Shown here piece after piece: positions 1 to 64,000 of a DNA stretch of 64,000 nt. A program made the translations under genes and the position numbers. The DNA is taken from NCBI GenBank assembly GCA_965215505.1, contig OZ244065.1, positions 3,840,001-3,904,000 on the forward strand, in the 5' to 3' direction. The notes under the pieces are model-generated. The model searched no databases and was not told the origin of the DNA. It worked only from the letters and a program-made list of their open reading frames with translations. Each line of letters starts with the position of its first letter. Position 1 is the first letter of the stretch. This DNA comes from Capsulimonadaceae bacterium (GTDB lineage Bacteria; Armatimonadota; Armatimonadia; Armatimonadales; Capsulimonadaceae).

Positions 1-178
1 CGACGCGGGCCGCGCCGATGTCCCTGGCCTTCAAAATGGCGTCGTCCAGCACGAACACGCCGATGACGCGGGCGTTCTCGCGCAGGGCGCGGTACAGGGC
101 GGTGTTGTCTTGCAGGCGCAGGTCACGCCGGAACCACATCAGGGCGGTGGTCTGGTTAGTAGTCGAAGTCGTTGCCAC
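1..178 (-). CDS. phrB: DNA photolyase/cryptochrome family, N-terminal part (runs off window)
   Basis: Manual translation from GTG 178: ...TALMWFRRDLRLQDNTALYRALRENARVIGVFVLD; WFRRDLRLxDNxAL is the photolyase N-terminal signature. Confidence 0.85.
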   Translation of the reverse strand, partial: MATTSTTNQTTALMWFRRDLRLQDNTALYRALRENARVIGVFVLDDAILKARDIGAARV

Positions 179-331
179 GTTTGGTTGTCGGTTCTAAGCG
201 GCGCGGGGCCGCGTGGTGGTCTTGTCAAGTAGTGTCTTCGCGGTGTCGGAAACCATGCCATGAATGGCACGGCTATACGGCCTTCGGCCAGAAAGCACCG
301 CTCCGCGGGGCTAAGAAAGGGACAATCCTGT

Positions 332-934
332 TCAAAGCACCCCGAACGCCTCCTGGTATCTTTCCCAAATCGCCGCCTCATGGCGCAGGGCATACGCCTC
401 GGCATAGGATTCGCCCCGGCTGGCGCGGGCCTTGGATTTGGTCGTCATCCGGTCGTGGTGGTGGCCGAGTTCGTGCAGCAGGATGTGGAGCAGTTGGTAG
501 GCCCGCGCCTGCGGCTCGGTGAACTCGCACATCACGCCGTTCTCGATGGGATGGCTGCGGACTCCCAGGCGGTCGAAGAGCGCCTTATGATCCTCGTAAT
601 GGCTCGTGGCATAGTCCACCCACAGGTCGTCCTCCCAGGCGCAGATGTGGACGACGCCGGGTTCATGCCAGCCGTTTGTCGTCCGCTCGCCCGGAGCCAG
701 CACGATGGCGTTGAGGCCGCGCGACAGCTCTCCCCATTCAGGCAGCAGGGCGATGAAGGTTTCGATGTCGCGCTGCATCAGGAGGTGCCGGTAGCCCTTG
801 CCGGGCCGCTGGCGGTCGATCACCAGGGCGGGCGGGGGCGTGTCGTAGTAGGAGGGAGATGTCTCCGGGTTGTTCTTCTTCTGGACCTGGCCGCCGACGA
901 CTTTCGGGGTGGCCTTGCGGTTGATGTGTCTCAT
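332..934 (-). CDS. Hypothetical protein with HExxH zincin-like motif
   Basis: LLHELGHHHD motif; start moved to MRHINRK because the upstream extension runs into a repeat element. Confidence 0.65.
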   Translation of the reverse strand: MRHINRKATPKVVGGQVQKKNNPETSPSYYDTPPPALVIDRQRPGKGYRHLLMQRDIETFIALLPEWGELSRGLNAIVLAPGERTTNGWHEPGVVHICAWEDDLWVDYATSHYEDHKALFDRLGVRSHPIENGVMCEFTEPQARAYQLLHILLHELGHHHDRMTTKSKARASRGESYAEAYALRHEAAIWERYQEAFGVL

Positions 935-961
935 GGGTTGATCCCTGGACGGAACGGATGG

Positions 962-1164
962 CACTGGGCTGAACCCCCGTGCTGTAGAAGTGCAAGCCCC
1001 CGCCTTTCACTCCGCTACGGAGCGCAGCGACTAGGAGGCGCGGGCGAGGATTCAGGAGGGCGCGGCCCCATAAGAGGGCGCGGCAAGCGGTGCCCCTACG
1101 GTTCCTTCCGATGCCCGCGAAGGCGGGGATTTGCTCTACCGAAGCCCAGGGGTTCAGCCCTGGG
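962..1164. repeat. Composite REP/REPIN-like element, family A, with nested GTAG-type palindrome
   Basis: Terminal palindromes GGGCTGAACCCCCGTG and CCCAGGGGTTCAGCCCTGGG; 990-1052 is a near-exact reverse complement of 13302-13363; GAGGGCGCGGCAAGCGGTGCCCCTAC inside. Confidence 0.8.
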
Positions 1165-1897
1165 TATCTTTCTGCCCCAGCGCCTCCAGTACCCACCGCG
1201 CCCGCCGCCGGACGGCCCCGTCCTCCCGCGCCAGCAGCATCAGAGCCGGCAGATCGTCATTCAAGGACCGGGCGCTGGGCCATGCCCGTGTCAGCCGCCG
1301 ATTGAGTTGTTCCCGGAGTTCGGGCGAGTCCACTTTGCGCGCCAGTCGGCAATAAGCCCTGAACTCGCGCCCGTCGCGCTGGTCCACCATGTTCAGAACG
1401 ACGGTCTGCAAACGCCCGACCAACTTTGGAGGCAAGTCGAGCCGGTTGATGGCGGGAATGATATCCTCTTTGGCGTAGCCAGAGCCATAAAAAATGGGGT
1501 CTGCTTCCAAGAAAGCGACCGCAGATTCCAAGTATGTCCGGTCGCCACCGCACAAAAGCTCCATGCCCTGCCAGAAGTCCCAATCATACCGGGCCACTTC
1601 TGCCGGGATGATCTCCCGCGAGAAGTACTGCGCGGGAAGTGTGACATGCGCTTTGTAGAGCGTATACTTCTGCCGGACTGCCTCCACCCAATCTTGCCAG
1701 CCTTGGGGCGTGTCAAAGCGCAAAGGCCGTGTTTCCGTGACACGCCTGTGGGCCGCATTCAGTTCTTGACTGATGGCTTTGATCTCGGCGACAGTCGGCT
1801 CCGGCCTCTGGAACAGAGGCGGGCCTTTCGATTCCGGCTCATGCTTCGGCTTTGACGCCTCAGTCCCAGGTACTTTGCGTCTGTTGTGCGCTTTCAC
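1154..1897 (-). CDS. Hypothetical protein
   Basis: GTG start overlaps the GNAT stop (GTGA); protein-like sequence with FLEADPIFYGSGYAKE; stop falls in the repeat palindrome. Confidence 0.7.
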   Translation of the reverse strand: MKAHNRRKVPGTEASKPKHEPESKGPPLFQRPEPTVAEIKAISQELNAAHRRVTETRPLRFDTPQGWQDWVEAVRQKYTLYKAHVTLPAQYFSREIIPAEVARYDWDFWQGMELLCGGDRTYLESAVAFLEADPIFYGSGYAKEDIIPAINRLDLPPKLVGRLQTVVLNMVDQRDGREFRAYCRLARKVDSPELREQLNRRLTRAWPSARSLNDDLPALMLLAREDGAVRRRARWVLEALGQKDTQG

Positions 1898-2898
1898 CCG
1901 TCCGCGTCCATCACCTTGTTGTAGCTCACCATCGTCGGCTCGGGCTGGAAGCCGAACTTGCGGTTGATGGCGAGCATCGGGGCGTTGTCCTCGTGGTTCT
2001 CGGTCGTCATGATCGTCACGCCCGCCTCGCGGGCCTTCTCGTAGGCGACCACCTTCAGGGCCGTCGCCAGCCCGTGGCCCCGGTGCCCCTTGACCACGCC
2101 GGTCAGCCACTGCATGCCGACGTGGGGAGTCTCGGCCTTGGGGGCGACGTGGCACTCGCCCACCCACTCGCCGTTGACCTCGGCCAGCAGGACCAGTTCC
2201 GGCTTCCACTCGGGGCGCTCGACGACGAACTTGCGCCAGTCCTCGAACGGCTCCATCGTGAACGGCTGCTCGTCGCGGCGCGGGATGTCATAAATTAACG
2301 GCACCTCCAGGTCGTAGTAGCGGCGTAGGTTCGCCTCCGTCTCGCCCGCCTCGGCCAGCGTGAAGAGGCGCGCGCCGTAGGCTTCCGCCTGGGCGACGGA
2401 CGGCAGGAAGGGGGTGGGGTCCCAGCGGGTCAGGTCCAGGAAGGAGGGCGTCTCGCGCTCCTGCTCGGCGAAGCCGCGCGCCTGCAAGAAGGCGATGGCC
2501 GGCTCCTCGGGGGTCCACTCGCGGAACGAGGTCACCATGCGCTTCGCGCCGCGCTGGCGGGCGAAGTCCACGGCCTTCTCGTAGAGCATCCCGCCGATGC
2601 CTCGCCGACGGGACTCGTGGGCGACGGAGATCGAGAAGTCGCAGACGTCCTTCATCTTGAACCCGGTCGTGTTCAGGTCGCTGGCATCCAGGTAGGCGAG
2701 GGCCTGGTCGGTTCCGGGGTCGGGGACGACGAGCCGGATGTCCACCTGCTCGGGCTTGCGCTGCTTGTCGCGCCGCGCCCAGGCGGCGACGGTGCCCTGC
2801 CGGTGCGGGGGGCGGTCGCGGTTGCCGATGGCGAGGATGGCCTCGCGGTCTTCGGGGCGGAACGGGCGTGTCTCGAACTTGGCATCGAACTCGGGCAT
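1894..2898 (-). CDS. Tandem GNAT N-acetyltransferase
   Basis: Two acetyl-CoA motifs (RRRGIGG, HRGHGLA) and NAPMLAINRKFGF. Confidence 0.92.
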   Translation of the reverse strand: MPEFDAKFETRPFRPEDREAILAIGNRDRPPHRQGTVAAWARRDKQRKPEQVDIRLVVPDPGTDQALAYLDASDLNTTGFKMKDVCDFSISVAHESRRRGIGGMLYEKAVDFARQRGAKRMVTSFREWTPEEPAIAFLQARGFAEQERETPSFLDLTRWDPTPFLPSVAQAEAYGARLFTLAEAGETEANLRRYYDLEVPLIYDIPRRDEQPFTMEPFEDWRKFVVERPEWKPELVLLAEVNGEWVGECHVAPKAETPHVGMQWLTGVVKGHRGHGLATALKVVAYEKAREAGVTIMTTENHEDNAPMLAINRKFGFQPEPTMVSYNKVMDADG

Positions 2899-2907
2899 GG
2901 GTGTCTC

Positions 2908-3861
2908 CTAAAGGTCTTTACTATAGCTGACGCCGGGGGCGTCGGGGACGAACCCCAGCTTGCGGTTGATGGCGCGCATCGGGGCGTTGTCCTCGTGGTT
3001 CTCGGTCGTGATGAGCGGGCAGCCGCGCGCCAGGGCGGCGTCGATCGCCCGCAGTTTCAGGGCGAGCGCGATGCCCCTGCCCCGGTAGGCGGGCAGGACG
3101 CCGGTGATGTTTGTCCAGGCGATGTTCGTGGCCTCCTGGAAGGCCAGCGCGCTCACGCCGACCCACTCGCCGCTGCCGATGTCTTCGGCGAGGATGATGG
3201 CGCGCGGGTCGTACTCGGGGCCTTCGGAATACTTGACCCACTCTTCGAATGCGGGGTGTTCGGGCATGACGTCATGGGTGGGGATGTCCCGCACGACCTG
3301 GGCGTCGAGCGCCCAGACCTTGCGCCGGTCCTGCTCCGAATCGCCCGCCTCGGCCAGAGACAGCAGCCGGATTCCTTCGGGCGCGGGCGGGACGAAGGCG
3401 GACGGGTCGAAGGTCGTCAGGTCCAGCATGACGGGCACTTCCCGGTCCACTTCGGCGAAGCCGCGCTTCTCCAGGAAGCGGACGGCCGGCTCGTCCGGCT
3501 CGAACAGGCTGACATAGGTCGTGGCCCGCGTCAGGCCGCGCTGGCGGGCGAACTCCAGGGCTTTCTCGTAGAGCGCGCCGCCGATGCCCCGGCGCTGATG
3601 GCCCTTCTCGACCCATAGGCCGATCCCGCAGACGCCGGGCTTGCACCACGGGGACGTGCCCCGGTCGGTGGCGTTGAGGTAGGCGACGGCCGGCTCGCCG
3701 ACGCACAGGCGCAGGTAGACCTCGTCGGCGGAGCGCAGGGCGTCCTCCCGCTCCCACTCGGCGACGGTTTCCTGATGATGCGCCGGCCTGCGCGCGTTGC
3801 GGAACGCGACGATGGCCGCGCGGTCTTCGTCCCGGAAGGGCCGAACGATGATGTCTGTCAT
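2908..3861 (-). CDS. Tandem GNAT N-acetyltransferase, paralog of 1894-2898
   Basis: QRRGIGG, YRGRGIA, TENHEDNAPMRAINRKLGF; start MTDIIVRPF overlaps the MFS stop. Confidence 0.92.
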   Translation of the reverse strand: MTDIIVRPFRDEDRAAIVAFRNARRPAHHQETVAEWEREDALRSADEVYLRLCVGEPAVAYLNATDRGTSPWCKPGVCGIGLWVEKGHQRRGIGGALYEKALEFARQRGLTRATTYVSLFEPDEPAVRFLEKRGFAEVDREVPVMLDLTTFDPSAFVPPAPEGIRLLSLAEAGDSEQDRRKVWALDAQVVRDIPTHDVMPEHPAFEEWVKYSEGPEYDPRAIILAEDIGSGEWVGVSALAFQEATNIAWTNITGVLPAYRGRGIALALKLRAIDAALARGCPLITTENHEDNAPMRAINRKLGFVPDAPGVSYSKDL

Positions 3862-5117
3862 GGCGTTGTCTCCTTGCCCGCGTTTCGCAGGGCGGTGTGG
3901 AACGTCGCCGCCAGGCATAGCAGGCCCTGGGGCACGAACGTGATCAGAATGGCCGGGATGGGGCCGTATCTTTGCAGCAGCCACCCGGTCACGGCCAGCC
4001 CGACCGGGCCGCTGCTGAAGGCGATGAGGCGAAAAACGCTGTTGACGCGCCCCTGCAGGGCGTCGGGGATCTGTCCCAGGCGGTAGGCGTACTGCGTGCC
4101 CAAAAAGACGGGCACGACGATGAAAGAGAGGGCGTTGACCACGCCCAGCACGATCAAAGACGGGGCCAGGGCGTACCAGAGCCAGGTCACGGCCCACACC
4201 CAGGCCGCGCCGATCAGCAGCGGCCCGAACCGGAACCGCTTCTGCAAGGGGATCGCCAGCAGCGAGCCGACGATGCCGCCCGCCCCGCCGGTCGCCAGCA
4301 GCAGGCCGACGGCGACCGGCCCGGCCCCGAACCGCTGCGCCTGCACGATCAGGATGAGCGCCCAGCCCGCACAGGACATCATCAGAACCCCGGTCAGCAG
4401 GGCGACGAAGCGGATGACCGCGTGGGCATGCAGCCACCGCAGGCCCTCCTTGATCTCTGCGGTCAGGTTCGGGACGTGGTCGTCGGCGAGCGGCGCGGGC
4501 CGGACGTCCGTGCGGAGCGTCAGCAGGGCGACGATGGAGAACAGGTACGAGACGGCGTCGGTGAGGAACGGCACGCCCCGGCCCAGCCCGTACAGCAGGC
4601 CACCGAGCGACGGCCCGATCAGGCCGGAGACGCCGTAGATGGCCTCGTTCTGCGCCACCGCCGCGCCGAGCTGCTCTTTGGTGACGACCCGGACCAGGCA
4701 GTTCGACTCGGCCTGGTTGAAGAACACGAACAGGGTCCCCTCCACGAAGGTCACCGCGAACAGCATCCACAGCGCGAGGTGGCCCAGGGCCAGCGCGACC
4801 GGGACGCTCGCCAGGGCCAGGGCGCGGCCCGTGTCGCAGGCGATCATGACCCGGCGCGGGTCCCAGCGGTCCACGAGTGCCCCGGCGGGCAGGACCAGCA
4901 GGAAGTACGGCACCCCGCGCAGGGCCGCCAGCAGGCCGGCCTTCGCGGGCGAGTGGGTCAGGGCCAGGATCAGCAGCGGCAGGGCGAGCTGCGACACCTG
5001 CGAGCCGACGGCCGAGGCCGCCTGCCCGCCCCACAGCCGCCAAAAATCGCGGTTCCGCCGGAGCGAACCGGCGGGCGACGCTCCACCCACGGGAGTCTTG
5101 GAGAGGGTCAGCGCCAT
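3858..5117 (-). CDS. MFS transporter (MFS_3/DHA3-like)
   Basis: About 12 hydrophobic segments; LRRNRDFWRLW and GALVDRWDPRRVM motif A. Confidence 0.9.
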   Translation of the reverse strand: MALTLSKTPVGGASPAGSLRRNRDFWRLWGGQAASAVGSQVSQLALPLLILALTHSPAKAGLLAALRGVPYFLLVLPAGALVDRWDPRRVMIACDTGRALALASVPVALALGHLALWMLFAVTFVEGTLFVFFNQAESNCLVRVVTKEQLGAAVAQNEAIYGVSGLIGPSLGGLLYGLGRGVPFLTDAVSYLFSIVALLTLRTDVRPAPLADDHVPNLTAEIKEGLRWLHAHAVIRFVALLTGVLMMSCAGWALILIVQAQRFGAGPVAVGLLLATGGAGGIVGSLLAIPLQKRFRFGPLLIGAAWVWAVTWLWYALAPSLIVLGVVNALSFIVVPVFLGTQYAYRLGQIPDALQGRVNSVFRLIAFSSGPVGLAVTGWLLQRYGPIPAILITFVPQGLLCLAATFHTALRNAGKETTP

Positions 5118-5725
5118 GGCGTCGCCTCCACAGGCCGCTGCCGATAGGGGCGGGCTTGCGTGTCCTCAATGGCCGGGCCGAGGAGGTCCGCCAGGATGCC
5201 CGCGATGTTGCGGGCATCATCGCCGCCCCGGTGGTGGGTGCCAGCCAGGGGCCGCTCTAGTATCCTTAAAGCCGCCGCCATGCCGACCTCGCGGCGCAGG
5301 CCGTGCGCCCGCGCGAACAGGCTCTTGACGTTCAGGTGCGCCTCGCCGAACGGGTAGGGGACCTCGAATGACGCGCACTGCCGCACGAACTGCTTGCGGT
5401 CGTAGTCGCCGTAGCTGGCCCAGGCCCCTGCCCGCGAGTCCAGCGCCTCCACCAGGAACCGGCAGGCTTCCCCGAAGGGGATGCCCTCCTCCACTTGCGC
5501 CTGCGTCAGCGTCGTCAGGTCGGTGCAGAAGGCGCTCACGCGCGACCGCTGCGGCCTGACCAGGAGCGAGCCTTCCCGGCGGACTTCTCCCAGGGGGACG
5601 TCCAGAAGCGCGTAGCCGATTTCGATGATCTCGGCCTGCTGCCCCGGCGGCGGGGTCGTCTCCCAGCAGGTCGCCTCTACGTCAATCACCAGCACGGTTG
5701 GTGGGGTGAGTGTTCTCAACGTCAT
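5108..5725 (-). CDS. DEDDh 3'-5' exonuclease (KapD/ERI1-like)
   Basis: VIDVEATCW, EIIEIG, YGDYD, HHRGGDDARN motifs. Confidence 0.88.
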   Translation of the reverse strand: MTLRTLTPPTVLVIDVEATCWETTPPPGQQAEIIEIGYALLDVPLGEVRREGSLLVRPQRSRVSAFCTDLTTLTQAQVEEGIPFGEACRFLVEALDSRAGAWASYGDYDRKQFVRQCASFEVPYPFGEAHLNVKSLFARAHGLRREVGMAAALRILERPLAGTHHRGGDDARNIAGILADLLGPAIEDTQARPYRQRPVEATPWR

Positions 5726-6293
5726 GGTTCTCTCTTATCATCTTCTGCCGCGCCTTTGCGGCGTCAACGGCGGCCTGCCGGCGGGTGGGACTCAGTCGCT
5801 CTAGGGCGCTCCAGGCCTCGCGCACGACCTTGAGGTTCGTGTCGGCCGCCACGACCCGTTCCAGGGCGGCGACAGAACGCGGGTCGGTGGGCCGGTTCCC
5901 CAAGCCGTAGACCGCCTCACGGCGGACGCGCGGCGTCGGGTCGTGCAGGGCTAGGCCGATCAGGGTCTCGGTCAAGTCGGCTCGGAGCGGGGCGGGCTTG
6001 CAACGCTGGCAGGCGAGCGAGTGGACCGCCTGACGCCGCACGGACGGAACGGGGTCGTCCAGCAAGTTGCAGAGGGCGGGAACGTCTTCCTCGCGCCCAA
6101 GATGGTCGTAGAAGTCGGCGCAGGCCGCCCGGACGCGCGGGCGTGGGTGTTCCAGTCCCGACCGCACCGCCGCCCGCCCGGCCTCGCCCGCCTCGGCGAG
6201 CGCCCGGAAGGCCGCGCCGACATCGGTCCAATCCCGCCCGCCAAGCCGCTCGACGAGGGGCAGCAAGGCTTCGGTCTCGGTGGCCTTGTTCAT
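5682..6293 (-). CDS. HEAT-repeat protein
   Basis: Repeated HPRPRVRAAC, DPVPSVRRQAVHSL, DPTPRVRREAVYGL. Confidence 0.85.
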   Translation of the reverse strand: MNKATETEALLPLVERLGGRDWTDVGAAFRALAEAGEAGRAAVRSGLEHPRPRVRAACADFYDHLGREEDVPALCNLLDDPVPSVRRQAVHSLACQRCKPAPLRADLTETLIGLALHDPTPRVRREAVYGLGNRPTDPRSVAALERVVAADTNLKVVREAWSALERLSPTRRQAAVDAAKARQKMIRENHDVENTHPTNRAGD

Positions 6294-6496
6294 GGCGTTC
6301 CCTCCGGCGCGGCCTCGCCTGCCGGTCGCCCGCGCCTCGCGAGGGCGTCCAGGACCAGCCGCGCCGCCGCCTCGCTGGCGGCGACCTGCCGGGCCAGCCG
6401 CTCGTAGGCGATGTGGCGGCGGGCCGACTCGGCGAGGGAGCCGGGCTGGTCGTGTGTCTGTGGTTGTTGGTCTTGTCTTTCTTCTATGGTTTTCAT
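6290..6496 (-). CDS. Small hypothetical protein
   Basis: 68-aa ORF with ATGA coupling to the HEAT gene. Confidence 0.55.
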   Translation of the reverse strand: MKTIEERQDQQPQTHDQPGSLAESARRHIAYERLARQVAASEAAARLVLDALARRGRPAGEAAPEGTP

Positions 6497-6580
6497 GGTG
6501 TGGTTTCAGGCGCTTCGCAGGTATCGGGTTCAGGACGTCTTGCCCTCCCCTCCTGCTCCGAAGAAGCGGGAACCAGGAGG

Positions 6581-7201
6581 TCAGGGCTGTAGTAGGTGCC
6601 GCACCAGTTGATAGACCTCCGTGGAGGCATTGCTGGCCCGGCAGGGCGCATTATCGTGGAAGGTTTCCAGCCCCCACTGCGCGTTGTCTAATGCGGCACT
6701 CACTCGGTCCGCCAGCTTGATGTACAATCTTGGGTCGCCCTTCTCGTAGTCGCCGCCGATGTGCTTCCGCCAGTGCGTGTTCAGGTACGCTTCCGCCGCG
6801 CTGCCGTCGGCGAAATCCCGCGTGACGCGCTCGAAGTGGGCGATCAGCCACACCTCAAACGATGGATTAGACAGGAACAGGCGGATGTTGTGATCCCGCG
6901 CAAGGGCAGTGGCTTCATTCAACTTGACCTCATGCGCCGCGTGTTCCACGTCCAGCACGCACCAGACGTCATCGTATATCCGTTCGCCCAGCAGCTTGCG
7001 ACTGCCCTCCGCGATGGCTGCCTCGACCGTCACGACCGCGTTCTGGCCTTTACCGGCTCTCACCTTCACTGCCAACCGCTGCCGCACACCGCACGCTTTG
7101 CAGAGTTCATCAAGGTAATTCGGCTCCGTCTTTTGCCCTTCGCACTGAATCAAGAGGCTGCGCTTGCGTGGTCGCGGGTTCGGAATGCGCTGTGTCCTCA
7201 T
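6581..7201 (-). CDS. rloB: RloB-like protein (TOPRIM-related)
   Basis: LIQCEGQKTEPNY, VWCVLDVE, SNPSFEVWLIAHFE, NASTEVYQLV; ATGA-coupled to the upstream ATPase. Confidence 0.85.
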   Translation of the reverse strand: MRTQRIPNPRPRKRSLLIQCEGQKTEPNYLDELCKACGVRQRLAVKVRAGKGQNAVVTVEAAIAEGSRKLLGERIYDDVWCVLDVEHAAHEVKLNEATALARDHNIRLFLSNPSFEVWLIAHFERVTRDFADGSAAEAYLNTHWRKHIGGDYEKGDPRLYIKLADRVSAALDNAQWGLETFHDNAPCRASNASTEVYQLVRHLLQP

Positions 7202-8526
7202 GCCTTGGCCCTGGCCGCGAGATCGTCAAAGGCAAGACCAAGATGTGGTGTGCCGCCGTATCGCCCGGTCAGGTAGTTCCGCAGGAACGACTCCGTGTTG
7301 CGGATGGGTGGCCGGATGTCGGCCAGCGAGAAGAACGTGGAAGCGCCGTCGCACTTCTCCGCCAGCCAGATCTGGTCCCGCCGGAACAGGTCCTGATCTA
7401 ATAAGGCCGTGTCATGTGTAGTAAACAGCAGTTGTGCGCCGCTGCTGACGGCACCAGTGCTGTAGGCGTCGCGCCTCTGAAATAACTCCAGCAACCGCCG
7501 CGTCAGCAGCGGGTGCATACTGGCATCCATCTCATCCACCACGACGAATGCCCCCTTCTCCAGCGCGTCAAGGAGTGGCCCCGCGACAGCAAAAAACCGC
7601 TGTGTTCCTTGTGACTCGTCATCCTCAAAGTCGAACCTAATTGTGTTCCCCCCGCCGTCATGTCGATAAGCCACGATGCGCGGCAGTGGAACGGTGATAG
7701 TCAATTTCTTCAATGCTTGGAAAGCTTCATTGAACTGCTCCGGCATACTCGAATGTGATTCGGGCATACGCTGTACAGCAGCCTCGATCTGTATGTCTGC
7801 GATGCCGGTATCCGCGCCATTGAGCAGCGAAGAAAGGTCGTACCGCATCTCCTCCGAGTCCTGACACAGCCGCGCAGTCCGCATACTCAACGCCTTCATC
7901 TCGCTGGACAGGTCAAGCGTCTGGATGCCGTCACGGATATAACGGTAAGCAGGCCGCAATGCCTCCACCTTCTGCTGTGTCCCGACGGAAAGGGCGAGCA
8001 TGTTCCCAAGCGTCCGGCTCTTGATTTGATCTACGTCGGCCTCTTTAAAGCCGTTGAACTCCCAATCATCTTCACCAGATTTGCTGCTGAACGTGCGCCG
8101 GAACTCGCACACGATAGCTGACGCGCCTTCGCGCGTGGACGTCAGCCATTCCGAGTCCACGCGCTCCCGGTTGACGGCGAAGCCGTAGACATAGACGATG
8201 CCCTCCGTGACGAACGTGATCTCGAAGCGCGAAGGCGCTGTCCGCAGTGATGGGTCAAGGCGGAATGGCTCTGCTGCCGCAATCAGGTCGCCCTCGTTCA
8301 TGCGTGTCGCCGAGTCGCGCACGAACTCCTGCATCGCCCCGATCGCTTTGACAAAGTTGCTCTTGCCGGAGGCGTTGGCACCGAACAGGGCCGCCGCTTT
8401 CAGCAATCTGTAGCCATTACGCGGAATCAGGTTGTTCGGGTGGCGGCGCGCGCTCTCCGCCACGAAGCTCAAGGTCTGTTCCGCGCCGATGGAGCGGTAG
8501 TTGGCGACTTTGAATTGGATGATCAC
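7198..8526 (-). CDS. RloA-like ABC/AAA_21 ATPase
   Basis: VANYRSI start, Walker A GANASGKS, ESQGT signature, VVVDEMDASMHP, QLLFTTH, RRDQIWLAEK, YLTGRYGG; GTG start after AGGGAG. Confidence 0.88.
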   Translation of the reverse strand: MIIQFKVANYRSIGAEQTLSFVAESARRHPNNLIPRNGYRLLKAAALFGANASGKSNFVKAIGAMQEFVRDSATRMNEGDLIAAAEPFRLDPSLRTAPSRFEITFVTEGIVYVYGFAVNRERVDSEWLTSTREGASAIVCEFRRTFSSKSGEDDWEFNGFKEADVDQIKSRTLGNMLALSVGTQQKVEALRPAYRYIRDGIQTLDLSSEMKALSMRTARLCQDSEEMRYDLSSLLNGADTGIADIQIEAAVQRMPESHSSMPEQFNEAFQALKKLTITVPLPRIVAYRHDGGGNTIRFDFEDDESQGTQRFFAVAGPLLDALEKGAFVVVDEMDASMHPLLTRRLLELFQRRDAYSTGAVSSGAQLLFTTHDTALLDQDLFRRDQIWLAEKCDGASTFFSLADIRPPIRNTESFLRNYLTGRYGGTPHLGLAFDDLAARAKA

Positions 8527-8555
8527 GGTGTCTCCCTGGGCAGACTTTACGGTCA

Positions 8556-8632
8556 TGCAGAAAACTTGCATCGGAACTGCTTCATTCGCAGTCTACCACA
8601 AGTGGCAGCCCAATCGCTGCAATTTTTCTGCA
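8556..8632 (-). promoter_or_regulatory. Extended -10 promoter flanked by a 15-bp inverted repeat pair
   Basis: TGGTAGACT on minus at 8598-8590; TGCAGAAAACTTGCA (8556-8570) and TGCAATTTTTCTGCA (8618-8632) are 14/15 reverse complements. Confidence 0.55.
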
Positions 8633-8651
8633 CGGCGCGCGACGAAACACT

Positions 8652-10850
8652 CTACACCGCCCCCAAGATCTGCGTCACCTGGCTCTGGGTTTCGACGAGC
8701 TTGAAGAAGTCGCCCTTCTTCTCCATTAATTCGGCGTGGGTCCCCATCTCGGAGATCTTGCCGCCGTCCAAAACGATCAGGCGGTCGGCGTTCCTGAGTG
8801 TGGACAGGCGGTGGGCGATGGCGAAGGTGGTCCGGCCCTTGATCAAGCGTCCGATGGCCTCTTGTATCTGCTTCTCCGTTTCCACGTCCACGGCGCTGGT
8901 CGCCTCGTCCAGAATCAGGATGCGCGGGTCGTGCAGGATGGCGCGGGCGATGGAGACGCGCTGGCGCTCGCCGCCGGAGAGCTTCGCGCCCCGCTCGCCC
9001 ACCATGGTGTCGTAGCCGTCCGGCTTCGCCAGGATGAAGTCGTGGGCGTTGGCGGCCTTGGCCGCCTCCATGATCTCCTCTAAAGACGCGCCGGGCTTGC
9101 CGTAGGCGATGTTGTCGGCGACGGTGCCGTTGAACAGGAACGGCTCCTGCAAGACGATCCCGATCTGGCGGCGCATGGCCTGGAGGCTCATCTCGGTGTA
9201 GTCCACGCCGTCTATCTTGAGCGTTCCGGCGTCCGGCTCATAGAACCGGCAGAGCAGGTTAATGGTCGTGCTTTTGCCCGCGCCGCTCTTGCCGACCAGG
9301 CCGATCATCTCGCCGGGTTTGGCCGTGAAGGTCAGGCCCTTCAGGACGGGGTTTGACTTGTCATAGCCGAATCGGACGTTTTCGAATTCGACCAGCCCCT
9401 CGATGGCGTGGGGCGCGTCGGCCGGCTTGCCGTAGTTCTCTTTTTCGGTGTCCATCACCTCGAAGATGCGCTCGGCCCCGGCCATGGCCCGGCTGAACCA
9501 GTTGTTGACCTGCGCGAACCACTGCAAAGGCCCGTAGATGAGGGCGAGATAGTTGTTGAACAGCCAGAAGTCGCCCAGGGTGAGCTGTCCCCGGTAGACC
9601 ATATAGCCGCCGACGGCCCAGTTGATAAGGCCGCCCATGCCGACGAACAGCGACATGACGCCGAAGATGGTGTTCCAGCGCGTGTCCCCGGCGATGCCGG
9701 CGTCGCGCAGCTCGGCGTTGCGGACGGCGAACTTGGCGTTCTCGTAGTCCTCCTGGGCGAAGGCCTTGACGACCCGGATGCCGGTCAGGGACTCGTTCAG
9801 GTGGATGTGGAACCGCGCCCACTTCTGTCCGACCCGCGTGAAGAGCTGCGCGACCGACTTCCAGAAGACGCCGCCGATGGCGACGACGACCGGGATGGGC
9901 GCGAGGATGCACAGGGTCAGCTTCCAGTTGACCGAAATCAGGAACCCGGCGATGCCGACCAGCAGCAGGCCGTTAATAAGAAAATACGGGACGCCTTCGG
10001 TCAGGAACCCCCAGACCCGGTCGGTGTCCTGGGTGACGCGGCTGGTGATCGCGCCGACCTGCTTCTTGTCGAAGTAGCCGAGCTGCAAGAACTCGATGGA
10101 CCGGTAGAGCCGGGCGCGCAGGTCGGCGGCGATGTTCCCGCCGAGGAACGCGATGGTGCGGCCCGTGAAGATCTGCACGGCGGACCCGACGACGAGGAGG
10201 GCGAGCCAGACTCCCATCAGCGGCAGCAGCGTCCCGACGTGAGCGTGGTGCCCCGGCGGGGGCGACAGGACGCGGTTGATCAGGCTGCGCTGGATCAGGC
10301 CGGGCGCGAGGCTCAGGGCGGTCGTCAAGGCGGCGAGGCAGGCCAGGATGGCGGCCTCCTTCTTGTAGGGCTTCAAGAAGCCCGCGATGCGCCACATCGT
10401 CTTGGAGCGGTTGACGCAGGCCGGGCAGATGCCGTCCTTCTCGGGCAGCAGCAGGCCGCAGTTCGCGCAGCGTGTCCGCTCCTCCTTCAGACTGATCTGG
10501 AACGGCTCGCCCTTGGCGAGCTGCTCGATGCCGCGTGCCGCCTCGCTGAACCGGGCGGCGACGGTCTGGGAGTAGGTGACGACGGGCACGATGTCGCCGT
10601 TTTTGGCCGTGATCTCCAGCCGCCCGCCGCCGACCAGAGGCTCGTTGCGGGCGGTCTGGATCTCGCTGATGGGCATCTGGAACTCGGTCGCGCCGCCCGC
10701 CTCCTCGATGCGGACGGACTCGCGGGTCACGACCAGTTCGCGGTGGCCGAACCCGCCGTCCGGGCCGAAGTCGGCCTGGAGCCGGATCAGCTCTCCCTCG
10801 TTCTCACTCTGCTGCTGATGCGCGGGTGGCATCGCTTGGACTGTCGCCAT
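8652..10850 (-). CDS. ABC exporter (TMD+NBD) with N-terminal extension and Zn ribbon
   Basis: GKSGAGKST, LSGGERQR, ILDEATS, IAHRLST; CANC...CPAC before the membrane domain. Confidence 0.93.
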   Translation of the reverse strand: MATVQAMPPAHQQQSENEGELIRLQADFGPDGGFGHRELVVTRESVRIEEAGGATEFQMPISEIQTARNEPLVGGGRLEITAKNGDIVPVVTYSQTVAARFSEAARGIEQLAKGEPFQISLKEERTRCANCGLLLPEKDGICPACVNRSKTMWRIAGFLKPYKKEAAILACLAALTTALSLAPGLIQRSLINRVLSPPPGHHAHVGTLLPLMGVWLALLVVGSAVQIFTGRTIAFLGGNIAADLRARLYRSIEFLQLGYFDKKQVGAITSRVTQDTDRVWGFLTEGVPYFLINGLLLVGIAGFLISVNWKLTLCILAPIPVVVAIGGVFWKSVAQLFTRVGQKWARFHIHLNESLTGIRVVKAFAQEDYENAKFAVRNAELRDAGIAGDTRWNTIFGVMSLFVGMGGLINWAVGGYMVYRGQLTLGDFWLFNNYLALIYGPLQWFAQVNNWFSRAMAGAERIFEVMDTEKENYGKPADAPHAIEGLVEFENVRFGYDKSNPVLKGLTFTAKPGEMIGLVGKSGAGKSTTINLLCRFYEPDAGTLKIDGVDYTEMSLQAMRRQIGIVLQEPFLFNGTVADNIAYGKPGASLEEIMEAAKAANAHDFILAKPDGYDTMVGERGAKLSGGERQRVSIARAILHDPRILILDEATSAVDVETEKQIQEAIGRLIKGRTTFAIAHRLSTLRNADRLIVLDGGKISEMGTHAELMEKKGDFFKLVETQSQVTQILGAV

Positions 10851-10912
10851 GGTTTCTCCTCGCTGCCGGTGCGCGCGCAGGGGGCGGGATGGGCCGCAAG
10901 CGGCACAGACAC

Positions 10913-10975
10913 AAAAAAGACCTCGAACTCGCCGTCACGTCTTGAAAAACGTTGCGGAAGCCCGAAGCCTTCGGT
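10913..10975 (-). terminator. Intrinsic terminator/attenuator in the ABC exporter leader
   Basis: Minus strand GAAGGCTTCGGGCTTCCGCAACG...CGTGACGGCGAGTTCGAGGTC-TTTTTT: long G-U-rich stem plus U tract upstream of the start codon. Confidence 0.65.
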
Positions 10976-11001
10976 GAAGTATGGAGGGTGTGCGGCTCGT
11001 T

Positions 11002-11157
11002 TTAGAAGCGGCGACTCCTCCCGGAAGGCGACGGGCAGGCTCTGAAGTTGACCGGCGTGGCGGTGCGGTCGGTGGCCGGAACGAAGCCGTTCAGGCGGGA
11101 CACACCATTGGCGTTGAGGACAAGTCCGGTGGGCGCGATCATGCGATGCATCTTCAT
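11002..11157 (-). CDS. Putative 51-aa leader peptide (uORF)
   Basis: MKMHRMIAPTG...GRSRRF after GGAAGGAAG, between the promoter and the leader terminator. Confidence 0.5.
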   Translation of the reverse strand: MKMHRMIAPTGLVLNANGVSRLNGFVPATDRTATPVNFRACPSPSGRSRRF

Positions 11158-11209
11158 CTGAGCGATCTTCCTTCCGTTAAAGTTGGACCCGGCTGGCGGG
11201 AACGGCAAG

Positions 11210-11239
11210 AGTATAGCCGCTGGGCCGGCTGTTTGTCAA
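11210..11239 (-). promoter_or_regulatory. sigma70 promoter
   Basis: TTGACA-N18-TATACT on minus. Confidence 0.65.
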
Positions 11240-11285
11240 GCCCGCGCGGGCCTGGGTGAAAAAGATGTTGGTGGGGGGCTGCGGT

Positions 11286-11411
11286 CACGGGGCTGAACCC
11301 CCGTGCTGTAAAAGTGCAAGCCCCCGAGGGTAAGGGCGAAGATGTCGGAGTGGAACGGAAGGGAGAAGAGGGCGCGGGCGGGAAAGAGGGCGCGGCAAGC
11401 AGCGCCCCTAC
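11286..11411. repeat. Family A REP-like arm plus GTAG-type palindrome
   Basis: CACGGGGCTGAACCCCCGTGCTGTAAAAGTGCAAGCCCCCGAGGGTAAGGGCGAAGAT matches the reverse complement of 52513-52570; GAGGGCGCGGCAAGCAGCGCCCCTAC follows. Confidence 0.8.
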
Positions 11412-11433
11412 GCGATTGCCTTTCTATGCCCCG

Positions 11434-11778
11434 TCAACCCGCCCACGAAAAAGCGCCATCCTCCTCCGGCTCGAATTCCTGCACTTCCACCACGGCGTCT
11501 AGATTGAGCGGGCCGTAGAGGTGGGGGAACAGGCTGCCGTCGGCGGCCTCGTACCGGACCTCCGGCACCAGCCGGCCCGCGTCAATGACCAGCAGGACCA
11601 GTCCACGCTGCCCGCGGTAGAAGCGGTTCGCCGTCGCCGCCACCTGCGCGGGCGTCGAGCAGTGGATGAAGCCCTCGGAGGCCAGGCTGGCGGCGCGGTA
11701 CTCGCCTGATTCCTGCGCCTCCCGCCAGTCGGAGGCGGGGCAGATGTGGAGCAGTGTTTCCATGTGCAGAGTGTCCAT
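11434..11778 (-). CDS. DUF952 family protein
   Basis: SLASEGFIHCST, QVAATANRFY, FPHLYGPLN; TATAAT 6 nt before the ATG (leaderless). Confidence 0.88.
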   Translation of the reverse strand: MDTLHMETLLHICPASDWREAQESGEYRAASLASEGFIHCSTPAQVAATANRFYRGQRGLVLLVIDAGRLVPEVRYEAADGSLFPHLYGPLNLDAVVEVQEFEPEEDGAFSWAG

Positions 11779-11963
11779 GCCTGCATTATACACCAGCCCG
11801 GTGTCACCCCCAAAGACCACAAAAAAACCGTAATCCACCACCGGCAAATATCATTGGAATCAAGGCGCAAGCAGTGGAACAATGTGTTCGCCCCGGTAGA
11901 CCGCACAGGCTCTTCCCGGTTTTCCAGTCAACGAAGACCGCAGCAGGGCACTGCGGCGAGGAG

Positions 11964-13160
11964 ATGTTCGTGAAAAAGATTTTGCTGGTCGCCAACACGG
12001 GGTGGTATCTCTACAATTTCCGCCTGCCGCTGGCGCGACTCCTGCGCGCGCAGGGCGTGGAACCCGTCCTGGTGTCGCCCCGCGACGCCTACGTTGAGCG
12101 GCTCCAGTCCGAGGGGTTCCGCTGGGTCGAGTTCGCCTTGAACCGCCGCAGCCGTAACCCGCTGCGCGAGATGCTCGTCGTCGCCGCCCTCGTCCGCATC
12201 TACCGGGCGGAGCGGCCGGCGGCGGTGCACCATTTCACCGCCAAGTGCATGCTGTACGGGACCATCGCGGCGAAACTCAGCGGCATCCGCGCCGTCGTCA
12301 ACGCCGTGACGGGTCTGGGGCCGGTCTTCATCGGCACGGACTGGAAGGCACGCGCGCTGCGCCCGCTGCTGCGCTGGTTCTACCGCAACGTCATGACGGC
12401 GCGGCGCGTGTGCGTCGTCTTCCAGAACCCCGATGACTTGCAGACCTTCACCGACCTGCACATGGTCATCCCGGACCGGACCATCATCATCCGCGGGTCG
12501 GGCGTGGACTTGCAGCGGTTCTCCCCCCGGCCGGGCCGGCCCGGCGGGCCGCCGACCCCGGTCATACTGTTCGCCGCGCGCCTGATCCGCGAGAAGGGCA
12601 TCGAGGAGTTCGTCGAGGCCGCCCGGCTGCTCAAGCGCCGGGGTGTTCAGGCGGTCTTCCAGGTGGCCGGCGCGTCCGACCCCGGCAACCCGTCGTTCGT
12701 CAGCGAGGAGACGCTGGAGGCGTGGCGCAGGGAGGGGGCGGTGGACCTGCTGGGCCATGTGGCCGAGATGGACGATCTGATCGCCCACGCCGCCCTGGTC
12801 GTCCTCTCGACGCGGGGCGGCGAGGGCGTCCCGCGCGTCCTGCTGGAAGCGGCGGCGATGGGCAAGCCGCTGATCGCGACGGACGTGCCCGGCTGCCGCG
12901 AGGCCGTCGTCCACGGCGAGAACGGCCTCCTGGTGCCGCGCGGCGATGCGCCGGCCCTGGCGGACGCCATCGAGGCCCTGATCCAAGCCCCCGCGCTGCG
13001 GGCGCGGATGGGGGAGAACGGCCGCCGGAAGATGGTCCGGGAGTTCGACTGCGAGGACGTCGCGCGGCGGACCGGCCAGGTGTATGTGAAGCTGGGCGCG
13101 CTGCCCGCCATGCCCGTCTTCGACGGGGTGCCGGAGCCGGCGCTCAAGAAGGCCGCGTAA
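11964..13160 (+). CDS. Glycosyltransferase family 4 (CapM-like)
   Basis: WYLYNFRLPL, ARLIREKGIEEF, EGVPRVLLEAAAMG, TDVPGCRE. Confidence 0.92.
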   Translation: MFVKKILLVANTGWYLYNFRLPLARLLRAQGVEPVLVSPRDAYVERLQSEGFRWVEFALNRRSRNPLREMLVVAALVRIYRAERPAAVHHFTAKCMLYGTIAAKLSGIRAVVNAVTGLGPVFIGTDWKARALRPLLRWFYRNVMTARRVCVVFQNPDDLQTFTDLHMVIPDRTIIIRGSGVDLQRFSPRPGRPGGPPTPVILFAARLIREKGIEEFVEAARLLKRRGVQAVFQVAGASDPGNPSFVSEETLEAWRREGAVDLLGHVAEMDDLIAHAALVVLSTRGGEGVPRVLLEAAAMGKPLIATDVPGCREAVVHGENGLLVPRGDAPALADAIEALIQAPALRARMGENGRRKMVREFDCEDVARRTGQVYVKLGALPAMPVFDGVPEPALKKAA

Positions 13161-13177
13161 CAAGCGATCCGAGGCGA

Positions 13178-13423
13178 CACGGGGCTGAACCCCCGTGCTT
13201 TGGGAAAGCAACTCCCCGCCTTCGCGGGCAGGGGAGGGCGGGGGATTAAAGAGGGCGGGGGGACCCCGCCCCTACACGGTCATGTCTTCGCCCGCGCCGA
13301 AATCTTCGCCCGCGCCTCCTAGTCGCTGCGCTCCATAGCGGAGTGAAAGGCGGGGGCTTGCACGTCTAAAGCCCAGGGGTTCACCCCGCTGCCGAAGCCC
13401 TGCGGACAGGGGTTCACCCCTGG
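13178..13423. repeat. Family A composite REP/REPIN-like element
   Basis: Inverted relative of 962-1164, with a nested ...CGCCCCTAC palindrome at 13251-13275. Confidence 0.8.
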
Positions 13424-13463
13424 ATGTCTATGGCGGCAGGTCGATAGAGATAGGCTAACAGAG

Positions 13464-13493
13464 AAAGGGGGCCGCAACAGTGCGGCCCCCTTT
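13464..13493. terminator. Bidirectional terminator-like hairpin between convergent genes
   Basis: AAAGGGGGCCGCA-ACAG-TGCGGCCCCCTTT. Confidence 0.6.
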
Positions 13494-13660
13494 GTTGCGG
13501 CTGGCTTCCCGCGCCCCGGCCCTTCAGGGACAGTGCGGCCCCCTTTGTTGCGGCTGGCTTCCCGCGCCCCGGCCCTGAAGGGCCGGGCTACCTCCGGCTT
13601 CGCCGGACGAAGCCCCTCCGGGGCTGCGTACTTTGTTGAGCCTGGCCTTTCAAGGCTGGG
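13477..13660. repeat. 53-bp-period duplication plus family B palindromes
   Basis: ACAGTGCGGCCCCCTTTGTTGCGGCTGGCTTCCCGCGCCCCGGCCC at 13477 and 13530; CCCGGCCCTGAAGGGCCGGG at 13568. Confidence 0.8.
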
Positions 13661-13672
13661 ACGTGGTCCCAC

Positions 13673-14698
13673 TCACTTGCCGTAGTAGTCGCGATACCAT
13701 TCGACGAAGCGCGAGACGCCCACCTCGACCGGCGTGCAGGGGCGATACCCCGTGGCGCGGACGAGGTCTTCCGCGTCGGCGAACGTCTCCGGCACGTCGC
13801 CGGGCTGGAGGGGCAGCGAGTTGATCAGCGCCTTCCGCCCGGTCCGCTCCTCGATCAGCCGGATGAAGTCCATCAGCTCGACCGTCTCGCTGCTGCCGGT
13901 GTTGTAAAGCCGGTACGGCGCGGGGCTGTCGCCCGCCTCGGGGCTGCCGTCTGCTCCGCCGTCTGATCCGCCGTCCGGTCCGGGCGCGGGGGGGCGGCGC
14001 ATCACGCGGACGATTCCCTCGACCACGTCCTCCACATAGGTGAAGGAGCGCCGCATCCGGCCGTGGTTGAAGACGTTGATCGGCTCCCCCTCCAGGATGG
14101 ACTTGGTGAACAGGAACAGGGCCATGTCGGGTCGGCCCCACGGCCCGTAGACCGTGAAGAACCGCAGCCCGGTCGTCGGCAGCCCGAACAGGTGGCTGTA
14201 GGTGTGTGCCATCAGCTCATTGGCTTTCTTAGTCGCGGCGTACAGGCTGATCGGGTGGTCCACGCGGTCCCCGACCGAGAAGGGCATTTTGGTGTTCGCG
14301 CCGTAGACCGAGCTGGAAGAGGCATAGATCAGGTGCCCGACGCCGTGATGCCGGCAGGCCTCCAGGATGTTGACGAACCCGACCAGATTGCTCTGCACAT
14401 AGACGTGCGGGTTCTCCAGGGAGTAGCGCACGCCGGCCTGGGCCGCGAGGTTCACGACCGTCTCGGGCCGCTCCTCGGCGAACAGCCGCTCCAGGCAGTC
14501 GCGGTCGGTCAGGTCCTGGTGGTAGAACCGGAAGCACGGCTCGCCGCGAAGCTCGGCCAGCCGCGCCTGCTTCAGCGTCACGTCGTAGTAGTCGTTCAGG
14601 TTGTCCAGGCCGATGACGCGGTGGCCCTCGGCCAGCAGGCGCCGGCTCAGGTGGAAGCCGATGAATCCGGCGGCACCGGTCACTAGAATGTTTGCCAA
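13673..14698 (-). CDS. NAD-dependent epimerase, UDP-glucuronate 4-epimerase type
   Basis: ILVTGAAGFIG, NLAAQAGVRYS, YAATKK, RFFTVYGPWGRPDMA; TTG start after AGGGAG. Confidence 0.93.
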   Translation of the reverse strand: MANILVTGAAGFIGFHLSRRLLAEGHRVIGLDNLNDYYDVTLKQARLAELRGEPCFRFYHQDLTDRDCLERLFAEERPETVVNLAAQAGVRYSLENPHVYVQSNLVGFVNILEACRHHGVGHLIYASSSSVYGANTKMPFSVGDRVDHPISLYAATKKANELMAHTYSHLFGLPTTGLRFFTVYGPWGRPDMALFLFTKSILEGEPINVFNHGRMRRSFTYVEDVVEGIVRVMRRPPAPGPDGGSDGGADGSPEAGDSPAPYRLYNTGSSETVELMDFIRLIEERTGRKALINSLPLQPGDVPETFADAEDLVRATGYRPCTPVEVGVSRFVEWYRDYYGK

Positions 14699-14780
14699 TG
14701 ATCTCTCCCTATATTGCAATAATTGCGATAAATAGTCACGGACGCGATGAGCCACCGCCCGAGCGCGCGTCCCCCCCGGT

Positions 14781-16742
14781 TTAGAGGGGGTTCGCCTCGT
14801 GCCACGCCTGGAACATCAGGACGCCCCACAGGTGGGACTGCCAGTTCCGCCGGCCGGACAGGTGTTCGGCCCACTTGGCCCGGATCGGGGCCGGGTCGAA
14901 AAAGCCCTCGTCCCGCAGGCGGTTTTCGTCTAGAAGTGCCTCCGCCCAGGGCCGCAGGGGGCCGCGCAGCCAGGAGTCCAGCGGCACCCCGAAGCCCATC
15001 TTGGGCCGCTCGATCATCTCGCGCGGGACGTACCGGTACAGCACCTGCCGCAGCAGCCACTTCCCCTGGCCGTCGCGCAGGGTCAGGGACAGGGGGAGCC
15101 GCCAGGCGAACTCGACGACCCGGTGGTCCAGCAGGGGGACGCGGGCTTCCAGGCCCACCGCCATGCTCGCCCGGTCCACCTTCGTGAGGATGTCGTCGGG
15201 CAGATAGCTCATCTGGTCCCTGTACATCATCCTTTGCGTGAGGTCCGTCGGCCCCGCCCACCGGTCTTCGCCGGTCAGGGCGGTCGGCGGCTCGCCGACG
15301 TGTTCACCCAGGACGAGGGCGGCGGGGTCCGTCCAGTGCGAGACCAGAGTCCCGTACATGGCGTCCGGGCAGTCGGCGCGCAGGATGTCGGCGGTCTTGG
15401 CGACCTTGCCGCTGAGGCCGCCGTGGCGCAGGCCGCGCGGCAGGAGCGGGTGTATCTGCCGGGCCAATGCGTCCACGGTCCGGGACGGCACGGCGGTGAG
15501 CGCGCCGGCCGCCGCCCGGCGCAGGGCCGGGGGCATCCGGTCCATCCGGTCCCACAGCCTGCGCCCGGCGAAGTAGCGGTTGTACCCGGCGAACAGCTCG
15601 TCGCCGCCGTCCCCGGACAGGCTGACCGTGACCGAGCGGCGGGCGAGCTGGGAGACCAGGAACGTCGGGATCTGCGACGAGTCCGCGAACGGCTCGTCGT
15701 ACATGGCGGGCAGGGCGGGGATGACCGCCTGGGCGTCTTCGGGTGAGACGTAAAGCTCGGTGTGGTCCGTGCCCAGGTGGCCCGCCACCTCGCGGGCGAA
15801 CGGGGCCTCGTCGTAGCCGGACTCGCGGAACCCGACCGAGAAGGTCTGGACGGGGCGGGCGCTCTGGGCCTGCATCAGCGCCACGACCGCGCTCGAATCC
15901 ACGCCGCCGGACAGGAAGGCCCCCAGGGGGACGTCGGCGACCATCCGCAGCCCGACCGCCTCGCGCAGCAGGGCGTCCAGCCGGTCCGTCGCCTCCGCCT
16001 CGGAGCCGGAGAACGGGTCGGCCAGCCCCGCCGCCGCCGCGTCGCGCGCGGACCAGTAGGGGACCGGGGTGGCCTCCCCGCCCCCGCGCAGGGTCAGGAT
16101 CGTGCCGGGCGGCAGCTTCCGGATGCCTTTGTAGATGCTGTAGGGCGCGGGGACGTAGTTGTGGCGCAGCAAGAGCGTCAGGACGTCCCGGTCTATCTCG
16201 GGGCGGAAGGCGGGGTGCGCCCGCAGCGCCTTGAGTTCCGAGCCGAACAGCAGGGTGTCCCCGGCCCAGCCGTAGTACAGCGGCTTGATGCCGAGCCGGT
16301 CGCGGACTAGGTGCAGGATGCGCTCCTGGCGGTCCCACAGGGCGAAGGCGAACATGCCGACGAAGCGCCGGACGGCGGCCTCCAGCCCCCACGCCTCGAT
16401 GGCGGCCAGCATGACCTCGGTGTCCGAGCGCCCCCGGAAGGCGGGGGCGGCGTTCTGGCCCGTCAGTTCCGCGCGCAGGGCTTCAAAGTTGTAGACCTCG
16501 CCGTTGAAGGCGATGACGTAGCGCTCCGAGGCGGACGTCATCGGCTGGTGCCCCGCCGGGGAGAGGTCCACGATCGCCAGCCGCCGGAACCCGAACGCGA
16601 CGCCGGCCCGCGCCTCCGCCCACTCCCCGCCGTCGTCCGGGCCGCGGTGGTGCAGGGTCCCGGCCATCCGCCGCACCGTCTGGCACAGGTCCGCCCCCGC
16701 CCGCCGCGCGCTCGTCTCCCAGAATCCAGTCAAGCCACACAT
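14781..16742 (-). CDS. asnB: Asparagine synthase (glutamine-hydrolysing), polysaccharide amidotransferase type
   Basis: MCGLTG Ntn start, HRGPDD, RDRLGIKPLYY, FLSGGVDSS, SGDGGDELFAGY. Confidence 0.95.
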   Translation of the reverse strand: MCGLTGFWETSARRAGADLCQTVRRMAGTLHHRGPDDGGEWAEARAGVAFGFRRLAIVDLSPAGHQPMTSASERYVIAFNGEVYNFEALRAELTGQNAAPAFRGRSDTEVMLAAIEAWGLEAAVRRFVGMFAFALWDRQERILHLVRDRLGIKPLYYGWAGDTLLFGSELKALRAHPAFRPEIDRDVLTLLLRHNYVPAPYSIYKGIRKLPPGTILTLRGGGEATPVPYWSARDAAAAGLADPFSGSEAEATDRLDALLREAVGLRMVADVPLGAFLSGGVDSSAVVALMQAQSARPVQTFSVGFRESGYDEAPFAREVAGHLGTDHTELYVSPEDAQAVIPALPAMYDEPFADSSQIPTFLVSQLARRSVTVSLSGDGGDELFAGYNRYFAGRRLWDRMDRMPPALRRAAAGALTAVPSRTVDALARQIHPLLPRGLRHGGLSGKVAKTADILRADCPDAMYGTLVSHWTDPAALVLGEHVGEPPTALTGEDRWAGPTDLTQRMMYRDQMSYLPDDILTKVDRASMAVGLEARVPLLDHRVVEFAWRLPLSLTLRDGQGKWLLRQVLYRYVPREMIERPKMGFGVPLDSWLRGPLRPWAEALLDENRLRDEGFFDPAPIRAKWAEHLSGRRNWQSHLWGVLMFQAWHEANPL

Positions 16743-17932
16743 ACGCTCGCCTCCCCTTCTCCGCTCGCCGCCCGCTGCCCGCCCGCCGTTTCCGCGTAGA
16801 GATGCCCGTAGCGGGCCGCGATGACCCGGATGTCGAAGTGCGTCTCGACGCGACGCCGGGCCAGCGCGCCCAGCCGCCGCCGCCCCTCGCCGCCCATGTC
16901 CAGCAGGTCCCGCCACGCCCCCGCAAGCGCTTCGGGGTCGCGCGGCGGCACGATGCGCCCCGTGTCTCCCACCAGCAGGGCGCAGTCGCCGACGTCGGTG
17001 GCGGCGCAGGGGACGCCGCAGGCCATCAGCTCGTTGAGCGCCATGGGGAAGCCCTCGCCGTAGGCGGAGGAGAGGCTGCCGACGTCCAGGGCGGCGGCGA
17101 GCCGCGCGACGTCCGGCCGCCGTCCCAGCAGGCGGAATCGGCCGCGCATCGCGGGCGGCACCCATTCGCTGAAGGCCGGGTTGTCCCAGGCGACGTCCAG
17201 CCCGCACAGCAGGAAATGGGCGTCGGGCCGGTCCTGGTGGAGCCGGACGGCGGCCCGGACGAAGTTCCGGTGGTCCTTCTGCGGGTTGAAACGGCCAGCC
17301 ATGCCGATCAGCGGGGTGTCGTCGCAGAGGCCGAGTTCCTCCCGGACGGCCCGCCGCGCCTCCCTGTCCGGCCGGAAGGCGTCGGTGTCGGCGGCGTTGG
17401 GGATGACGGTGATCTTGCCCCTGTCGTAGCCCAGCCTCCCGTGTTCCTCACGGGCCGCGGCCGAGCAGGAGACGATGCGCCTGGGCAGGTGGCGCGACAG
17501 GCGCGCGCAGAGGCGCGCGGTCAGCACGGTGCTTCGCTTGTCGTGGTCGGGGTGGAATCCGCCGTACTGGATGTTCCAGACGACGGGCGGGCTGCCGGCG
17601 GCGCGGGCGGCCAGCGCCCCGAGCAGGTCGGCGTGGTACATCCAGGTCTGCACGACCTGGGGCCGGGCCGCCCGCAGCCAGCGGGCCAGGCGCAGCAGAA
17701 GCCGCGGGTCGGGCGGGCCGCTCCGGCCCATGCCCAGGGCGCGCACCGGGATTCCCAGCCCGCGTATCTTCTCGCCGACCGGGCCGACGTCGGTCAGGGA
17801 GATCACTTCGGAGGGGAAGTCGGCGCGGTCCATGTGGGCCAGAAGCTGATACAGCATCATCTCCGCCCCGCCGACCTCCAGGCCGGTGATGACGTGGACG
17901 ATGTTGGTTGCAGGTCTTGTCGCAGATTTCAT
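16730..17932 (-). CDS. Glycosyltransferase family 4
   Basis: HVITGLEVGGAE, TWMYHADL, EGFPMALNELMACG. Confidence 0.9.
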   Translation of the reverse strand: MKSATRPATNIVHVITGLEVGGAEMMLYQLLAHMDRADFPSEVISLTDVGPVGEKIRGLGIPVRALGMGRSGPPDPRLLLRLARWLRAARPQVVQTWMYHADLLGALAARAAGSPPVVWNIQYGGFHPDHDKRSTVLTARLCARLSRHLPRRIVSCSAAAREEHGRLGYDRGKITVIPNAADTDAFRPDREARRAVREELGLCDDTPLIGMAGRFNPQKDHRNFVRAAVRLHQDRPDAHFLLCGLDVAWDNPAFSEWVPPAMRGRFRLLGRRPDVARLAAALDVGSLSSAYGEGFPMALNELMACGVPCAATDVGDCALLVGDTGRIVPPRDPEALAGAWRDLLDMGGEGRRRLGALARRRVETHFDIRVIAARYGHLYAETAGGQRAASGEGEASVCVA

Positions 17933-19113
17933 CGCAGACCTCCCGCCCCGGTGAGCCGGGCCGCCAGATCGAGGAAGGCGTTTGCGGCCCGCGCCGTGGA
18001 ATACTGCATGGCGTGGCGGCGCAGGGTCTCGGCCGGCAGGGGCGCGTCGAGCGTCTCCCCCATGGCGGCGGCGAGCGCCCCGGCGTCTCCCACAGGGACG
18101 AGCGCGCCGAAGCGCCCGCCTTCCAGGACCTCGCGCGGGCCGCTCGGGCAGTCCGTCGCGATCACCGGGCAGCCGCAGGCCATGGCCTCGATCAGCACGG
18201 CGGGCATGCCCTCGTGGCGCGAAGACAGCACGAAGGCGCTGGCGCGGCTCATGTAGGCGTAGGGGTTGGCGGCGAAGCCGGGCATGGCGACGTCTTCCGA
18301 GAGGCCCAGGGCCGAGGCCTGCGCTTCCAGAGCTTCGCGGCACGGCCCCTCCCCCAGAATCAGGAGGCGCGCAGGCCGGGTCCGGCGCAGCCGGTGGAAG
18401 GCGTCCAGCAGGGTGGCGAAATCCTTCTGCGGCGTGAGGCGTCCGACCGCCACGAAGAGGGGCGTCGCCCGGCCGAGCCACGGGTGTTCCACGGGGGCCT
18501 GCGCCTCGGCCAGCAGGGCGTCGTCCACGACGGGCGGGAAGATCACCCCGACCTTGCCCCGCATCGGCTTCAGGGAGGCTTCCACGCTCTCCTTCACCCC
18601 CTGCGAGACGGCGACGACGGCGTCGGCGTGGGGATACAGGCGGCGGGCGAGGCGCTGGACGCGGTCCTCGCGGCCGTCCCGCTCGGCCCCGACGTGGTTG
18701 TGTTCCACGCAGATGACCGCCGTCCTGCTGCGCGTCAGCACTTTCGCCAGGCAGGCGATGGTGTTGAGGTGGGCCATGTTGGAGATCAGGACGGGCGGGC
18801 GCTCCCGGCGCAGGTAGCGGCCCAGCGGGAGGACGGCCTGCGAGACGCGCCCGGCGCGGAGGTCGAAGAGGCGCACCGACGGGGGGATCTGGTCCAGATA
18901 CAGGCCGTGCGCCGAGGCCACCACTAGGTCGAGATCGAACCCGGCGGCGCTCATCTCCCGCAGCATCTTCACGACGGTCCGCTCCGCGCCCCCGCCCACG
19001 AGCGAGGGCAGCAGGAACGCGACCCGTCTGCCCGGCTGACTCGGGATGCTGTCCGGTTGACCGGGGGTGCGGTCCGGCACCGTCCCCGCCGCCATTCTTT
19101 CCTGCACGCTCAT
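17929..19113 (-). CDS. Glycosyltransferase family 4
   Basis: GGGAERT, GRLTPQKDF, EGMPAVLIEAMACG, DCPSGPREVL. Confidence 0.92.
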   Translation of the reverse strand: MSVQERMAAGTVPDRTPGQPDSIPSQPGRRVAFLLPSLVGGGAERTVVKMLREMSAAGFDLDLVVASAHGLYLDQIPPSVRLFDLRAGRVSQAVLPLGRYLRRERPPVLISNMAHLNTIACLAKVLTRSRTAVICVEHNHVGAERDGREDRVQRLARRLYPHADAVVAVSQGVKESVEASLKPMRGKVGVIFPPVVDDALLAEAQAPVEHPWLGRATPLFVAVGRLTPQKDFATLLDAFHRLRRTRPARLLILGEGPCREALEAQASALGLSEDVAMPGFAANPYAYMSRASAFVLSSRHEGMPAVLIEAMACGCPVIATDCPSGPREVLEGGRFGALVPVGDAGALAAAMGETLDAPLPAETLRRHAMQYSTARAANAFLDLAARLTGAGGLR

Positions 19114-20168
19114 TAGCGGTGTCCGCCTTTATAAAGGGTGATGAGTTCCCGGTCGGACAGGGTCTGGTCGCTGCGACGCGCCATGAGGTAGTAGCCGGAA
19201 GCCGCGTCGAAGGCCGCCGGATTCTTGACCAGGTATTTGTCCAGGCTCTTCAGCCAGAAGGAGGTGAGGCTGGTGGCCGCGTGGGCGAGGCCGCGGCCGA
19301 CGCGCGACGTCGTCAGGCTCAGGGCGAAGTACGTCCACGACCACGCGAGGGCCATGCCCGGCCCGCACGAGACGCCGCTGTCTATCTCGGTGAAGCGCCG
19401 GAACAGGCGGCGGTGGGCGAGATGGGAAAAGCGCAGGAAGTCGTACCTGCCGCCGTGGACCTGCTGCATGAAGGGCGTCTCGGCGTACACGATCCCCGTC
19501 CCCTTCAGGACGCGGTGGAACTCATCAACGCAGCGGAAGGGGTCAACCACATGCTCCAGGACGGCCTGCGCGACGACGCCGTCAAAGGTGCCGTCGCGGA
19601 AGGGGAGGTCATGCCCGTCGCAGATCATCCGGGTGCGCGGCCCGAAGGCGATGTCCGTCTCGACGAATCGGATCGCCGGGTTTGCCAGGAACTCCTCCAT
19701 GCCATACCCCGCGATGCTCCCGCCGACGATCAGGACGACCGGGTTCGGAGTCTCCTTCAGGAGAAGTTCGGCCATGGCCGCGTACCGCTCGCGCGTGCCG
19801 ACACTGCGGGTGATGCTCGGCAGCCGGCCCAGGACCTTCATCGCGAGCGCGAAGGCCCTGCCGTCGGGGGCTTTAAAGAAGGTATCATCGCGTTTCACGA
19901 AGTCGGCGATGGAGAACAGGCTCCGGGCCTCGTTGATGAGTACCGGGATGCCGTCCACGACCGGGAATTCGGTACGGCATCCGGCCCGTGAGCAGACCAG
20001 CCTGTCGCCGCCTTCCTCCAGGTCGCCGTGGCAGACCGGGCAGATCAAAGAAGACGCCGGGTAGGAACCGCCGTCAGCCTCGTGATGCACGTCTTCATAA
20101 GGGACGTATTCAGGAAGCGTGTCCTCGTGAAGCGTATTTTTTGTCGGCAGAGTGCTTTGCGTCGGCAT
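19113..20168 (-). CDS. Class I SAM methyltransferase with Trm112-like N-terminus
   Basis: LICPVCHGDL...C...FPVVDGIPVL; DGHDLPFRDGTFD, QAVLEHV. Confidence 0.8.
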   Translation of the reverse strand: MPTQSTLPTKNTLHEDTLPEYVPYEDVHHEADGGSYPASSLICPVCHGDLEEGGDRLVCSRAGCRTEFPVVDGIPVLINEARSLFSIADFVKRDDTFFKAPDGRAFALAMKVLGRLPSITRSVGTRERYAAMAELLLKETPNPVVLIVGGSIAGYGMEEFLANPAIRFVETDIAFGPRTRMICDGHDLPFRDGTFDGVVAQAVLEHVVDPFRCVDEFHRVLKGTGIVYAETPFMQQVHGGRYDFLRFSHLAHRRLFRRFTEIDSGVSCGPGMALAWSWTYFALSLTTSRVGRGLAHAATSLTSFWLKSLDKYLVKNPAAFDAASGYYLMARRSDQTLSDRELITLYKGGHR

Positions 20169-20206
20169 CGGATTTCTGTTGCTCCTTGATCGGAAGACCT
20201 AGCCGG

Positions 20207-21115
20207 CTATTGCTTCACGAATACGAATTCGTTGCAGCCGTGCCCCCCGACACACGTCGTCATCTGCGTGAGGGTCAGCCCTTTTTGGCGGAAGAAGCTG
20301 AACACGGCTTCGGGCGTGGCGACCTCGAACGGGTAGCCGCCCACGAAATCCACGACGTCAATCCAGGGCGACATCCCGCGCACGCCGCCGTAGCCGCGCC
20401 AGGACGCGAGCGGCTTCCCCTTCAGAGTGTCCCGGAGCAGGGTCGGGCCCCAGAGCCGGAGGAAGGCGGGCCACAGCACCAGGAACTTCAGGCGCTTCGG
20501 CAGGCGGTTGTAGGCCCGCTTGACTCTGGCCCACTGGAGGCTGGGCCGGCCCTGGTCGTTGCCCACGGCGAGGAAGAGCTTCCCGCCGGGGGCGACCAGG
20601 GGGATCATGTTCCCCAGCGCCCGCCACACGTCCCCGGTGTGGTGCAGGACGCCCCAGGAGTAGACGACGTCGAAGAGGCCGAGCGTTTTCAAATAGGCTT
20701 CGTCCAGGGCGGAGCCTTCCTCCACCTGCCAGTCGGCGTCGTCGGGGAAGAAGCGATGCTTGAGTTCCTGCGTGCAGGCGACCGCCTTCGGGTCGTAATC
20801 CACCGAGTGGACCGAGGCACCGAGGCGGCGGGCGGCGAGGCTGAACAGTCCGCTGCCGGAGCCGACATCGAGGAAGCGCCTGCCGCGCAGGTCGGTGGTC
20901 TCCAGGGCGGCCTGGAGCGAGTCCGCCGCCCCGGCGATGCGCTGCTCGCTGAGGAGGGAGAGGAAGGTCGTCCAGTTCTGGCCGAAGTCGAACCGCTCCC
21001 CCTGCGCCACCTCTGCGGCGTGCTGCCGCCCGTTTGCCTGCTGCCTGTCTGCCTGCTGCCTGTCCGTGGTCGAAACTTCGGCACGGTCGGCGAGTGCCTG
21101 AGAACTGTTGTTCAT
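20207..21115 (-). CDS. Class I SAM methyltransferase
   Basis: FLDVGSGSGLFS, FDVVYSWGVLHHTG. Confidence 0.88.
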   Translation of the reverse strand: MNNSSQALADRAEVSTTDRQQADRQQANGRQHAAEVAQGERFDFGQNWTTFLSLLSEQRIAGAADSLQAALETTDLRGRRFLDVGSGSGLFSLAARRLGASVHSVDYDPKAVACTQELKHRFFPDDADWQVEEGSALDEAYLKTLGLFDVVYSWGVLHHTGDVWRALGNMIPLVAPGGKLFLAVGNDQGRPSLQWARVKRAYNRLPKRLKFLVLWPAFLRLWGPTLLRDTLKGKPLASWRGYGGVRGMSPWIDVVDFVGGYPFEVATPEAVFSFFRQKGLTLTQMTTCVGGHGCNEFVFVKQ

Positions 21116-21176
21116 GCGAATGGTCTCCGTTGGTCGTTGTTTCTGTTCGGGTCTGCCTTTATGTCGGGTGCCGCCC

Positions 21177-22052
21177 TCAGCGGAAGGCGCTGCGGTTGCC
21201 GAAGGAGGCCGCCCGGTGGTGATAGCGCATCTTCAGGTAAGCCGGGACGAGAGCCTTCAGGCGCTCCCGCAAGGCCCGGCCGGCCGGCCGGGACCCCGGC
21301 GCGCGGCCGGTCTCATCCCAGAGGGCCACATAGTCGCTCTGCTGCGGCGTCCGGGCGAAGAGGACGGCGTCCGCCTCGCGCACCGCCTGGATGAACAGCA
21401 GGACATTTTTGCGATTCCGCAGGATGCCCCGCCTGCCGGTCACGGCGGGGTCCAGGACGGTGCGGGGGCGGCCGTGTTCCTCGTAGGCGCGCACCCCCTG
21501 CGGGGTCAGGTGGCTCATCGTCTCCACCTCGATCGCGAGCATGCGCTCCACGCGGAAGCCGTTCTCGGGCGAGAGGACGCGGAAGAACAGCTCCGGGCTG
21601 AACTGGTAGAACCCGTGCCCGAAGAAGTTGTTCGCGGGCGTCAGCACGAGCAGGTGGCCGCCGACCTTGACCATCTCCATGCAGTTCCGGATGGCGGTCG
21701 GGAAGGCGAAGATGTGTTCGAGGCTGCCGCTGTCAACCACGCAGTCGTACCGCTTGTGCAGGTCCGCCGGGACCGGCAGGTTCATGTCGTGGAGGATGGT
21801 GGACCCCTCGTAAGTGTTCGCATCAATGCTGTCCGTCCGCGCCGCCCCGAGCGCCCGGAAGAAGGGGTCCGCGTAGCGCGGGCCGCCGCCGGCCCCGTCG
21901 AAGCCGGGGACGCCGTAGCGTTTCAGGAGGCGTCCCAGGACGTCGTCGTTGACGGACAGGTTCTGCCGCCCCAGTGTCGCCGTCTCGCGGAAGGAAACGC
22001 CCCCCGCGTGTGCCTGGAGTATGAACTCCGCACAAGTCGCGCTGATGCCCAT
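21177..22052 (-). CDS. SAM methyltransferase-like protein
   Basis: YDCVVDSGSLEHIF, KVGGHL, GHGFYQFSPELF. Confidence 0.72.
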   Translation of the reverse strand: MGISATCAEFILQAHAGGVSFRETATLGRQNLSVNDDVLGRLLKRYGVPGFDGAGGGPRYADPFFRALGAARTDSIDANTYEGSTILHDMNLPVPADLHKRYDCVVDSGSLEHIFAFPTAIRNCMEMVKVGGHLLVLTPANNFFGHGFYQFSPELFFRVLSPENGFRVERMLAIEVETMSHLTPQGVRAYEEHGRPRTVLDPAVTGRRGILRNRKNVLLFIQAVREADAVLFARTPQQSDYVALWDETGRAPGSRPAGRALRERLKALVPAYLKMRYHHRAASFGNRSAFR

Positions 22053-22077
22053 TGTGTGACCGATCCCTCCTGCGCCG

Positions 22078-23532
22078 CTAGGGCGCGTCCCGGCCCGCCC
22101 CGGAGATGTCCCGGAGCAGGGTGAAATAGAAGGCCGCGGCGGAGGCCACGGCCACGACCGTCGTGGAAAGCGCGATCCCGGCGATGCCGAAGGACCGGGC
22201 GAAGACGACGTCCAGGATGACGTTGAGGACGATGCCGATGGCGGAGACCGCCAGGGTCCGCCCGTTCATCTTCAGCGCGGAAAGGAGCCGCAGGTACATC
22301 ATGCCTATCGTGTAGAACGGGATCTGGAACGCGAGACAGGCCTGCACCTGGGCGACGAGGTGCGTGTCCTGGGCCGTGAACGCGCCCCGCTGGAACCCGG
22401 CGCGCACGACCGAGAGCGAGAAAACGGCCAGGAGCAGGGACACCGGGATCAGGGCGAGGAGGATCAGGAGGGTGTACCTCCGGGTGTCCCGGCGCAGCCC
22501 GTCCCAGTCGCGGCCCGCCACCAGGCGCGAGAAATGCGGCAGCACGGAGGTGCCCACGGCGGTCGAGGTCACGCCGATGACCATGAGGACGACCTTGCTG
22601 CCGTAGCTGAGGGCGGCGACACTGCCCGGCCCCAGCCGGGCCGCGATCGCCTGGTCGGTCAGCACGCTGCCGCTGAACACCAGAGTCGCCGCCGCCAGGG
22701 GCGCGTGCTGGCGGACCACCTGCCGCAGGTCGGGGTCCATCCCGTGCCACCGGGGCCGCAGCGAGACCCCGCGCCGCCGCAGGCAGATGCCGATCAGGGC
22801 GGCCTCCAGGCACGCCCCGGCCAGCGTCCCGCCGGTCAGCCCCCACGCGCCCCAGGCGCGGACTCCGAAGAAGAGGACGGCGGCCACGACGACCGAGGTG
22901 ATGGCCGGGGCGGCGGCCGGGGCGGCGAACTCCCCTTCCACGTTCAGGACCGCGCCCCAGATGGACCCCAGGCCGGTGACCGCGACGAGGGGCAGCAAGG
23001 CCCAGAACAGCAGGCGCGTGAGGGCCGTCTTTTCGGGGCCGAAGCCCGAGGCCAGCAGGGGCAGGACGGCCGGGAACAGCAGGGCCAGGGCGGCGCTTGC
23101 GAGCAGGAGAAGGCCCAGGCTCCAGAACAGCGCGCCGGCCAGGAACCGCCGGGCCGAGTCCCCCCCCGCGCCCTCGCGGAGCTGGACGTAGGTGGGGACC
23201 AGGGCGCAGGCGAACGAGGTCGCGACGATGTGCATGGTCAGGGCCGGCAGCGAGTAGGCGATCAGGAACGTGTCCAGGGCGTCCCCGATCCCGAGCTGGC
23301 GGGCGACGACGATCTCCTTGCCGGCGGCCAGGAACTTGACCAGCAGCGTCAGGCCGCCGACGGTCAGGAACGTCGCGACTATCCCGCGCCCCGCCGCGCG
23401 CCTCTGCAAAGAGCGCCACCGGCCCACATGCGTCTGGAGCGTGCTGAAGGTCTGGAGCGCGCCGAGCGGGGTGTCGGCCGGGACGGGCATCCGCAGCTTG
23501 TCCGAGGCCCGGATTCTGTCAAAGATGTTCAT
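22078..23532 (-). CDS. MurJ/MviN-family flippase
   Basis: KEIVVARQLG, DTFLIAYSLP, FQRGAFT, many TM segments. Confidence 0.85.
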   Translation of the reverse strand: MNIFDRIRASDKLRMPVPADTPLGALQTFSTLQTHVGRWRSLQRRAAGRGIVATFLTVGGLTLLVKFLAAGKEIVVARQLGIGDALDTFLIAYSLPALTMHIVATSFACALVPTYVQLREGAGGDSARRFLAGALFWSLGLLLLASAALALLFPAVLPLLASGFGPEKTALTRLLFWALLPLVAVTGLGSIWGAVLNVEGEFAAPAAAPAITSVVVAAVLFFGVRAWGAWGLTGGTLAGACLEAALIGICLRRRGVSLRPRWHGMDPDLRQVVRQHAPLAAATLVFSGSVLTDQAIAARLGPGSVAALSYGSKVVLMVIGVTSTAVGTSVLPHFSRLVAGRDWDGLRRDTRRYTLLILLALIPVSLLLAVFSLSVVRAGFQRGAFTAQDTHLVAQVQACLAFQIPFYTIGMMYLRLLSALKMNGRTLAVSAIGIVLNVILDVVFARSFGIAGIALSTTVVAVASAAAFYFTLLRDISGAGRDAP

Positions 23533-24905
23533 GCCTGGTGCGATGCCTCGGGGGCCGACGGCGGCAGGAGCGGCGAGAGGAGCGCCGACCGCTTCCGGTC
23601 CAGGAACAGCAGCAGGCCCGGCCCGCCGGTCAGCACGAGCAGGCCGTAGGCCAGGACGTGGTGCCGGACCGCCGTCCCCCAGTTGATGGTGCCGAGCGCC
23701 CACAGGAACTCCATCGCCAGGAGCAGGACGCACAGGAACCCGACCCGGCTGCGCGCCTCCCCGACGGAGAGCCGCCACGCGCGCCACGAGGTCCAGAGCA
23801 GGGCCAGCCGCGCCCAGCCTTCCAGCATCGCCTCGATGTCGAGCGGCGAGCCGATCTGCCACGGGAAGGGCGCGAACATGTACTGGATCACCACGGCGGG
23901 CAGGGTGGCGGCGAAGCCCGCCGGCGTCGAGATGTCCAGCATGACGCCGTAGGCGGCGCGCGCATCCTGGACGCTGTGCAGGCGGTAGCTCTGCGCGTAC
24001 TCCAGAGCCTTCCCGGAGGCCAGGGCCGCTCCGGCCCCGCCGAGCTTCTGGAGCGAGGCCGCGGCCACGGCCAGCAGCCCGGCGGCGGCGGCCAGGATGA
24101 GGGCGCGCTTCCAGACGATGCTCGTGGGGCGTCCCGTCCCCGCGCCCCAGTAGAGGCTGAACACGACCAGGAAGAGCGCATACGGGGCCAGGCCGTTGTG
24201 CATCGTACTCAGGCCCGCCGCCGACAGCAGCAGGGCGGTGACGGTGAGCCAGGAGAGGCGGCTGCGGACGCGCAAGGCCCAGTAAGTGGACAGCAGCACG
24301 AAAAGCACCTGCCAGGACTCGCGCAGCGTGACGGACAGGAAGATCAGGACCGAGGGCGCAAGCCCGAACAGGACGACCAGGCCCGCCGAGAAGCGCGACA
24401 TGCCCAGCAGGCCGCAGAGCCGGACGAGGACGGCGCAGGACAGGGCCACGGCCAGGGCGGAGAGTTCCTCCCCCAAGAACTGGGAAACGCCGAACAGGTG
24501 ATAGGCGGCGGCCAGGGAATGCACATAGAAGGCGGTGCCGGTCCCGGCCAGGTTGACCACGTCATAGCCCTGCGCCAGCGCGGCGGCCTGCTGCTGGAAC
24601 ATGACGGCGTCGGTGTCCGCCCCGACGACCGTGCCGACGAAGGCGTTCACGATGGCGACCAGGTGGTGGGCGGTCAGGACGACGACCCCGGCCAGGGCGA
24701 GCCGCCCGTCCCTGCGGAACTCCGGGAAGGCCAGCAGGACCGCATAGGTGAGCGGCAGCAAAGCCCACCCGGCGGCGTCCTGCGGGGAGGCGGCGGCCAG
24801 CAGGGGCAGCGCGCCGCCGGCCGCCAGCCCCAGCCAGGCCAGGACCGGGAACAGGCGCGCGCCGGGCCGCGCTCCGCTCGCCGCCGTGTTCAATAGAATG
24901 CTCAT
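23529..24905 (-). CDS. Polytopic membrane protein, probable Wzy-like polymerase
   Basis: About 10 TM segments, LRES, FAPFPW and NWGTAVRH; position in the cluster. Confidence 0.65.
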   Translation of the reverse strand: MSILLNTAASGARPGARLFPVLAWLGLAAGGALPLLAAASPQDAAGWALLPLTYAVLLAFPEFRRDGRLALAGVVVLTAHHLVAIVNAFVGTVVGADTDAVMFQQQAAALAQGYDVVNLAGTGTAFYVHSLAAAYHLFGVSQFLGEELSALAVALSCAVLVRLCGLLGMSRFSAGLVVLFGLAPSVLIFLSVTLRESWQVLFVLLSTYWALRVRSRLSWLTVTALLLSAAGLSTMHNGLAPYALFLVVFSLYWGAGTGRPTSIVWKRALILAAAAGLLAVAAASLQKLGGAGAALASGKALEYAQSYRLHSVQDARAAYGVMLDISTPAGFAATLPAVVIQYMFAPFPWQIGSPLDIEAMLEGWARLALLWTSWRAWRLSVGEARSRVGFLCVLLLAMEFLWALGTINWGTAVRHHVLAYGLLVLTGGPGLLLFLDRKRSALLSPLLPPSAPEASHQA

Positions 24906-26464
24906 CGCGGCACCGCGCCGTTCTGCGCGTCGGCCTTGTGCGCGTCCAGTTTCAGCGCGTCCAGTTTCGGCGCGTCCAGTTTCGGCGCCCGGCGGGGCGG
25001 CTGACGGCGCGCGCACACCAGGTACTCAAAGCAGAGCCAGAGGTTCAGGAGGAACAAGACGGCACCGACGCTGACGCCGGCCAGAACCCCCACGCCCGGC
25101 TTGCCGGCCACGGGCACGCGGCCCTCGTCCACCACGTCCATCAGGCTCCCGCCCGCCACCGTCTGCATGGACAGGATGGCGTACTGGGTCGCCGCCGTCT
25201 TGTAGACCTCCAGGTGCAGGAGGACGTCGTTGCGCTGCCGCTCCACCTCGGCTCCGAACCGGCGGCCCGCTTTGAAGTCGTGTTCCGCCGCGCCGATCTG
25301 CTGCGTGACGGCGGCGTATTTCGCTTGCAGCGCGCCGAGCTGCACGGACGCGGAGGTCCGGCCGCTCTGCACGGCGCGGCTCTGGAGGAGCAGCCGCGCC
25401 TGCGCCTCGCCGAGACGGCGGCGGGCGGCGACCACGTCCGGGTTGTCGTCGGCCAGGTCAATCCGCAGGGTCTCCAGGTCGGCGGAGGCGCGGCGGACCT
25501 GCGCGCGCGCTTCGGCCAGCAGGGGGTCCTCGGCGGGCAGGGCGGACAGGTCCGAGACCGGCCCGGCCGCCAGGCGCGAGGCTCCGGAGCGCTCGGCCTG
25601 GGCCGCCTGGATCTCCGCCGCGAGCTGGCCCCGGCTGATGTAGAGCTGCTGGAGGCTGCCGCCGCGCCCGGCGGCGTCCGCGCCCCCGGCGGCTTTGAGG
25701 GGAGTGCCGTCCCCCGCGTCCCCGACGGGGGCGGGTGCGGCTGAGGAGTCGGCACCCGCGCCGGCGGCGTCGGAGGCGGCGAGGTCAGTCAGACGCCCCA
25801 CGGAGTCGTTGTAGGCGGTGCGCGCCTGGGAGAGCTGTCTGCCGGCCTGGCGCAGCAGGGCCGCTCCGCGGTCGCTGTTGCTCGTTTCCAGATAGCGGCC
25901 CAGGGAGTGGACGTAGGCGTCCGTCGCCTGCTTGGTGGCAGTCCGCACCCGCGCCTCCTGGGCTTTGGAGTCCGGGGCCAGCCGGGGCGGGCCGAGGAGG
26001 GTGACGCCGAGGTAGAGCAGGCCGTCGCTGCGGTCTTCCAGCGTGACCGACTTCTGGATGAGGTCCGTGGCGTCGTCCGCCGTGGGCAGGCCGTAGAGCT
26101 GCCGGATGCCGGCCTGGCGGGCGGCGGCGGCGGCGAATTTGCGGCTGCGGATGACGCCCAGGTAGGACTTGGTGCCCCCGCCGGCCAGGCCCGACAGCGC
26201 GGACAGCGCGCCCCCGGCCCCGCCCGACTCCTGCTGCATGGACAGCGAGGCGGTCGAGGTGAAGGCCGGCGGCACCAGCCGCAAGAGGGCCAGCAGCAGG
26301 GCGGCGGCCAGGAGCGGGCCGAGGACGGCCCCTGGCCTGGCCCGGCGGCGCAGGATCTCGCCCAGCAGGCCCCAGTCGAGGGCGGCCTCCGTGCCGGGTG
26401 CCGTGCCGTGGCCCGGCATCAGGTCGTGTCTCTGCTGTTCCTGCATCGGGTCTTGCATGCTCAT
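24902..26464 (-). CDS. GumC/Wzz-like polysaccharide co-polymerase
   Basis: N- and C-terminal TM segments around a coiled-coil region; DNPDVV. Confidence 0.75.
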   Translation of the reverse strand: MSMQDPMQEQQRHDLMPGHGTAPGTEAALDWGLLGEILRRRARPGAVLGPLLAAALLLALLRLVPPAFTSTASLSMQQESGGAGGALSALSGLAGGGTKSYLGVIRSRKFAAAAARQAGIRQLYGLPTADDATDLIQKSVTLEDRSDGLLYLGVTLLGPPRLAPDSKAQEARVRTATKQATDAYVHSLGRYLETSNSDRGAALLRQAGRQLSQARTAYNDSVGRLTDLAASDAAGAGADSSAAPAPVGDAGDGTPLKAAGGADAAGRGGSLQQLYISRGQLAAEIQAAQAERSGASRLAAGPVSDLSALPAEDPLLAEARAQVRRASADLETLRIDLADDNPDVVAARRRLGEAQARLLLQSRAVQSGRTSASVQLGALQAKYAAVTQQIGAAEHDFKAGRRFGAEVERQRNDVLLHLEVYKTAATQYAILSMQTVAGGSLMDVVDEGRVPVAGKPGVGVLAGVSVGAVLFLLNLWLCFEYLVCARRQPPRRAPKLDAPKLDALKLDAHKADAQNGAVPR

Positions 26465-26472
26465 GGACGTGT

Positions 26473-29823
<3,351 letters not shown>

Positions 29824-29909
29824 AGAGAAACAAGTCAGGAGACTGGTGCCTTCAGGCATCAGAGGAATGACTTCCTCTCTGCCGAAGGCTCCTGTTTCCT
29901 GTTCCTTTC

Positions 29910-30596
29910 ATGTCAAGTAGTGACAGGTCAAGCCTTAGCGGGTAAAACACTTGTGCCTTGAAACTCACCGCACAAGTCAAACTCGTCGTGACGCCCGACC
30001 AGGCGGACGCCCTCCGAAAGACGATGGCCCAGGCCAACGCTTGCTGCAACCGTCTGTCCGCCTGGGCCTGGGAGAACCAGACGTTCGGCCAGTACGCCCT
30101 GCACAAAGCACGGTATGCGGTGGAGCGTGTGGCGTCCGGGTTGACTGCCCAAGTCGTCGTCCGCTGTAACGGCAAGGTCGCGGACGCCTACAAACTCGAC
30201 AAGAAGACCCGACGCGCTTTCCGTCCCGACGGGGCCATCGCCTACGACGACCGCATCCTGGACCGCATCCTGCGCTGGTACGCCGCAAGAGGCGAAGTGT
30301 CCCTCTGGGCGGTCGGGGGCAGACTGAAACTGCCGTTCGTCTGCGGTGAGTACCAGCGCAGACTCCTCGCCTTCCAACAGGGCGAGAGTGACCTGGCCTT
30401 TCACGGCGGGAACTTCTACCTGCTCACGACCTGTAACCTGCCCGCTCGATTCTTCTGCCTCTGTCGTGGCCTCGACATGAACGCGGATGCGAACGCCGCA
30501 AGTAACATCGGGGTACGGGCGGCTGTAAGAGCGCCTATTGATGCACCCGCGATCGGGTAGCGTCAAGGCTGGCCCCTTTAGGGGTCATTTCCTTAC
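29910..30596 (+). mobile_element. Non-autonomous IS605-family remnant, ends approximate
   Basis: tnpB remnant; right-end-like hairpin GGCCCCTTTAGGGGTC then TTCCTTAC; TGTCA-N5-TGACA on the left. Confidence 0.55.
29958..30560 (+). pseudogene. tnpB: Internally deleted IS200/IS605 TnpB
   Basis: KLTAQVKL N-terminus and GESDL...FYL wedge region joined directly to FFCLCRG..NADANAASNI; no RuvC-I GxDxG or RuvC-II. Confidence 0.85.
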
Positions 30597-30785
30597 TTCT
30601 CCTCGAAAACCTGGAACGCGGGCGCTCCCCCGAGCGCCCCTCCGACGGCTGCGGGCCTGTCTTATGACACAGCGCGTTGGCCGGCGGCTCCGGTGTATCA
30701 TTCCATTGATGCTGTGGTTTTTACTAGGTTTTTTGTGGGCCGTGATTTTGTGGGGGGCTTGCCGGTCTGGGGAGGCACGCAAGAC

Positions 30786-30815
30786 TTGACGGGCGGTTTT
30801 GCCTTGGGGTATACT
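30786..30815 (+). promoter_or_regulatory. sigma70 promoter of the tRNA
   Basis: TTGACG-N18-TATACT, 12 nt before the tRNA. Confidence 0.7.
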
Positions 30816-30827
30816 GTGCGAGGTTGC

Positions 30828-30901
30828 GGCGGAGTAGCTCAGCTGGTTAGAGCGACGCACTCATAACGCGTAGGTCGTGGGTTCAAGTCCCTCCTCCGCT
30901 A
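30828..30901 (+). tRNA. tRNA with CAT anticodon, probably elongator Met; CCA not encoded
   Basis: Acceptor GGCGGAG/CTCCGCT, D arm GCTC/GAGC, loop CTCATAA, T loop TTCAAGT; lacks initiator GGG/CCC anticodon stem. Confidence 0.93.
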
Positions 30902-30925
30902 TCCAAAAACAGAGATGGAAAAGAC

Positions 30926-30966
30926 AAAGGCTCAGGGCCGCTTTTATGCAGCCCTGGGCCTTTGTT
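30926..30966 (+). terminator. Terminator after the tRNA
   Basis: AAAGGCTCAGGGC...GCCCTGGGCCTTTGTT. Confidence 0.65.
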
Positions 30967-31122
30967 GTGATGGGACTGATCCGGTCCCGATACGGCGTCT
31001 TCGCCATGGGTATAACCCGGCGCGTTGGTCGCGGCGCGTTGGTCGTGGTGCGTTGCGAACCCGGCCCTGAAGGGCCGGACGGACGTCGCGGCGAGGCGTC
31101 ATGACTCCCGCCTCAACCCGCT

Positions 31123-31449
31123 TCAACCCGGCGTCGGCAGGGTGTCGTAGACCTGGACGCGGCTCCAATACTTGCCGCACTCGGCGATGAAGCGCAGATG
31201 GTCGGGGTGGTCCTGGTAGACGTCGTGCGCGGCGGCGTCTGCGAACTCGACCAGGAGTGCGACGCCGTAGGAGTTGTCCACGACCGCGCGCCCGGTGCCG
31301 GCGGGGGACCCGACGGTCAGCCGCAGGACGCCGGGGATGCCGGCCAGGTGGGCGGTGCAGCCCTCGGCCAGCCGGGCGGCGTCTTCGGGGCCGGCGTCCG
31401 GATGCAGCCAGAAGAATACGGTGTGGAAAAAGCCAGTCGTTTGCGGCAT
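31123..31449 (-). CDS. Dabb (stress-responsive A/B barrel) protein
   Basis: FFHTVFFWL, IPGV, YQDHPDH, RVQVYD. Confidence 0.88.
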   Translation of the reverse strand: MPQTTGFFHTVFFWLHPDAGPEDAARLAEGCTAHLAGIPGVLRLTVGSPAGTGRAVVDNSYGVALLVEFADAAAHDVYQDHPDHLRFIAECGKYWSRVQVYDTLPTPG

Positions 31450-31721
31450 GGGTTTGAGCCTTTCTAAGAGGGTGCAGGAGCCTTAAGGCGGGACCAGAAT
31501 GGCCGCGCCGCCGTCCGTCACCTTTTATGATACCCGGCAGAGCAAGGGCCGGGGGTGGTATACCACCCCCGGCCTGCTCTTGTTCCGCTTCGCTGTTTGC
31601 AATGCCATCACCGACAACGCACTCCTAATTATGGCGTCCGGCCGAGAAATCTATAGGCCGCCGTATTAATGTGAGGTTACGAACAAAATTCGGTGGGATG
31701 GCAGGAAGAGGAGGCCGCCGC

Positions 31722-33254
31722 GTGGAACCGACCGGCATGATGCCCCTGTCCCATCGCGCCGCCCTCGGCCTGCTGCTGTTTTTCCCCTTCCTGACGCCCC
31801 TGGCGGCCCGCGCCGACCCGCCGCCTGCCGTCCCGCCCCCGATCCCCGCGCCGGCAGTGGAGACTCCGGACACGCTAGGCGCGGTCTGGGTGCCGGCCGC
31901 GCCCGGCAACTTCCAGCCGTCTCAGCGTCCCTCGGCTGCGCTCCCGATAGACCGCATCGTCATCCACGACATCGAAGGCACGTCGGGCGAGGCGATCCGC
32001 TGGTTCCGCAACCCCCAAGCGCAGGTGTCCTCGCACTACGTCGTGGACGGCCACACCGGGCAGGTCACCCAGATGGTGCGCGAGCGCGACATCGCCTGGC
32101 ACGCCGGGGACCACGTCACCAACTTCCGCTCCATCGGGATCGAACACGAGGGCTTCGCCTACCGGCCCGGCTTCTTCAACCCGCTCGAATACGAGGCGTC
32201 GGCCCACCTGGTCCGCGCCATCGCCCTGCGCTACGGCATCCCGCGCGACCGCACCCATATCATCGGGCACTTCGAAGTGCCGGACACGGCCCACCCCGGC
32301 CATTTCGGGGGGCGCAACGGCCACACCGACCCCGGCCCATACTGGGACTGGGACTACTTCATGGCCCTGGTCCGCGACGACGCGGCTTTGGCCCAGGGCG
32401 GTGTCCCCGCCGCGCCCATCATCCTGCATCCGGGCGAGGCGGTCCCGGCGTCGTTCGTCCTGTCCAACACGGGCGACGACGCCTGGCCCGCCGACCCCGA
32501 CGCGGCCTCGGCCGCGGCCCTGCGGAGCGCGGGGCCGGTCTACCTGGGCCGGTGGGAGCCGGGCACGGGCGAGACGGTCTGGGGCGGCGGCAGCGCGTTC
32601 TCCGGGCCGGACTGGGTCAGCCCGCGCTTTGCCGCCTCGCCCGCCGGAGGCGACACCGCGCCGGGAACGTCGGGCCGGTTCGTCGTGATGCTCCACGCGC
32701 CGCCCGCCGTCTTCGGCCCGGTTTCCGAGACGTTCCGGCTGTACAAAGTGCCGCCCGCCCCGCGCCTGCCGGTCCCGTTCGGCCCGGTCCTGACCGTTTC
32801 GGCCCGCGTCGTGCCGTGGGAGGTCCGGGCCGACCCGCCCGCCGCGCCGCCTGGGTGGGCAGCGAAGACACTTCCAGGCGGTTCGCGGGCGCTCTGGCGC
32901 GGGAGCGCCGCGCCAAGCCCGGCATCGCCCCGCCCGGTGCAGTGGCAGGCCGTCCTGCCGGTGGCAGGCTCGTGGGACGTGTCCGTCCGCTGGCCGACGG
33001 GGCCGGGGCGGACCGACCGGGCCACTTATGCCGTTTCGGGCAAGACGTTCCGGGTGGACCAGCGCCGGGGCGGCGGGATGTGGCACAGCCTGGGCCGCTT
33101 CCGGTTCGGCGGCCTGCCGGCCGTCGCGGACGTCCGGCCCGGTGCGCCCGTCCCCGCCCCGCCGCCGGTCGTCGGGGCGGTCACCCTGCTGCCGGGGGGG
33201 ATGTCGCCGGGCGTCCTGGTCGCCGGGGAGGTGCGCTTCGTCGGCCCGTACTGA
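31722..33254 (+). CDS. Secreted N-acetylmuramoyl-L-alanine amidase (Amidase_2) with C-terminal beta domains
   Basis: IVIHDIEG, SSHYVV, AWHAG, SIGIEHEG, HTDPG; signal peptide; GTG after GAGGAGG. Confidence 0.88.
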   Translation: MEPTGMMPLSHRAALGLLLFFPFLTPLAARADPPPAVPPPIPAPAVETPDTLGAVWVPAAPGNFQPSQRPSAALPIDRIVIHDIEGTSGEAIRWFRNPQAQVSSHYVVDGHTGQVTQMVRERDIAWHAGDHVTNFRSIGIEHEGFAYRPGFFNPLEYEASAHLVRAIALRYGIPRDRTHIIGHFEVPDTAHPGHFGGRNGHTDPGPYWDWDYFMALVRDDAALAQGGVPAAPIILHPGEAVPASFVLSNTGDDAWPADPDAASAAALRSAGPVYLGRWEPGTGETVWGGGSAFSGPDWVSPRFAASPAGGDTAPGTSGRFVVMLHAPPAVFGPVSETFRLYKVPPAPRLPVPFGPVLTVSARVVPWEVRADPPAAPPGWAAKTLPGGSRALWRGSAAPSPASPRPVQWQAVLPVAGSWDVSVRWPTGPGRTDRATYAVSGKTFRVDQRRGGGMWHSLGRFRFGGLPAVADVRPGAPVPAPPPVVGAVTLLPGGMSPGVLVAGEVRFVGPY

Positions 33255-33345
33255 GGGCGGGCCGACAGGATTAAACACGAAACCGATGGGGGAACATATC
33301 AGACTGAGGGAAGCCGTGAGCATAGAGGGCGGGGATACAGGGGAT

Positions 33346-34908
33346 ATGTTTCATAAGATTGACGCCGCCTCGACGGACATCGCGGAGGCCCCGCACCGCG
33401 CGGACGGACCGGACACGAAGGGCAACCGGGCGGCGACCGGGATCACGGGCCTGGACGACATCCTGGGCGGTGGCCTGCCGTGCAGCCGGCTGTACCTCGT
33501 CCAGGGCTACCCCGGCACCGGCAAGACCACGCTGGCGCTCCAGTTCCTGCGCGAAGGGCAGCAGGCGGGCGAGGCGGGCCTGTATATCACACTGGCCGAG
33601 AGCGCCGAGGAGCTGCGGGCCACGGCGGTCTCGCACGGCTGGGGGCCGGACGACATCGAGATCCACGAACACCTGCCGGCCACTCAGCTCACCCCCGAGG
33701 CGCAGCACACCCTGTTCCATTCCGACGAGGTGGACCTGTCCGAGACGGTCACCGCGCTGCTCCAGGTCATCGAGCGCGCCCAGCCCAAGCGCCTGGTCCT
33801 CGACTCGCTCTCCGAACTCCAGCTGCTGGCCGGGAACCCGTTGCGCTATCGTCGTGAGGTCCTCGCGCTCAAGGACTACTTCGCGCACCGCGACTGCACC
33901 GTCCTCCTGCTGGACGACCGGACCATGAAGGACGGGGACACGCAGCTCCAGAGCCTGTGCCACGGGGTCCTGCTCCTGGAAGGGAAGACGCCCGATTACG
34001 GGGCGGAGCGGCGGCGGCTGCGGGTCACCAAGCTGCGCGGGCTGCGGTTCCGGGGGGGCTGGCACGACTACGCCATCGAGACGGGGGGGCTTCAGGTCTA
34101 CCCCCGGCTGATCGCCGCCGAGTACCGGGAGCAGTCCCTGACGGATCAGGCCGAGAGCGGCGTCCCCGCCCTGGACGCCATGTTCGAGGGCGGGCTGGAC
34201 CGGGGGACGACGACGCTGCTGATGGGGCCTTCCGGGACCGGCAAGTCCAGCGTCGCCACCCGCTTCGCCGTCGCGGCGGCCGGCCGGGGCGAGCGCACGG
34301 CCATGTACATCTTCGACGAGCGCCCGGCCACCCTGTTCGCCCGCTCCCAGGGGCTGGGGATGGACCTGCAAGGGGCAGTCTCCTCGGGGCTTGTCTCGGT
34401 CCAGCCCGTTGACGTGGCCGAGCTGACGCCCGGCGAATTCGCCCAGGCCGTGCGGCACGGGGTCGAGAATGAGGGGGTGCGCCTGGTCATCATTGACAGC
34501 CTGGCGGGGTACACGCACGCGATGCCCGAGACCCACTCCCTGCTGCTGCACCTGCACGAGCTCCTGACCTACCTGGGCCAGAAGGGGGTCACGACGCTGC
34601 TGGCGATCACGCAGCACGGCATGCTGGGGGCCGCAGTGACGGGCGACGTGGACGTCAGCTACCTCGCGGACAACGTGCTGCTGTTCCGGTATTACGAGTT
34701 CGGCGGCGAGGTCTGCAAGGCGGTTTCCGTCTTCAAGCGCCGGGCGGGGCCGCACGAGTACGCGATCCGCGGCCTGGCCCTGGGCGGCGCGGAGGGCATC
34801 AGCGTCGGGGAGCCTTTGACGGCCTTCCGGGGCGTCCTGACCGGCGTTCCCGTCTACGACAAGGCGCTGCCGACGGGCATGGACGAGGGACGCTTCGGTG
34901 AAAATTGA
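33346..34908 (+). CDS. KaiC/RAD55-like double-domain ATPase
   Basis: TGITGLDDILGGG; two Walker A motifs (GYPGTGKT, GPSGTGKS); LVLDS and VIIDS; KLRG. Confidence 0.92.
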   Translation: MFHKIDAASTDIAEAPHRADGPDTKGNRAATGITGLDDILGGGLPCSRLYLVQGYPGTGKTTLALQFLREGQQAGEAGLYITLAESAEELRATAVSHGWGPDDIEIHEHLPATQLTPEAQHTLFHSDEVDLSETVTALLQVIERAQPKRLVLDSLSELQLLAGNPLRYRREVLALKDYFAHRDCTVLLLDDRTMKDGDTQLQSLCHGVLLLEGKTPDYGAERRRLRVTKLRGLRFRGGWHDYAIETGGLQVYPRLIAAEYREQSLTDQAESGVPALDAMFEGGLDRGTTTLLMGPSGTGKSSVATRFAVAAAGRGERTAMYIFDERPATLFARSQGLGMDLQGAVSSGLVSVQPVDVAELTPGEFAQAVRHGVENEGVRLVIIDSLAGYTHAMPETHSLLLHLHELLTYLGQKGVTTLLAITQHGMLGAAVTGDVDVSYLADNVLLFRYYEFGGEVCKAVSVFKRRAGPHEYAIRGLALGGAEGISVGEPLTAFRGVLTGVPVYDKALPTGMDEGRFGEN

Positions 34909-35908
34909 TGTCCCGGCCCTGGACGGCGGGGACGCTCTGCGGAAGCGCGTCCTGATCCTCGCACCGACCGGACGCGACGCCGCGCTGGCCTGCGAGGCTT
35001 TGGCGGGGGCGGGCCTCAGCGCCGAGGCCTGCGCCGACATGGGTGCCCTCTGCCGGGAGGTGGCGGCGGGGGCGGGGGCCGCCCTGATCGCGACCGAGGC
35101 GCTGACTCCGGAGTCCATGCTCCTGCTCCGGGCGACGCTGGGCCTCCAGCCGCCCTGGTCGGACCTGCCGGTCATCATCCTGACGTCGGGCGGCCGGGAG
35201 CCGTCGGGCAAGGGGCGTCTGGCCCAGGCGCTGGACGCCCTGGGCAACACGACCCTGCTGGAACGGCCCCTGCGGGTGGCGACGCTGGTCCATGCCGCCC
35301 AGGCCGCGCTGGGGGCGCGGCGGCGGCAGTACGAGGTGCAAGGCCACCTGGAAGAACACGTCCGGCTGGAGGCCGAGCTGCAAGCCGAATACCGCAAGCA
35401 GCGCGTCTTCCTGCGCGACGTGCTGGCGAGCGTCACCGGGGGCCGCCTGAACCTGTGCGACTCGCGGGCCGACCTGCCCGCCCCGCTGCCCGCCGTGGGC
35501 AACTCTATCTCCCTGTCCCGGACGCAGGGCTTGTACGCGCTGCGCCAGGCGGCCAAGCGGGCCGCGCTGGCTTCGGGCTTCGCGGACGAGCGCTGGCAGG
35601 ACCTGGTCACGGCGGTCAGCGAGGCGGCCATGAACGCCGCCGTCCACGCCGGGGGCGGGGAGGGCCGCGTCTGCGTGGGCGAAACGGGAACCGTGCAGGT
35701 CTGGGTGCGCGACCACGGCCGGGGCATTGACGTGGAGAACCTGCCCCGTGCGGCCCTCGCCAAAGGCTACACCACGGCCGGCAGCCTGGGCCACGGCATG
35801 AAGATGATGCTGGAAAGCACGGACCGCCTGTGGCTCCTGACCAGCCCCGAGGGCACCACGGTCGTCATGGAGCAGGACCGCCTGCCCCCCGCGCCGACGT
35901 GGTACTGA
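34898..35908 (+). CDS. Receiver-like domain fused to RsbT/RsbW-like HATPase
   Basis: RVLILAPTGRDA...QPPWSDLPVIILT...LLERP; SEAAMNAAVHAGGG, DHGRGI, GYTTAGSLGHG. Confidence 0.78.
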   Translation: MKIDVPALDGGDALRKRVLILAPTGRDAALACEALAGAGLSAEACADMGALCREVAAGAGAALIATEALTPESMLLLRATLGLQPPWSDLPVIILTSGGREPSGKGRLAQALDALGNTTLLERPLRVATLVHAAQAALGARRRQYEVQGHLEEHVRLEAELQAEYRKQRVFLRDVLASVTGGRLNLCDSRADLPAPLPAVGNSISLSRTQGLYALRQAAKRAALASGFADERWQDLVTAVSEAAMNAAVHAGGGEGRVCVGETGTVQVWVRDHGRGIDVENLPRAALAKGYTTAGSLGHGMKMMLESTDRLWLLTSPEGTTVVMEQDRLPPAPTWY

Positions 35909-35971
35909 GGCGGGGTGTTCCGGTTGGGTGATCGTGGCCCGGTCTGGGGTGTCCCGTCCCGGCGCGATCGT

Positions 35972-36097
35972 CCCGGCCCTGAAGGGCCGGTCTAAGGTTT
36001 TATTGGGGTATTCCCGGCTCCGCCGGTGGGCCGCCCGCTTCGGGGCTTCGGACAACATCATCCTGCGTATTGTAGGGGCGCTGCTCGCCGCGCCCTC
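35972..36097. repeat. Family B element with GTAG-type palindrome
   Basis: CCCGGCCCTGAAGGGCCGG...CGCCGGTGGGCCGCCC..CGGGGCTTCGGA, then GTAGGGGCG...CGCCCTC. Confidence 0.8.
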
Positions 36098-36153
36098 TTC
36101 TCCGCGCGCCTTCTTCTCCATCCGTGTGGACCGGCGGTTTAACGCCGGGACTG

Positions 36154-38019
36154 TCAGAACCGCAGGAACATGAGGTTCGGCGTGGCCGTCGAGCCGCCCG
36201 CTAGCTCCACCCCGAAGGCGTTGCTCCCGAAAATCTCCATCTTGTTCCTGACATACAGCAGCAGCAGATGGCCAAACTTGTCGAACGTCCCGGCGGCAGC
36301 ACCGGGATAGCCCCACGACATCGTTGCGACGTTCGAGCGGGAACTGGTGTTCGTGGAATGGAATGCCAGCCGCCCCGTGTTGTTGGTGACGTTGACGGGC
36401 GTACTCCACGGGCCGCCGCTGCTCATCGAGACGTACAGCTCCTCGTCTGTCTTCTTGCCGGTGTCGTTCATGTGCATGATCGCCACCATCCGGCCTGCGG
36501 GACCCTGGAACGCCTCCATGCCGAGCAGCTTGCCGCCCGTTCCTTTCACGGCGCGGATGGTCTTCGGCTCAGAATCGCTGCCCACCGTGTAGTCGCGGAC
36601 GTTCGGCTGCTCGCCGCGCGGATACAGCGTGATGATGTGTTTCCGACCCTCGGCATCCACCAGCAGGGTGGGGGGATAGGACCAGTATTCAAAGACGGAA
36701 CCCGGCAGATCAACCCCAGGCGTCTGCCCGCCGTTCTCAATCAGCCGGAAATGGTTCCCCTCCCCGCCGCGCGCGGGTGCGACGAGGCTGACGAAGTGCG
36801 GCTGCCCCGATGCGTCCACATACCCATTGAGCATGTCCAGTCCGTCGCAGACGGGTCCCATCTGGTTCGAGGTCACAGGGGGAAGGTAGACCTGACGCGG
36901 CGGGGTGGGCGTGGTGCCGTCCAGAGTCGCCTCCATCACCATGCCGATGCCAACATCCGCCGAGTTCTGGGTCGGCGAGAACTTCACTTCGGGGTGCAGG
37001 ATGGCCGGGTCCTCGTTCCAGAAAACGTGAACCGCCCCGGCGGGATCGGTCGCGACGAAATAGGAGGCCGAGCCGATCATCTGGTTCGTGTTGGTCGCCA
37101 TCTGGTGGATGGGGATCGCCCTGCCGCTCCACTGCCCGCCGCTGAGGACGCGGTACACGAGGTTGTTGGAGCCGCTGGACGCATGCGGGACGATGTCGGC
37201 GGGATTATACTGGGCCGAGCCGACGCGCCAGATGACGTAGACCCGTCCCGCGCGGTCGGCGGCGACCTGACAGCTCCCGACTTTCAGGTCGGGCATGACT
37301 TCGGAGAGGTTTTTGGCCTCGCTCCACGTCCTGCCCCCGTCCGAACTCGACCGGTGGTAGATGTCACATTCGATGCCGCGCGCCTGCTGCTCGAAGAACG
37401 CGACATGGATGACTCCGTCCGGCGCGACGACGATGGACGGACTCTGGATGTTGGTGTCGTGCTTTGAGATCTTGACCCCGTCAATGGGGACGCCGCCCGC
37501 CGAGGCGACCGCCAGGCCGCCGTATTTGTTGGCGTGGACGAGGGCCGACCTGTCGAGCGGCGGGGGCGGCGTGCCCGGCGGGGGCGGCGTGCCCGCCGGT
37601 GCCGCCGATGCCGGGGCGGGCTGGTTCTGGGCCGCCGTCCCCGGCGCTGCTGGGGCGTCGGCCGGCGCGGCGGGTGGCGTCTTCAGGCCTGCCAGCAGGG
37701 CGTTTGCATAGTTCTCGTACATGGACGCCGACTTCTTCAGGGCCTCCGCCTGCTCCGCCGACTGCCCCTTCGCCCCGAACGCCTTGGCGGCCCGGCCGTA
37801 CACCTGCGCGGCCTGCTGCCACTGCTTGTCGGTCTCCAGCGCAGCGGCCTGATGCATCAGAGTCGCCGGGTCGGTGGAAGCCGCTGGGGCCGCCGACGCC
37901 GCAGCCGGACTTAGAATTTGCAGTGCCAATAGCGGCACCGGACACAACACGAAGTGGCTCAACACGACCGCCCCGAGCCGGGCGACCGTTGCCGCCGACC
38001 GTTGCCTGCTTGCCCCCAT
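36154..38019 (-). CDS. Secreted protein: helical N-terminus, Pro/Ala linker, Asp-box beta-propeller-like domain
   Basis: Signal-like N-terminus; SSDGGRTWS Asp box; repeated G.IHV.F/W strands. Confidence 0.7.
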   Translation of the reverse strand: MGASRQRSAATVARLGAVVLSHFVLCPVPLLALQILSPAAASAAPAASTDPATLMHQAAALETDKQWQQAAQVYGRAAKAFGAKGQSAEQAEALKKSASMYENYANALLAGLKTPPAAPADAPAAPGTAAQNQPAPASAAPAGTPPPPGTPPPPLDRSALVHANKYGGLAVASAGGVPIDGVKISKHDTNIQSPSIVVAPDGVIHVAFFEQQARGIECDIYHRSSSDGGRTWSEAKNLSEVMPDLKVGSCQVAADRAGRVYVIWRVGSAQYNPADIVPHASSGSNNLVYRVLSGGQWSGRAIPIHQMATNTNQMIGSASYFVATDPAGAVHVFWNEDPAILHPEVKFSPTQNSADVGIGMVMEATLDGTTPTPPRQVYLPPVTSNQMGPVCDGLDMLNGYVDASGQPHFVSLVAPARGGEGNHFRLIENGGQTPGVDLPGSVFEYWSYPPTLLVDAEGRKHIITLYPRGEQPNVRDYTVGSDSEPKTIRAVKGTGGKLLGMEAFQGPAGRMVAIMHMNDTGKKTDEELYVSMSSGGPWSTPVNVTNNTGRLAFHSTNTSSRSNVATMSWGYPGAAAGTFDKFGHLLLLYVRNKMEIFGSNAFGVELAGGSTATPNLMFLRF

Positions 38020-38127
38020 ATTTTCCGTCCTCCTGAGACTCCCCTATGGGTCGTCTCCCTGCACACCCATTAGCCACCTGCCACTAAGTCTCCTCCTTCG
38101 GCACCCGCCGCACACCGATGGGACTTT

Positions 38128-40602
38128 CTACGCCTCGACTAGCTCGACGAATTTGGCGGGGAGGACAACGGGCTTGCCGCGCGTGAACTGGATCTCGAGG
38201 CGGGGGCTGAGGCGGTCGCCCCGGACGGCGAGGATGACGCCGACGCCGTGCTGGGGGTGGTGGACGCGGCCCCCGACGTGGACGCCGCCGGGGCGGAAGG
38301 CGGTGCGTCCCGGCGCGGGGGCGGCTTCGGGGGGCTTGGGGGCGTGGTCGGCGAGGTCCGGGAAGGCGTCCGGGTCGGGCGGCGGGGCGGGCAGGAGGGC
38401 GGCCCAGGCCGTCCGGTGCGCCTCGGTCAGTCCCAGGGGCGCGGAGAGGTTCTGGCGGGCGGCGGCATCAAGGAGGGCGTGGAGGCGGGCGGCGGCGGCC
38501 TGGGCCTGGGCGGGCGCGATGTCCCACCAGGTCCCGAAATAGCGTTCCAGGCCCAGCGCGGACGTGTGGCGGGCGAGGGCCAGGACGTCGGCGGTCTGCC
38601 ACGAGGCGGGGTCGCGGGCGACCAGGGTTTTGACCTGACGGACGGCGTCCAGGGTGCCGCGCCAGTCGGCCTCGGCCAAAAACTGCGAGGGCGGTTCGGT
38701 GCGGACCATGTGCAGGTGCAGCCGCGACTGGGTGCGGGTGAGGGCGACGTAGAACAAGCGCCGCTCCTCCTCGACCTCGTCCGGGCCGCCGTAGGGGAAG
38801 ATGCCCTGGTTGCAGTCGGGGACGAAGACGATTGGCCACTGGAGTCCTTTGGCCCGGAAGACGGTCAGCAGCGAGACGGAGTCCGCCGCCGACGTCCGGC
38901 CCTGGCCGACGCCCCGCGCGGCCAGGTCGTCCAGGTGGGCGAGCAGGGCGGCGGGGGTGCTTAGGCCCTGGGCGTAGCGCAGGAATGCCTCGACATTGGC
39001 CGCGCGGGCGGCCCCCGTCTCGGGGAAGCCGCTCGACCGGCGCAGATAGTCGGTGTAGCCGATCTTGCGGTCCAGCAGTGTCAGGGCGGCCCCGGCGGGC
39101 AGGGTGTCCAATGCGCCCGCCAGCCATGTCAGTGTCTCGGCCAGGTCCAGCAGGCGCGACCCCAGGTGGTCGGAGGCGGATTTGGCGGCCTCGGCCAAGG
39201 CCCCAGCCAGTGTCCCGCCGCGCCGGACGGTCTGGGCGATTGCCTCGGCGGCGACGCGCGAGAAATAGCGGGTGGGCTTGTTGGCGATCCGGTGCCAGCG
39301 CGTCTCCCAGTCCTGGGGCGTGTCCCCGCGCTCCATCTGGGCCAGCCGCAGATAGTCCAGCAGGGTCAGGACCTCGGGGCGGGCGTAGAACGGGCTGCTG
39401 CCGACGACCCGGTAGGGCAGGCCCGCCTCCAGAAACGCCTGCTCCAAGTACGGCGTCTGGGCGTACAGCCGGACCAGGACGGCGACCTCAGCGGCCCGGT
39501 GTCCCGCCTCTAAAGCCTCCCGGACCAGGGCGGCGACGTGCCGGCCCTGCTTCTCCGGCGAGTCCTCGGTGTGGACCTGCAAGTCGCCGTCGAAGCCGCG
39601 CGTCAGCGACAGGCGCTTCGGCTCGCGCTTCCGGTTGCGCTCGATGACGCGGTTCGCCAGGGCGAGCGGGGCGGCGTGGGAGCGGAAGTTGTCGCGGATG
39701 AAGTAGCGGGCGGCGTTGTAGCGCCCGGCGAACGACAGGATCAGGCTGGGGTCGGCCCCGCGCCACTCGTAGATGGTCTGGTCGTCGTCCCCGATCCCCA
39801 TGTAGTTCCGGTCCGGGCCGGTCAGCAGATCTAAAATCTCGGACTGGACGCGGTTCACGTCCTGGAACTCGTCCACCAGCACGCACCGGAACCGACGTCT
39901 TGCTTCGGCCAGCACGTCCGGGAAGCGGTGCAGGCACTCCCACCCCGACAGCAGCATGTCGTCGAAGGTCAGGACGCGCTCCTGGGCGCGGACCCGCTCG
40001 TACAGCCCGTACAGGTCCCGATACCAGGGGAAGCCGGGCGGCGCGGGCGCCTGGGCGGCGAGGGCGCGGGCGGTCGGGGGCAGGCCCGCGCCCTCCAGGT
40101 CGGCGTACCAGAGGTTCGCCTTCATGACGCCGACATAGGTGAGGAAGTCGGGCCGGTCCAGCTCATCGAGTTCGGGCGCGTAGGCGACCTTCTCCCGCCA
40201 GGCGCGGGACAGAACGCGGCCCAGAAGCTGCGAGTCGGAGCTGTCCTCCTCGGACGACAGGCCGAGTTCCGGCAGGTGCCCGGCCCGCTGCGCCAGCCGG
40301 AGCAGGCCCCAGCCGACCGCGTGCAATGTCTGCACCTGGACGGGGGCGCAGTGCGGCCAGCGGGCGAGGGCGGCCTTGATGTCCGAGACGGAGGCTTTGC
40401 TGAAAGAAGTGGCGAGGATGGACCGGGCGGGGAAGACGCCTTCGCGCACCAGCCGCTCGATGCGGTGCGTCATAGCGGTGGTCTTGCCCGCGCCGGCCAC
40501 GGCGAAGACGAGGGCCGGCCCGCCGTCGTGGGCCACGATGGCGCGCTGCTCGTCGGTGAGCGGGGTGTCAGTGGGCGGAGTGTCGGTGGGGAAAGGGGTC
40601 AC
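38128..40602 (-). CDS. UvrD/Rep/PcrA-family helicase
   Basis: LTDEQ, AVAGAGKTT, LVDEFQD, GDDDQTIYEWRGA, TVFRAKGLQW, EERRLFYVALTR; TATAAT 6 nt before GTG. Confidence 0.93.
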   Translation of the reverse strand: MTPFPTDTPPTDTPLTDEQRAIVAHDGGPALVFAVAGAGKTTAMTHRIERLVREGVFPARSILATSFSKASVSDIKAALARWPHCAPVQVQTLHAVGWGLLRLAQRAGHLPELGLSSEEDSSDSQLLGRVLSRAWREKVAYAPELDELDRPDFLTYVGVMKANLWYADLEGAGLPPTARALAAQAPAPPGFPWYRDLYGLYERVRAQERVLTFDDMLLSGWECLHRFPDVLAEARRRFRCVLVDEFQDVNRVQSEILDLLTGPDRNYMGIGDDDQTIYEWRGADPSLILSFAGRYNAARYFIRDNFRSHAAPLALANRVIERNRKREPKRLSLTRGFDGDLQVHTEDSPEKQGRHVAALVREALEAGHRAAEVAVLVRLYAQTPYLEQAFLEAGLPYRVVGSSPFYARPEVLTLLDYLRLAQMERGDTPQDWETRWHRIANKPTRYFSRVAAEAIAQTVRRGGTLAGALAEAAKSASDHLGSRLLDLAETLTWLAGALDTLPAGAALTLLDRKIGYTDYLRRSSGFPETGAARAANVEAFLRYAQGLSTPAALLAHLDDLAARGVGQGRTSAADSVSLLTVFRAKGLQWPIVFVPDCNQGIFPYGGPDEVEEERRLFYVALTRTQSRLHLHMVRTEPPSQFLAEADWRGTLDAVRQVKTLVARDPASWQTADVLALARHTSALGLERYFGTWWDIAPAQAQAAAARLHALLDAAARQNLSAPLGLTEAHRTAWAALLPAPPPDPDAFPDLADHAPKPPEAAPAPGRTAFRPGGVHVGGRVHHPQHGVGVILAVRGDRLSPRLEIQFTRGKPVVLPAKFVELVEA

Positions 40603-40744
40603 GAGGACATTATACTGGCAAACCGCGTCCCGGCGCAAGGGAACCGGTGCGGGAGGGCAGGCACGAGGCGAACCCGGCCCTGAAGGGCCGGGTCCTTCAC
40701 GGCCAGGTCCTTCACGGCCGGGAACGCGCGTGCCAGGCGGGACT

Positions 40745-41128
40745 TCAGTCCCCCATCCCCGACCCCGACGCGCCGGTCGGAGAGCCGCCGACCGTGCCGG
40801 TGCTGGGGACGGGCGTCCCGGACAGGCCGCCGGTGGGCGCGTCGCCCGACTCGGGGGCGTCCGCCGTGCCGGCCGCGTTCTCGGTGTTCGGCATGGCCGA
40901 CTGCGGCCCGCCGACCGCGCCCGCCGACTCTTCCAGCGAGTCGCCGCTGTTTGCGCCCGCGTCGTCCAGGCTGCCCGTGTCGCCGAGGCTGCCGGTGCCG
41001 CCCATCAGGACCTCAGCGCTGGGGACGGCCACGCCGCCGTTCGTCGGGCCGCCGCCGGTCGCGCCCGGCCCCGTCGCGGCGGGGCGGCTGCCGCCGGTCG
41101 CGGCCACTTCCGCTGCCTTGTCTGCCAT
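40745..41128 (-). CDS. Small Gly/Ser/Thr-rich low-complexity protein
   Basis: 127-aa ORF after GAGGAAAG; acidic, no aromatic residues. Confidence 0.6.
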   Translation of the reverse strand: MADKAAEVAATGGSRPAATGPGATGGGPTNGGVAVPSAEVLMGGTGSLGDTGSLDDAGANSGDSLEESAGAVGGPQSAMPNTENAAGTADAPESGDAPTGGLSGTPVPSTGTVGGSPTGASGSGMGD

Positions 41129-41158
41129 CGTCGTCTTTCCTCTCTTGCTGCCGTCTCT

Positions 41159-41449
41159 TTACGCTTCCCCGACGCCGGTGCGCGTGCTGCCGTCGGTGTT
41201 GGGCGCGTCCACGCCGCCCGCGTCGGCGACGCCGGGGTCCATCTCCTCGCCGGTTTCGTCGGGGTCATAAGCGTCCGCCGTAAGCTGGTCCCCGGCGGGG
41301 ATGCTGTCCGCCGTCGGGCTGGGTCCCACCTGGCCGGTCGGGTTCGGGTCGCCGGGCATCGGCATGTCGGCGTCGCTGATGCCCTGCGGGGCGTCGGCCA
41401 GCTCGCGCACCAGGCGCTCTTTCAGGTCTTCGGTATAGTCTTCGCTCAC
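41159..41449 (-). CDS. Small acidic hypothetical protein
   Basis: GTG after AAAGGA; D/E/P/G-rich. Confidence 0.6.
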   Translation of the reverse strand: MSEDYTEDLKERLVRELADAPQGISDADMPMPGDPNPTGQVGPSPTADSIPAGDQLTADAYDPDETGEEMDPGVADAGGVDAPNTDGSTRTGVGEA

Positions 41450-41839
41450 GGTAGGTCCTTTCGGGTGTCTCTGCGAGAGGTATACCCACAATCCTCCCGC
41501 CGCTTCCTCTAGGCTTGCCCCCATAACGTCCGGCTGCACTTCGTTGGGGCCAGACACCTGGCAGTCGCCTACTATCCAAGCGCCGCGCCAGGTAAGTGTC
41601 TAAGGCCATGTCCCGCTAATCAAAGCCGTCCGAGGCATCCATGTCCGAGTCTTCCCAATCAGGCAGGTCAGTTAGGCGGGCCTGTTAGAGCTAAAGAGGC
41701 GGATTCTCGTGGGGGTAATGTGCGGGGTCAGTACGATGCCCGCTATTTATCCGCGTGGCGGGTGAAAACGGGTGGTGGATTAGAAATTTCCAGAGTGCGG
41801 ACGTAATCTGGCGTTCAAAGTGAAGGCAATCAAGGAGTT

Positions 41840-42289
41840 CTAATCGATGTCTGTGATATCCCTCTCCTGATAAACGACAAAGATCGGATACTCTGTTACC
41901 GCTTTCCATTCGGCATCTTCCTTTGCCTCCCGGAGCGACAGCCTAACCATGTGTTCTCCTTCACCCTTAGTAGGAAAGGAGCGACCGTTGACGCTGATAC
42001 GCCCACTGCGTAACTTCATTTCGAGTGAGTGGAAGGCTCCCCCCATTTCCTCCCCATCGGGAGATATGACGATTACGCTCTGCTCGAAGCTTTTTCCTTC
42101 ATCTTCCGGCAATTTCCACCACACGGCCACCGCAGACCAGCGAACATCAACGCTCATTTCGCCCGGCTTGCTTTCGCCAAGTGGATAATAGCCAGCGACC
42201 CCTTCCAGCAAGGACACGAGCGTCAAATTGCCGTCGGAATTGTCCTCAATCACACGGGAACACACCGCAAACAGCATGAGGTGGGGCAT
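41840..42289 (-). CDS. DUF6941-like beta-rich protein
   Basis: FAVCSRVIEDNSDGNLTLVSLL start and FPTKGEGEHMVRL end; GGGAG RBS. Confidence 0.7.
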   Translation of the reverse strand: MPHLMLFAVCSRVIEDNSDGNLTLVSLLEGVAGYYPLGESKPGEMSVDVRWSAVAVWWKLPEDEGKSFEQSVIVISPDGEEMGGAFHSLEMKLRSGRISVNGRSFPTKGEGEHMVRLSLREAKEDAEWKAVTEYPIFVVYQERDITDID

Positions 42290-42291
42290 GG

Positions 42292-42840
42292 TTAAACTCC
42301 CAAGAATTCGCGTGTACTCAAGCCATTGGGCGGCATGGCACCATAATCCGGCCTTTTCGTCTCGAACTGGTACTGCATAGTTTCCCTCGGGATATTGGGG
42401 TGGGGCGCGAATGATGACCCCGCCCCCCGGCGCATGGCTCTGCGGGGAAATGTCTTTTGGATTAGAGGAGGGGCAGCCACCTGTGGCAACTGAATCCCAT
42501 GTTTTTTCAGAGCCTGATTGATCCTCTTCCGGTGGAGAGGCCAGTCACTATTCAGCGAGACTCGATAACCCCCCTCTGCGAACCCAGCCAGTATTTCGTT
42601 CCGCATCGCAATCATCGCTTTGGATGACTGTTCAGGCAGAACGTGCGAAAGCATGCCCTCAACGGCCCACACCACGGGCGGGTCATGGTAGAGCCAGCTG
42701 TCGTAATCATCCAGCAAGGAGTTCTTACCAGTTGTTCGTTTCCATTCGAAGACACGCGGCTCTGACCAACCAAGGGTATTGAGAAAAAAGACCTTCCAAC
42801 TGTTAAGGTAGTAATATTTTTGGGCATCGTGGTTCGTCAT
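42292..42840 (-). CDS. Hypothetical protein (candidate antitoxin)
   Basis: 182 aa, spaced 2-3 nt from both neighbours; lower GC. Confidence 0.7.
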   Translation of the reverse strand: MTNHDAQKYYYLNSWKVFFLNTLGWSEPRVFEWKRTTGKNSLLDDYDSWLYHDPPVVWAVEGMLSHVLPEQSSKAMIAMRNEILAGFAEGGYRVSLNSDWPLHRKRINQALKKHGIQLPQVAAPPLIQKTFPRRAMRRGAGSSFAPHPNIPRETMQYQFETKRPDYGAMPPNGLSTREFLGV

Positions 42841-42843
42841 CGC

Positions 42844-43380
42844 TCAATCCTTTTCCTCATGCGTCAACATGACAATCTCGTGGACGTCCAAAGCGCGGGT
42901 TCCAGCGCCTTCAAACTTATATTGAAGCGGGAAGTGCGGGAGTACATCTTGACCATTGTTCCTCAGAAGTGGCCCACAAACCACTCCGTACCCAGTCTCT
43001 CCCATACGCGCATATTTTTTGTAGACGGCTGTGGCTTCTTCAGGATTAAGGATGGTCTGCCTCAACCCGTCGTAAACCCCCCGTTCGATCTTGACGTAAA
43101 CAAGGCAGGCGGTTCCGCCACGCTGCTGGGCCTTGTTCTCCGCACGCTGTATCGCTTTCTGTTTCCCCCTCTCACCATCATCTACGCAGAGCCTAAAAGT
43201 ATAAAATCCTCTGCCGAAGTCTCCCTGCCCAATGTCCTCAATCGTGTCGAAATCCGTCGGGGCAGAAGTCGCAGTTCCATGGATGAAGTAAAGCCAGTCA
43301 TCATCGCAATCATCAAATCCGTGTTGAGCTGACTTTGCTTGTTCGATTATTCTGTTCCCCGGACTGCGCTCTAGGAGCAT
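42844..43380 (-). CDS. DUF3990-like, ADP-ribosyltransferase-fold candidate; start uncertain
   Basis: FIHGT, DFGRGFYT, GYGVVCGP, LQYKF follow the DUF3990 pattern YHGS..DFG.GFY..D.V.GP..Q..F. Confidence 0.68.
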   Translation of the reverse strand: MLLERSPGNRIIEQAKSAQHGFDDCDDDWLYFIHGTATSAPTDFDTIEDIGQGDFGRGFYTFRLCVDDGERGKQKAIQRAENKAQQRGGTACLVYVKIERGVYDGLRQTILNPEEATAVYKKYARMGETGYGVVCGPLLRNNGQDVLPHFPLQYKFEGAGTRALDVHEIVMLTHEEKD

Positions 43381-43407
43381 AGTACCATCTAAGATGTAGC
43401 ATGTCAA
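43379..43407 (-). promoter_or_regulatory. sigma70 promoter with palindrome in the spacer
   Basis: TTGACA-N17-TACTAT on minus; CATCT-A-AGATG at 43386-43396. Confidence 0.6.
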
Positions 43408-43483
43408 TCATCCTGCGATGTGGTGATGGGCACGCTCCTCAGATCGTCACCCATGCCTCGGAGGCGTTTAGACGGGCCTATCG

Positions 43484-43526
43484 AAGAAAGGGGGGCAGGC
43501 CTTGAAGACCCACCCCCCAACTCTTC
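43484..43526 (-). terminator. Terminator of the porin gene
   Basis: Minus strand GGGGGGTGGGTC-TTCAA-GGCCTGCCCCCC-TTTCTT. Confidence 0.6.
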
Positions 43527-43551
43527 GTGCCACCTAAGAACTAGGGCTTGA

Positions 43552-45279
43552 CTAGAACTTGACCTGGATCTCGCCGGTGAACAGGCCGTAGACCGGCGGC
43601 TTCGCGGTGCCGGGCGCGTGTGCCACCAGGTCCGCCCGCTCGTACCACGCCCGCAGCCGGGTGGCTTTGTCCAGGTTGTACAGCACGCCGTACCCGACGT
43701 TCTCGTCCGTATAGGTCCGGTTGCCGCCGGGGTTGAAGGCGTTCGCCTTCCCCTCGCCGCGCCGCAGGACGTCGTACTGGCCCGCCAGGGTCAGCGGGTG
43801 CGTCCCCGTCTGGCCGAAGGTGAAGCCGCCCACCACATAGTAGCCGTCCACATGGTTGTCTTTGGCATACACCGTCGAGGTCGCAAGGGCCGTCGGCGTC
43901 GCGAAGTAAGATCGCTGCTCGTACAGCCCCCCCACATACTCGGCACTCACGAACGGACCTGACGGCAGCACGATCTGCGCGTCCGCCCCGTACAACTCCT
44001 TCTTCCGCCCGGTGTAGTTCGGCCCCGTCCCGGCGAACGCGCCCCCGGCGATGTTGGCCGGGATGCCGCTCGTGTTGATCTGGCCGTAGTAGTAGGACCC
44101 GCCCACCGATACCACCTTGTTGGGCGTCTGGTACGCCACCCGGTAGATCTGGTCCTTGAAGGCGTCCGTGTCGTCGCTGGTCCGGCCCGTGCCGTTGATC
44201 AGGGCGGCGGTCAGCTTGATCCCCGCCGGCAGGAAGACGAGCTGCTGGGGCGTGTTGTAGGAGAGCTGGATGCCCTTGTCGTAGTCCTGCGTCGCGAACA
44301 GCCCCGCCCCGCTCTCCGAGAACGCCAGGGGACGCTCCGGGCTGACCGAGTTCGCCATCGAGCCGGGCAGGATGTACCCGAACGGCGTGGCGAACAGCCC
44401 CGCCGTCGCCGTCAGGTTCTTGGCCGCGTTGCCGTTGCCCAGGGTGTACGCGACGTACCCCTCGCGTACCGTCACCTGCTGGTTGGCGTTCGCCCCGCTC
44501 GTCACCGCGCCGGACGTGTCCACCTGGATCGCGTACTTGGTGTTGCCGGTCACCGCCCCCGAGAACTTCAGCCGCGCGCGCCGCACGTCGAACGTGCTGG
44601 GGCTGCTGCCCGAGAGGTAGTTGCCGTTGTAGGCGCCCGCGCCGCCGGCCACGCCTTGCGGGAACCGCGCCAGAGCGCCCTGGCCCGCCGAGGCGGCCTG
44701 GTAGCGCGCCTGGACGTAGCCGGAGATCTGGAACTTGCGGTCCGTCCCTACGCCGTAGGAGTTGTCTGCGGTCGCCTGCGCCTTGTTGGCGAGCGCCTTG
44801 GCGTCCAGGACGTCCGCCCGCAGGGCATCTATGTTGTCCTGGGCCGTCTTCAGGTTGGTCTGGATGGTGTCAAGCTCGGGCCGGAAGCGGTCCACGAGCG
44901 CCTGGATGCGGTTGAGGTCGTCCTGGGTGACGGTGCCCACGGGGGGCGTCCCGGCGGGGGCGGGAGGAGCGCCGGGCTGCTGGGCGGCGACCAGGTCGGC
45001 GACGGTGCGGAGGGCGCGGTCGAGGGCGATGGCGAACTCGTAGCGGGTCATGGGCCGCTTGCCGCCGAAGGTGCCGTCGGGGTAGCCGATGATGATGCCC
45101 TTCTTGGCGAGGTCCTGGACGGCTTCGTAGGCCCAGTGGTTGGTGGGGGTGTCCAGGAAGGGCGCGGCCTGCGCCTGCGCGGGGGGGGCCATGCCTGCGG
45201 CCAGCCCGCTGCCGATCAGCAGGGCGACCGTGGGGATCAGGACCCCGGCGGTACGGCCTTTGTTACGGAATGATGTCAT
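43552..45279 (-). CDS. SLH-domain outer-membrane porin (OmpM-like)
   Basis: Signal peptide; FLDTPTNHWAYEAV..L..GII.GYPDGTF..TRYEFA; coiled coil; beta-barrel ending GEIQVKF. Confidence 0.88.
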   Translation of the reverse strand: MTSFRNKGRTAGVLIPTVALLIGSGLAAGMAPPAQAQAAPFLDTPTNHWAYEAVQDLAKKGIIIGYPDGTFGGKRPMTRYEFAIALDRALRTVADLVAAQQPGAPPAPAGTPPVGTVTQDDLNRIQALVDRFRPELDTIQTNLKTAQDNIDALRADVLDAKALANKAQATADNSYGVGTDRKFQISGYVQARYQAASAGQGALARFPQGVAGGAGAYNGNYLSGSSPSTFDVRRARLKFSGAVTGNTKYAIQVDTSGAVTSGANANQQVTVREGYVAYTLGNGNAAKNLTATAGLFATPFGYILPGSMANSVSPERPLAFSESGAGLFATQDYDKGIQLSYNTPQQLVFLPAGIKLTAALINGTGRTSDDTDAFKDQIYRVAYQTPNKVVSVGGSYYYGQINTSGIPANIAGGAFAGTGPNYTGRKKELYGADAQIVLPSGPFVSAEYVGGLYEQRSYFATPTALATSTVYAKDNHVDGYYVVGGFTFGQTGTHPLTLAGQYDVLRRGEGKANAFNPGGNRTYTDENVGYGVLYNLDKATRLRAWYERADLVAHAPGTAKPPVYGLFTGEIQVKF

Positions 45280-45552
45280 GCGATGTCTCCTTATTCGATG
45301 CTCTACTCGATGCTGTGCCACTCGGTGAATATGAAAAGCGTTCGGACGTACTAAAGCCCATTATACAACAAGTTCCCGTATTTGCGTAGCGTTTTCTGTA
45401 GTTTTGCCGGTAAATAATATAGGTGAATAGTATGGACAGATGACACGGGATGCGCTGCGAAATGCTGAGAAGGACGGCGACGGTGCCGGGGGAACACTAG
45501 AATACCTGGCTTCTGTTGCCGGATTGTTTCGGGGGTGGGGGCTTCCTTCCGG

Positions 45553-47022
45553 TTACTCCCCGCGCGCCCGCAGCCCAAGCGCCGAGCCGAGCAGGACGCC
45601 CAGGCCCGCCCGCCGTGCGCCGGGGTCGGGTGCGCCGTGGAGGGCGAGGGCCAGGGCGATGACGCAGTCGTCGTGGCCCGCGCCCCGCGCGGCCATCGTC
45701 AGGCGGCCCGGCCCGCCCGCCCCGTACTCGAAGTTCCGCAGCTCGTGGACGAGGGCGGGGAGGGGCGGGAAGAGGAGCGTCCGGGCGGATAGGGCGACGT
45801 TCAGCCCGTCAATGAGGGTCTGCTTGCTTTCCGCGCTGAACAGGAACCGCTCCACGAGCGGGCGCGAAACGCCCTCCCCCGACTGCGCCCGGATCTCCCG
45901 GTCCAGCATGTCGGCGATCGGGTCGCCGAGGCTGCTGCCGTCGGCGAGGACCCGCCGGGGCCGAAACCTGACGATGATCCGGGCGGCGTCGGCGGCCTGC
46001 GTGTTCCAGCCGGTCGCCCGCCAGCGGCTCAGGTGGACCAGCCGGAACGGGTGATGCTCGGCGTCCAGCACGGCGACGACGGTGTAGTCCCATTTGCGGC
46101 CCCAGTCTATGCCGGCGACGTAATAGCGGCCCGGCTCGGGGACGGATTCGGCCGCCGTGCGCCCCCGGTCCAGCAGGACATCGGGCAGGTCGGCGGTGGC
46201 GGCTTCGATGTCCTCCTCGCGGAAGACCATGCCGAAGTCATCAATGAACTTCGCCTCGAACTCCTGCGCGTACAGCAGCTCGCCCATCTCATCCCGCTGC
46301 GACTGCAGCCACGCCCGGTCCAGGTGCCCGTTGTCCGCCGTCGGGCACTGGAAGGCCTGGTAGGAGACGCCGTCACCGTCCGCGTCGGCCCCGCGCCCCG
46401 CGTCGCCCAGGGCATACAGCCGGTAAAAGGCCGAGCGGCGGCCACTCGGGGAGGAGGCCAGCAGGAACTCGCCGCCCTTGTCGGCCAGCATCGGCGGCAG
46501 GACCTCGCACAGCACGCGGTCCGGCACATACGCCGCCTCGTCCACGATGACCCGGTGTGCCCACAGCCCCCGCAGGTTGCGCCCGTCCCGCCCCGCCGTC
46601 CGGCACAACACCTCGGAGGCGGCCAGTTCACCCGGCCCTGTGATGGTCAGTGTCAGGTGCGGGGCGGCGCGGACGGCCACTGTCCGGCCCCGCCCGTCGG
46701 GGTCCCCCGAGGCGAAGGCCGTTTCCAGCCGGTCCCGCACCGCCTGGCCCAGAATCCGCGCCTGGGCCTCCGTGGGCGCGACGAGGAGCTGCCGGCAGGG
46801 CGGCTCCGCCAGGGCCAGCGTCGCGATGTCCACGCTCAGGCACTCCGTCTTCCCCCAGCGCCGCCCGCAGGCCGCCACCCGCACCGAAGCGCCCGCGCAG
46901 AACATTTCCCGCTGCGCCCGATGGGGACGCCACCCCCACACCCTCTCCGCCATCATCAGCCGCTCTAATGCGCTCCGTTCGCGCTCCTTTTCTGTTCGCC
47001 ACACGGGATGCCCGCTTTCCAC
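45553..47022 (-). CDS. Terminase large subunit-like protein (ATPase plus RNase H-like nuclease); start uncertain
   Basis: PHRAQ, ACGRRWGKT, VAPTEAQA, LRG, IVDEAAY, QEFEAKF, GIDWG, DYTV, HDDCVIALALA. Confidence 0.88.
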   Translation of the reverse strand: MESGHPVWRTEKERERSALERLMMAERVWGWRPHRAQREMFCAGASVRVAACGRRWGKTECLSVDIATLALAEPPCRQLLVAPTEAQARILGQAVRDRLETAFASGDPDGRGRTVAVRAAPHLTLTITGPGELAASEVLCRTAGRDGRNLRGLWAHRVIVDEAAYVPDRVLCEVLPPMLADKGGEFLLASSPSGRRSAFYRLYALGDAGRGADADGDGVSYQAFQCPTADNGHLDRAWLQSQRDEMGELLYAQEFEAKFIDDFGMVFREEDIEAATADLPDVLLDRGRTAAESVPEPGRYYVAGIDWGRKWDYTVVAVLDAEHHPFRLVHLSRWRATGWNTQAADAARIIVRFRPRRVLADGSSLGDPIADMLDREIRAQSGEGVSRPLVERFLFSAESKQTLIDGLNVALSARTLLFPPLPALVHELRNFEYGAGGPGRLTMAARGAGHDDCVIALALALHGAPDPGARRAGLGVLLGSALGLRARGE

Positions 47023-47073
47023 CCTCCATGATTACAGTATACCATAATAACAGCAGGCGGTGAATCGAGACTG

Positions 47074-47102
47074 AAAAATCCCCCGCCACTGAGCGCGGGG
47101 GT
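47074..47102 (-). terminator. Intrinsic terminator
   Basis: Minus strand CCCCCGC-GCTCAGTG-GCGGGGG-ATTTTT. Confidence 0.75.
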
Positions 47103-47490
47103 CCTGCTCCGATCTAGGCTTCTTGCCGCGATCACTGTGGCACATCATCAAGTGGGGGGAAGGGCCGCGTGGATGAGGCCGTGGAGGAGTGCGAGCGGGC
47201 GGAGTAGCGCGAGCGGGCAGGTGGGGGACGAGAGGGGGCGAGTGATTGAAATCGCTCGCTGGAAGGTGCTGCGCGCCGGGCGTCCAGGGGACGCGCAGAC
47301 AGAGGAATGATGGGAACACCCAAACGCCAGCCCCGCGCATCAATTTGCCTCTGTCGCCTTTTGCATCCCCTCCTCTCGTATCCCGGAATGCCCGGCGCGC
47401 AGAGGCCGAGCGTCAGCAGGACCAAGCCATGTTTTATTCTCATGTCAAACTCCGCTCATGGGTGCGGCAGCGTACTCACGTCGGCTGCTT
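47074..47490 (-). ncRNA. Candidate structured RNA or structured small-protein mRNA; contains ORF 47132-47443
   Basis: Bounded by a consensus promoter and a terminator; several nested inverted repeats (see findings). Confidence 0.45.
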
Positions 47491-47496
47491 AAAGGG

Positions 47497-47525
47497 ATTA
47501 TAAGATGGGTGTGCAATGTTGTCAA
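47497..47525 (-). promoter_or_regulatory. Perfect-consensus sigma70 promoter
   Basis: TTGACA-ACATTGCACACCCATCT (17 nt)-TATAAT on minus. Confidence 0.85.
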
Positions 47526-47662
47526 GTGGCGGCACAAACGACTTCCACCCGCCTGTCGGTGTCCGTGCCTGCGCCGCCCCATCGCGCCAGCGGCGAAAGC
47601 ATGGTAGAATACACTATCATCGCCCGCCGCCGTGTCCCGTGCCGCTGCGGAAAGGAGGGACT

Positions 47663-49927
47663 ATGCCTGCCACTGACGATCATTCCCATAGCCTCTCGCC
47701 CAACCCGAATTGTCTGCCGGATGCCCCCCCGCCCGCCCCCGGCGGCATGGCGGCCATCCTGGAGCGGGTCAGCGACGGCTTCCTCGCCCTCGACGCGGGC
47801 TGGCGCATCACCTACATCAACGAAAAGGCGGCGCAGGTGTTCGGGCGGCGGCGCGCGGAGCTGTTCGGCAGGGCGGTCTGGGAGGAGTTCCCGGAGGGAG
47901 TCGGGACCGAGATCTACGACGCCTATCACGAGGCGGCGCGGACCCAGCGGCCGCTCCAGATCGAATCTTTCTCCGCCGTCCACGGCCGCTGGTTCGAGTG
48001 CCGGGTCTATCCCGCGCCCGACGGCCTTTCGGTCTTCTTCCAGGACGTGACCGAACTCCGCGAGACCCGGCGGCTGCTGGAGGAGAACGAGCAGCGCTAC
48101 CGTTCGCTCTTCGAGCAGAATGCGGACGCCGTGTTCTCGTTCGACCTGGAGGGGCGGTTCGTGGACGCGAACCCCGCCTGCGAGACGGTCTCCGGGTACA
48201 GCCCGGCGGAGCTGCGCGGCACCCCTTTCCTGCCGCTCGTGGTCCCCGAGGACCGGGAGCGGACGCACGCGCTGTTCCTGAAGGTCGTGCGGGGGGCGTC
48301 GGAGCATGAGGAGATCGCCATCCGGCACAAGGGCGGCCGGCGCGTCGAGGTCAGCATCGCCAAGCTGCCCATCGTCGTAAACGGCGCGGTCGTCGGCGTC
48401 TACGGTATCGCTAAGGACGTCACCGCCCGGAACCGGGATGAGGCCGCCCTGCGCGAGAGCGAGATCTGGCTGCGCGCGGTCGCCGAGGCCGGCCCCGTCC
48501 CCATGACGATCACGCGGTGGTCGGACGGCATGGTCATCTACGCCAACCGGCACGTCCGCGCCCTGTTCGGGGTGCCGCCGGACCAGGAGGTCGTCGGCCG
48601 CTCCACCGCCCAGTTCTTCCTCTCGGCGGCGGACCGCGAGAGGCTGGTCGGGACGCTCACCGAGCATGGCCACGTCGAGGACTGGGAGTGCCGGGTGCGC
48701 CGCGCGGACGGCACGCCGTTCTGGGTCAGCGGCGCGTTCCAGCGCATGGTCTACCAGGGGGAGGAGGCCGTCTTCTCCGTCTACCACGATGTCAGCGCGC
48801 AGAAGCGGCTGCTGGACGAGGCGCGGGCGGAGGCCGAGCAGGACCCGCTGACCGGGCTGCTGAACCACCGCGCGTTCCACCGGCGTTTGGAGGAGGAGGC
48901 CGAGCGGGCGTGTCAGGAGGGCACGGCGCTCGGGATCGCCGTCCTGGACCTGGACAACTTCAAGTTCTTCAACGACACCTACGGCCACGCGGTGGGCGAC
49001 GAGGTGCTGCGCCGGGTCGCCGCCGTCCTGCGGGCCTCCTGCCGGGCTGGTGATGTCCTGGCGCGCTTCGGCGGCGATGAGTTCGCCCTGCTGCTGCCCG
49101 ATGTCGGCCCGGAGGCCACGGCGGAGGGGGTGCTGGCGGCTCTGACGGCCGGCCTCGCGGATGTCCATTACCGGCCCGGCGGTGCGGACGCCGCCATCCC
49201 CATCGGGCTGTCGGCGGGCGTCGCCCTGTTCCCCGCCGAGGCCCCGACCCGGCTCGCCGTCATGCAGATCGCCGACGAGCGCCTGCTGCGCGCCAAGAGC
49301 GGCGCGGGGGCGGGCGCCGGGGCCGAGCGGGTGCGCGGCGCGCTGCGCGACTCGGTCGCGGGCTTTTCCATGCTGGACGCCCTGGTGACGGCGGTGGACG
49401 CCAAGGACCGCTACACCCGCCGCCACTCCGAGGACGTGATGGCCCACGGCCTGGAGATCGCCGCCCGCCTGGGGCTGTCCGAGGCCGACCGGCACACCCT
49501 GGCCGTGGCCGCCCTGCTGCACGACGTTGGCAAGATCGGCGTCCCCGACCAGATCCTCCGCAAGCCGGGGCGGCTGACGGCCGAGGAGTTCGAGGCGGTC
49601 AAACTGCACCCGACGCTGGGCGCGGCCATCGTCGCCGCCGTGCCCGGCCTCGCCGCCGTCCTGGACTCGGTGCGCCACCACCACGAGCGGTGGGACGGCA
49701 TGGGCTACCCCGACGGCCTGCGCGCCGAGCAGACCCCGCCGTTCGCCCGACTGCTTGCCGTCGCCGACGCCTACTCGGCCATGACCTCCGACCGCCCCTA
49801 CCGCAAAGGCCTAACGGCGCAGGAAGCCCGGCGGCGGCTGGCTGAAGGCGCGGGGACGCAGTGGGACCCGGCCTGCGTCGAGGCGTTCCTGGCGGCTGAC
49901 ACGGGGAATGTGGGCGATGAAATCTGA
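47663..49927 (+). CDS. Triple-PAS diguanylate cyclase / HD-GYP phosphodiesterase hybrid
   Basis: Three PAS repeats; DPLTGLLN, RFGGDEF; HDVGKIG, HHERWDGMGYP; AAAGGAGG RBS. Confidence 0.93.
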   Translation: MPATDDHSHSLSPNPNCLPDAPPPAPGGMAAILERVSDGFLALDAGWRITYINEKAAQVFGRRRAELFGRAVWEEFPEGVGTEIYDAYHEAARTQRPLQIESFSAVHGRWFECRVYPAPDGLSVFFQDVTELRETRRLLEENEQRYRSLFEQNADAVFSFDLEGRFVDANPACETVSGYSPAELRGTPFLPLVVPEDRERTHALFLKVVRGASEHEEIAIRHKGGRRVEVSIAKLPIVVNGAVVGVYGIAKDVTARNRDEAALRESEIWLRAVAEAGPVPMTITRWSDGMVIYANRHVRALFGVPPDQEVVGRSTAQFFLSAADRERLVGTLTEHGHVEDWECRVRRADGTPFWVSGAFQRMVYQGEEAVFSVYHDVSAQKRLLDEARAEAEQDPLTGLLNHRAFHRRLEEEAERACQEGTALGIAVLDLDNFKFFNDTYGHAVGDEVLRRVAAVLRASCRAGDVLARFGGDEFALLLPDVGPEATAEGVLAALTAGLADVHYRPGGADAAIPIGLSAGVALFPAEAPTRLAVMQIADERLLRAKSGAGAGAGAERVRGALRDSVAGFSMLDALVTAVDAKDRYTRRHSEDVMAHGLEIAARLGLSEADRHTLAVAALLHDVGKIGVPDQILRKPGRLTAEEFEAVKLHPTLGAAIVAAVPGLAAVLDSVRHHHERWDGMGYPDGLRAEQTPPFARLLAVADAYSAMTSDRPYRKGLTAQEARRRLAEGAGTQWDPACVEAFLAADTGNVGDEI

Positions 49928-50006
49928 GCGCCACCGGCGCGTTGTCCCCGGCGCGTTGATTGAGGCCGCGAAGGGCCGCCCCGGCGGGAACCCGGCCCGG
50001 CGGGAA

Positions 50007-50166
50007 CCCGGCCCTGAAGGGCCGGTCTCCTCCCGGCTTCGCCGGTGGGCTGCCCCTTCGGGGCTTCGGATGAAACCGTTTGGCCTCGTAGGGGCGCCGC
50101 TTGCCGCGCCCTCTTATCCCCACCCGCGCCCTTCACAAAGGAGGGCGCGGCAAGCGGCGCCCCTAC
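50007..50166. repeat. Family B element with an inverted pair of GTAG-type palindromes
   Basis: CCCGGCCCTGAAGGGCCGG arm; GTAGGGGCGCCGCTTGCCGCGCCCTC (50088) and its exact reverse complement (50141-50166). Confidence 0.85.
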
Positions 50167-50195
50167 ACGTCTGACCCCCCGTCGGGTGCCACTCG

Positions 50196-50425
50196 TTGTT
50201 CCTCCTGGCGGTCACCCGGATGCGGCTCAATAAAGAGAAGACGGCCGTGGTGGTGAACGAGGCGTTGACGCTGGCTGGGGTCCCGCCGGGGGCTTTCGAG
50301 TACCGGCTCGGCAACCGGAATACATCGTGCGGCTGATGCGCTGCGTCGTCACTGTCTGCGTTGAGTCGGCGCGGCTCTTGGCGGGCCTGCCCTCCCTCCT
50401 TCCCCGGCCTGCCCTCTCCTCCTAG
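50196..50425 (+). pseudogene. Relic of a Type ISP restriction-modification C-terminal domain
   Basis: MRLNKEKTAVVVNEALTLAGVPPGAFEYRLGNR, then in another frame EYIVRLMRCVVTVCVESARLLAGLP. Confidence 0.7.
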
Positions 50426-50991
50426 CGGGCCGCCCGCCCGCCGCTCACGCCCGCGACTTTGTAGCCGCCGTCCTCCTTGACGAGCATGTAATAGGCGGGG
50501 GCCAGGCGGCCGTTCTGGCCGCGCACGGTCACGGGGACGCCCGCGAGGTTCCCCTCCGGGTTCGTCAGGACGGGGCCGAAGGAGGCTGACGCGGCGTGGC
50601 CGAACTCGGGGTACTGTGTGCCGATCATCGCGACGAAGGCCTGCCCGGAGGCGAAGTTGCCGCGCAGGCCCCGGCTCTGGTAGAACCACGCGCGGTCGCC
50701 GTCGCCCGCCCGGATCGCGGCCAATTGGTCGTTGATCGTCGCCAGGGCGGCCCGCCGCTCTGCCCCCGTCGCGACGCGCCAGGCCTTCGGGCCGGGCGGC
50801 CGGTCCGCCCCGATCGGCCCGCCTGCCCCGGTCGGCCCGCCCGCGACCTCCGGGAAGTCCGGGAGGCGGAAGGCAGGGGGTTTCGGGTGGGCCGCGATCT
50901 GCCCGCGCAGGACGAAGGCGCTCAGGCCAACGCAGAGGGCGGCGAAGAGGAAGGCGGCGGCGCGGCGGACGTTCATGCGGCGGACGTTCAT
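50422..50991 (-). CDS. DUF4864-like membrane-anchored protein
   Basis: N-terminal TM; TINDQLAAIRAGDGDRAW..S....F.S...F..MI...YP; Y.LVKEDGGYKVAGV. Confidence 0.72.
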   Translation of the reverse strand: MNVRRMNVRRAAAFLFAALCVGLSAFVLRGQIAAHPKPPAFRLPDFPEVAGGPTGAGGPIGADRPPGPKAWRVATGAERRAALATINDQLAAIRAGDGDRAWFYQSRGLRGNFASGQAFVAMIGTQYPEFGHAASASFGPVLTNPEGNLAGVPVTVRGQNGRLAPAYYMLVKEDGGYKVAGVSGGRAAR

Positions 50992-51065
50992 CGGGGAGGC
51001 TCCTGCCGTCCTATTCGCCGCGCCGCCTGGGAATCCCTTTGCACCTCGACTGGGCGGTTGAACCC

Positions 51066-51146
51066 GCAGCAACAAGGGCACGAAACCTGCCTCCGCAGAC
51101 TCGGATTCCGAACCTGCGGAGGCAGGTTTCGTGCCTTAGTTGCCGC
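51066..51146. repeat. Long inverted repeat, a distinct REPIN-like type
   Basis: 22-bp perfect core GGCACGAAACCTGCCTCCGCAG / CTGCGGAGGCAGGTTTCGTGCC within ~33-bp arms. Confidence 0.8.
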
Positions 51147-51162
51147 GACTTTGGTCGCCCGG

Positions 51163-52401
51163 TCACGCCTTGGTCAGCACGGCCTCGTTCTGGAACAGGC
51201 GCGTGGCGAGCAGCAGGGCGGCGGCGGCGTAGACCAGCGAGGCCAGGAAGGCCAGCGCGATGAAGCCGGCGTCGTAGCTGCCGCCCAGGGCCTGCTTGAT
51301 GATCAGGGCGGCGTTCAGGATGGGCACCAAAGCCAGGGTGCGCGGGACGTCCGAGTTGATCGCCATGGACATGACGGCGGGGACCATGATCAGGCTGAAG
51401 AGCGGCCCGAGCAGGGTCTGCGCCTCCTTCTGGTTGCGCGCGTAGGTGGACACGGCGAGCAGCAACCCGGCGAAGAGGGCCGACAGCGGCAGCAGGGCCA
51501 GCCCGATGACGCCGATGGCCGCCCCGCCCAGCCGGACTCCCCCTGAGGCCAGCCAGGCGTAGGCGTGCAGGCCGCTGCCGAAGGAGATGCCCAGACCGGC
51601 GATGGTCAGGATGCTGCTGATGAGGCAGACGGCCACGACCACGCCGAACTTGCCCAGCACGATGTCCCGGCGCGAGGCGGGCGAGACCAGCAGCGTCTCC
51701 AATGTCCCGCGCTCCTTCTCCCCGGCCACCTGGTCGAAGGCCGAGTAGATGGTCCCGCTGAAGGCCGAGATGATGAGCAGGTAAGGCAGCAATGAGGACA
51801 GGACCAGCAGGCCCGCGCTGCCGCCCGACTTGATCGGCGTGTCCGTGACGCGGAACGGCGCGGCGAAGCCGGGGGGCAGGCCGCGCGCCGCGACCCGCCG
51901 CGCGACGACCGCCTGGCTCACGGCGGCGAAGAGGGCGCGCAGCCGGGCGGCGGCGGCCTGCGAGCCGGTGTCCCCGGCGTCTTCCAGGATCTCGACCGGC
52001 GCGGCGTCCCCGGCCGCCAGCCGCGCCTCTAGCTCGGGCGGCAGCACGACGGCGGCGTCCAGGCGGTGCGTCCCGATCTGACGCTCGGCGTCGGCCCGCG
52101 TCGTGGGGACGAAGCGCAGGCGCGGCGCGGACCGGAGGAGGGCGGGGGCGGAGGCCGGGCCGATGACGCCGACGGCGTAGGTGTGGGCCTGCGTCTTGGC
52201 GGCCTGGCCGCTGAACAGGATTCCCATAAGGGCGAACAGGGCGGGCGTCAGCAGGAGCGGCCCGAGGACGACGGCCATGACGGTGCGGCGCTCGCGGAAG
52301 GTTTCGCGGAACTCCTTGCGGAAGATGACGCCGATCAGGCCGGCGGGCCGCGCGGTCTGGGTGCGCGCGGCTGGGGGGTGTGGAATTTGTGAGACGGTCA
52401 T
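51163..52401 (-). CDS. ABC-2 permease, NatB-like
   Basis: IFRKEFRETFRERRT, AGEKERGTLETLLVSP, ARNQKEAQ. Confidence 0.9.
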   Translation of the reverse strand: MTVSQIPHPPAARTQTARPAGLIGVIFRKEFRETFRERRTVMAVVLGPLLLTPALFALMGILFSGQAAKTQAHTYAVGVIGPASAPALLRSAPRLRFVPTTRADAERQIGTHRLDAAVVLPPELEARLAAGDAAPVEILEDAGDTGSQAAAARLRALFAAVSQAVVARRVAARGLPPGFAAPFRVTDTPIKSGGSAGLLVLSSLLPYLLIISAFSGTIYSAFDQVAGEKERGTLETLLVSPASRRDIVLGKFGVVVAVCLISSILTIAGLGISFGSGLHAYAWLASGGVRLGGAAIGVIGLALLPLSALFAGLLLAVSTYARNQKEAQTLLGPLFSLIMVPAVMSMAINSDVPRTLALVPILNAALIIKQALGGSYDAGFIALAFLASLVYAAAALLLATRLFQNEAVLTKA

Positions 52402-52434
52402 GGGTTCCTCGCCGATCCGGGCAGGGCTGATGGT

Positions 52435-52570
52435 CACGGGGCTGAACCCCCGTGCTTCGGTTAAAGCAACTCCCCGCCTCCGCGGGCATGGGAAAGAGCC
52501 AGAGGGGACAGAATCTTCGCCCTTACCCTCGGGGGCTTGCACTCTTACAGCACGGGGGTTCAGCCCCGTG
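52435..52570. repeat. Family A element between the ABC ATPase and permease genes
   Basis: 22-bp terminal inverted repeats CACGGGGCTGAACCCCCGTGCT / AGCACGGGGGTTCAGCCCCGTG. Confidence 0.88.
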
Positions 52571-52584
52571 GGACTCGTTCCCGC

Positions 52585-53328
52585 TCAGGCGTCGGGGTCC
52601 TCGCCGATCAGGCGCAGGAAGGCGCGCTCGAAGACCCGCTCGCCGGATTGGGCGCGCAGCTCCTCCGGCGTGCCGACCGCAACGGCCCGCCCCTTGTAGA
52701 TGATCGCGATGCGCTCGCACAGGGCCTCGACCTCGCTCATGATGTGGGTCGAGAAGACGACGGTGCGCCCCTCGTCCCGGCAGCGCTTGATGAAGCGGAT
52801 GATGGTACGGGCGGTCAGCACGTCCAGGCCGTTCGTCGGCTCGTCGAAGAACAGCACGGGCGGCTCGTGCAGCAGGGTCCGGACGATGGCGACGCGCTGC
52901 TTCTGGCCGGTGGAAAGCTTGTCGCAGCGGCGGTCGGCGAACTCGTGCATGTCCAGCTCGGTGAACAGATGCTCCCGCCGCCGCTCGGCCTCGCCCGCCT
53001 CCAGGCCGTGCAGCTCGCCGAAGTAGGAGATCACCTCGCGGGGCGTCAGGCGCTCGTACAGGGCTGCCGAACTGGAGATGTAGCCGATGGAGCGGCGCAC
53101 GTCCGACGCCTGATGGGCGACGTCGAAGCCCGCCACGGTGGCCGTGCCGCCAGTCGGCTGGAGGATGGTCGCCAGCATCCGCAGCAAGGTGGTCTTGCCG
53201 GCCCCGTTCGGGCCGAGCAGCCCGAAGATCTCGCCGGGCCGGCAGGACAGCGAGACGTCGTCCACGGCGGCGACCGCGCCGTGTTTCTTATCCTGAAATG
53301 TCTTGGACAGCCCGTGGGTCTCAATCAT
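52585..53328 (-). CDS. ABC ATP-binding protein, NatA-like
   Basis: [34 protein letters not shown]. Confidence 0.93.
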
Positions 53329-53429
53329 GTCTCGCCTCCAAGAAATAAGACACGGCGCGGCCGGAAAAGTTGCGGAGAGGATGCTAAAGGATCAGGCACC
53401 CTGCACGAGCCTAGCCCGGCCCGCCAGTC

Positions 53430-53675
53430 CCCGGCCCTGAAGGGCCGGTCTGTTCCCAGCTTCGCCGGTGGGCCGCCCCTCCGGGGCTTCGGAGGTGTGG
53501 ACGGTGGTCGGTGGGCTGGTTGCCGATGGCGGGGGGCGCGGCAGGAGAGGCGCGGCAGGACAAGAGGGCGCGATAAATCGCGCCCCTACGATGCCATCCG
53601 AACAATGCCATCCGAAGCCCCGAAGCGGGCGGCCCACCGGCGAGGCCGGGAGTAGGCCGGCCCTTCAGGGCCGGG
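53430..53675. repeat. Complete family B element: two inverted ~60-bp arms with a GTAG palindrome inside
   Basis: 53430-53493 and 53611-53675 are imperfect reverse complements; GAGGGCGCGATAAATCGCGCCCCTAC at 53564-53589. Confidence 0.85.
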
Positions 53676-53681
53676 TTCCTC

Positions 53682-54512
53682 TTAAAACCGCAGCGACACG
53701 CCGCCGCCGTAGAACTGGACGGGGGCGTTCCCGCCTAGGCCGCGCCCCGTGCCGAGGTCGAACTGGAGGTTCTGGCCGACGCGGTAGGTCAACCCCCCGT
53801 CCGCGATGGGGGAGGGCGGGCCGCCGACGGGGGCGTCGTAGTAATAGTCGCCGTAGACGGAAAGCACGCCGGTCAGGGCGTAAGTGACCTGGCCGGTGCC
53901 GGTGTAGTCGGTGACACGGCCCCCGTTCTGGGTGGGGTAGGAGAGGATGAGGTTGGAGGAGAGGCCCCAGCGTGCCCCCGAAGTCGTCTGCCCGTTCAGG
54001 CTCAGGACGGGGTCCACATGGCCGCTGGTCGTGACGGCGGACCGGACCGGGATGGAGAGGGAGGGGGTGAAGGCGAGTTTCGTGTTGCCGTCCTTGCTCT
54101 GGTAGAACTTGTACCGAACGCCGACCGCGCCGTCGCCGAAGCCGGCCTTGCCGCCTGAAGGCCAGACATAGTTCGGCAGGACCACGCGCAGCTCCGTCTT
54201 GTCGTTCAGCCCCGTCCGGAGCAGGGTTTCCGGCGCGTCCGTGGCTTGCCCCTGTCCGCTGTCCGCGCTGTACTTGGTGCGCGTCGTCCCCAGTTCGATC
54301 TGGACATGGCCGGGCGCGACCGTGTCACTGCCGTTCGTAAAGCCGGGCCGGTCGGGGGTCAGCGCGCCGCCCGAGTCGGCGGGGGCGGCCTTGGCCGGGC
54401 CGTTCGACCCGCCCTGGTCCGGCGCGTCGGCGGCGAAGGCGGGCGTCAGGGGCAGCAGTGCGCCGGCGAGGAGCCAGCCGAGGAGCCGGCAGGGCCGGTG
54501 CTTGTGCGTCAT
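53682..54512 (-). CDS. Outer-membrane beta-barrel (MetA-pathway/CoxB-like)
   Basis: Signal peptide; DRPGFT..TVAPGHVQIE, GFGDGAVGVRY, C-terminal GGVSLRF. Confidence 0.82.
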   Translation of the reverse strand: MTHKHRPCRLLGWLLAGALLPLTPAFAADAPDQGGSNGPAKAAPADSGGALTPDRPGFTNGSDTVAPGHVQIELGTTRTKYSADSGQGQATDAPETLLRTGLNDKTELRVVLPNYVWPSGGKAGFGDGAVGVRYKFYQSKDGNTKLAFTPSLSIPVRSAVTTSGHVDPVLSLNGQTTSGARWGLSSNLILSYPTQNGGRVTDYTGTGQVTYALTGVLSVYGDYYYDAPVGGPPSPIADGGLTYRVGQNLQFDLGTGRGLGGNAPVQFYGGGVSLRF

Positions 54513-55192
54513 GTCGTCTCCATAAGTCTCAGCGAGCCGATGATGAGGAGGTGCTTGGGACGGTCCACGCGCCACAGCCACGGACGGCTGTCGAAGAGCG
54601 TGATCAGCGCGGCGGGGACCGGGTCGGGGTCGGACCGGGAGGGGCCGATGTCCAGGATCATCTGGCCGTTCGGGTCGAGCCGCCAGCGCAGCGGGGCGGG
54701 GACCGGCAGGGCACCCCCCCCTCCGTCCCAGAAGAACTCGCCGCCCCCGTCCGCCTGGAAGGTCAGCCGCAGGCGACCGCCTTGTGCGGAGGGCCCGGTC
54801 TTTGCCGTCTCCCAGACGCCCACCGGGGAAGAGGGTGCGGGGCGGGCGATCTGCGCGTACAGGAAGTACCCCAGGGTGAGGGCGGCCAGCGCCAGCAGGG
54901 CGGATGCCACCCGCCCGCGACTCAGCCTCGGGGGTGTCGGAGGGGCGGGCATCGGCGGGTCCGCGTGGGGCGCGGGGCGCGGGGTGAGTGGCGGAAGCGT
55001 GAACTGCATCGTCCGGTTCAGCGCGGCCTCGTCGGTGATGACCGCGTCCGCCGGGGTCGTTTCCAGCCCGGTGCCCAGGCCGGTCCGGAACCGGTGCCCG
55101 CAGTGTTCGCAGACCTCGCGGTCCCGGTAAGTCATGGTCCGGCAGCGCGGGCAAGACTTCCCCTCGCGCGTCCCCGTCTCCGGCGTGTTCAT
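54509..55192 (-). CDS. Zn-ribbon single-TM protein
   Basis: CPRC...CEHCG, Pro-rich linker, TM, VGVW beta domain. Confidence 0.7.
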   Translation of the reverse strand: MNTPETGTREGKSCPRCRTMTYRDREVCEHCGHRFRTGLGTGLETTPADAVITDEAALNRTMQFTLPPLTPRPAPHADPPMPAPPTPPRLSRGRVASALLALAALTLGYFLYAQIARPAPSSPVGVWETAKTGPSAQGGRLRLTFQADGGGEFFWDGGGGALPVPAPLRWRLDPNGQMILDIGPSRSDPDPVPAALITLFDSRPWLWRVDRPKHLLIIGSLRLMETT

Positions 55193-55279
55193 GCCGACAG
55201 TTTACCAAAGACGGGCGCGAAAAGCAAGGGAAAAGAGGCTTTGGCGCTGAAGGGCCGGGCCGGGGGCCGGCATTCCTTG

Positions 55280-55308
55280 TTGACAGAGCGCCTGCCTCGT
55301 GCTATAGT
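55280..55308 (+). promoter_or_regulatory. sigma70 promoter
   Basis: TTGACA-N17-TATAGT with extended TG. Confidence 0.75.
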
Positions 55309-55438
55309 AAATCGCAATGGCTCCCCTTGAACCACTGCTGCGAACGCCGCACCAGCCAGATTTTCCGCCGGCCTCTTCCGGCGGGACAGAAGCCCGCGCG
55401 GGGGGGAAGCTGAGCGGACCGCTCAGAGGAGAAAAAAG

Positions 55439-55879
55439 ATGCCGCTGGAACAGATGAAACGCGACGCCGACCGCACCATCACGCACAACATAGACTGGTT
55501 CACGCCGGAAGACGAGAAGAACCTGGTGGGCACCCTCCTGATCACGATGATCGCGGAGCCGATGCTCGTGGAGTTCCTGAAGGCCATCGCCTCCGAAGGC
55601 GGGAAGCAGCTCTTCACCTCGGTGCTGCACTACTTCCAGGGGCGCGGCGCGCACGCGGCGGCCCCGCCCGAACGGCCCGCCCCCGGCGAACTTGAGGCCG
55701 CCGCCGCCGCCGCCTACCGCGCCTCGCAGGGGATGAGCGCCGAGGAACTGAGCCGGAAGATGGACACGATCACGGCCACTCTGAAGGAAAGGCTCCAGGC
55801 GCTCATGCCCGAGGAAGTCGCCGCCGGGATCGCGAACGACTACCGGACCACCGTCGTGACGAACCTGAGCGCGGACTGA
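55439..55879 (+). CDS. Hypothetical protein
   Basis: AGGAG RBS, GC3-biased codons, helical-looking. Confidence 0.75.
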   Translation: MPLEQMKRDADRTITHNIDWFTPEDEKNLVGTLLITMIAEPMLVEFLKAIASEGGKQLFTSVLHYFQGRGAHAAAPPERPAPGELEAAAAAAYRASQGMSAEELSRKMDTITATLKERLQALMPEEVAAGIANDYRTTVVTNLSAD

Positions 55880-55886
55880 GGCACCT

Positions 55887-57161
55887 ATGGAAACGACTGG
55901 CCCGAACAGCGAAGCGGCGTTCCAGGAGTGGATGACGGACGGACAGGTTTCGTGCCGGGGCATCATGGCCCTGTGCCCGGAGGGGGCGGAAAAGAGCCTC
56001 CAGGTCGAGGCGTTTTCCGCCGAGCTGGAGGCCGACCCCGCCGCGAAGGCGCGGGCGGCGCGCGGCCAAGCGGACTTCTGGTTCTGCCTCGTGGACCGGG
56101 GGCAGAAAGGGTACGTCTGCCGCCGGGACGACCACACCGGGGCGTGGATGGACTCCGAGGAGGCGCTGCGGCAGGCCGGCATCGATCCCGCCGGCCTCCC
56201 CGTGCTGGAGATAGACCGGACGCGGCACACCGTCCCCGCCGCCGTGGCCTCCTTCCGGGACAGACTCCAGGCCGCCCTGGCGTCCGCCCAGGAGTTCACC
56301 CAGGACGAGCGGCAGGGGCTGACCGCGCTGTGTCAGTGCCTGGGGATGGTCCTCGGGGCCTGCCGGGAGGGGTACACGGACAGCATGACGGCGGACGGCC
56401 TCAAGACGCTGCTGCCGGCGTTCTCCCCGCAGGCAGGCCCCCAGGTGACTCTGGCCGAGAAACTGGACGCCCTGGAACAGATGCGCCGGAGCGTCCTGCG
56501 GATGCGCGCGTTCTTCACGGCGGACGTCTTCCTGACGGCGCGGCTGAGTCTGTTCCCCGCCCTGCTCGCGGCCATCGCCGACCGGATGAAGGCTGAGGGG
56601 GCGGAAGAGTGGCAGACCGCCATGCAGCTCACGCGCTTCTTCCTCACGCCCTACTCCGAGGGCGTCTCCGACCCGCCCCGGCTGATCCCAGGCCTGGTCG
56701 AGAAGATGTCCCGCGAGGGGTACGGCGGCCTGGTCGAGTCCCAGGCGAAGGGCCACCTCAGCGCCGGGATGTCCGCCATCGAGGACGCGCTCAACTCGGA
56801 CGACCTGGACGACTACGGCGCGCGCCTGTACGCGGCGACTCACGAGTGTTTCTCCGCGAGTCACCTCTATGAGATCCTCGACCGCGACGCCAAAGGACAC
56901 CCGGATCGGCCGGGCGGCCGGTGGTGGGCGCAGTCGTCCAAAGTCGCCGAGGAGAAATTGGTCCGCTGCACGAACGCCCTGTTCCGCCTGTCCGATGCCC
57001 CCTTCCTGGGGGCGCTCGACCGGCACCGGAGGCGTGTCGCGGAGGCCTACCGGGTCGGCGGGGACGACGCGCGCACCGCCGCCGTCAGCGACCTCATCGA
57101 GAACAACTATTTCTATCCGCGCTGCTTTGAAAGCCGGCTGATGGAAGCGCCCTCGGGATAA
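55887..57161 (+). CDS. Hypothetical protein
   Basis: 424 aa, GAGG RBS, operon spacing; no motif recognised. Confidence 0.78.
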   Translation: METTGPNSEAAFQEWMTDGQVSCRGIMALCPEGAEKSLQVEAFSAELEADPAAKARAARGQADFWFCLVDRGQKGYVCRRDDHTGAWMDSEEALRQAGIDPAGLPVLEIDRTRHTVPAAVASFRDRLQAALASAQEFTQDERQGLTALCQCLGMVLGACREGYTDSMTADGLKTLLPAFSPQAGPQVTLAEKLDALEQMRRSVLRMRAFFTADVFLTARLSLFPALLAAIADRMKAEGAEEWQTAMQLTRFFLTPYSEGVSDPPRLIPGLVEKMSREGYGGLVESQAKGHLSAGMSAIEDALNSDDLDDYGARLYAATHECFSASHLYEILDRDAKGHPDRPGGRWWAQSSKVAEEKLVRCTNALFRLSDAPFLGALDRHRRRVAEAYRVGGDDARTAAVSDLIENNYFYPRCFESRLMEAPSG

Positions 57162-57176
57162 GAAAGACACACAGCC

Positions 57177-58463
57177 ATGACCAGAGTCGTCATCATCGGG
57201 GCGGGGAGTCAGTTCGGGGGGAAGCTCTCGCGAGACATTTTGGCCTTCCCCGCCTTGCAGGACGGGGCGGTCATCGCTCTGTGCGACACGGACGCCGGGA
57301 AGCTGGCGCGCGTGGCGCATTATGTGCAGAGGATCATTGACGGGCATAACCTGCCCGCCCGCGTCGAGTCGTCCACGGACCGAAGGGCGCTGCTGGAAGG
57401 GGCAGATTTTGTTGTCGCTTCCATCTCGGTGGGCGGGCCGGCCTACGCCGGCTTCCCGTTCACGTCTGAGCTGAACCTGCCGTACCAGAAGTACGGCCTG
57501 AGCCAGTCGGTCGCGGATACCATCGGGGTGGGGGGCGTCTTCCGGTTCCTGCGGACGGCCCCGGTGCAGGCGGGCATCTGCCAGGACATGGAGGAGCTTT
57601 GCCCGGACGCCCTGCTGCTCAACTACACCAACCCGATGGCGATGCTGACCTGGCTGCACTCGGCCTCCTCCAAAGTGGCGAACGTCGGCCTGTGCCATTC
57701 GGTCCAGGGCACGTCGCGCGAGCTGGCCCGGTATCTGGGCGTGCCGTATGAGGAGCTGACGTACTCGGTGGCGGGGATCAACCACCAGGCGTGGTTTTTG
57801 AAGCTGCGGCAGGGGAAAGAAGACCTGTACCCGCGCCTACGCGCCTGCCTGGACGACCCGGAGACGCTGAACAAGGATCGGGTGCGGTTCGAGATGATGC
57901 GCTTCTTCGACTACTTCGTCACCGAGTCCACCAAGCACTGCTCCGAATACCACCCGTACTTCCGCCGCACGGAAGAACTCCGGGAACGCTATGGCCTGGA
58001 ACAGTGGATCGCCTCGGAACAGGAGAGGGCGCGGGAGTGGACGCCCGACGATGCCCCGCTGCCGACGCTTGAGCTGTCCGGCGAGTACGCCGCCGAGATC
58101 ATCCACGCGATGACGACGGGAAAGCCGTTTGCCTTCAACGGCAACGTGATGAACGACGGCCTGATTGACAACCTGCCGGACGGCTGCTGCGTCGAGGTGC
58201 CGTGCCTGACCGACCGGACCGGCGTTCATCCCTGTCATGTCGGGGCTTTGCCGCCGCAGCTCGCCCACCTCAACCTCTCCAACATCGCCGTGCAGGAGCT
58301 GGCCGTCCGGGCCGTCCTGGAGCGCGACCGCCGCCTGGCCTTGCAGGCGTGTCTGCTGGACCCGCTGACCCGCAGCGTGCTGTCACTGGAAGATACGCAG
58401 GCGCTGTTCGAGGAGATCTGGGCGGCGGAGGAGGGCCTGCTGGCCTATTTCAAGGCGGGGTGA
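57177..58463 (+). CDS. melA: GH4 NAD-dependent alpha-galactosidase
   Basis: IIGAGS, ADTIGVGG, LNYTNPM, GLCHSVQGT, AGINHQAW, TES..H.SEY. Confidence 0.9.
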   Translation: MTRVVIIGAGSQFGGKLSRDILAFPALQDGAVIALCDTDAGKLARVAHYVQRIIDGHNLPARVESSTDRRALLEGADFVVASISVGGPAYAGFPFTSELNLPYQKYGLSQSVADTIGVGGVFRFLRTAPVQAGICQDMEELCPDALLLNYTNPMAMLTWLHSASSKVANVGLCHSVQGTSRELARYLGVPYEELTYSVAGINHQAWFLKLRQGKEDLYPRLRACLDDPETLNKDRVRFEMMRFFDYFVTESTKHCSEYHPYFRRTEELRERYGLEQWIASEQERAREWTPDDAPLPTLELSGEYAAEIIHAMTTGKPFAFNGNVMNDGLIDNLPDGCCVEVPCLTDRTGVHPCHVGALPPQLAHLNLSNIAVQELAVRAVLERDRRLALQACLLDPLTRSVLSLEDTQALFEEIWAAEEGLLAYFKAG

Positions 58464-58522
58464 GAGTCCACAGCAGACCGAAGAGAAGGTGGTCGGTGCG
58501 GGGGAGCAGGGGGGCCGTTGGT

Positions 58523-58668
58523 CCCGGCCATAAATGGCCGGTCTGTTCCCGGCTTCGCCGGTGGGCCGCCTTTGGACAACGCACCGCCGACAGCGGCCTC
58601 TGGGCCTCGTAGGGGCGCACCTGGGTGTGCGCCCTCTTCTCCTGCCGCGCCCTCTTCTCCTGCCGCGC
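58523..58668. repeat. Degenerate family B arm, GTAG palindrome and 18-bp duplication
   Basis: CCCGGCCATAAATGGCCGGTCTGTTCCCGGCTTCGCCGGTGGGCCGCC; GTAGGGGCGCACCTGGGTGTGCGCCCTC. Confidence 0.75.
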
Positions 58669-58725
58669 CCCCGTCACCCGCCCCTTACTGCCGCTCGCGC
58701 CGGGACGCCTCGGGCCGGGTGCGGC

Positions 58726-59046
58726 TCATGCCGCCCGCCGGAGCGGCACGGCGGGTGGCGCCTCTTGCCTCTCGAACGGCTCGGGGTCGCCCTGCTGGTA
58801 CTTCAGGTACATCGCCAGCGCCATCCGCGTGCAGTCTTCCGCCGTCTTGTGCCACGAGGCGCTTTGTAAGGCGTCCTCCCCCACTTCCGGGAAGTCCACG
58901 GAGAACACGTCCACGGCGTCTTCCGACTCATACTCGGCGACCAACGCGGCGGACGCCCGGCGCGCGTCGGCCGCCGAGAAACACCAGACCTGTCTGGGCG
59001 AGCGCACCGCTGCGGCGCTGCCGGACGCAGCCATGACGACGATCAT
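58726..59046 (-). CDS. Small hypothetical protein
   Basis: ATG after GAGGAAGAG; protein-like composition. Confidence 0.55.
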   Translation of the reverse strand: MIVVMAASGSAAAVRSPRQVWCFSAADARRASAALVAEYESEDAVDVFSVDFPEVGEDALQSASWHKTAEDCTRMALAMYLKYQQGDPEPFERQEAPPAVPLRRAA

Positions 59047-59412
59047 GATTTTTCTCTTCCTCATCCCACGTTGGATGCAAGTGAATTTCGGGCCACTGCC
59101 CGGAAAAGGGGCGCTGGGCGCGTGAGATGCGCGGCAGGCGAGTGAGCGCGCCCGCGCGTCTTGCGGCCTCGGGCAATACCGTATTAATATGATATGGAGA
59201 TTATAACCAGAAACAGTAGTGGTAATACAGGATTTACAGCACAATAATTACGGAGTGGTTACAAATATTTGTCTGTAAGACAGAAAACGTATAAAAAAGA
59301 GTATTGCAGGGAGAAGGATAAAAACCGGCGTAACTGTGGAACAAGACGGAAAGAGGAACCACGCCCTTCGGGGGCAAACCGGGGGACCTGAAAGATCGAG
59401 AGAAAAGACGCC

Positions 59413-60525
59413 ATGCCCCTGACCTGCCCTCACTGCCAGATCGTCCAGGCCGAAGGGAATGAAACCTGTATCAACTGCGGCCAGTCTCTGACGCCCGCCA
59501 GGGCGATCGCGCCTCCGGCGGACGCCGTGCCAGATGTCGTCGCCGAAGCGGCGACCGCGAACGTGCCCCTGGCGCGGCGGACTTCGTGGCGGCTGCCCGC
59601 CGGGATCGCCTTCGGCCTGCTGCTCGCCCTGACCGCGACGGCCTTCTTTGCCGCCCAGCGCGGGTCGGTCCGCCGCCCCGCCCTTTCCGTACCGGCTCCT
59701 CAGCCGGCCCCGGCCTCGCCCGCGCCGGGGGCCGCCCCCCCATACCCGGCCCCGGCGTCCGCTCCCGCCCCCGTGCCGCCCCCGGTCACGCCCGCGCTCC
59801 CGGCGGCGGAGACGCCCGCGCCGGGAGCGGGGACCCCCGCGCCCGGAGCCGCGAAGCCGCCCGTTCCGGCGGTGCCCCCGGCGGCCACTCCTCTGACGGT
59901 CACGCTGGACTCGACGCGCGAGGGGCGGCACGTCAAGGTCGGCGAGGACGTGACGCTGACCGCGCTGGCGCGCGGCCCCTGTGCGACCCTGACGCTGTTC
60001 TACCGGCGCGGACGCGCGGGGAAGGCCATGCTCACCTTCGTCGAGGGCAGCCTGTGCAGCACGACCTGGACGCCCGCCGTCCCCGGCCGGTACGAGTTCA
60101 CGGCGACCGCCCTCGGCGACCGCAAGCAGTCCGCTGCCTCGCGCCACGTCGAGATCACCGTGGATGCGCCCGCCGTGCCGGTGGAGGCGCGGGCCGCGCC
60201 GGCACAGTCGCCGCCGCCTGTGGCTGCCAAGCCGGTTCGCGTGGCCCCCATCCCTGTCGTCCCCGTCCCCGAGGGGGAGCGCCGAGCGGCCACGACCTAC
60301 CACGTCGCCGCCGCCAAGTTCCCGTTCCTCCGCAACGCCACCGTCCTCGCCGACGCCCTCAGCCGCCGCGGTTACGCCGCCGTGCCCGAGCGGATGGACG
60401 ACGCGCACGGCAAGACCGTTTATGTGGTCGTCACCGGCGCTTATAAGCGGCCCGGAGAGGCGCGCGCCGCCGCCCTGGTCTTGCAGCGCAGCGGCTACCC
60501 GGCCTACTTCTTCGGCAGCCGCTAA
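59413..60525 (+). CDS. Zn-ribbon, TM, Pro-rich, Ig-like, SPOR protein
   Basis: CPHC..CINCG; WTP..PGRYEFTATA; C-terminal YHVAAAKF...YVVVTGAY...EA. Confidence 0.8.
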   Translation: MPLTCPHCQIVQAEGNETCINCGQSLTPARAIAPPADAVPDVVAEAATANVPLARRTSWRLPAGIAFGLLLALTATAFFAAQRGSVRRPALSVPAPQPAPASPAPGAAPPYPAPASAPAPVPPPVTPALPAAETPAPGAGTPAPGAAKPPVPAVPPAATPLTVTLDSTREGRHVKVGEDVTLTALARGPCATLTLFYRRGRAGKAMLTFVEGSLCSTTWTPAVPGRYEFTATALGDRKQSAASRHVEITVDAPAVPVEARAAPAQSPPPVAAKPVRVAPIPVVPVPEGERRAATTYHVAAAKFPFLRNATVLADALSRRGYAAVPERMDDAHGKTVYVVVTGAYKRPGEARAAALVLQRSGYPAYFFGSR

Positions 60526-60678
60526 CGCGCCCCGTGCCGCCCTCCGCCGCCTGCCAGTCGGAAGTATAGGATGTCCTAAAAGATTCGTAATCGGGCTTGG
60601 AAAAAGAGGAACCCAAACACCCGAGGGCGAATAGGAAAATGCCCGGAAGCCTCGGGCTAGACCTTGTGGGTGAAACCG

Positions 60679-61890
60679 ATGCCTTTGACCTGCCCCCGCT
60701 GCCGGGCCGCGCTGGCCGCAGGGAACAAAATTTGCGGCGATTGTGGATGGACCCCCACGCCCGCCCCCGACGGCATGGACCCCGCGCGGGTGCGGCAGGC
60801 TCCGTGGCGGCTGCCCGCCTCGCTCGCCGTCGGCCTCCTGCTCGCGGTCAGCGTGTCGGCGTTCCTCCTCGTCGAGCGCGGGCCTGCCCCCCGCGCCGCC
60901 CGCTCGGCTGGACCCCGCTCGGCTGGACCCCGCTCGGCTGGACCCCGCTCGGCTGGACCCCGCTCGGCTGGACCCCGCTCGGCTGGACCCCGCTCGGCCA
61001 GGCCCGCGCCTGACGCCGCCGGACCGGCGGCACCCGCCCCGGCCATCATCGCCCCGACTGTCACCGCCGCTTCCGCCGCGAAGAAGCCCCTGCTGCCCAG
61101 GAAGGCGGTGCCGCTCCGCGTCGTCCTGACATCCCCCGGCCAGAGGCGTCACGTCAGGGTCGGCGAGGACGTGACTCTGATCGCGCTGGCCCAGGGCCGG
61201 TGCGCGTCCCTGACGCTCTCCTACCGGCGCGGACTCAGGGGCGCGGCCACCCACTCGTTTACGGAGGGCGGCCTCCTCAGCACGACCTGGACCCCCTCCC
61301 TCCCCGGCCGGTACGAGTTCACGGCGACCGCCCTCGGCGGCCCCCGGCAGACCGCCGTCTCGCGCCCCGTCGAGATCATCGTGGACGCGCCCATCCCCCA
61401 AATGATGGCACGGGGCGAGGCGGCACGCTCGTTCCCCGCCGAGACCATCACGCCGCTGCCGCCCATGGCGGTGCGTCTGCCGCCGCCGCAGCCCGCCCGC
61501 CGATCCGCCTCCGTGCCGCCACTGCCACGGCTCCGGCGGGTGAAGCCCCGGACAGAGGCCCCGCCCCCCGTGCCGGAAACGATGATCGCAGGCGTCGTGA
61601 CCCCGAGCGTAGTGATCCCGAGCGCCGCGCCCCCCGACACGCGCCCGGCACCGGCCGTCCTCTACCACGTCGCCGCGGCCCAGTTCCCTCTGTCCCGGAG
61701 CGCGGTGGTCCTCGCCAAATCCTTCCGGCTTCAGGGCAGCCCGGCGACGACGAAGCGGATGATCGGCTACCACGGCCGGACCGTCTATGCGGTCGTGACC
61801 GGTGCCTATCGCCGCCCCGAGGAGGCGCGCGCCGCCGTCCTGGTCTTGCAGCGCAGCGGCTACCCGGCCTACCTCTACGGCGGCAACTAG
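60679..61890 (+). CDS. Tandem paralog of 59413-60525
   Basis: Same architecture; near-identical RHV.VGEDVTL.ALA, PGRYEFTATALG, LVLQRSGYPAY. Confidence 0.8.
   Translation: MPLTCPRCRAALAAGNKICGDCGWTPTPAPDGMDPARVRQAPWRLPASLAVGLLLAVSVSAFLLVERGPAPRAARSAGPRSAGPRSAGPRSAGPRSAGPRSAGPRSARPAPDAAGPAAPAPAIIAPTVTAASAAKKPLLPRKAVPLRVVLTSPGQRRHVRVGEDVTLIALAQGRCASLTLSYRRGLRGAATHSFTEGGLLSTTWTPSLPGRYEFTATALGGPRQTAVSRPVEIIVDAPIPQMMARGEAARSFPAETITPLPPMAVRLPPPQPARRSASVPPLPRLRRVKPRTEAPPPVPETMIAGVVTPSVVIPSAAPPDTRPAPAVLYHVAAAQFPLSRSAVVLAKSFRLQGSPATTKRMIGYHGRTVYAVVTGAYRRPEEARAAVLVLQRSGYPAYLYGGN
60901..60998 (+). repeat. 15-bp tandem repeat x6.5 (RSAGP)
   Basis: CGCTCGGCTGGACCC: six exact copies plus a partial one. 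Confidence 0.97.
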
Positions 61891-61940
61891 AAGGGCAGCG
61901 CGCCGGTTTGAGAATGCCTGCTTCCGGGAAAGAGGGCGCT

Positions 61941-62441
61941 GTGAAACGTCTCCCCATCCTCCTCTGCGCTGCCTTAGCCCTGCCGGTCGCCGCCGCGCCC
62001 CCGGCGGCCCCGCCGGCCGCCGACCGGGCCGCCATTCAGTCTGCCATCCAGGCCGCCTATGACGGCCTGGGCGACGCCTTCAGCCGGCACGACCTGCCCC
62101 GCTTCATGTCCTACTTCACCGACGACTACATTGACACCGACGAACACGGCGCACGTCTCACCAAAGAGCAGACGCGCCGGGGATACAAAGACCAGCTCGG
62201 CGAGATGAAGTCCATCCAGAGCCGCTACGTCATCCAGAGCCTCACGCCCGCGCCGGGGGGGACACTGGTGGAGATGCGGCTGCACGCGACCGGCCAGGGC
62301 GAGAAGCGCATCCTGTTCGCCAAATTCCACGGCACCTTCACCGACGACCTGTGGGTGCGCGACCTGTGGGTCAGTACGCCGCAGGGCTGGCGCATCCAGC
62401 GCCGGCTGACGCTGAAGGACGAACTCCACATCCGCCACTAG
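61941..62441 (+). CDS. Secreted NTF2-like (DUF4440/SnoaL) protein
   Basis: Signal peptide; AF..HD....S.FTDDY, DLWV.TPQGWRI. Confidence 0.78.
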   Translation: MKRLPILLCAALALPVAAAPPAAPPAADRAAIQSAIQAAYDGLGDAFSRHDLPRFMSYFTDDYIDTDEHGARLTKEQTRRGYKDQLGEMKSIQSRYVIQSLTPAPGGTLVEMRLHATGQGEKRILFAKFHGTFTDDLWVRDLWVSTPQGWRIQRRLTLKDELHIRH

Positions 62442-62476
62442 GATGCCGCCCTGCCGCCGGTGGGATGCCGCCCCAT

Positions 62477-62794
62477 TTACGTCCGCGTGGCGATGGACAG
62501 GCAGCGCGGGCAGACCAGGCTGTTCGGGAACCGGGCCAGCGCGCCCCGCTTCAAGGCTTCCAGCCGCCTCCTCCGGCCCTCATACGTCGCCAGGGCCAGG
62601 AGGAAATTGTACACGAAGATGCCCCAGCCCCAGACGAAGAACTCCCAGGCTTCGGCCTCCACGGCGGGGAACTCGCTGCTCCTGTTGATCTCATATTCTC
62701 TGAGCGGCAGCATCACCGCGCGGCACTTCGGGCACTCCGTCCACTCGTCACGCGCGTCGGCATACCCGTCTTCCGGTGTCATCGGATGGTTCAT
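62477..62794 (-). CDS. Small hypothetical protein with two CxxC motifs and a hydrophobic segment
   Basis: CPKC...CPRC; AGGA upstream. Confidence 0.6.
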   Translation of the reverse strand: MNHPMTPEDGYADARDEWTECPKCRAVMLPLREYEINRSSEFPAVEAEAWEFFVWGWGIFVYNFLLALATYEGRRRRLEALKRGALARFPNSLVCPRCLSIATRT

Positions 62795-62883
62795 GGTTCC
62801 TGAGACACGGCGGCGGCGATAAAGTTGCGTTCAGCGGCCGACCTGCGGCGCGGGCGCTTGGATGCCGATACTATGGCAGAGCA

Positions 62884-64000
62884 ATGGTTGCCACCACAAC
62901 GCCACAACTGAACACGCTGGAGGAAGCCCTCGAAGCCGCCGTCTCGGACCGGGAGAAGGTGGACGCCCTGAACGCCCTGGCCCGCGAGGTCGTGGACAAC
63001 GACCCCGAACGCGCGCGCCCTCTAGCCGCGCGGGCGCATTCGCTGGCCGTCGCGCTCGGCTACGGGCCGGGCTTGGCGCGCAGCCTGCACACGCAGGGAC
63101 ACGCCCACTACCGGCTGGGGGAGGGGGAGGAGGCGCGGGAACTCTACTGCCGGGCGCTGGAAGTCAGCCGCCGGGAAGGAGACCGTGCCGTGGAAGACCG
63201 TGCCGTGGAAGACCGTGCCGTGGAGGCGGACTGCCTGCACGGCCTGGGCGTCCTCGCCAAGCTCCGGGCCGAGCATGCGGCGGCCGTGTCCTATTACCTG
63301 GAGGCGCTGCGGCTTTATGAGGCCCTGGACGACCCGGCGGGGCAGGCCCAGACGCTGAACGGCCTGGGGAACGCCCACATGGGGCGGGAGGACCTGGGCC
63401 GGGCGCTCCCGTGTTACCTGGACTCGCTCAAGCGGCGCGAGGCGCTGGGGGACGAGACGGGCGTCGGCTGCTCCCTGAACAACATCGCCAACGTCTACGC
63501 GGCCCTGGGAGACAACGCGCAGGCGCTGGATCACTACCGCCGCTGCCTGGAACTCAGCCGCCAAACCGGGGCGACTCGCCTGGAGGCGCGCTGCCTGGCC
63601 AACCTGAGCGAGATCCACATCGCGTTGGGGCGTCCCGACGAGGCCTTGGAGAACAGCCGGGCGGCGCACGCCATCGCCTTGCGCTACGGTTACCGGAGTG
63701 ACGAGTGCTACGCCCTGATGGCGCAGGGGGCCGCGCACAAGGCCGCCGGGCGGGTCGCGCTCGCCGTCCCGCTCTTGCGGGAGGCGCTGTCGGTCGCGCG
63801 GTCACTTCCCGACCCCATCAACGAGTGCCAGATTCACCTCCTGCTGGGCGAGTCCGCACTCGAGTCCGGCGCGCTGTCGAATGCCCGCGTCTCCCTGAGC
63901 CGGGCCGCCGAGATGGCCGAAGAACTCTCCCTGAAACAGCACATCTTCCCCATCCATCTGGGGCTGTCGCGCGTCTGCAAGGCGGAGGGGGACTTTCAGG
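62884..64000 (+). CDS. TPR-repeat protein (runs off window)
   Basis: Manual translation from ATG 62884: KVDALNALA..., ARSLHTQG, TLNGLGN, SLNNIANVY; DRAVE x3 at 63181-63225. Confidence 0.88.
   Translation, partial: MVATTTPQLNTLEEALEAAVSDREKVDALNALAREVVDNDPERARPLAARAHSLAVALGYGPGLARSLHTQGHAHYRLGEGEEARELYCRALEVSRREGDRAVEDRAVEDRAVEADCLHGLGVLAKLRAEHAAAVSYYLEALRLYEALDDPAGQAQTLNGLGNAHMGREDLGRALPCYLDSLKRREALGDETGVGCSLNNIANVYAALGDNAQALDHYRRCLELSRQTGATRLEARCLANLSEIHIALGRPDEALENSRAAHAIALRYGYRSDECYALMAQGAAHKAAGRVALAVPLLREALSVARSLPDPINECQIHLLLGESALESGALSNARVSLSRAAEMAEELSLKQHIFPIHLGLSRVCKAEGDFQ

What the first reader, a model, noticed from the sequence alone, without database searches (positions are those of the whole stretch)
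47074..47525. Perfect sigma70 promoter drives a ~415-nt heavily structured transcript that ends just before an orphan terminase
Seen: exact TTGACA-17-TATAAT (47525-47497) and a terminator (47102-47074). Between them are nested complementary pairs: 47100-47108/47415-47423 (9 bp, closes the domain), 47269-47281/47390-47402 (13 bp perfect), 47286-47294/47363-47371, 47298-47305/47348-47355 and 47308-47312/47338-47342, forming a rod. The rod's bulge (47372-47379) is complementary to 47228-47235 outside the rod, which is pseudoknot geometry. The apical loop (47331-47338) is complementary to the terminator 5' arm (47093-47100). A 103-aa ORF with a GGAG RBS and hydrophobic N-terminus runs through it but otherwise looks poorly protein-like. 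I see no tmRNA, RNase P, SRP or riboswitch hallmarks. Inference: a novel ncRNA, a fold-back-regulated small-protein mRNA, or an attenuator gating the terminase.
Basis: partly seen in the sequence, partly recalled or inferred. Interest (0 to 1): 0.75.

Follow-up and report, generated by a model that had tools for sequence, protein, structure and literature searches.

The report
REPIN remnant in a species-specific insertion
The "heavily structured transcript" is mostly a broken copy of a common mobile hairpin repeat (a REPIN) inside a stretch of DNA found only in this species, so it is an ordinary repeat and not a new RNA; its one notable effect is that it replaced the DNA-damage switch in front of a conserved lone terminase gene.

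Summary
The motifs are real. There is an exact TTGACA-17-TATAAT promoter, an intrinsic terminator, and all seven listed complementarities. The 422-nt transcript folds no better than shuffles (z -0.88) and has no Rfam match. Only the central rod is exceptional (z -2.93).

The rod is the body of a REPIN-type element. Its right end is one of 219 copies of a dispersed hairpin, 182 of them in 91 inverted doublets. A single-copy IS200-like tyrosine transposase gene is flanked by such doublets. The rod aligns with doublets of a relative but lacks the left terminal hairpin.

The 103-aa ORF looks non-coding by codon usage and has no homologue. It is cut to 34 codons by a 1-base indel in ~99%-identical strains.

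The unit lies in ~455-485 nt of extra DNA absent from the nearest relatives. No match to its non-repeat parts was found elsewhere. It replaced an SOS-type box that precedes the terminase orthologue in 21 of 22 relatives examined.

Earlier notes of this scan describe REP/REPIN repeats in other Armatimonadota genomes. Verdict: ordinary, low interest.

The parts
47497..47525 (-). Consensus sigma70-type promoter: -35 TTGACA at 47525-47520, 17-nt spacer, -10 TATAAT at 47502-47497. The start of transcription near 47490 is inferred.
   Evidence: 12 of 12 positions; one of 60 perfect sites in the genome against 0.024 expected.
47132..47443 (-). 103-codon ORF with GGAG at 47453-47450. It is probably not a real 103-aa gene. 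At most a short (about 34-codon) leader ORF is shared with near-identical strains.
   Evidence: no family match. GC3 0.64 against 0.88; codon score -0.32, below the 1st percentile of real genes; no homologue; a +1 base at codon 21 in three other samples gives 34 codons.
47238..47402 (-). REPIN-type element lacking its left terminal hairpin. The left inner repeat CTGCGCGCCGGGC is at 47402-47390 and its partner at 47281-47269. An inner GTCCCCTGGAC hairpin module follows, and the right terminal REP hairpin is at 47259-47238.
   Evidence: dispersed family; 95% identity over 56 nt to a copy in G022; alignment A1; z -2.93; no second REP hairpin at 4 or fewer mismatches within 1400 nt.
47186..47237 (-). 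C-rich tail with imperfect direct repeats. GCCCGCTCGC(GCT)ACTCC occurs at 47218-47201 and 47200-47186. CTCGCCCCC/CTCGTCCCCC words echo the 3' arm of the hairpin.
   Evidence: Read directly from the sequence. Similar tails follow many other copies. A crude count gave 127 of 402 hits against 110 of 1000 random 80-mers (the hits overlap and the inner-side control was also high).
47074..47101 (-). Intrinsic-terminator-like hairpin CCCCCGC-loop-GCGGGGG followed by ATTTTT.
47036..47064 (-). The terminase gene's own promoter. The TG-extended -10 (TGGTATACT) is conserved with relatives. The -35 TTCACC now comes from the inserted DNA. The SOS-type box of relatives would lie directly upstream of TTATTATGG (47050-) and is absent.
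   Evidence: relatives; no box in G000.
45553..47022 (-). Lone terminase-large-subunit-like gene (exact start codon uncertain).
   Evidence: Terminase_6N and Terminase_6C; phrog_2, 2.8e-37; solved phage TerL domains, 8e-21 and 1e-14; orthologues and synteny.
47592..47613 (-). Conserved block GTGTATTCTACCATGCTTTCGCC (TGGTAGAAT on the + strand). It is the likely promoter of the divergent PAS-GGDEF-HD gene and marks the left edge of the conserved spacer.
   Evidence: alignment A2, identical core in G011 and G012.
47051..47591 (.). Spacer of 541 nt, against 57-86 nt in G012 and G011. It holds about 455-485 nt of lineage-specific DNA containing the whole promoter-to-terminator unit.
   Evidence: non-repeat parts not found in 40 relatives or in 300 sampled phylum genomes (the two sets overlap).

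Best explanation
The region is a lineage-specific insertion or replacement of about 0.45-0.5 kb in the spacer between a conserved lone terminase gene and a divergent PAS-GGDEF-HD gene.

More than half of the predicted 415-nt transcript is a REPIN-type mobile element plus its C-rich tail repeats. A REPIN is a doublet of REP palindromes, thought to be mobilised as single-stranded DNA by a RAYT-like tyrosine transposase. This copy has lost its left terminal hairpin. The rod exists because such elements are built as long inverted repeats in DNA, not because an RNA was selected to fold.

The element sits between a genuine-looking consensus promoter with a Shine-Dalgarno/ATG and a good intrinsic terminator. 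It is therefore probably transcribed (inferred, not shown) into a short species-specific RNA. That RNA is non-coding or at most encodes a short unconserved leader peptide, and it has no dedicated structured-RNA function.

Its clearest consequence is in cis (shown by comparison). It removed the GAAC-N4-GTTC SOS-type box that precedes the terminase orthologue in the other species. It placed a strong promoter plus a terminator directly upstream of the terminase's retained extended -10 promoter. Whether this abolishes DNA-damage control, insulates the gene or feeds read-through into it is inferred and untested.
For: Repeat identity:
- Window 47232-47261 matches up to 128 other places in the genome; the rest of the spacer matches 0-5.
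- The hairpin has 219 copies at 2 or fewer mismatches. Of these, 182 lie in 91 inverted pairs spaced 100-206 nt, and 37 are single.
- One Y1 transposase gene is bracketed by doublets on both sides. It has no duplicate, and its flanking 16-mers occur 124 and 111 times.
- In 16 of 40 relatives only query positions 357-456 match, always as multi-copy repeats; the best is 95% over 56 nt.
- Alignment A1 shows the shared left inner repeat and the right arm plus hairpin, but no left terminal hairpin.

Structure:
- Rod z -2.93; whole transcript z -0.88.
- No Rfam family.

Not coding:
- GC3 is 0.64 against 0.88. The codon score is -0.32 against a mean of 0.42, and all six frames score negative.
- No Pfam, PHROG or NCBIfam match and no homologue.
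- Contigs from three other samples, ~99% identical over 1601 nt, carry one extra base behind 47381. This cuts the ORF to 34 codons.

Insertion:
- The spacer is 541 nt against 57-86 nt in G012 and G011, with conserved edges.
- Non-repeat parts were not found in 40 relatives or 300 sampled phylum genomes, which overlap, nor in phages or plasmids. Exact-pattern scans also found nothing.

Loss of the SOS box:
- The box (1 or fewer mismatches) is present before the terminase in 9 of 9 and 12 of 13 further orthologues.
- The same motif precedes both recA genes and one lexA gene of this genome.
- There is none between window 44743 and 52443.
Against: - No RNA data exist for this organism in the runs listed, so transcription, the ends of the RNA and terminator efficiency are all unobserved.
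- The promoter, Shine-Dalgarno, ATG and terminator are a complete set of gene signals. That would be an odd coincidence for pure junk.
- The unit is kept intact, with no substitution between 47166 and 48100, in three other samples. At ~99% overall identity this says little.
- The origin of the non-repeat parts (5' 90 nt, 3' 110 nt) is unexplained.
- The transposase scores as IS200 family and is below the cut-off of NCBI's RAYT model.
- The single G that lengthens the ORF in G000 lies in a G-run and could be an assembly error, or a real difference. I could not check the source reads.
Confidence: 0.72

Rival explanations
1. A genuine species-specific small regulatory RNA, exapted from a REPIN. 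The strong promoter and terminator define an sRNA whose REPIN hairpin gives stability and whose single-stranded parts pair with targets.
For: The promoter is consensus, in a genome where such promoters are clearly used (60 found against 0.024 expected). The terminator is clean. The rod is a stable hairpin. Three other samples carry the unit with no substitution in the promoter, leader or REPIN.
Against: No Rfam match. The whole-molecule fold is at chance. No homologue beyond ~99%-identical strains, so no conservation or covariation can be shown. A Shine-Dalgarno and ATG at the 5' end are untypical of an sRNA.
Confidence: 0.1
2. A small-protein mRNA. A short hydrophobic peptide, about 34 aa in most strains and 103 aa in this assembly, is made from the ATG at 47443. 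The REPIN and terminator serve as a stabilising 3' UTR. The peptide could be membrane-active, as in type I toxins.
For: GGAG sits 6 nt before the ATG. The first 14 codons have a positive codon score of 0.23. The N-terminus is hydrophobic. The first 20 codons are shared with the three other samples.
Against: The ORF changes length from 103 to 34 codons between ~99%-identical strains. From about codon 14 it runs through a mobile repeat. Overall codon usage is non-coding. No homologue or family was found. No antisense partner was looked for, and the lipobox is not canonical (my reading of the sequence).
Confidence: 0.08
3. A transcription attenuator for the terminase. The consensus promoter is now the main driver of the terminase, and the terminator (perhaps in competition with the rod or the 8-bp loop pairing) sets how much reads through.
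For: The unit points at the terminase and ends 52 nt (47073-47022) before the ORF's annotated GTG start at 47022. The ancestral SOS operator is gone, so some new form of control is plausible.
Against: The terminase keeps its own conserved extended -10 promoter downstream of the terminator. No anti-terminator alternative stands out: the pairing of the apical loop with the terminator arm is 8 bp, which is at chance level. There are no homologues on which to test conservation of such a switch.
Confidence: 0.1

Closest known systems
[quoted passage not shown]
   Same: A short palindromic repeat in hundreds of copies. Most copies lie in inverted doublets with a spacer that folds into a long hairpin. 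A single-copy HUH/Y1 transposase gene is flanked by the doublets, and its flanking 16-mers are highly abundant. Singlets are interpreted as decayed remnants.
   Different: The host is an Armatimonadota bacterium (label taken from an earlier scan note, unchecked). The units are larger two-hairpin modules. The transposase scores as IS200 family and is below NCBI's RAYT cut-off. The copy at this locus is truncated and sits inside a promoter-terminator unit.
REP elements as transcribed hairpins, proposed to act in transcription termination and mRNA stabilisation (abstract of PMC3733652, seen in the listing)
   Same: A REP-type hairpin lies inside a transcribed stretch just upstream of a terminator, where it could stabilise or terminate RNA.
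   Different: No evidence here of any such effect. The element is not at the 3' end of a conserved gene.
Promoter- or terminator-carrying miniature repeats such as the Correia elements of Neisseria (recalled, no paper read)
   Same: A small non-autonomous repeat next to a gene changes the signals upstream of it.
   Different: Here the promoter and terminator lie outside the repeat and have no other copy in the genome. The repeat itself carries neither.
[quoted passage not shown]
   Same: The motif upstream of the terminase orthologues, and of recA and lexA in this genome, has this form.
   Different: It is absent at this locus in G000. LexA binding in this phylum was not tested.

Membership tests
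REP/REPIN repeat family | Short palindromic sequence present in high copy number | tested here: met
   219 copies of the 21-nt hairpin at 2 or fewer mismatches. 16-mers from it occur 124 times. The locus's 12-mers occur 126-128 times.
REP/REPIN repeat family | Copies mostly arranged as inverted doublets with a short spacer | tested here: met
   182 of 219 copies form 91 (-,+) pairs spaced 100-206 nt; 37 are single.
REP/REPIN repeat family | Doublet plus spacer folds into a long hairpin | tested here: met
   At this locus the rod has z -2.93, reached by 1 of 200 shuffles. Not measured for the family at large.
REP/REPIN repeat family | This locus holds a complete doublet (both terminal REP hairpins) | tested here: not met
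   Only the right hairpin (47259-47238) is present. No second hairpin at 4 or fewer mismatches within 1400 nt. The left end is unrelated sequence in alignment A1. The copy is therefore a remnant.
REP/REPIN repeat family | Extragenic location of copies genome-wide | not tested
   No gene annotation was available. The locus itself is intergenic.
RAYT (REP-associated tyrosine transposase) | Y1/HUH transposase domain | tested here: met
   PF01797 at 86.1 bits. An H-V-H motif is visible in the translation.
RAYT (REP-associated tyrosine transposase) | Single copy, with flanks holding highly abundant 16-mers (criteria of PMC5581495) | tested here: met
   No duplicate found; the other Y1 genes are 44% identical or less at protein level. 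Flanking 16-mers occur 124 and 111 times. Doublets lie on both sides.
RAYT (REP-associated tyrosine transposase) | Scores over the cut-off of NCBIfam NF047646 (REP_Tyr_transpos) | tested here: not met
   21.4 bits against a cut-off of 80. The IS200 model NF033573 scores 76.6 against 55. It works like a RAYT but is not filed as a member of that curated family.
Known structured RNA families (Rfam 15) | Covariance-model match | tested here: not met
   No match at gathering score in the region. The only match at E up to 10 lies outside it (E = 5).
Protein-coding gene (103-aa ORF) | Codon usage of the genome, homologues, and a frame kept among strains | tested here: not met
LexA/SOS-regulated gene (GAAC-N4-GTTC box) | Box upstream of the terminase gene | tested here: not met
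   No box in window 44743-52443 at 1 or fewer mismatches. It is present in 21 of 22 same-genus orthologue loci examined.

The most novel reading that the evidence does not exclude
The insertion is an adaptive rewiring and not junk. A cassette carrying a REPIN replaced the LexA operator of a genus-wide conserved, DNA-damage-controlled lone terminase with a constitutive consensus promoter gated by an intrinsic terminator. The ~415-nt RNA then acts in cis as an attenuator or insulator that sets terminase expression independently of the SOS response.
Probability: 0.15. Interest if true: 0.5.

Novelty: new member of a known kind. Interest (0 to 1): 0.2.

Why it matters
For the scan, it shows that a convincing-looking 'structured RNA' in GC-rich DNA can be a mobile inverted repeat. 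The check is to look for other copies in the same genome.

Biologically, the element is ordinary. The comparison it prompted is of more interest. A terminase-large-subunit gene without visible phage neighbours is kept in fixed synteny across a whole genus behind an SOS-type box. This one species has lost that box to an insertion. That gives a natural pair of alleles for asking what a lone, damage-induced terminase does.

Tried and rejected
- Rfam at gathering and at permissive thresholds found nothing relevant.
- Pfam, PHROGs and NCBIfam on both 103-aa ORFs or the main one found nothing.
- A search of 5.8 billion proteins with the 103-aa ORF found none at E up to 0.01. Only lengths of 56-181 aa were searched.
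- DNA of the non-repeat parts against 300 sampled phylum genomes gave only short GC-rich matches, best E 1e-4 and 1e-6.
- Exact patterns gave 0 hits: the 29-nt promoter in genome contigs, and the 27-nt leader and a 24-nt 3' piece in metagenome contigs. The tool warns that records of the same or a very near genome may be left out.
- Phage and plasmid collections in distant mode gave no match.
- Sequencing runs: no RNA holder is listed, so expression could not be examined.
- The contigs of X7 cover only parts of the stretch, and nothing was concluded from that.
- A second REP hairpin, which would make this a complete doublet, was not found.
- A lipoprotein signal was considered for the ORF's N-terminus. 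I set it aside because the residues before the Cys do not fit the usual lipobox as I recall it; no tool was used.
- The tandem-repeat count next to REP copies was too crude. The hit lists of the two hairpin variants overlap and the inner-side control was also high. It is used only as a weak descriptive note.
- One search failed on a wrong start coordinate and was repeated correctly.

Full report
**Where it lies**

The finding sits in the 640-nt divergent spacer (47023-47662) between two genes. One is a terminase-large-subunit-like ORF (45553-47022, minus strand) with Pfam Terminase_6N and 6C, PHROG phrog_2 at 2.8e-37, and matches to solved phage TerL domains. The other is a PAS-GGDEF-HD gene (47663-49927, plus strand). 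The window is G000:C1:3840001-3904000 of a 6.18-Mb single-contig genome of about 70% G+C. An earlier scan note calls the organism an Armatimonadota bacterium; I did not check this.

**Check of the observation**

- The scan finds TTGACA-17-TATAAT at 47525-47497 and a terminator-like hairpin at 47101-47080 followed by ATTTTT.
- All seven complementarities exist exactly as described.
- GGAG precedes the ATG at 47443 by 6 nt, and the ORF has 103 codons.

'Heavily structured' does not survive the control. The 422-nt RNA has MFE -167.3 kcal/mol against -161.9 +/- 6.1 for dinucleotide shuffles (z -0.88), and 20 of 100 shuffles fold at least as well. It contains 11 complementary 8-mer pairs against 4.3 +/- 2.5 in shuffles (7 of 500 reach 11). 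Six of the 11 belong to the single 13-bp repeat. The remaining five are what shuffles give; they include the 9-bp closure, the 'pseudoknot' and the loop-terminator pairing. Only the rod (47262-47410) stands out, at -74.1 against -61.9 +/- 4.2, z -2.93, reached by 1 of 200 shuffles. Rfam has nothing in the region.

**What the rod is**

A search of the organism's own genome with the spacer gave 27 further matches, all to query positions 357-456. With short-word BLAST, window 47232-47261 is hit up to 128 times and 47272-47301 up to 13 times. The rest of the spacer is hit 0-5 times.

The repeat is a two-hairpin module: a GTCCCCTGGAC-type hairpin, then a GCGAGTGATTTCAATCACTCG hairpin. At 2 or fewer mismatches the second hairpin has 219 copies. 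Of these, 182 form 91 inverted pairs spaced 100-206 nt, and 37 are single.

Of the Y1 (HUH) transposase genes in the genome, one is bracketed on both sides by such doublets. This is G000:C1:3510948-3511397, 149 aa. It has no duplicate, and the other Y1 genes are 44% identical or less. The commonest 16-mers of its flanks occur 124 and 111 times. These are the features used to define REPINs and RAYTs (PMC3116915, passages read; PMC5581495, passages read). By curated models the protein scores as IS200 family (76.6 bits, cut-off 55). It is below the cut-off of NCBI's RAYT model (21.4 bits, cut-off 80). I therefore say it works like a RAYT, not that it is a member of that curated family.

**The copy at this locus**

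In 16 of 40 related genomes only query positions 357-456 of the spacer match, always as multi-copy repeats. The best match is 95% identical over 56 nt, in G022. Aligned with four complete doublets of G022 (A1), the locus shares two parts:
- the left inner repeat (CTGCGCGCCGG);
- the whole right arm with its terminal hairpin (CCGGCGCGCAGC.CCTTCCAGCGAG...CACTCG).

Where the doublets have their left terminal hairpin, the locus has unrelated sequence. That sequence holds the ATG, the first 13 codons and the Shine-Dalgarno. No second hairpin lies within 1400 nt at 4 or fewer mismatches.

The C-rich stretch after the hairpin (47237-47186) holds imperfect direct repeats that echo the hairpin's 3' arm. 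Similar tails follow many other copies. My count of them was crude. Together the element and its tail make up about 217 of the 415 nt.

**Coding or not**

The evidence is against a real 103-aa gene:
- GC3 is 0.64 against 0.88 in long genes.
- The codon log-likelihood is -0.32. Chunks of real genes of the same length have mean 0.42 and 1st percentile -0.08. All six frames are negative.
- No Pfam, PHROG or NCBIfam family matches, and there is no homologue among proteins of 56-181 aa.
- Contigs from three other samples (runs X4, X5, X6; two studies other than that of the best holders) carry the whole stretch 46500-48100. In the contig that spans it in one piece, the differences are 16 substitutions and one gap. 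All three samples have one extra base behind 47381.
- That indel lies at codon 21 and shortens the ORF to 34 codons.

The base lies in a G-run, so the G000 frame could also be an assembly error. I had no call left to check the source reads. A short leader peptide remains possible. A 103-aa protein is unlikely.

**Insertion**

The terminase has orthologues in 22 of 23 same-genus genomes (57-80% identity) and in 6 of 16 genomes of the sister family. Where the flanks were held, it sits in the order DUF4864 gene, terminase, SLH-porin. A PAS-GGDEF-HD gene is interposed in G000, G011 and G012. No portal or capsid gene lies next to it in this window.

In G011 and G012 the spacer between the conserved GGDEF-side block (GTATTCTACCA.GCTTTC) and the conserved terminase-side block (TTATTATGGTATA...GGAGGGCGGAAAGC) is 86 and 57 nt. 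In G000 it is 541 nt (A2). The extra 455-485 nt contain the whole promoter-to-terminator unit.

Its non-repeat parts have no match in any collection searched:
- 40 relatives;
- 300 genomes sampled across the phylum, which partly overlap those 40, where only short GC-rich hits appeared;
- phages or plasmids;
- exact-pattern scans.

Where these parts came from is unexplained.

**What it displaced**

Directly upstream of the extended -10 promoter, the orthologues carry GAAC-N4-GTTC at 1 or fewer mismatches. It is present in 9 of 9 loci and in 12 of 13 further loci. The exception, G003:C15, is a divergent 57%-identity type. The divergent paralogues on other contigs, several of them small, have it in 1 of 5 cases.

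This is the LexA-binding motif described for Gram-positive bacteria (PMC3323433, passage read). In G000 the same motif precedes both recA genes and one lexA gene. In G000 the box is replaced up to the very edge of the retained TTATTATGG. No box exists between window 44743 and 52443. The new -35 (TTCACC) comes from the inserted DNA.

**Mechanism**

Shown:
- the rod is REPIN-type DNA;
- the unit is lineage-specific;
- the SOS-type box is gone.

Inferred:
- The consensus promoter fires. Such promoters are clearly in use here, with 60 perfect sites against 0.024 expected.
- The RNA ends at the terminator.
- The RNA has no dedicated function.
- The terminase has lost damage control.

Rivals are a REPIN-derived sRNA, a short hydrophobic peptide, and an attenuator that feeds the terminase. 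I could not exclude them, because no RNA run was listed for the organism.

**Novelty**

I found no paper holding both 'Armatimonadota' and 'REP-associated tyrosine transposase' (full-text search of the held library). Earlier notes of this scan already describe REP/REPIN-type repeats in other Armatimonadota genomes: 23 notes, 8 shown. I did not check those notes. The element is a new member of a known kind, and the finding as stated is ordinary.

Noticed in passing
window 45553-47064; loci L034-L042 and L059-L071: A terminase-large-subunit-like gene with no phage neighbours is kept in 22 of 23 same-genus genomes in fixed synteny (DUF4864 gene, terminase, SLH-porin). In 21 of 22 orthologue loci examined it sits behind a GAAC-N4-GTTC SOS-type box overlapping an extended -10 promoter. 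It may be a domesticated, DNA-damage-induced terminase. G000 is the one genome without the box.
   Followed up: partly
G000:C1:3510700-3511600 (locus L019 1100-2200): A single-copy 149-aa IS200-like Y1 transposase gene is bracketed by REP doublets on both sides. This is the likely mobiliser of the 219-copy repeat family. The copies are concentrated between about 2.6 and 4.1 Mb of the chromosome (histogram).
   Followed up: partly
many REP copies, e.g. G000:C1:296710, 393617, 1600939, 3784204: The outer flank of many REP copies carries short tandem repeats of 7-18 nt that begin with the 3' arm of the hairpin (ACTCGTCC...). They look as if the end of the element had been reiterated. I know of no described mechanism.
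   Followed up: partly
window 41500-43500: G+C drops from about 70% to about 50% over roughly 2 kb. Two ORFs there (42292-42840 and 42844-43407, minus strand) have no Pfam or PHROG match. This may be foreign DNA.
   Followed up: no
window 46746-47165: All 16 substitutions between G000 and the ~99%-identical contigs of X4 and X5 fall in this 420-nt stretch (the terminase 5' end and the 3' part of the unit). There are none in 46500-46745 or 47166-48100. The pattern looks like a recombination patch.
   Followed up: no
G000:C1:1655105, 3300290 (recA); 483472, 1658128, 4951723 (lexA-like): The genome has two full-length recA genes and three LexA-type genes.
   Followed up: no
whole genome: There are 60 perfect TTGACA-N17-TATAAT sites (85 with spacers of 16-18 nt) against 0.024 expected from base composition. 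This bacterium uses the textbook promoter consensus unusually faithfully.
   Followed up: no
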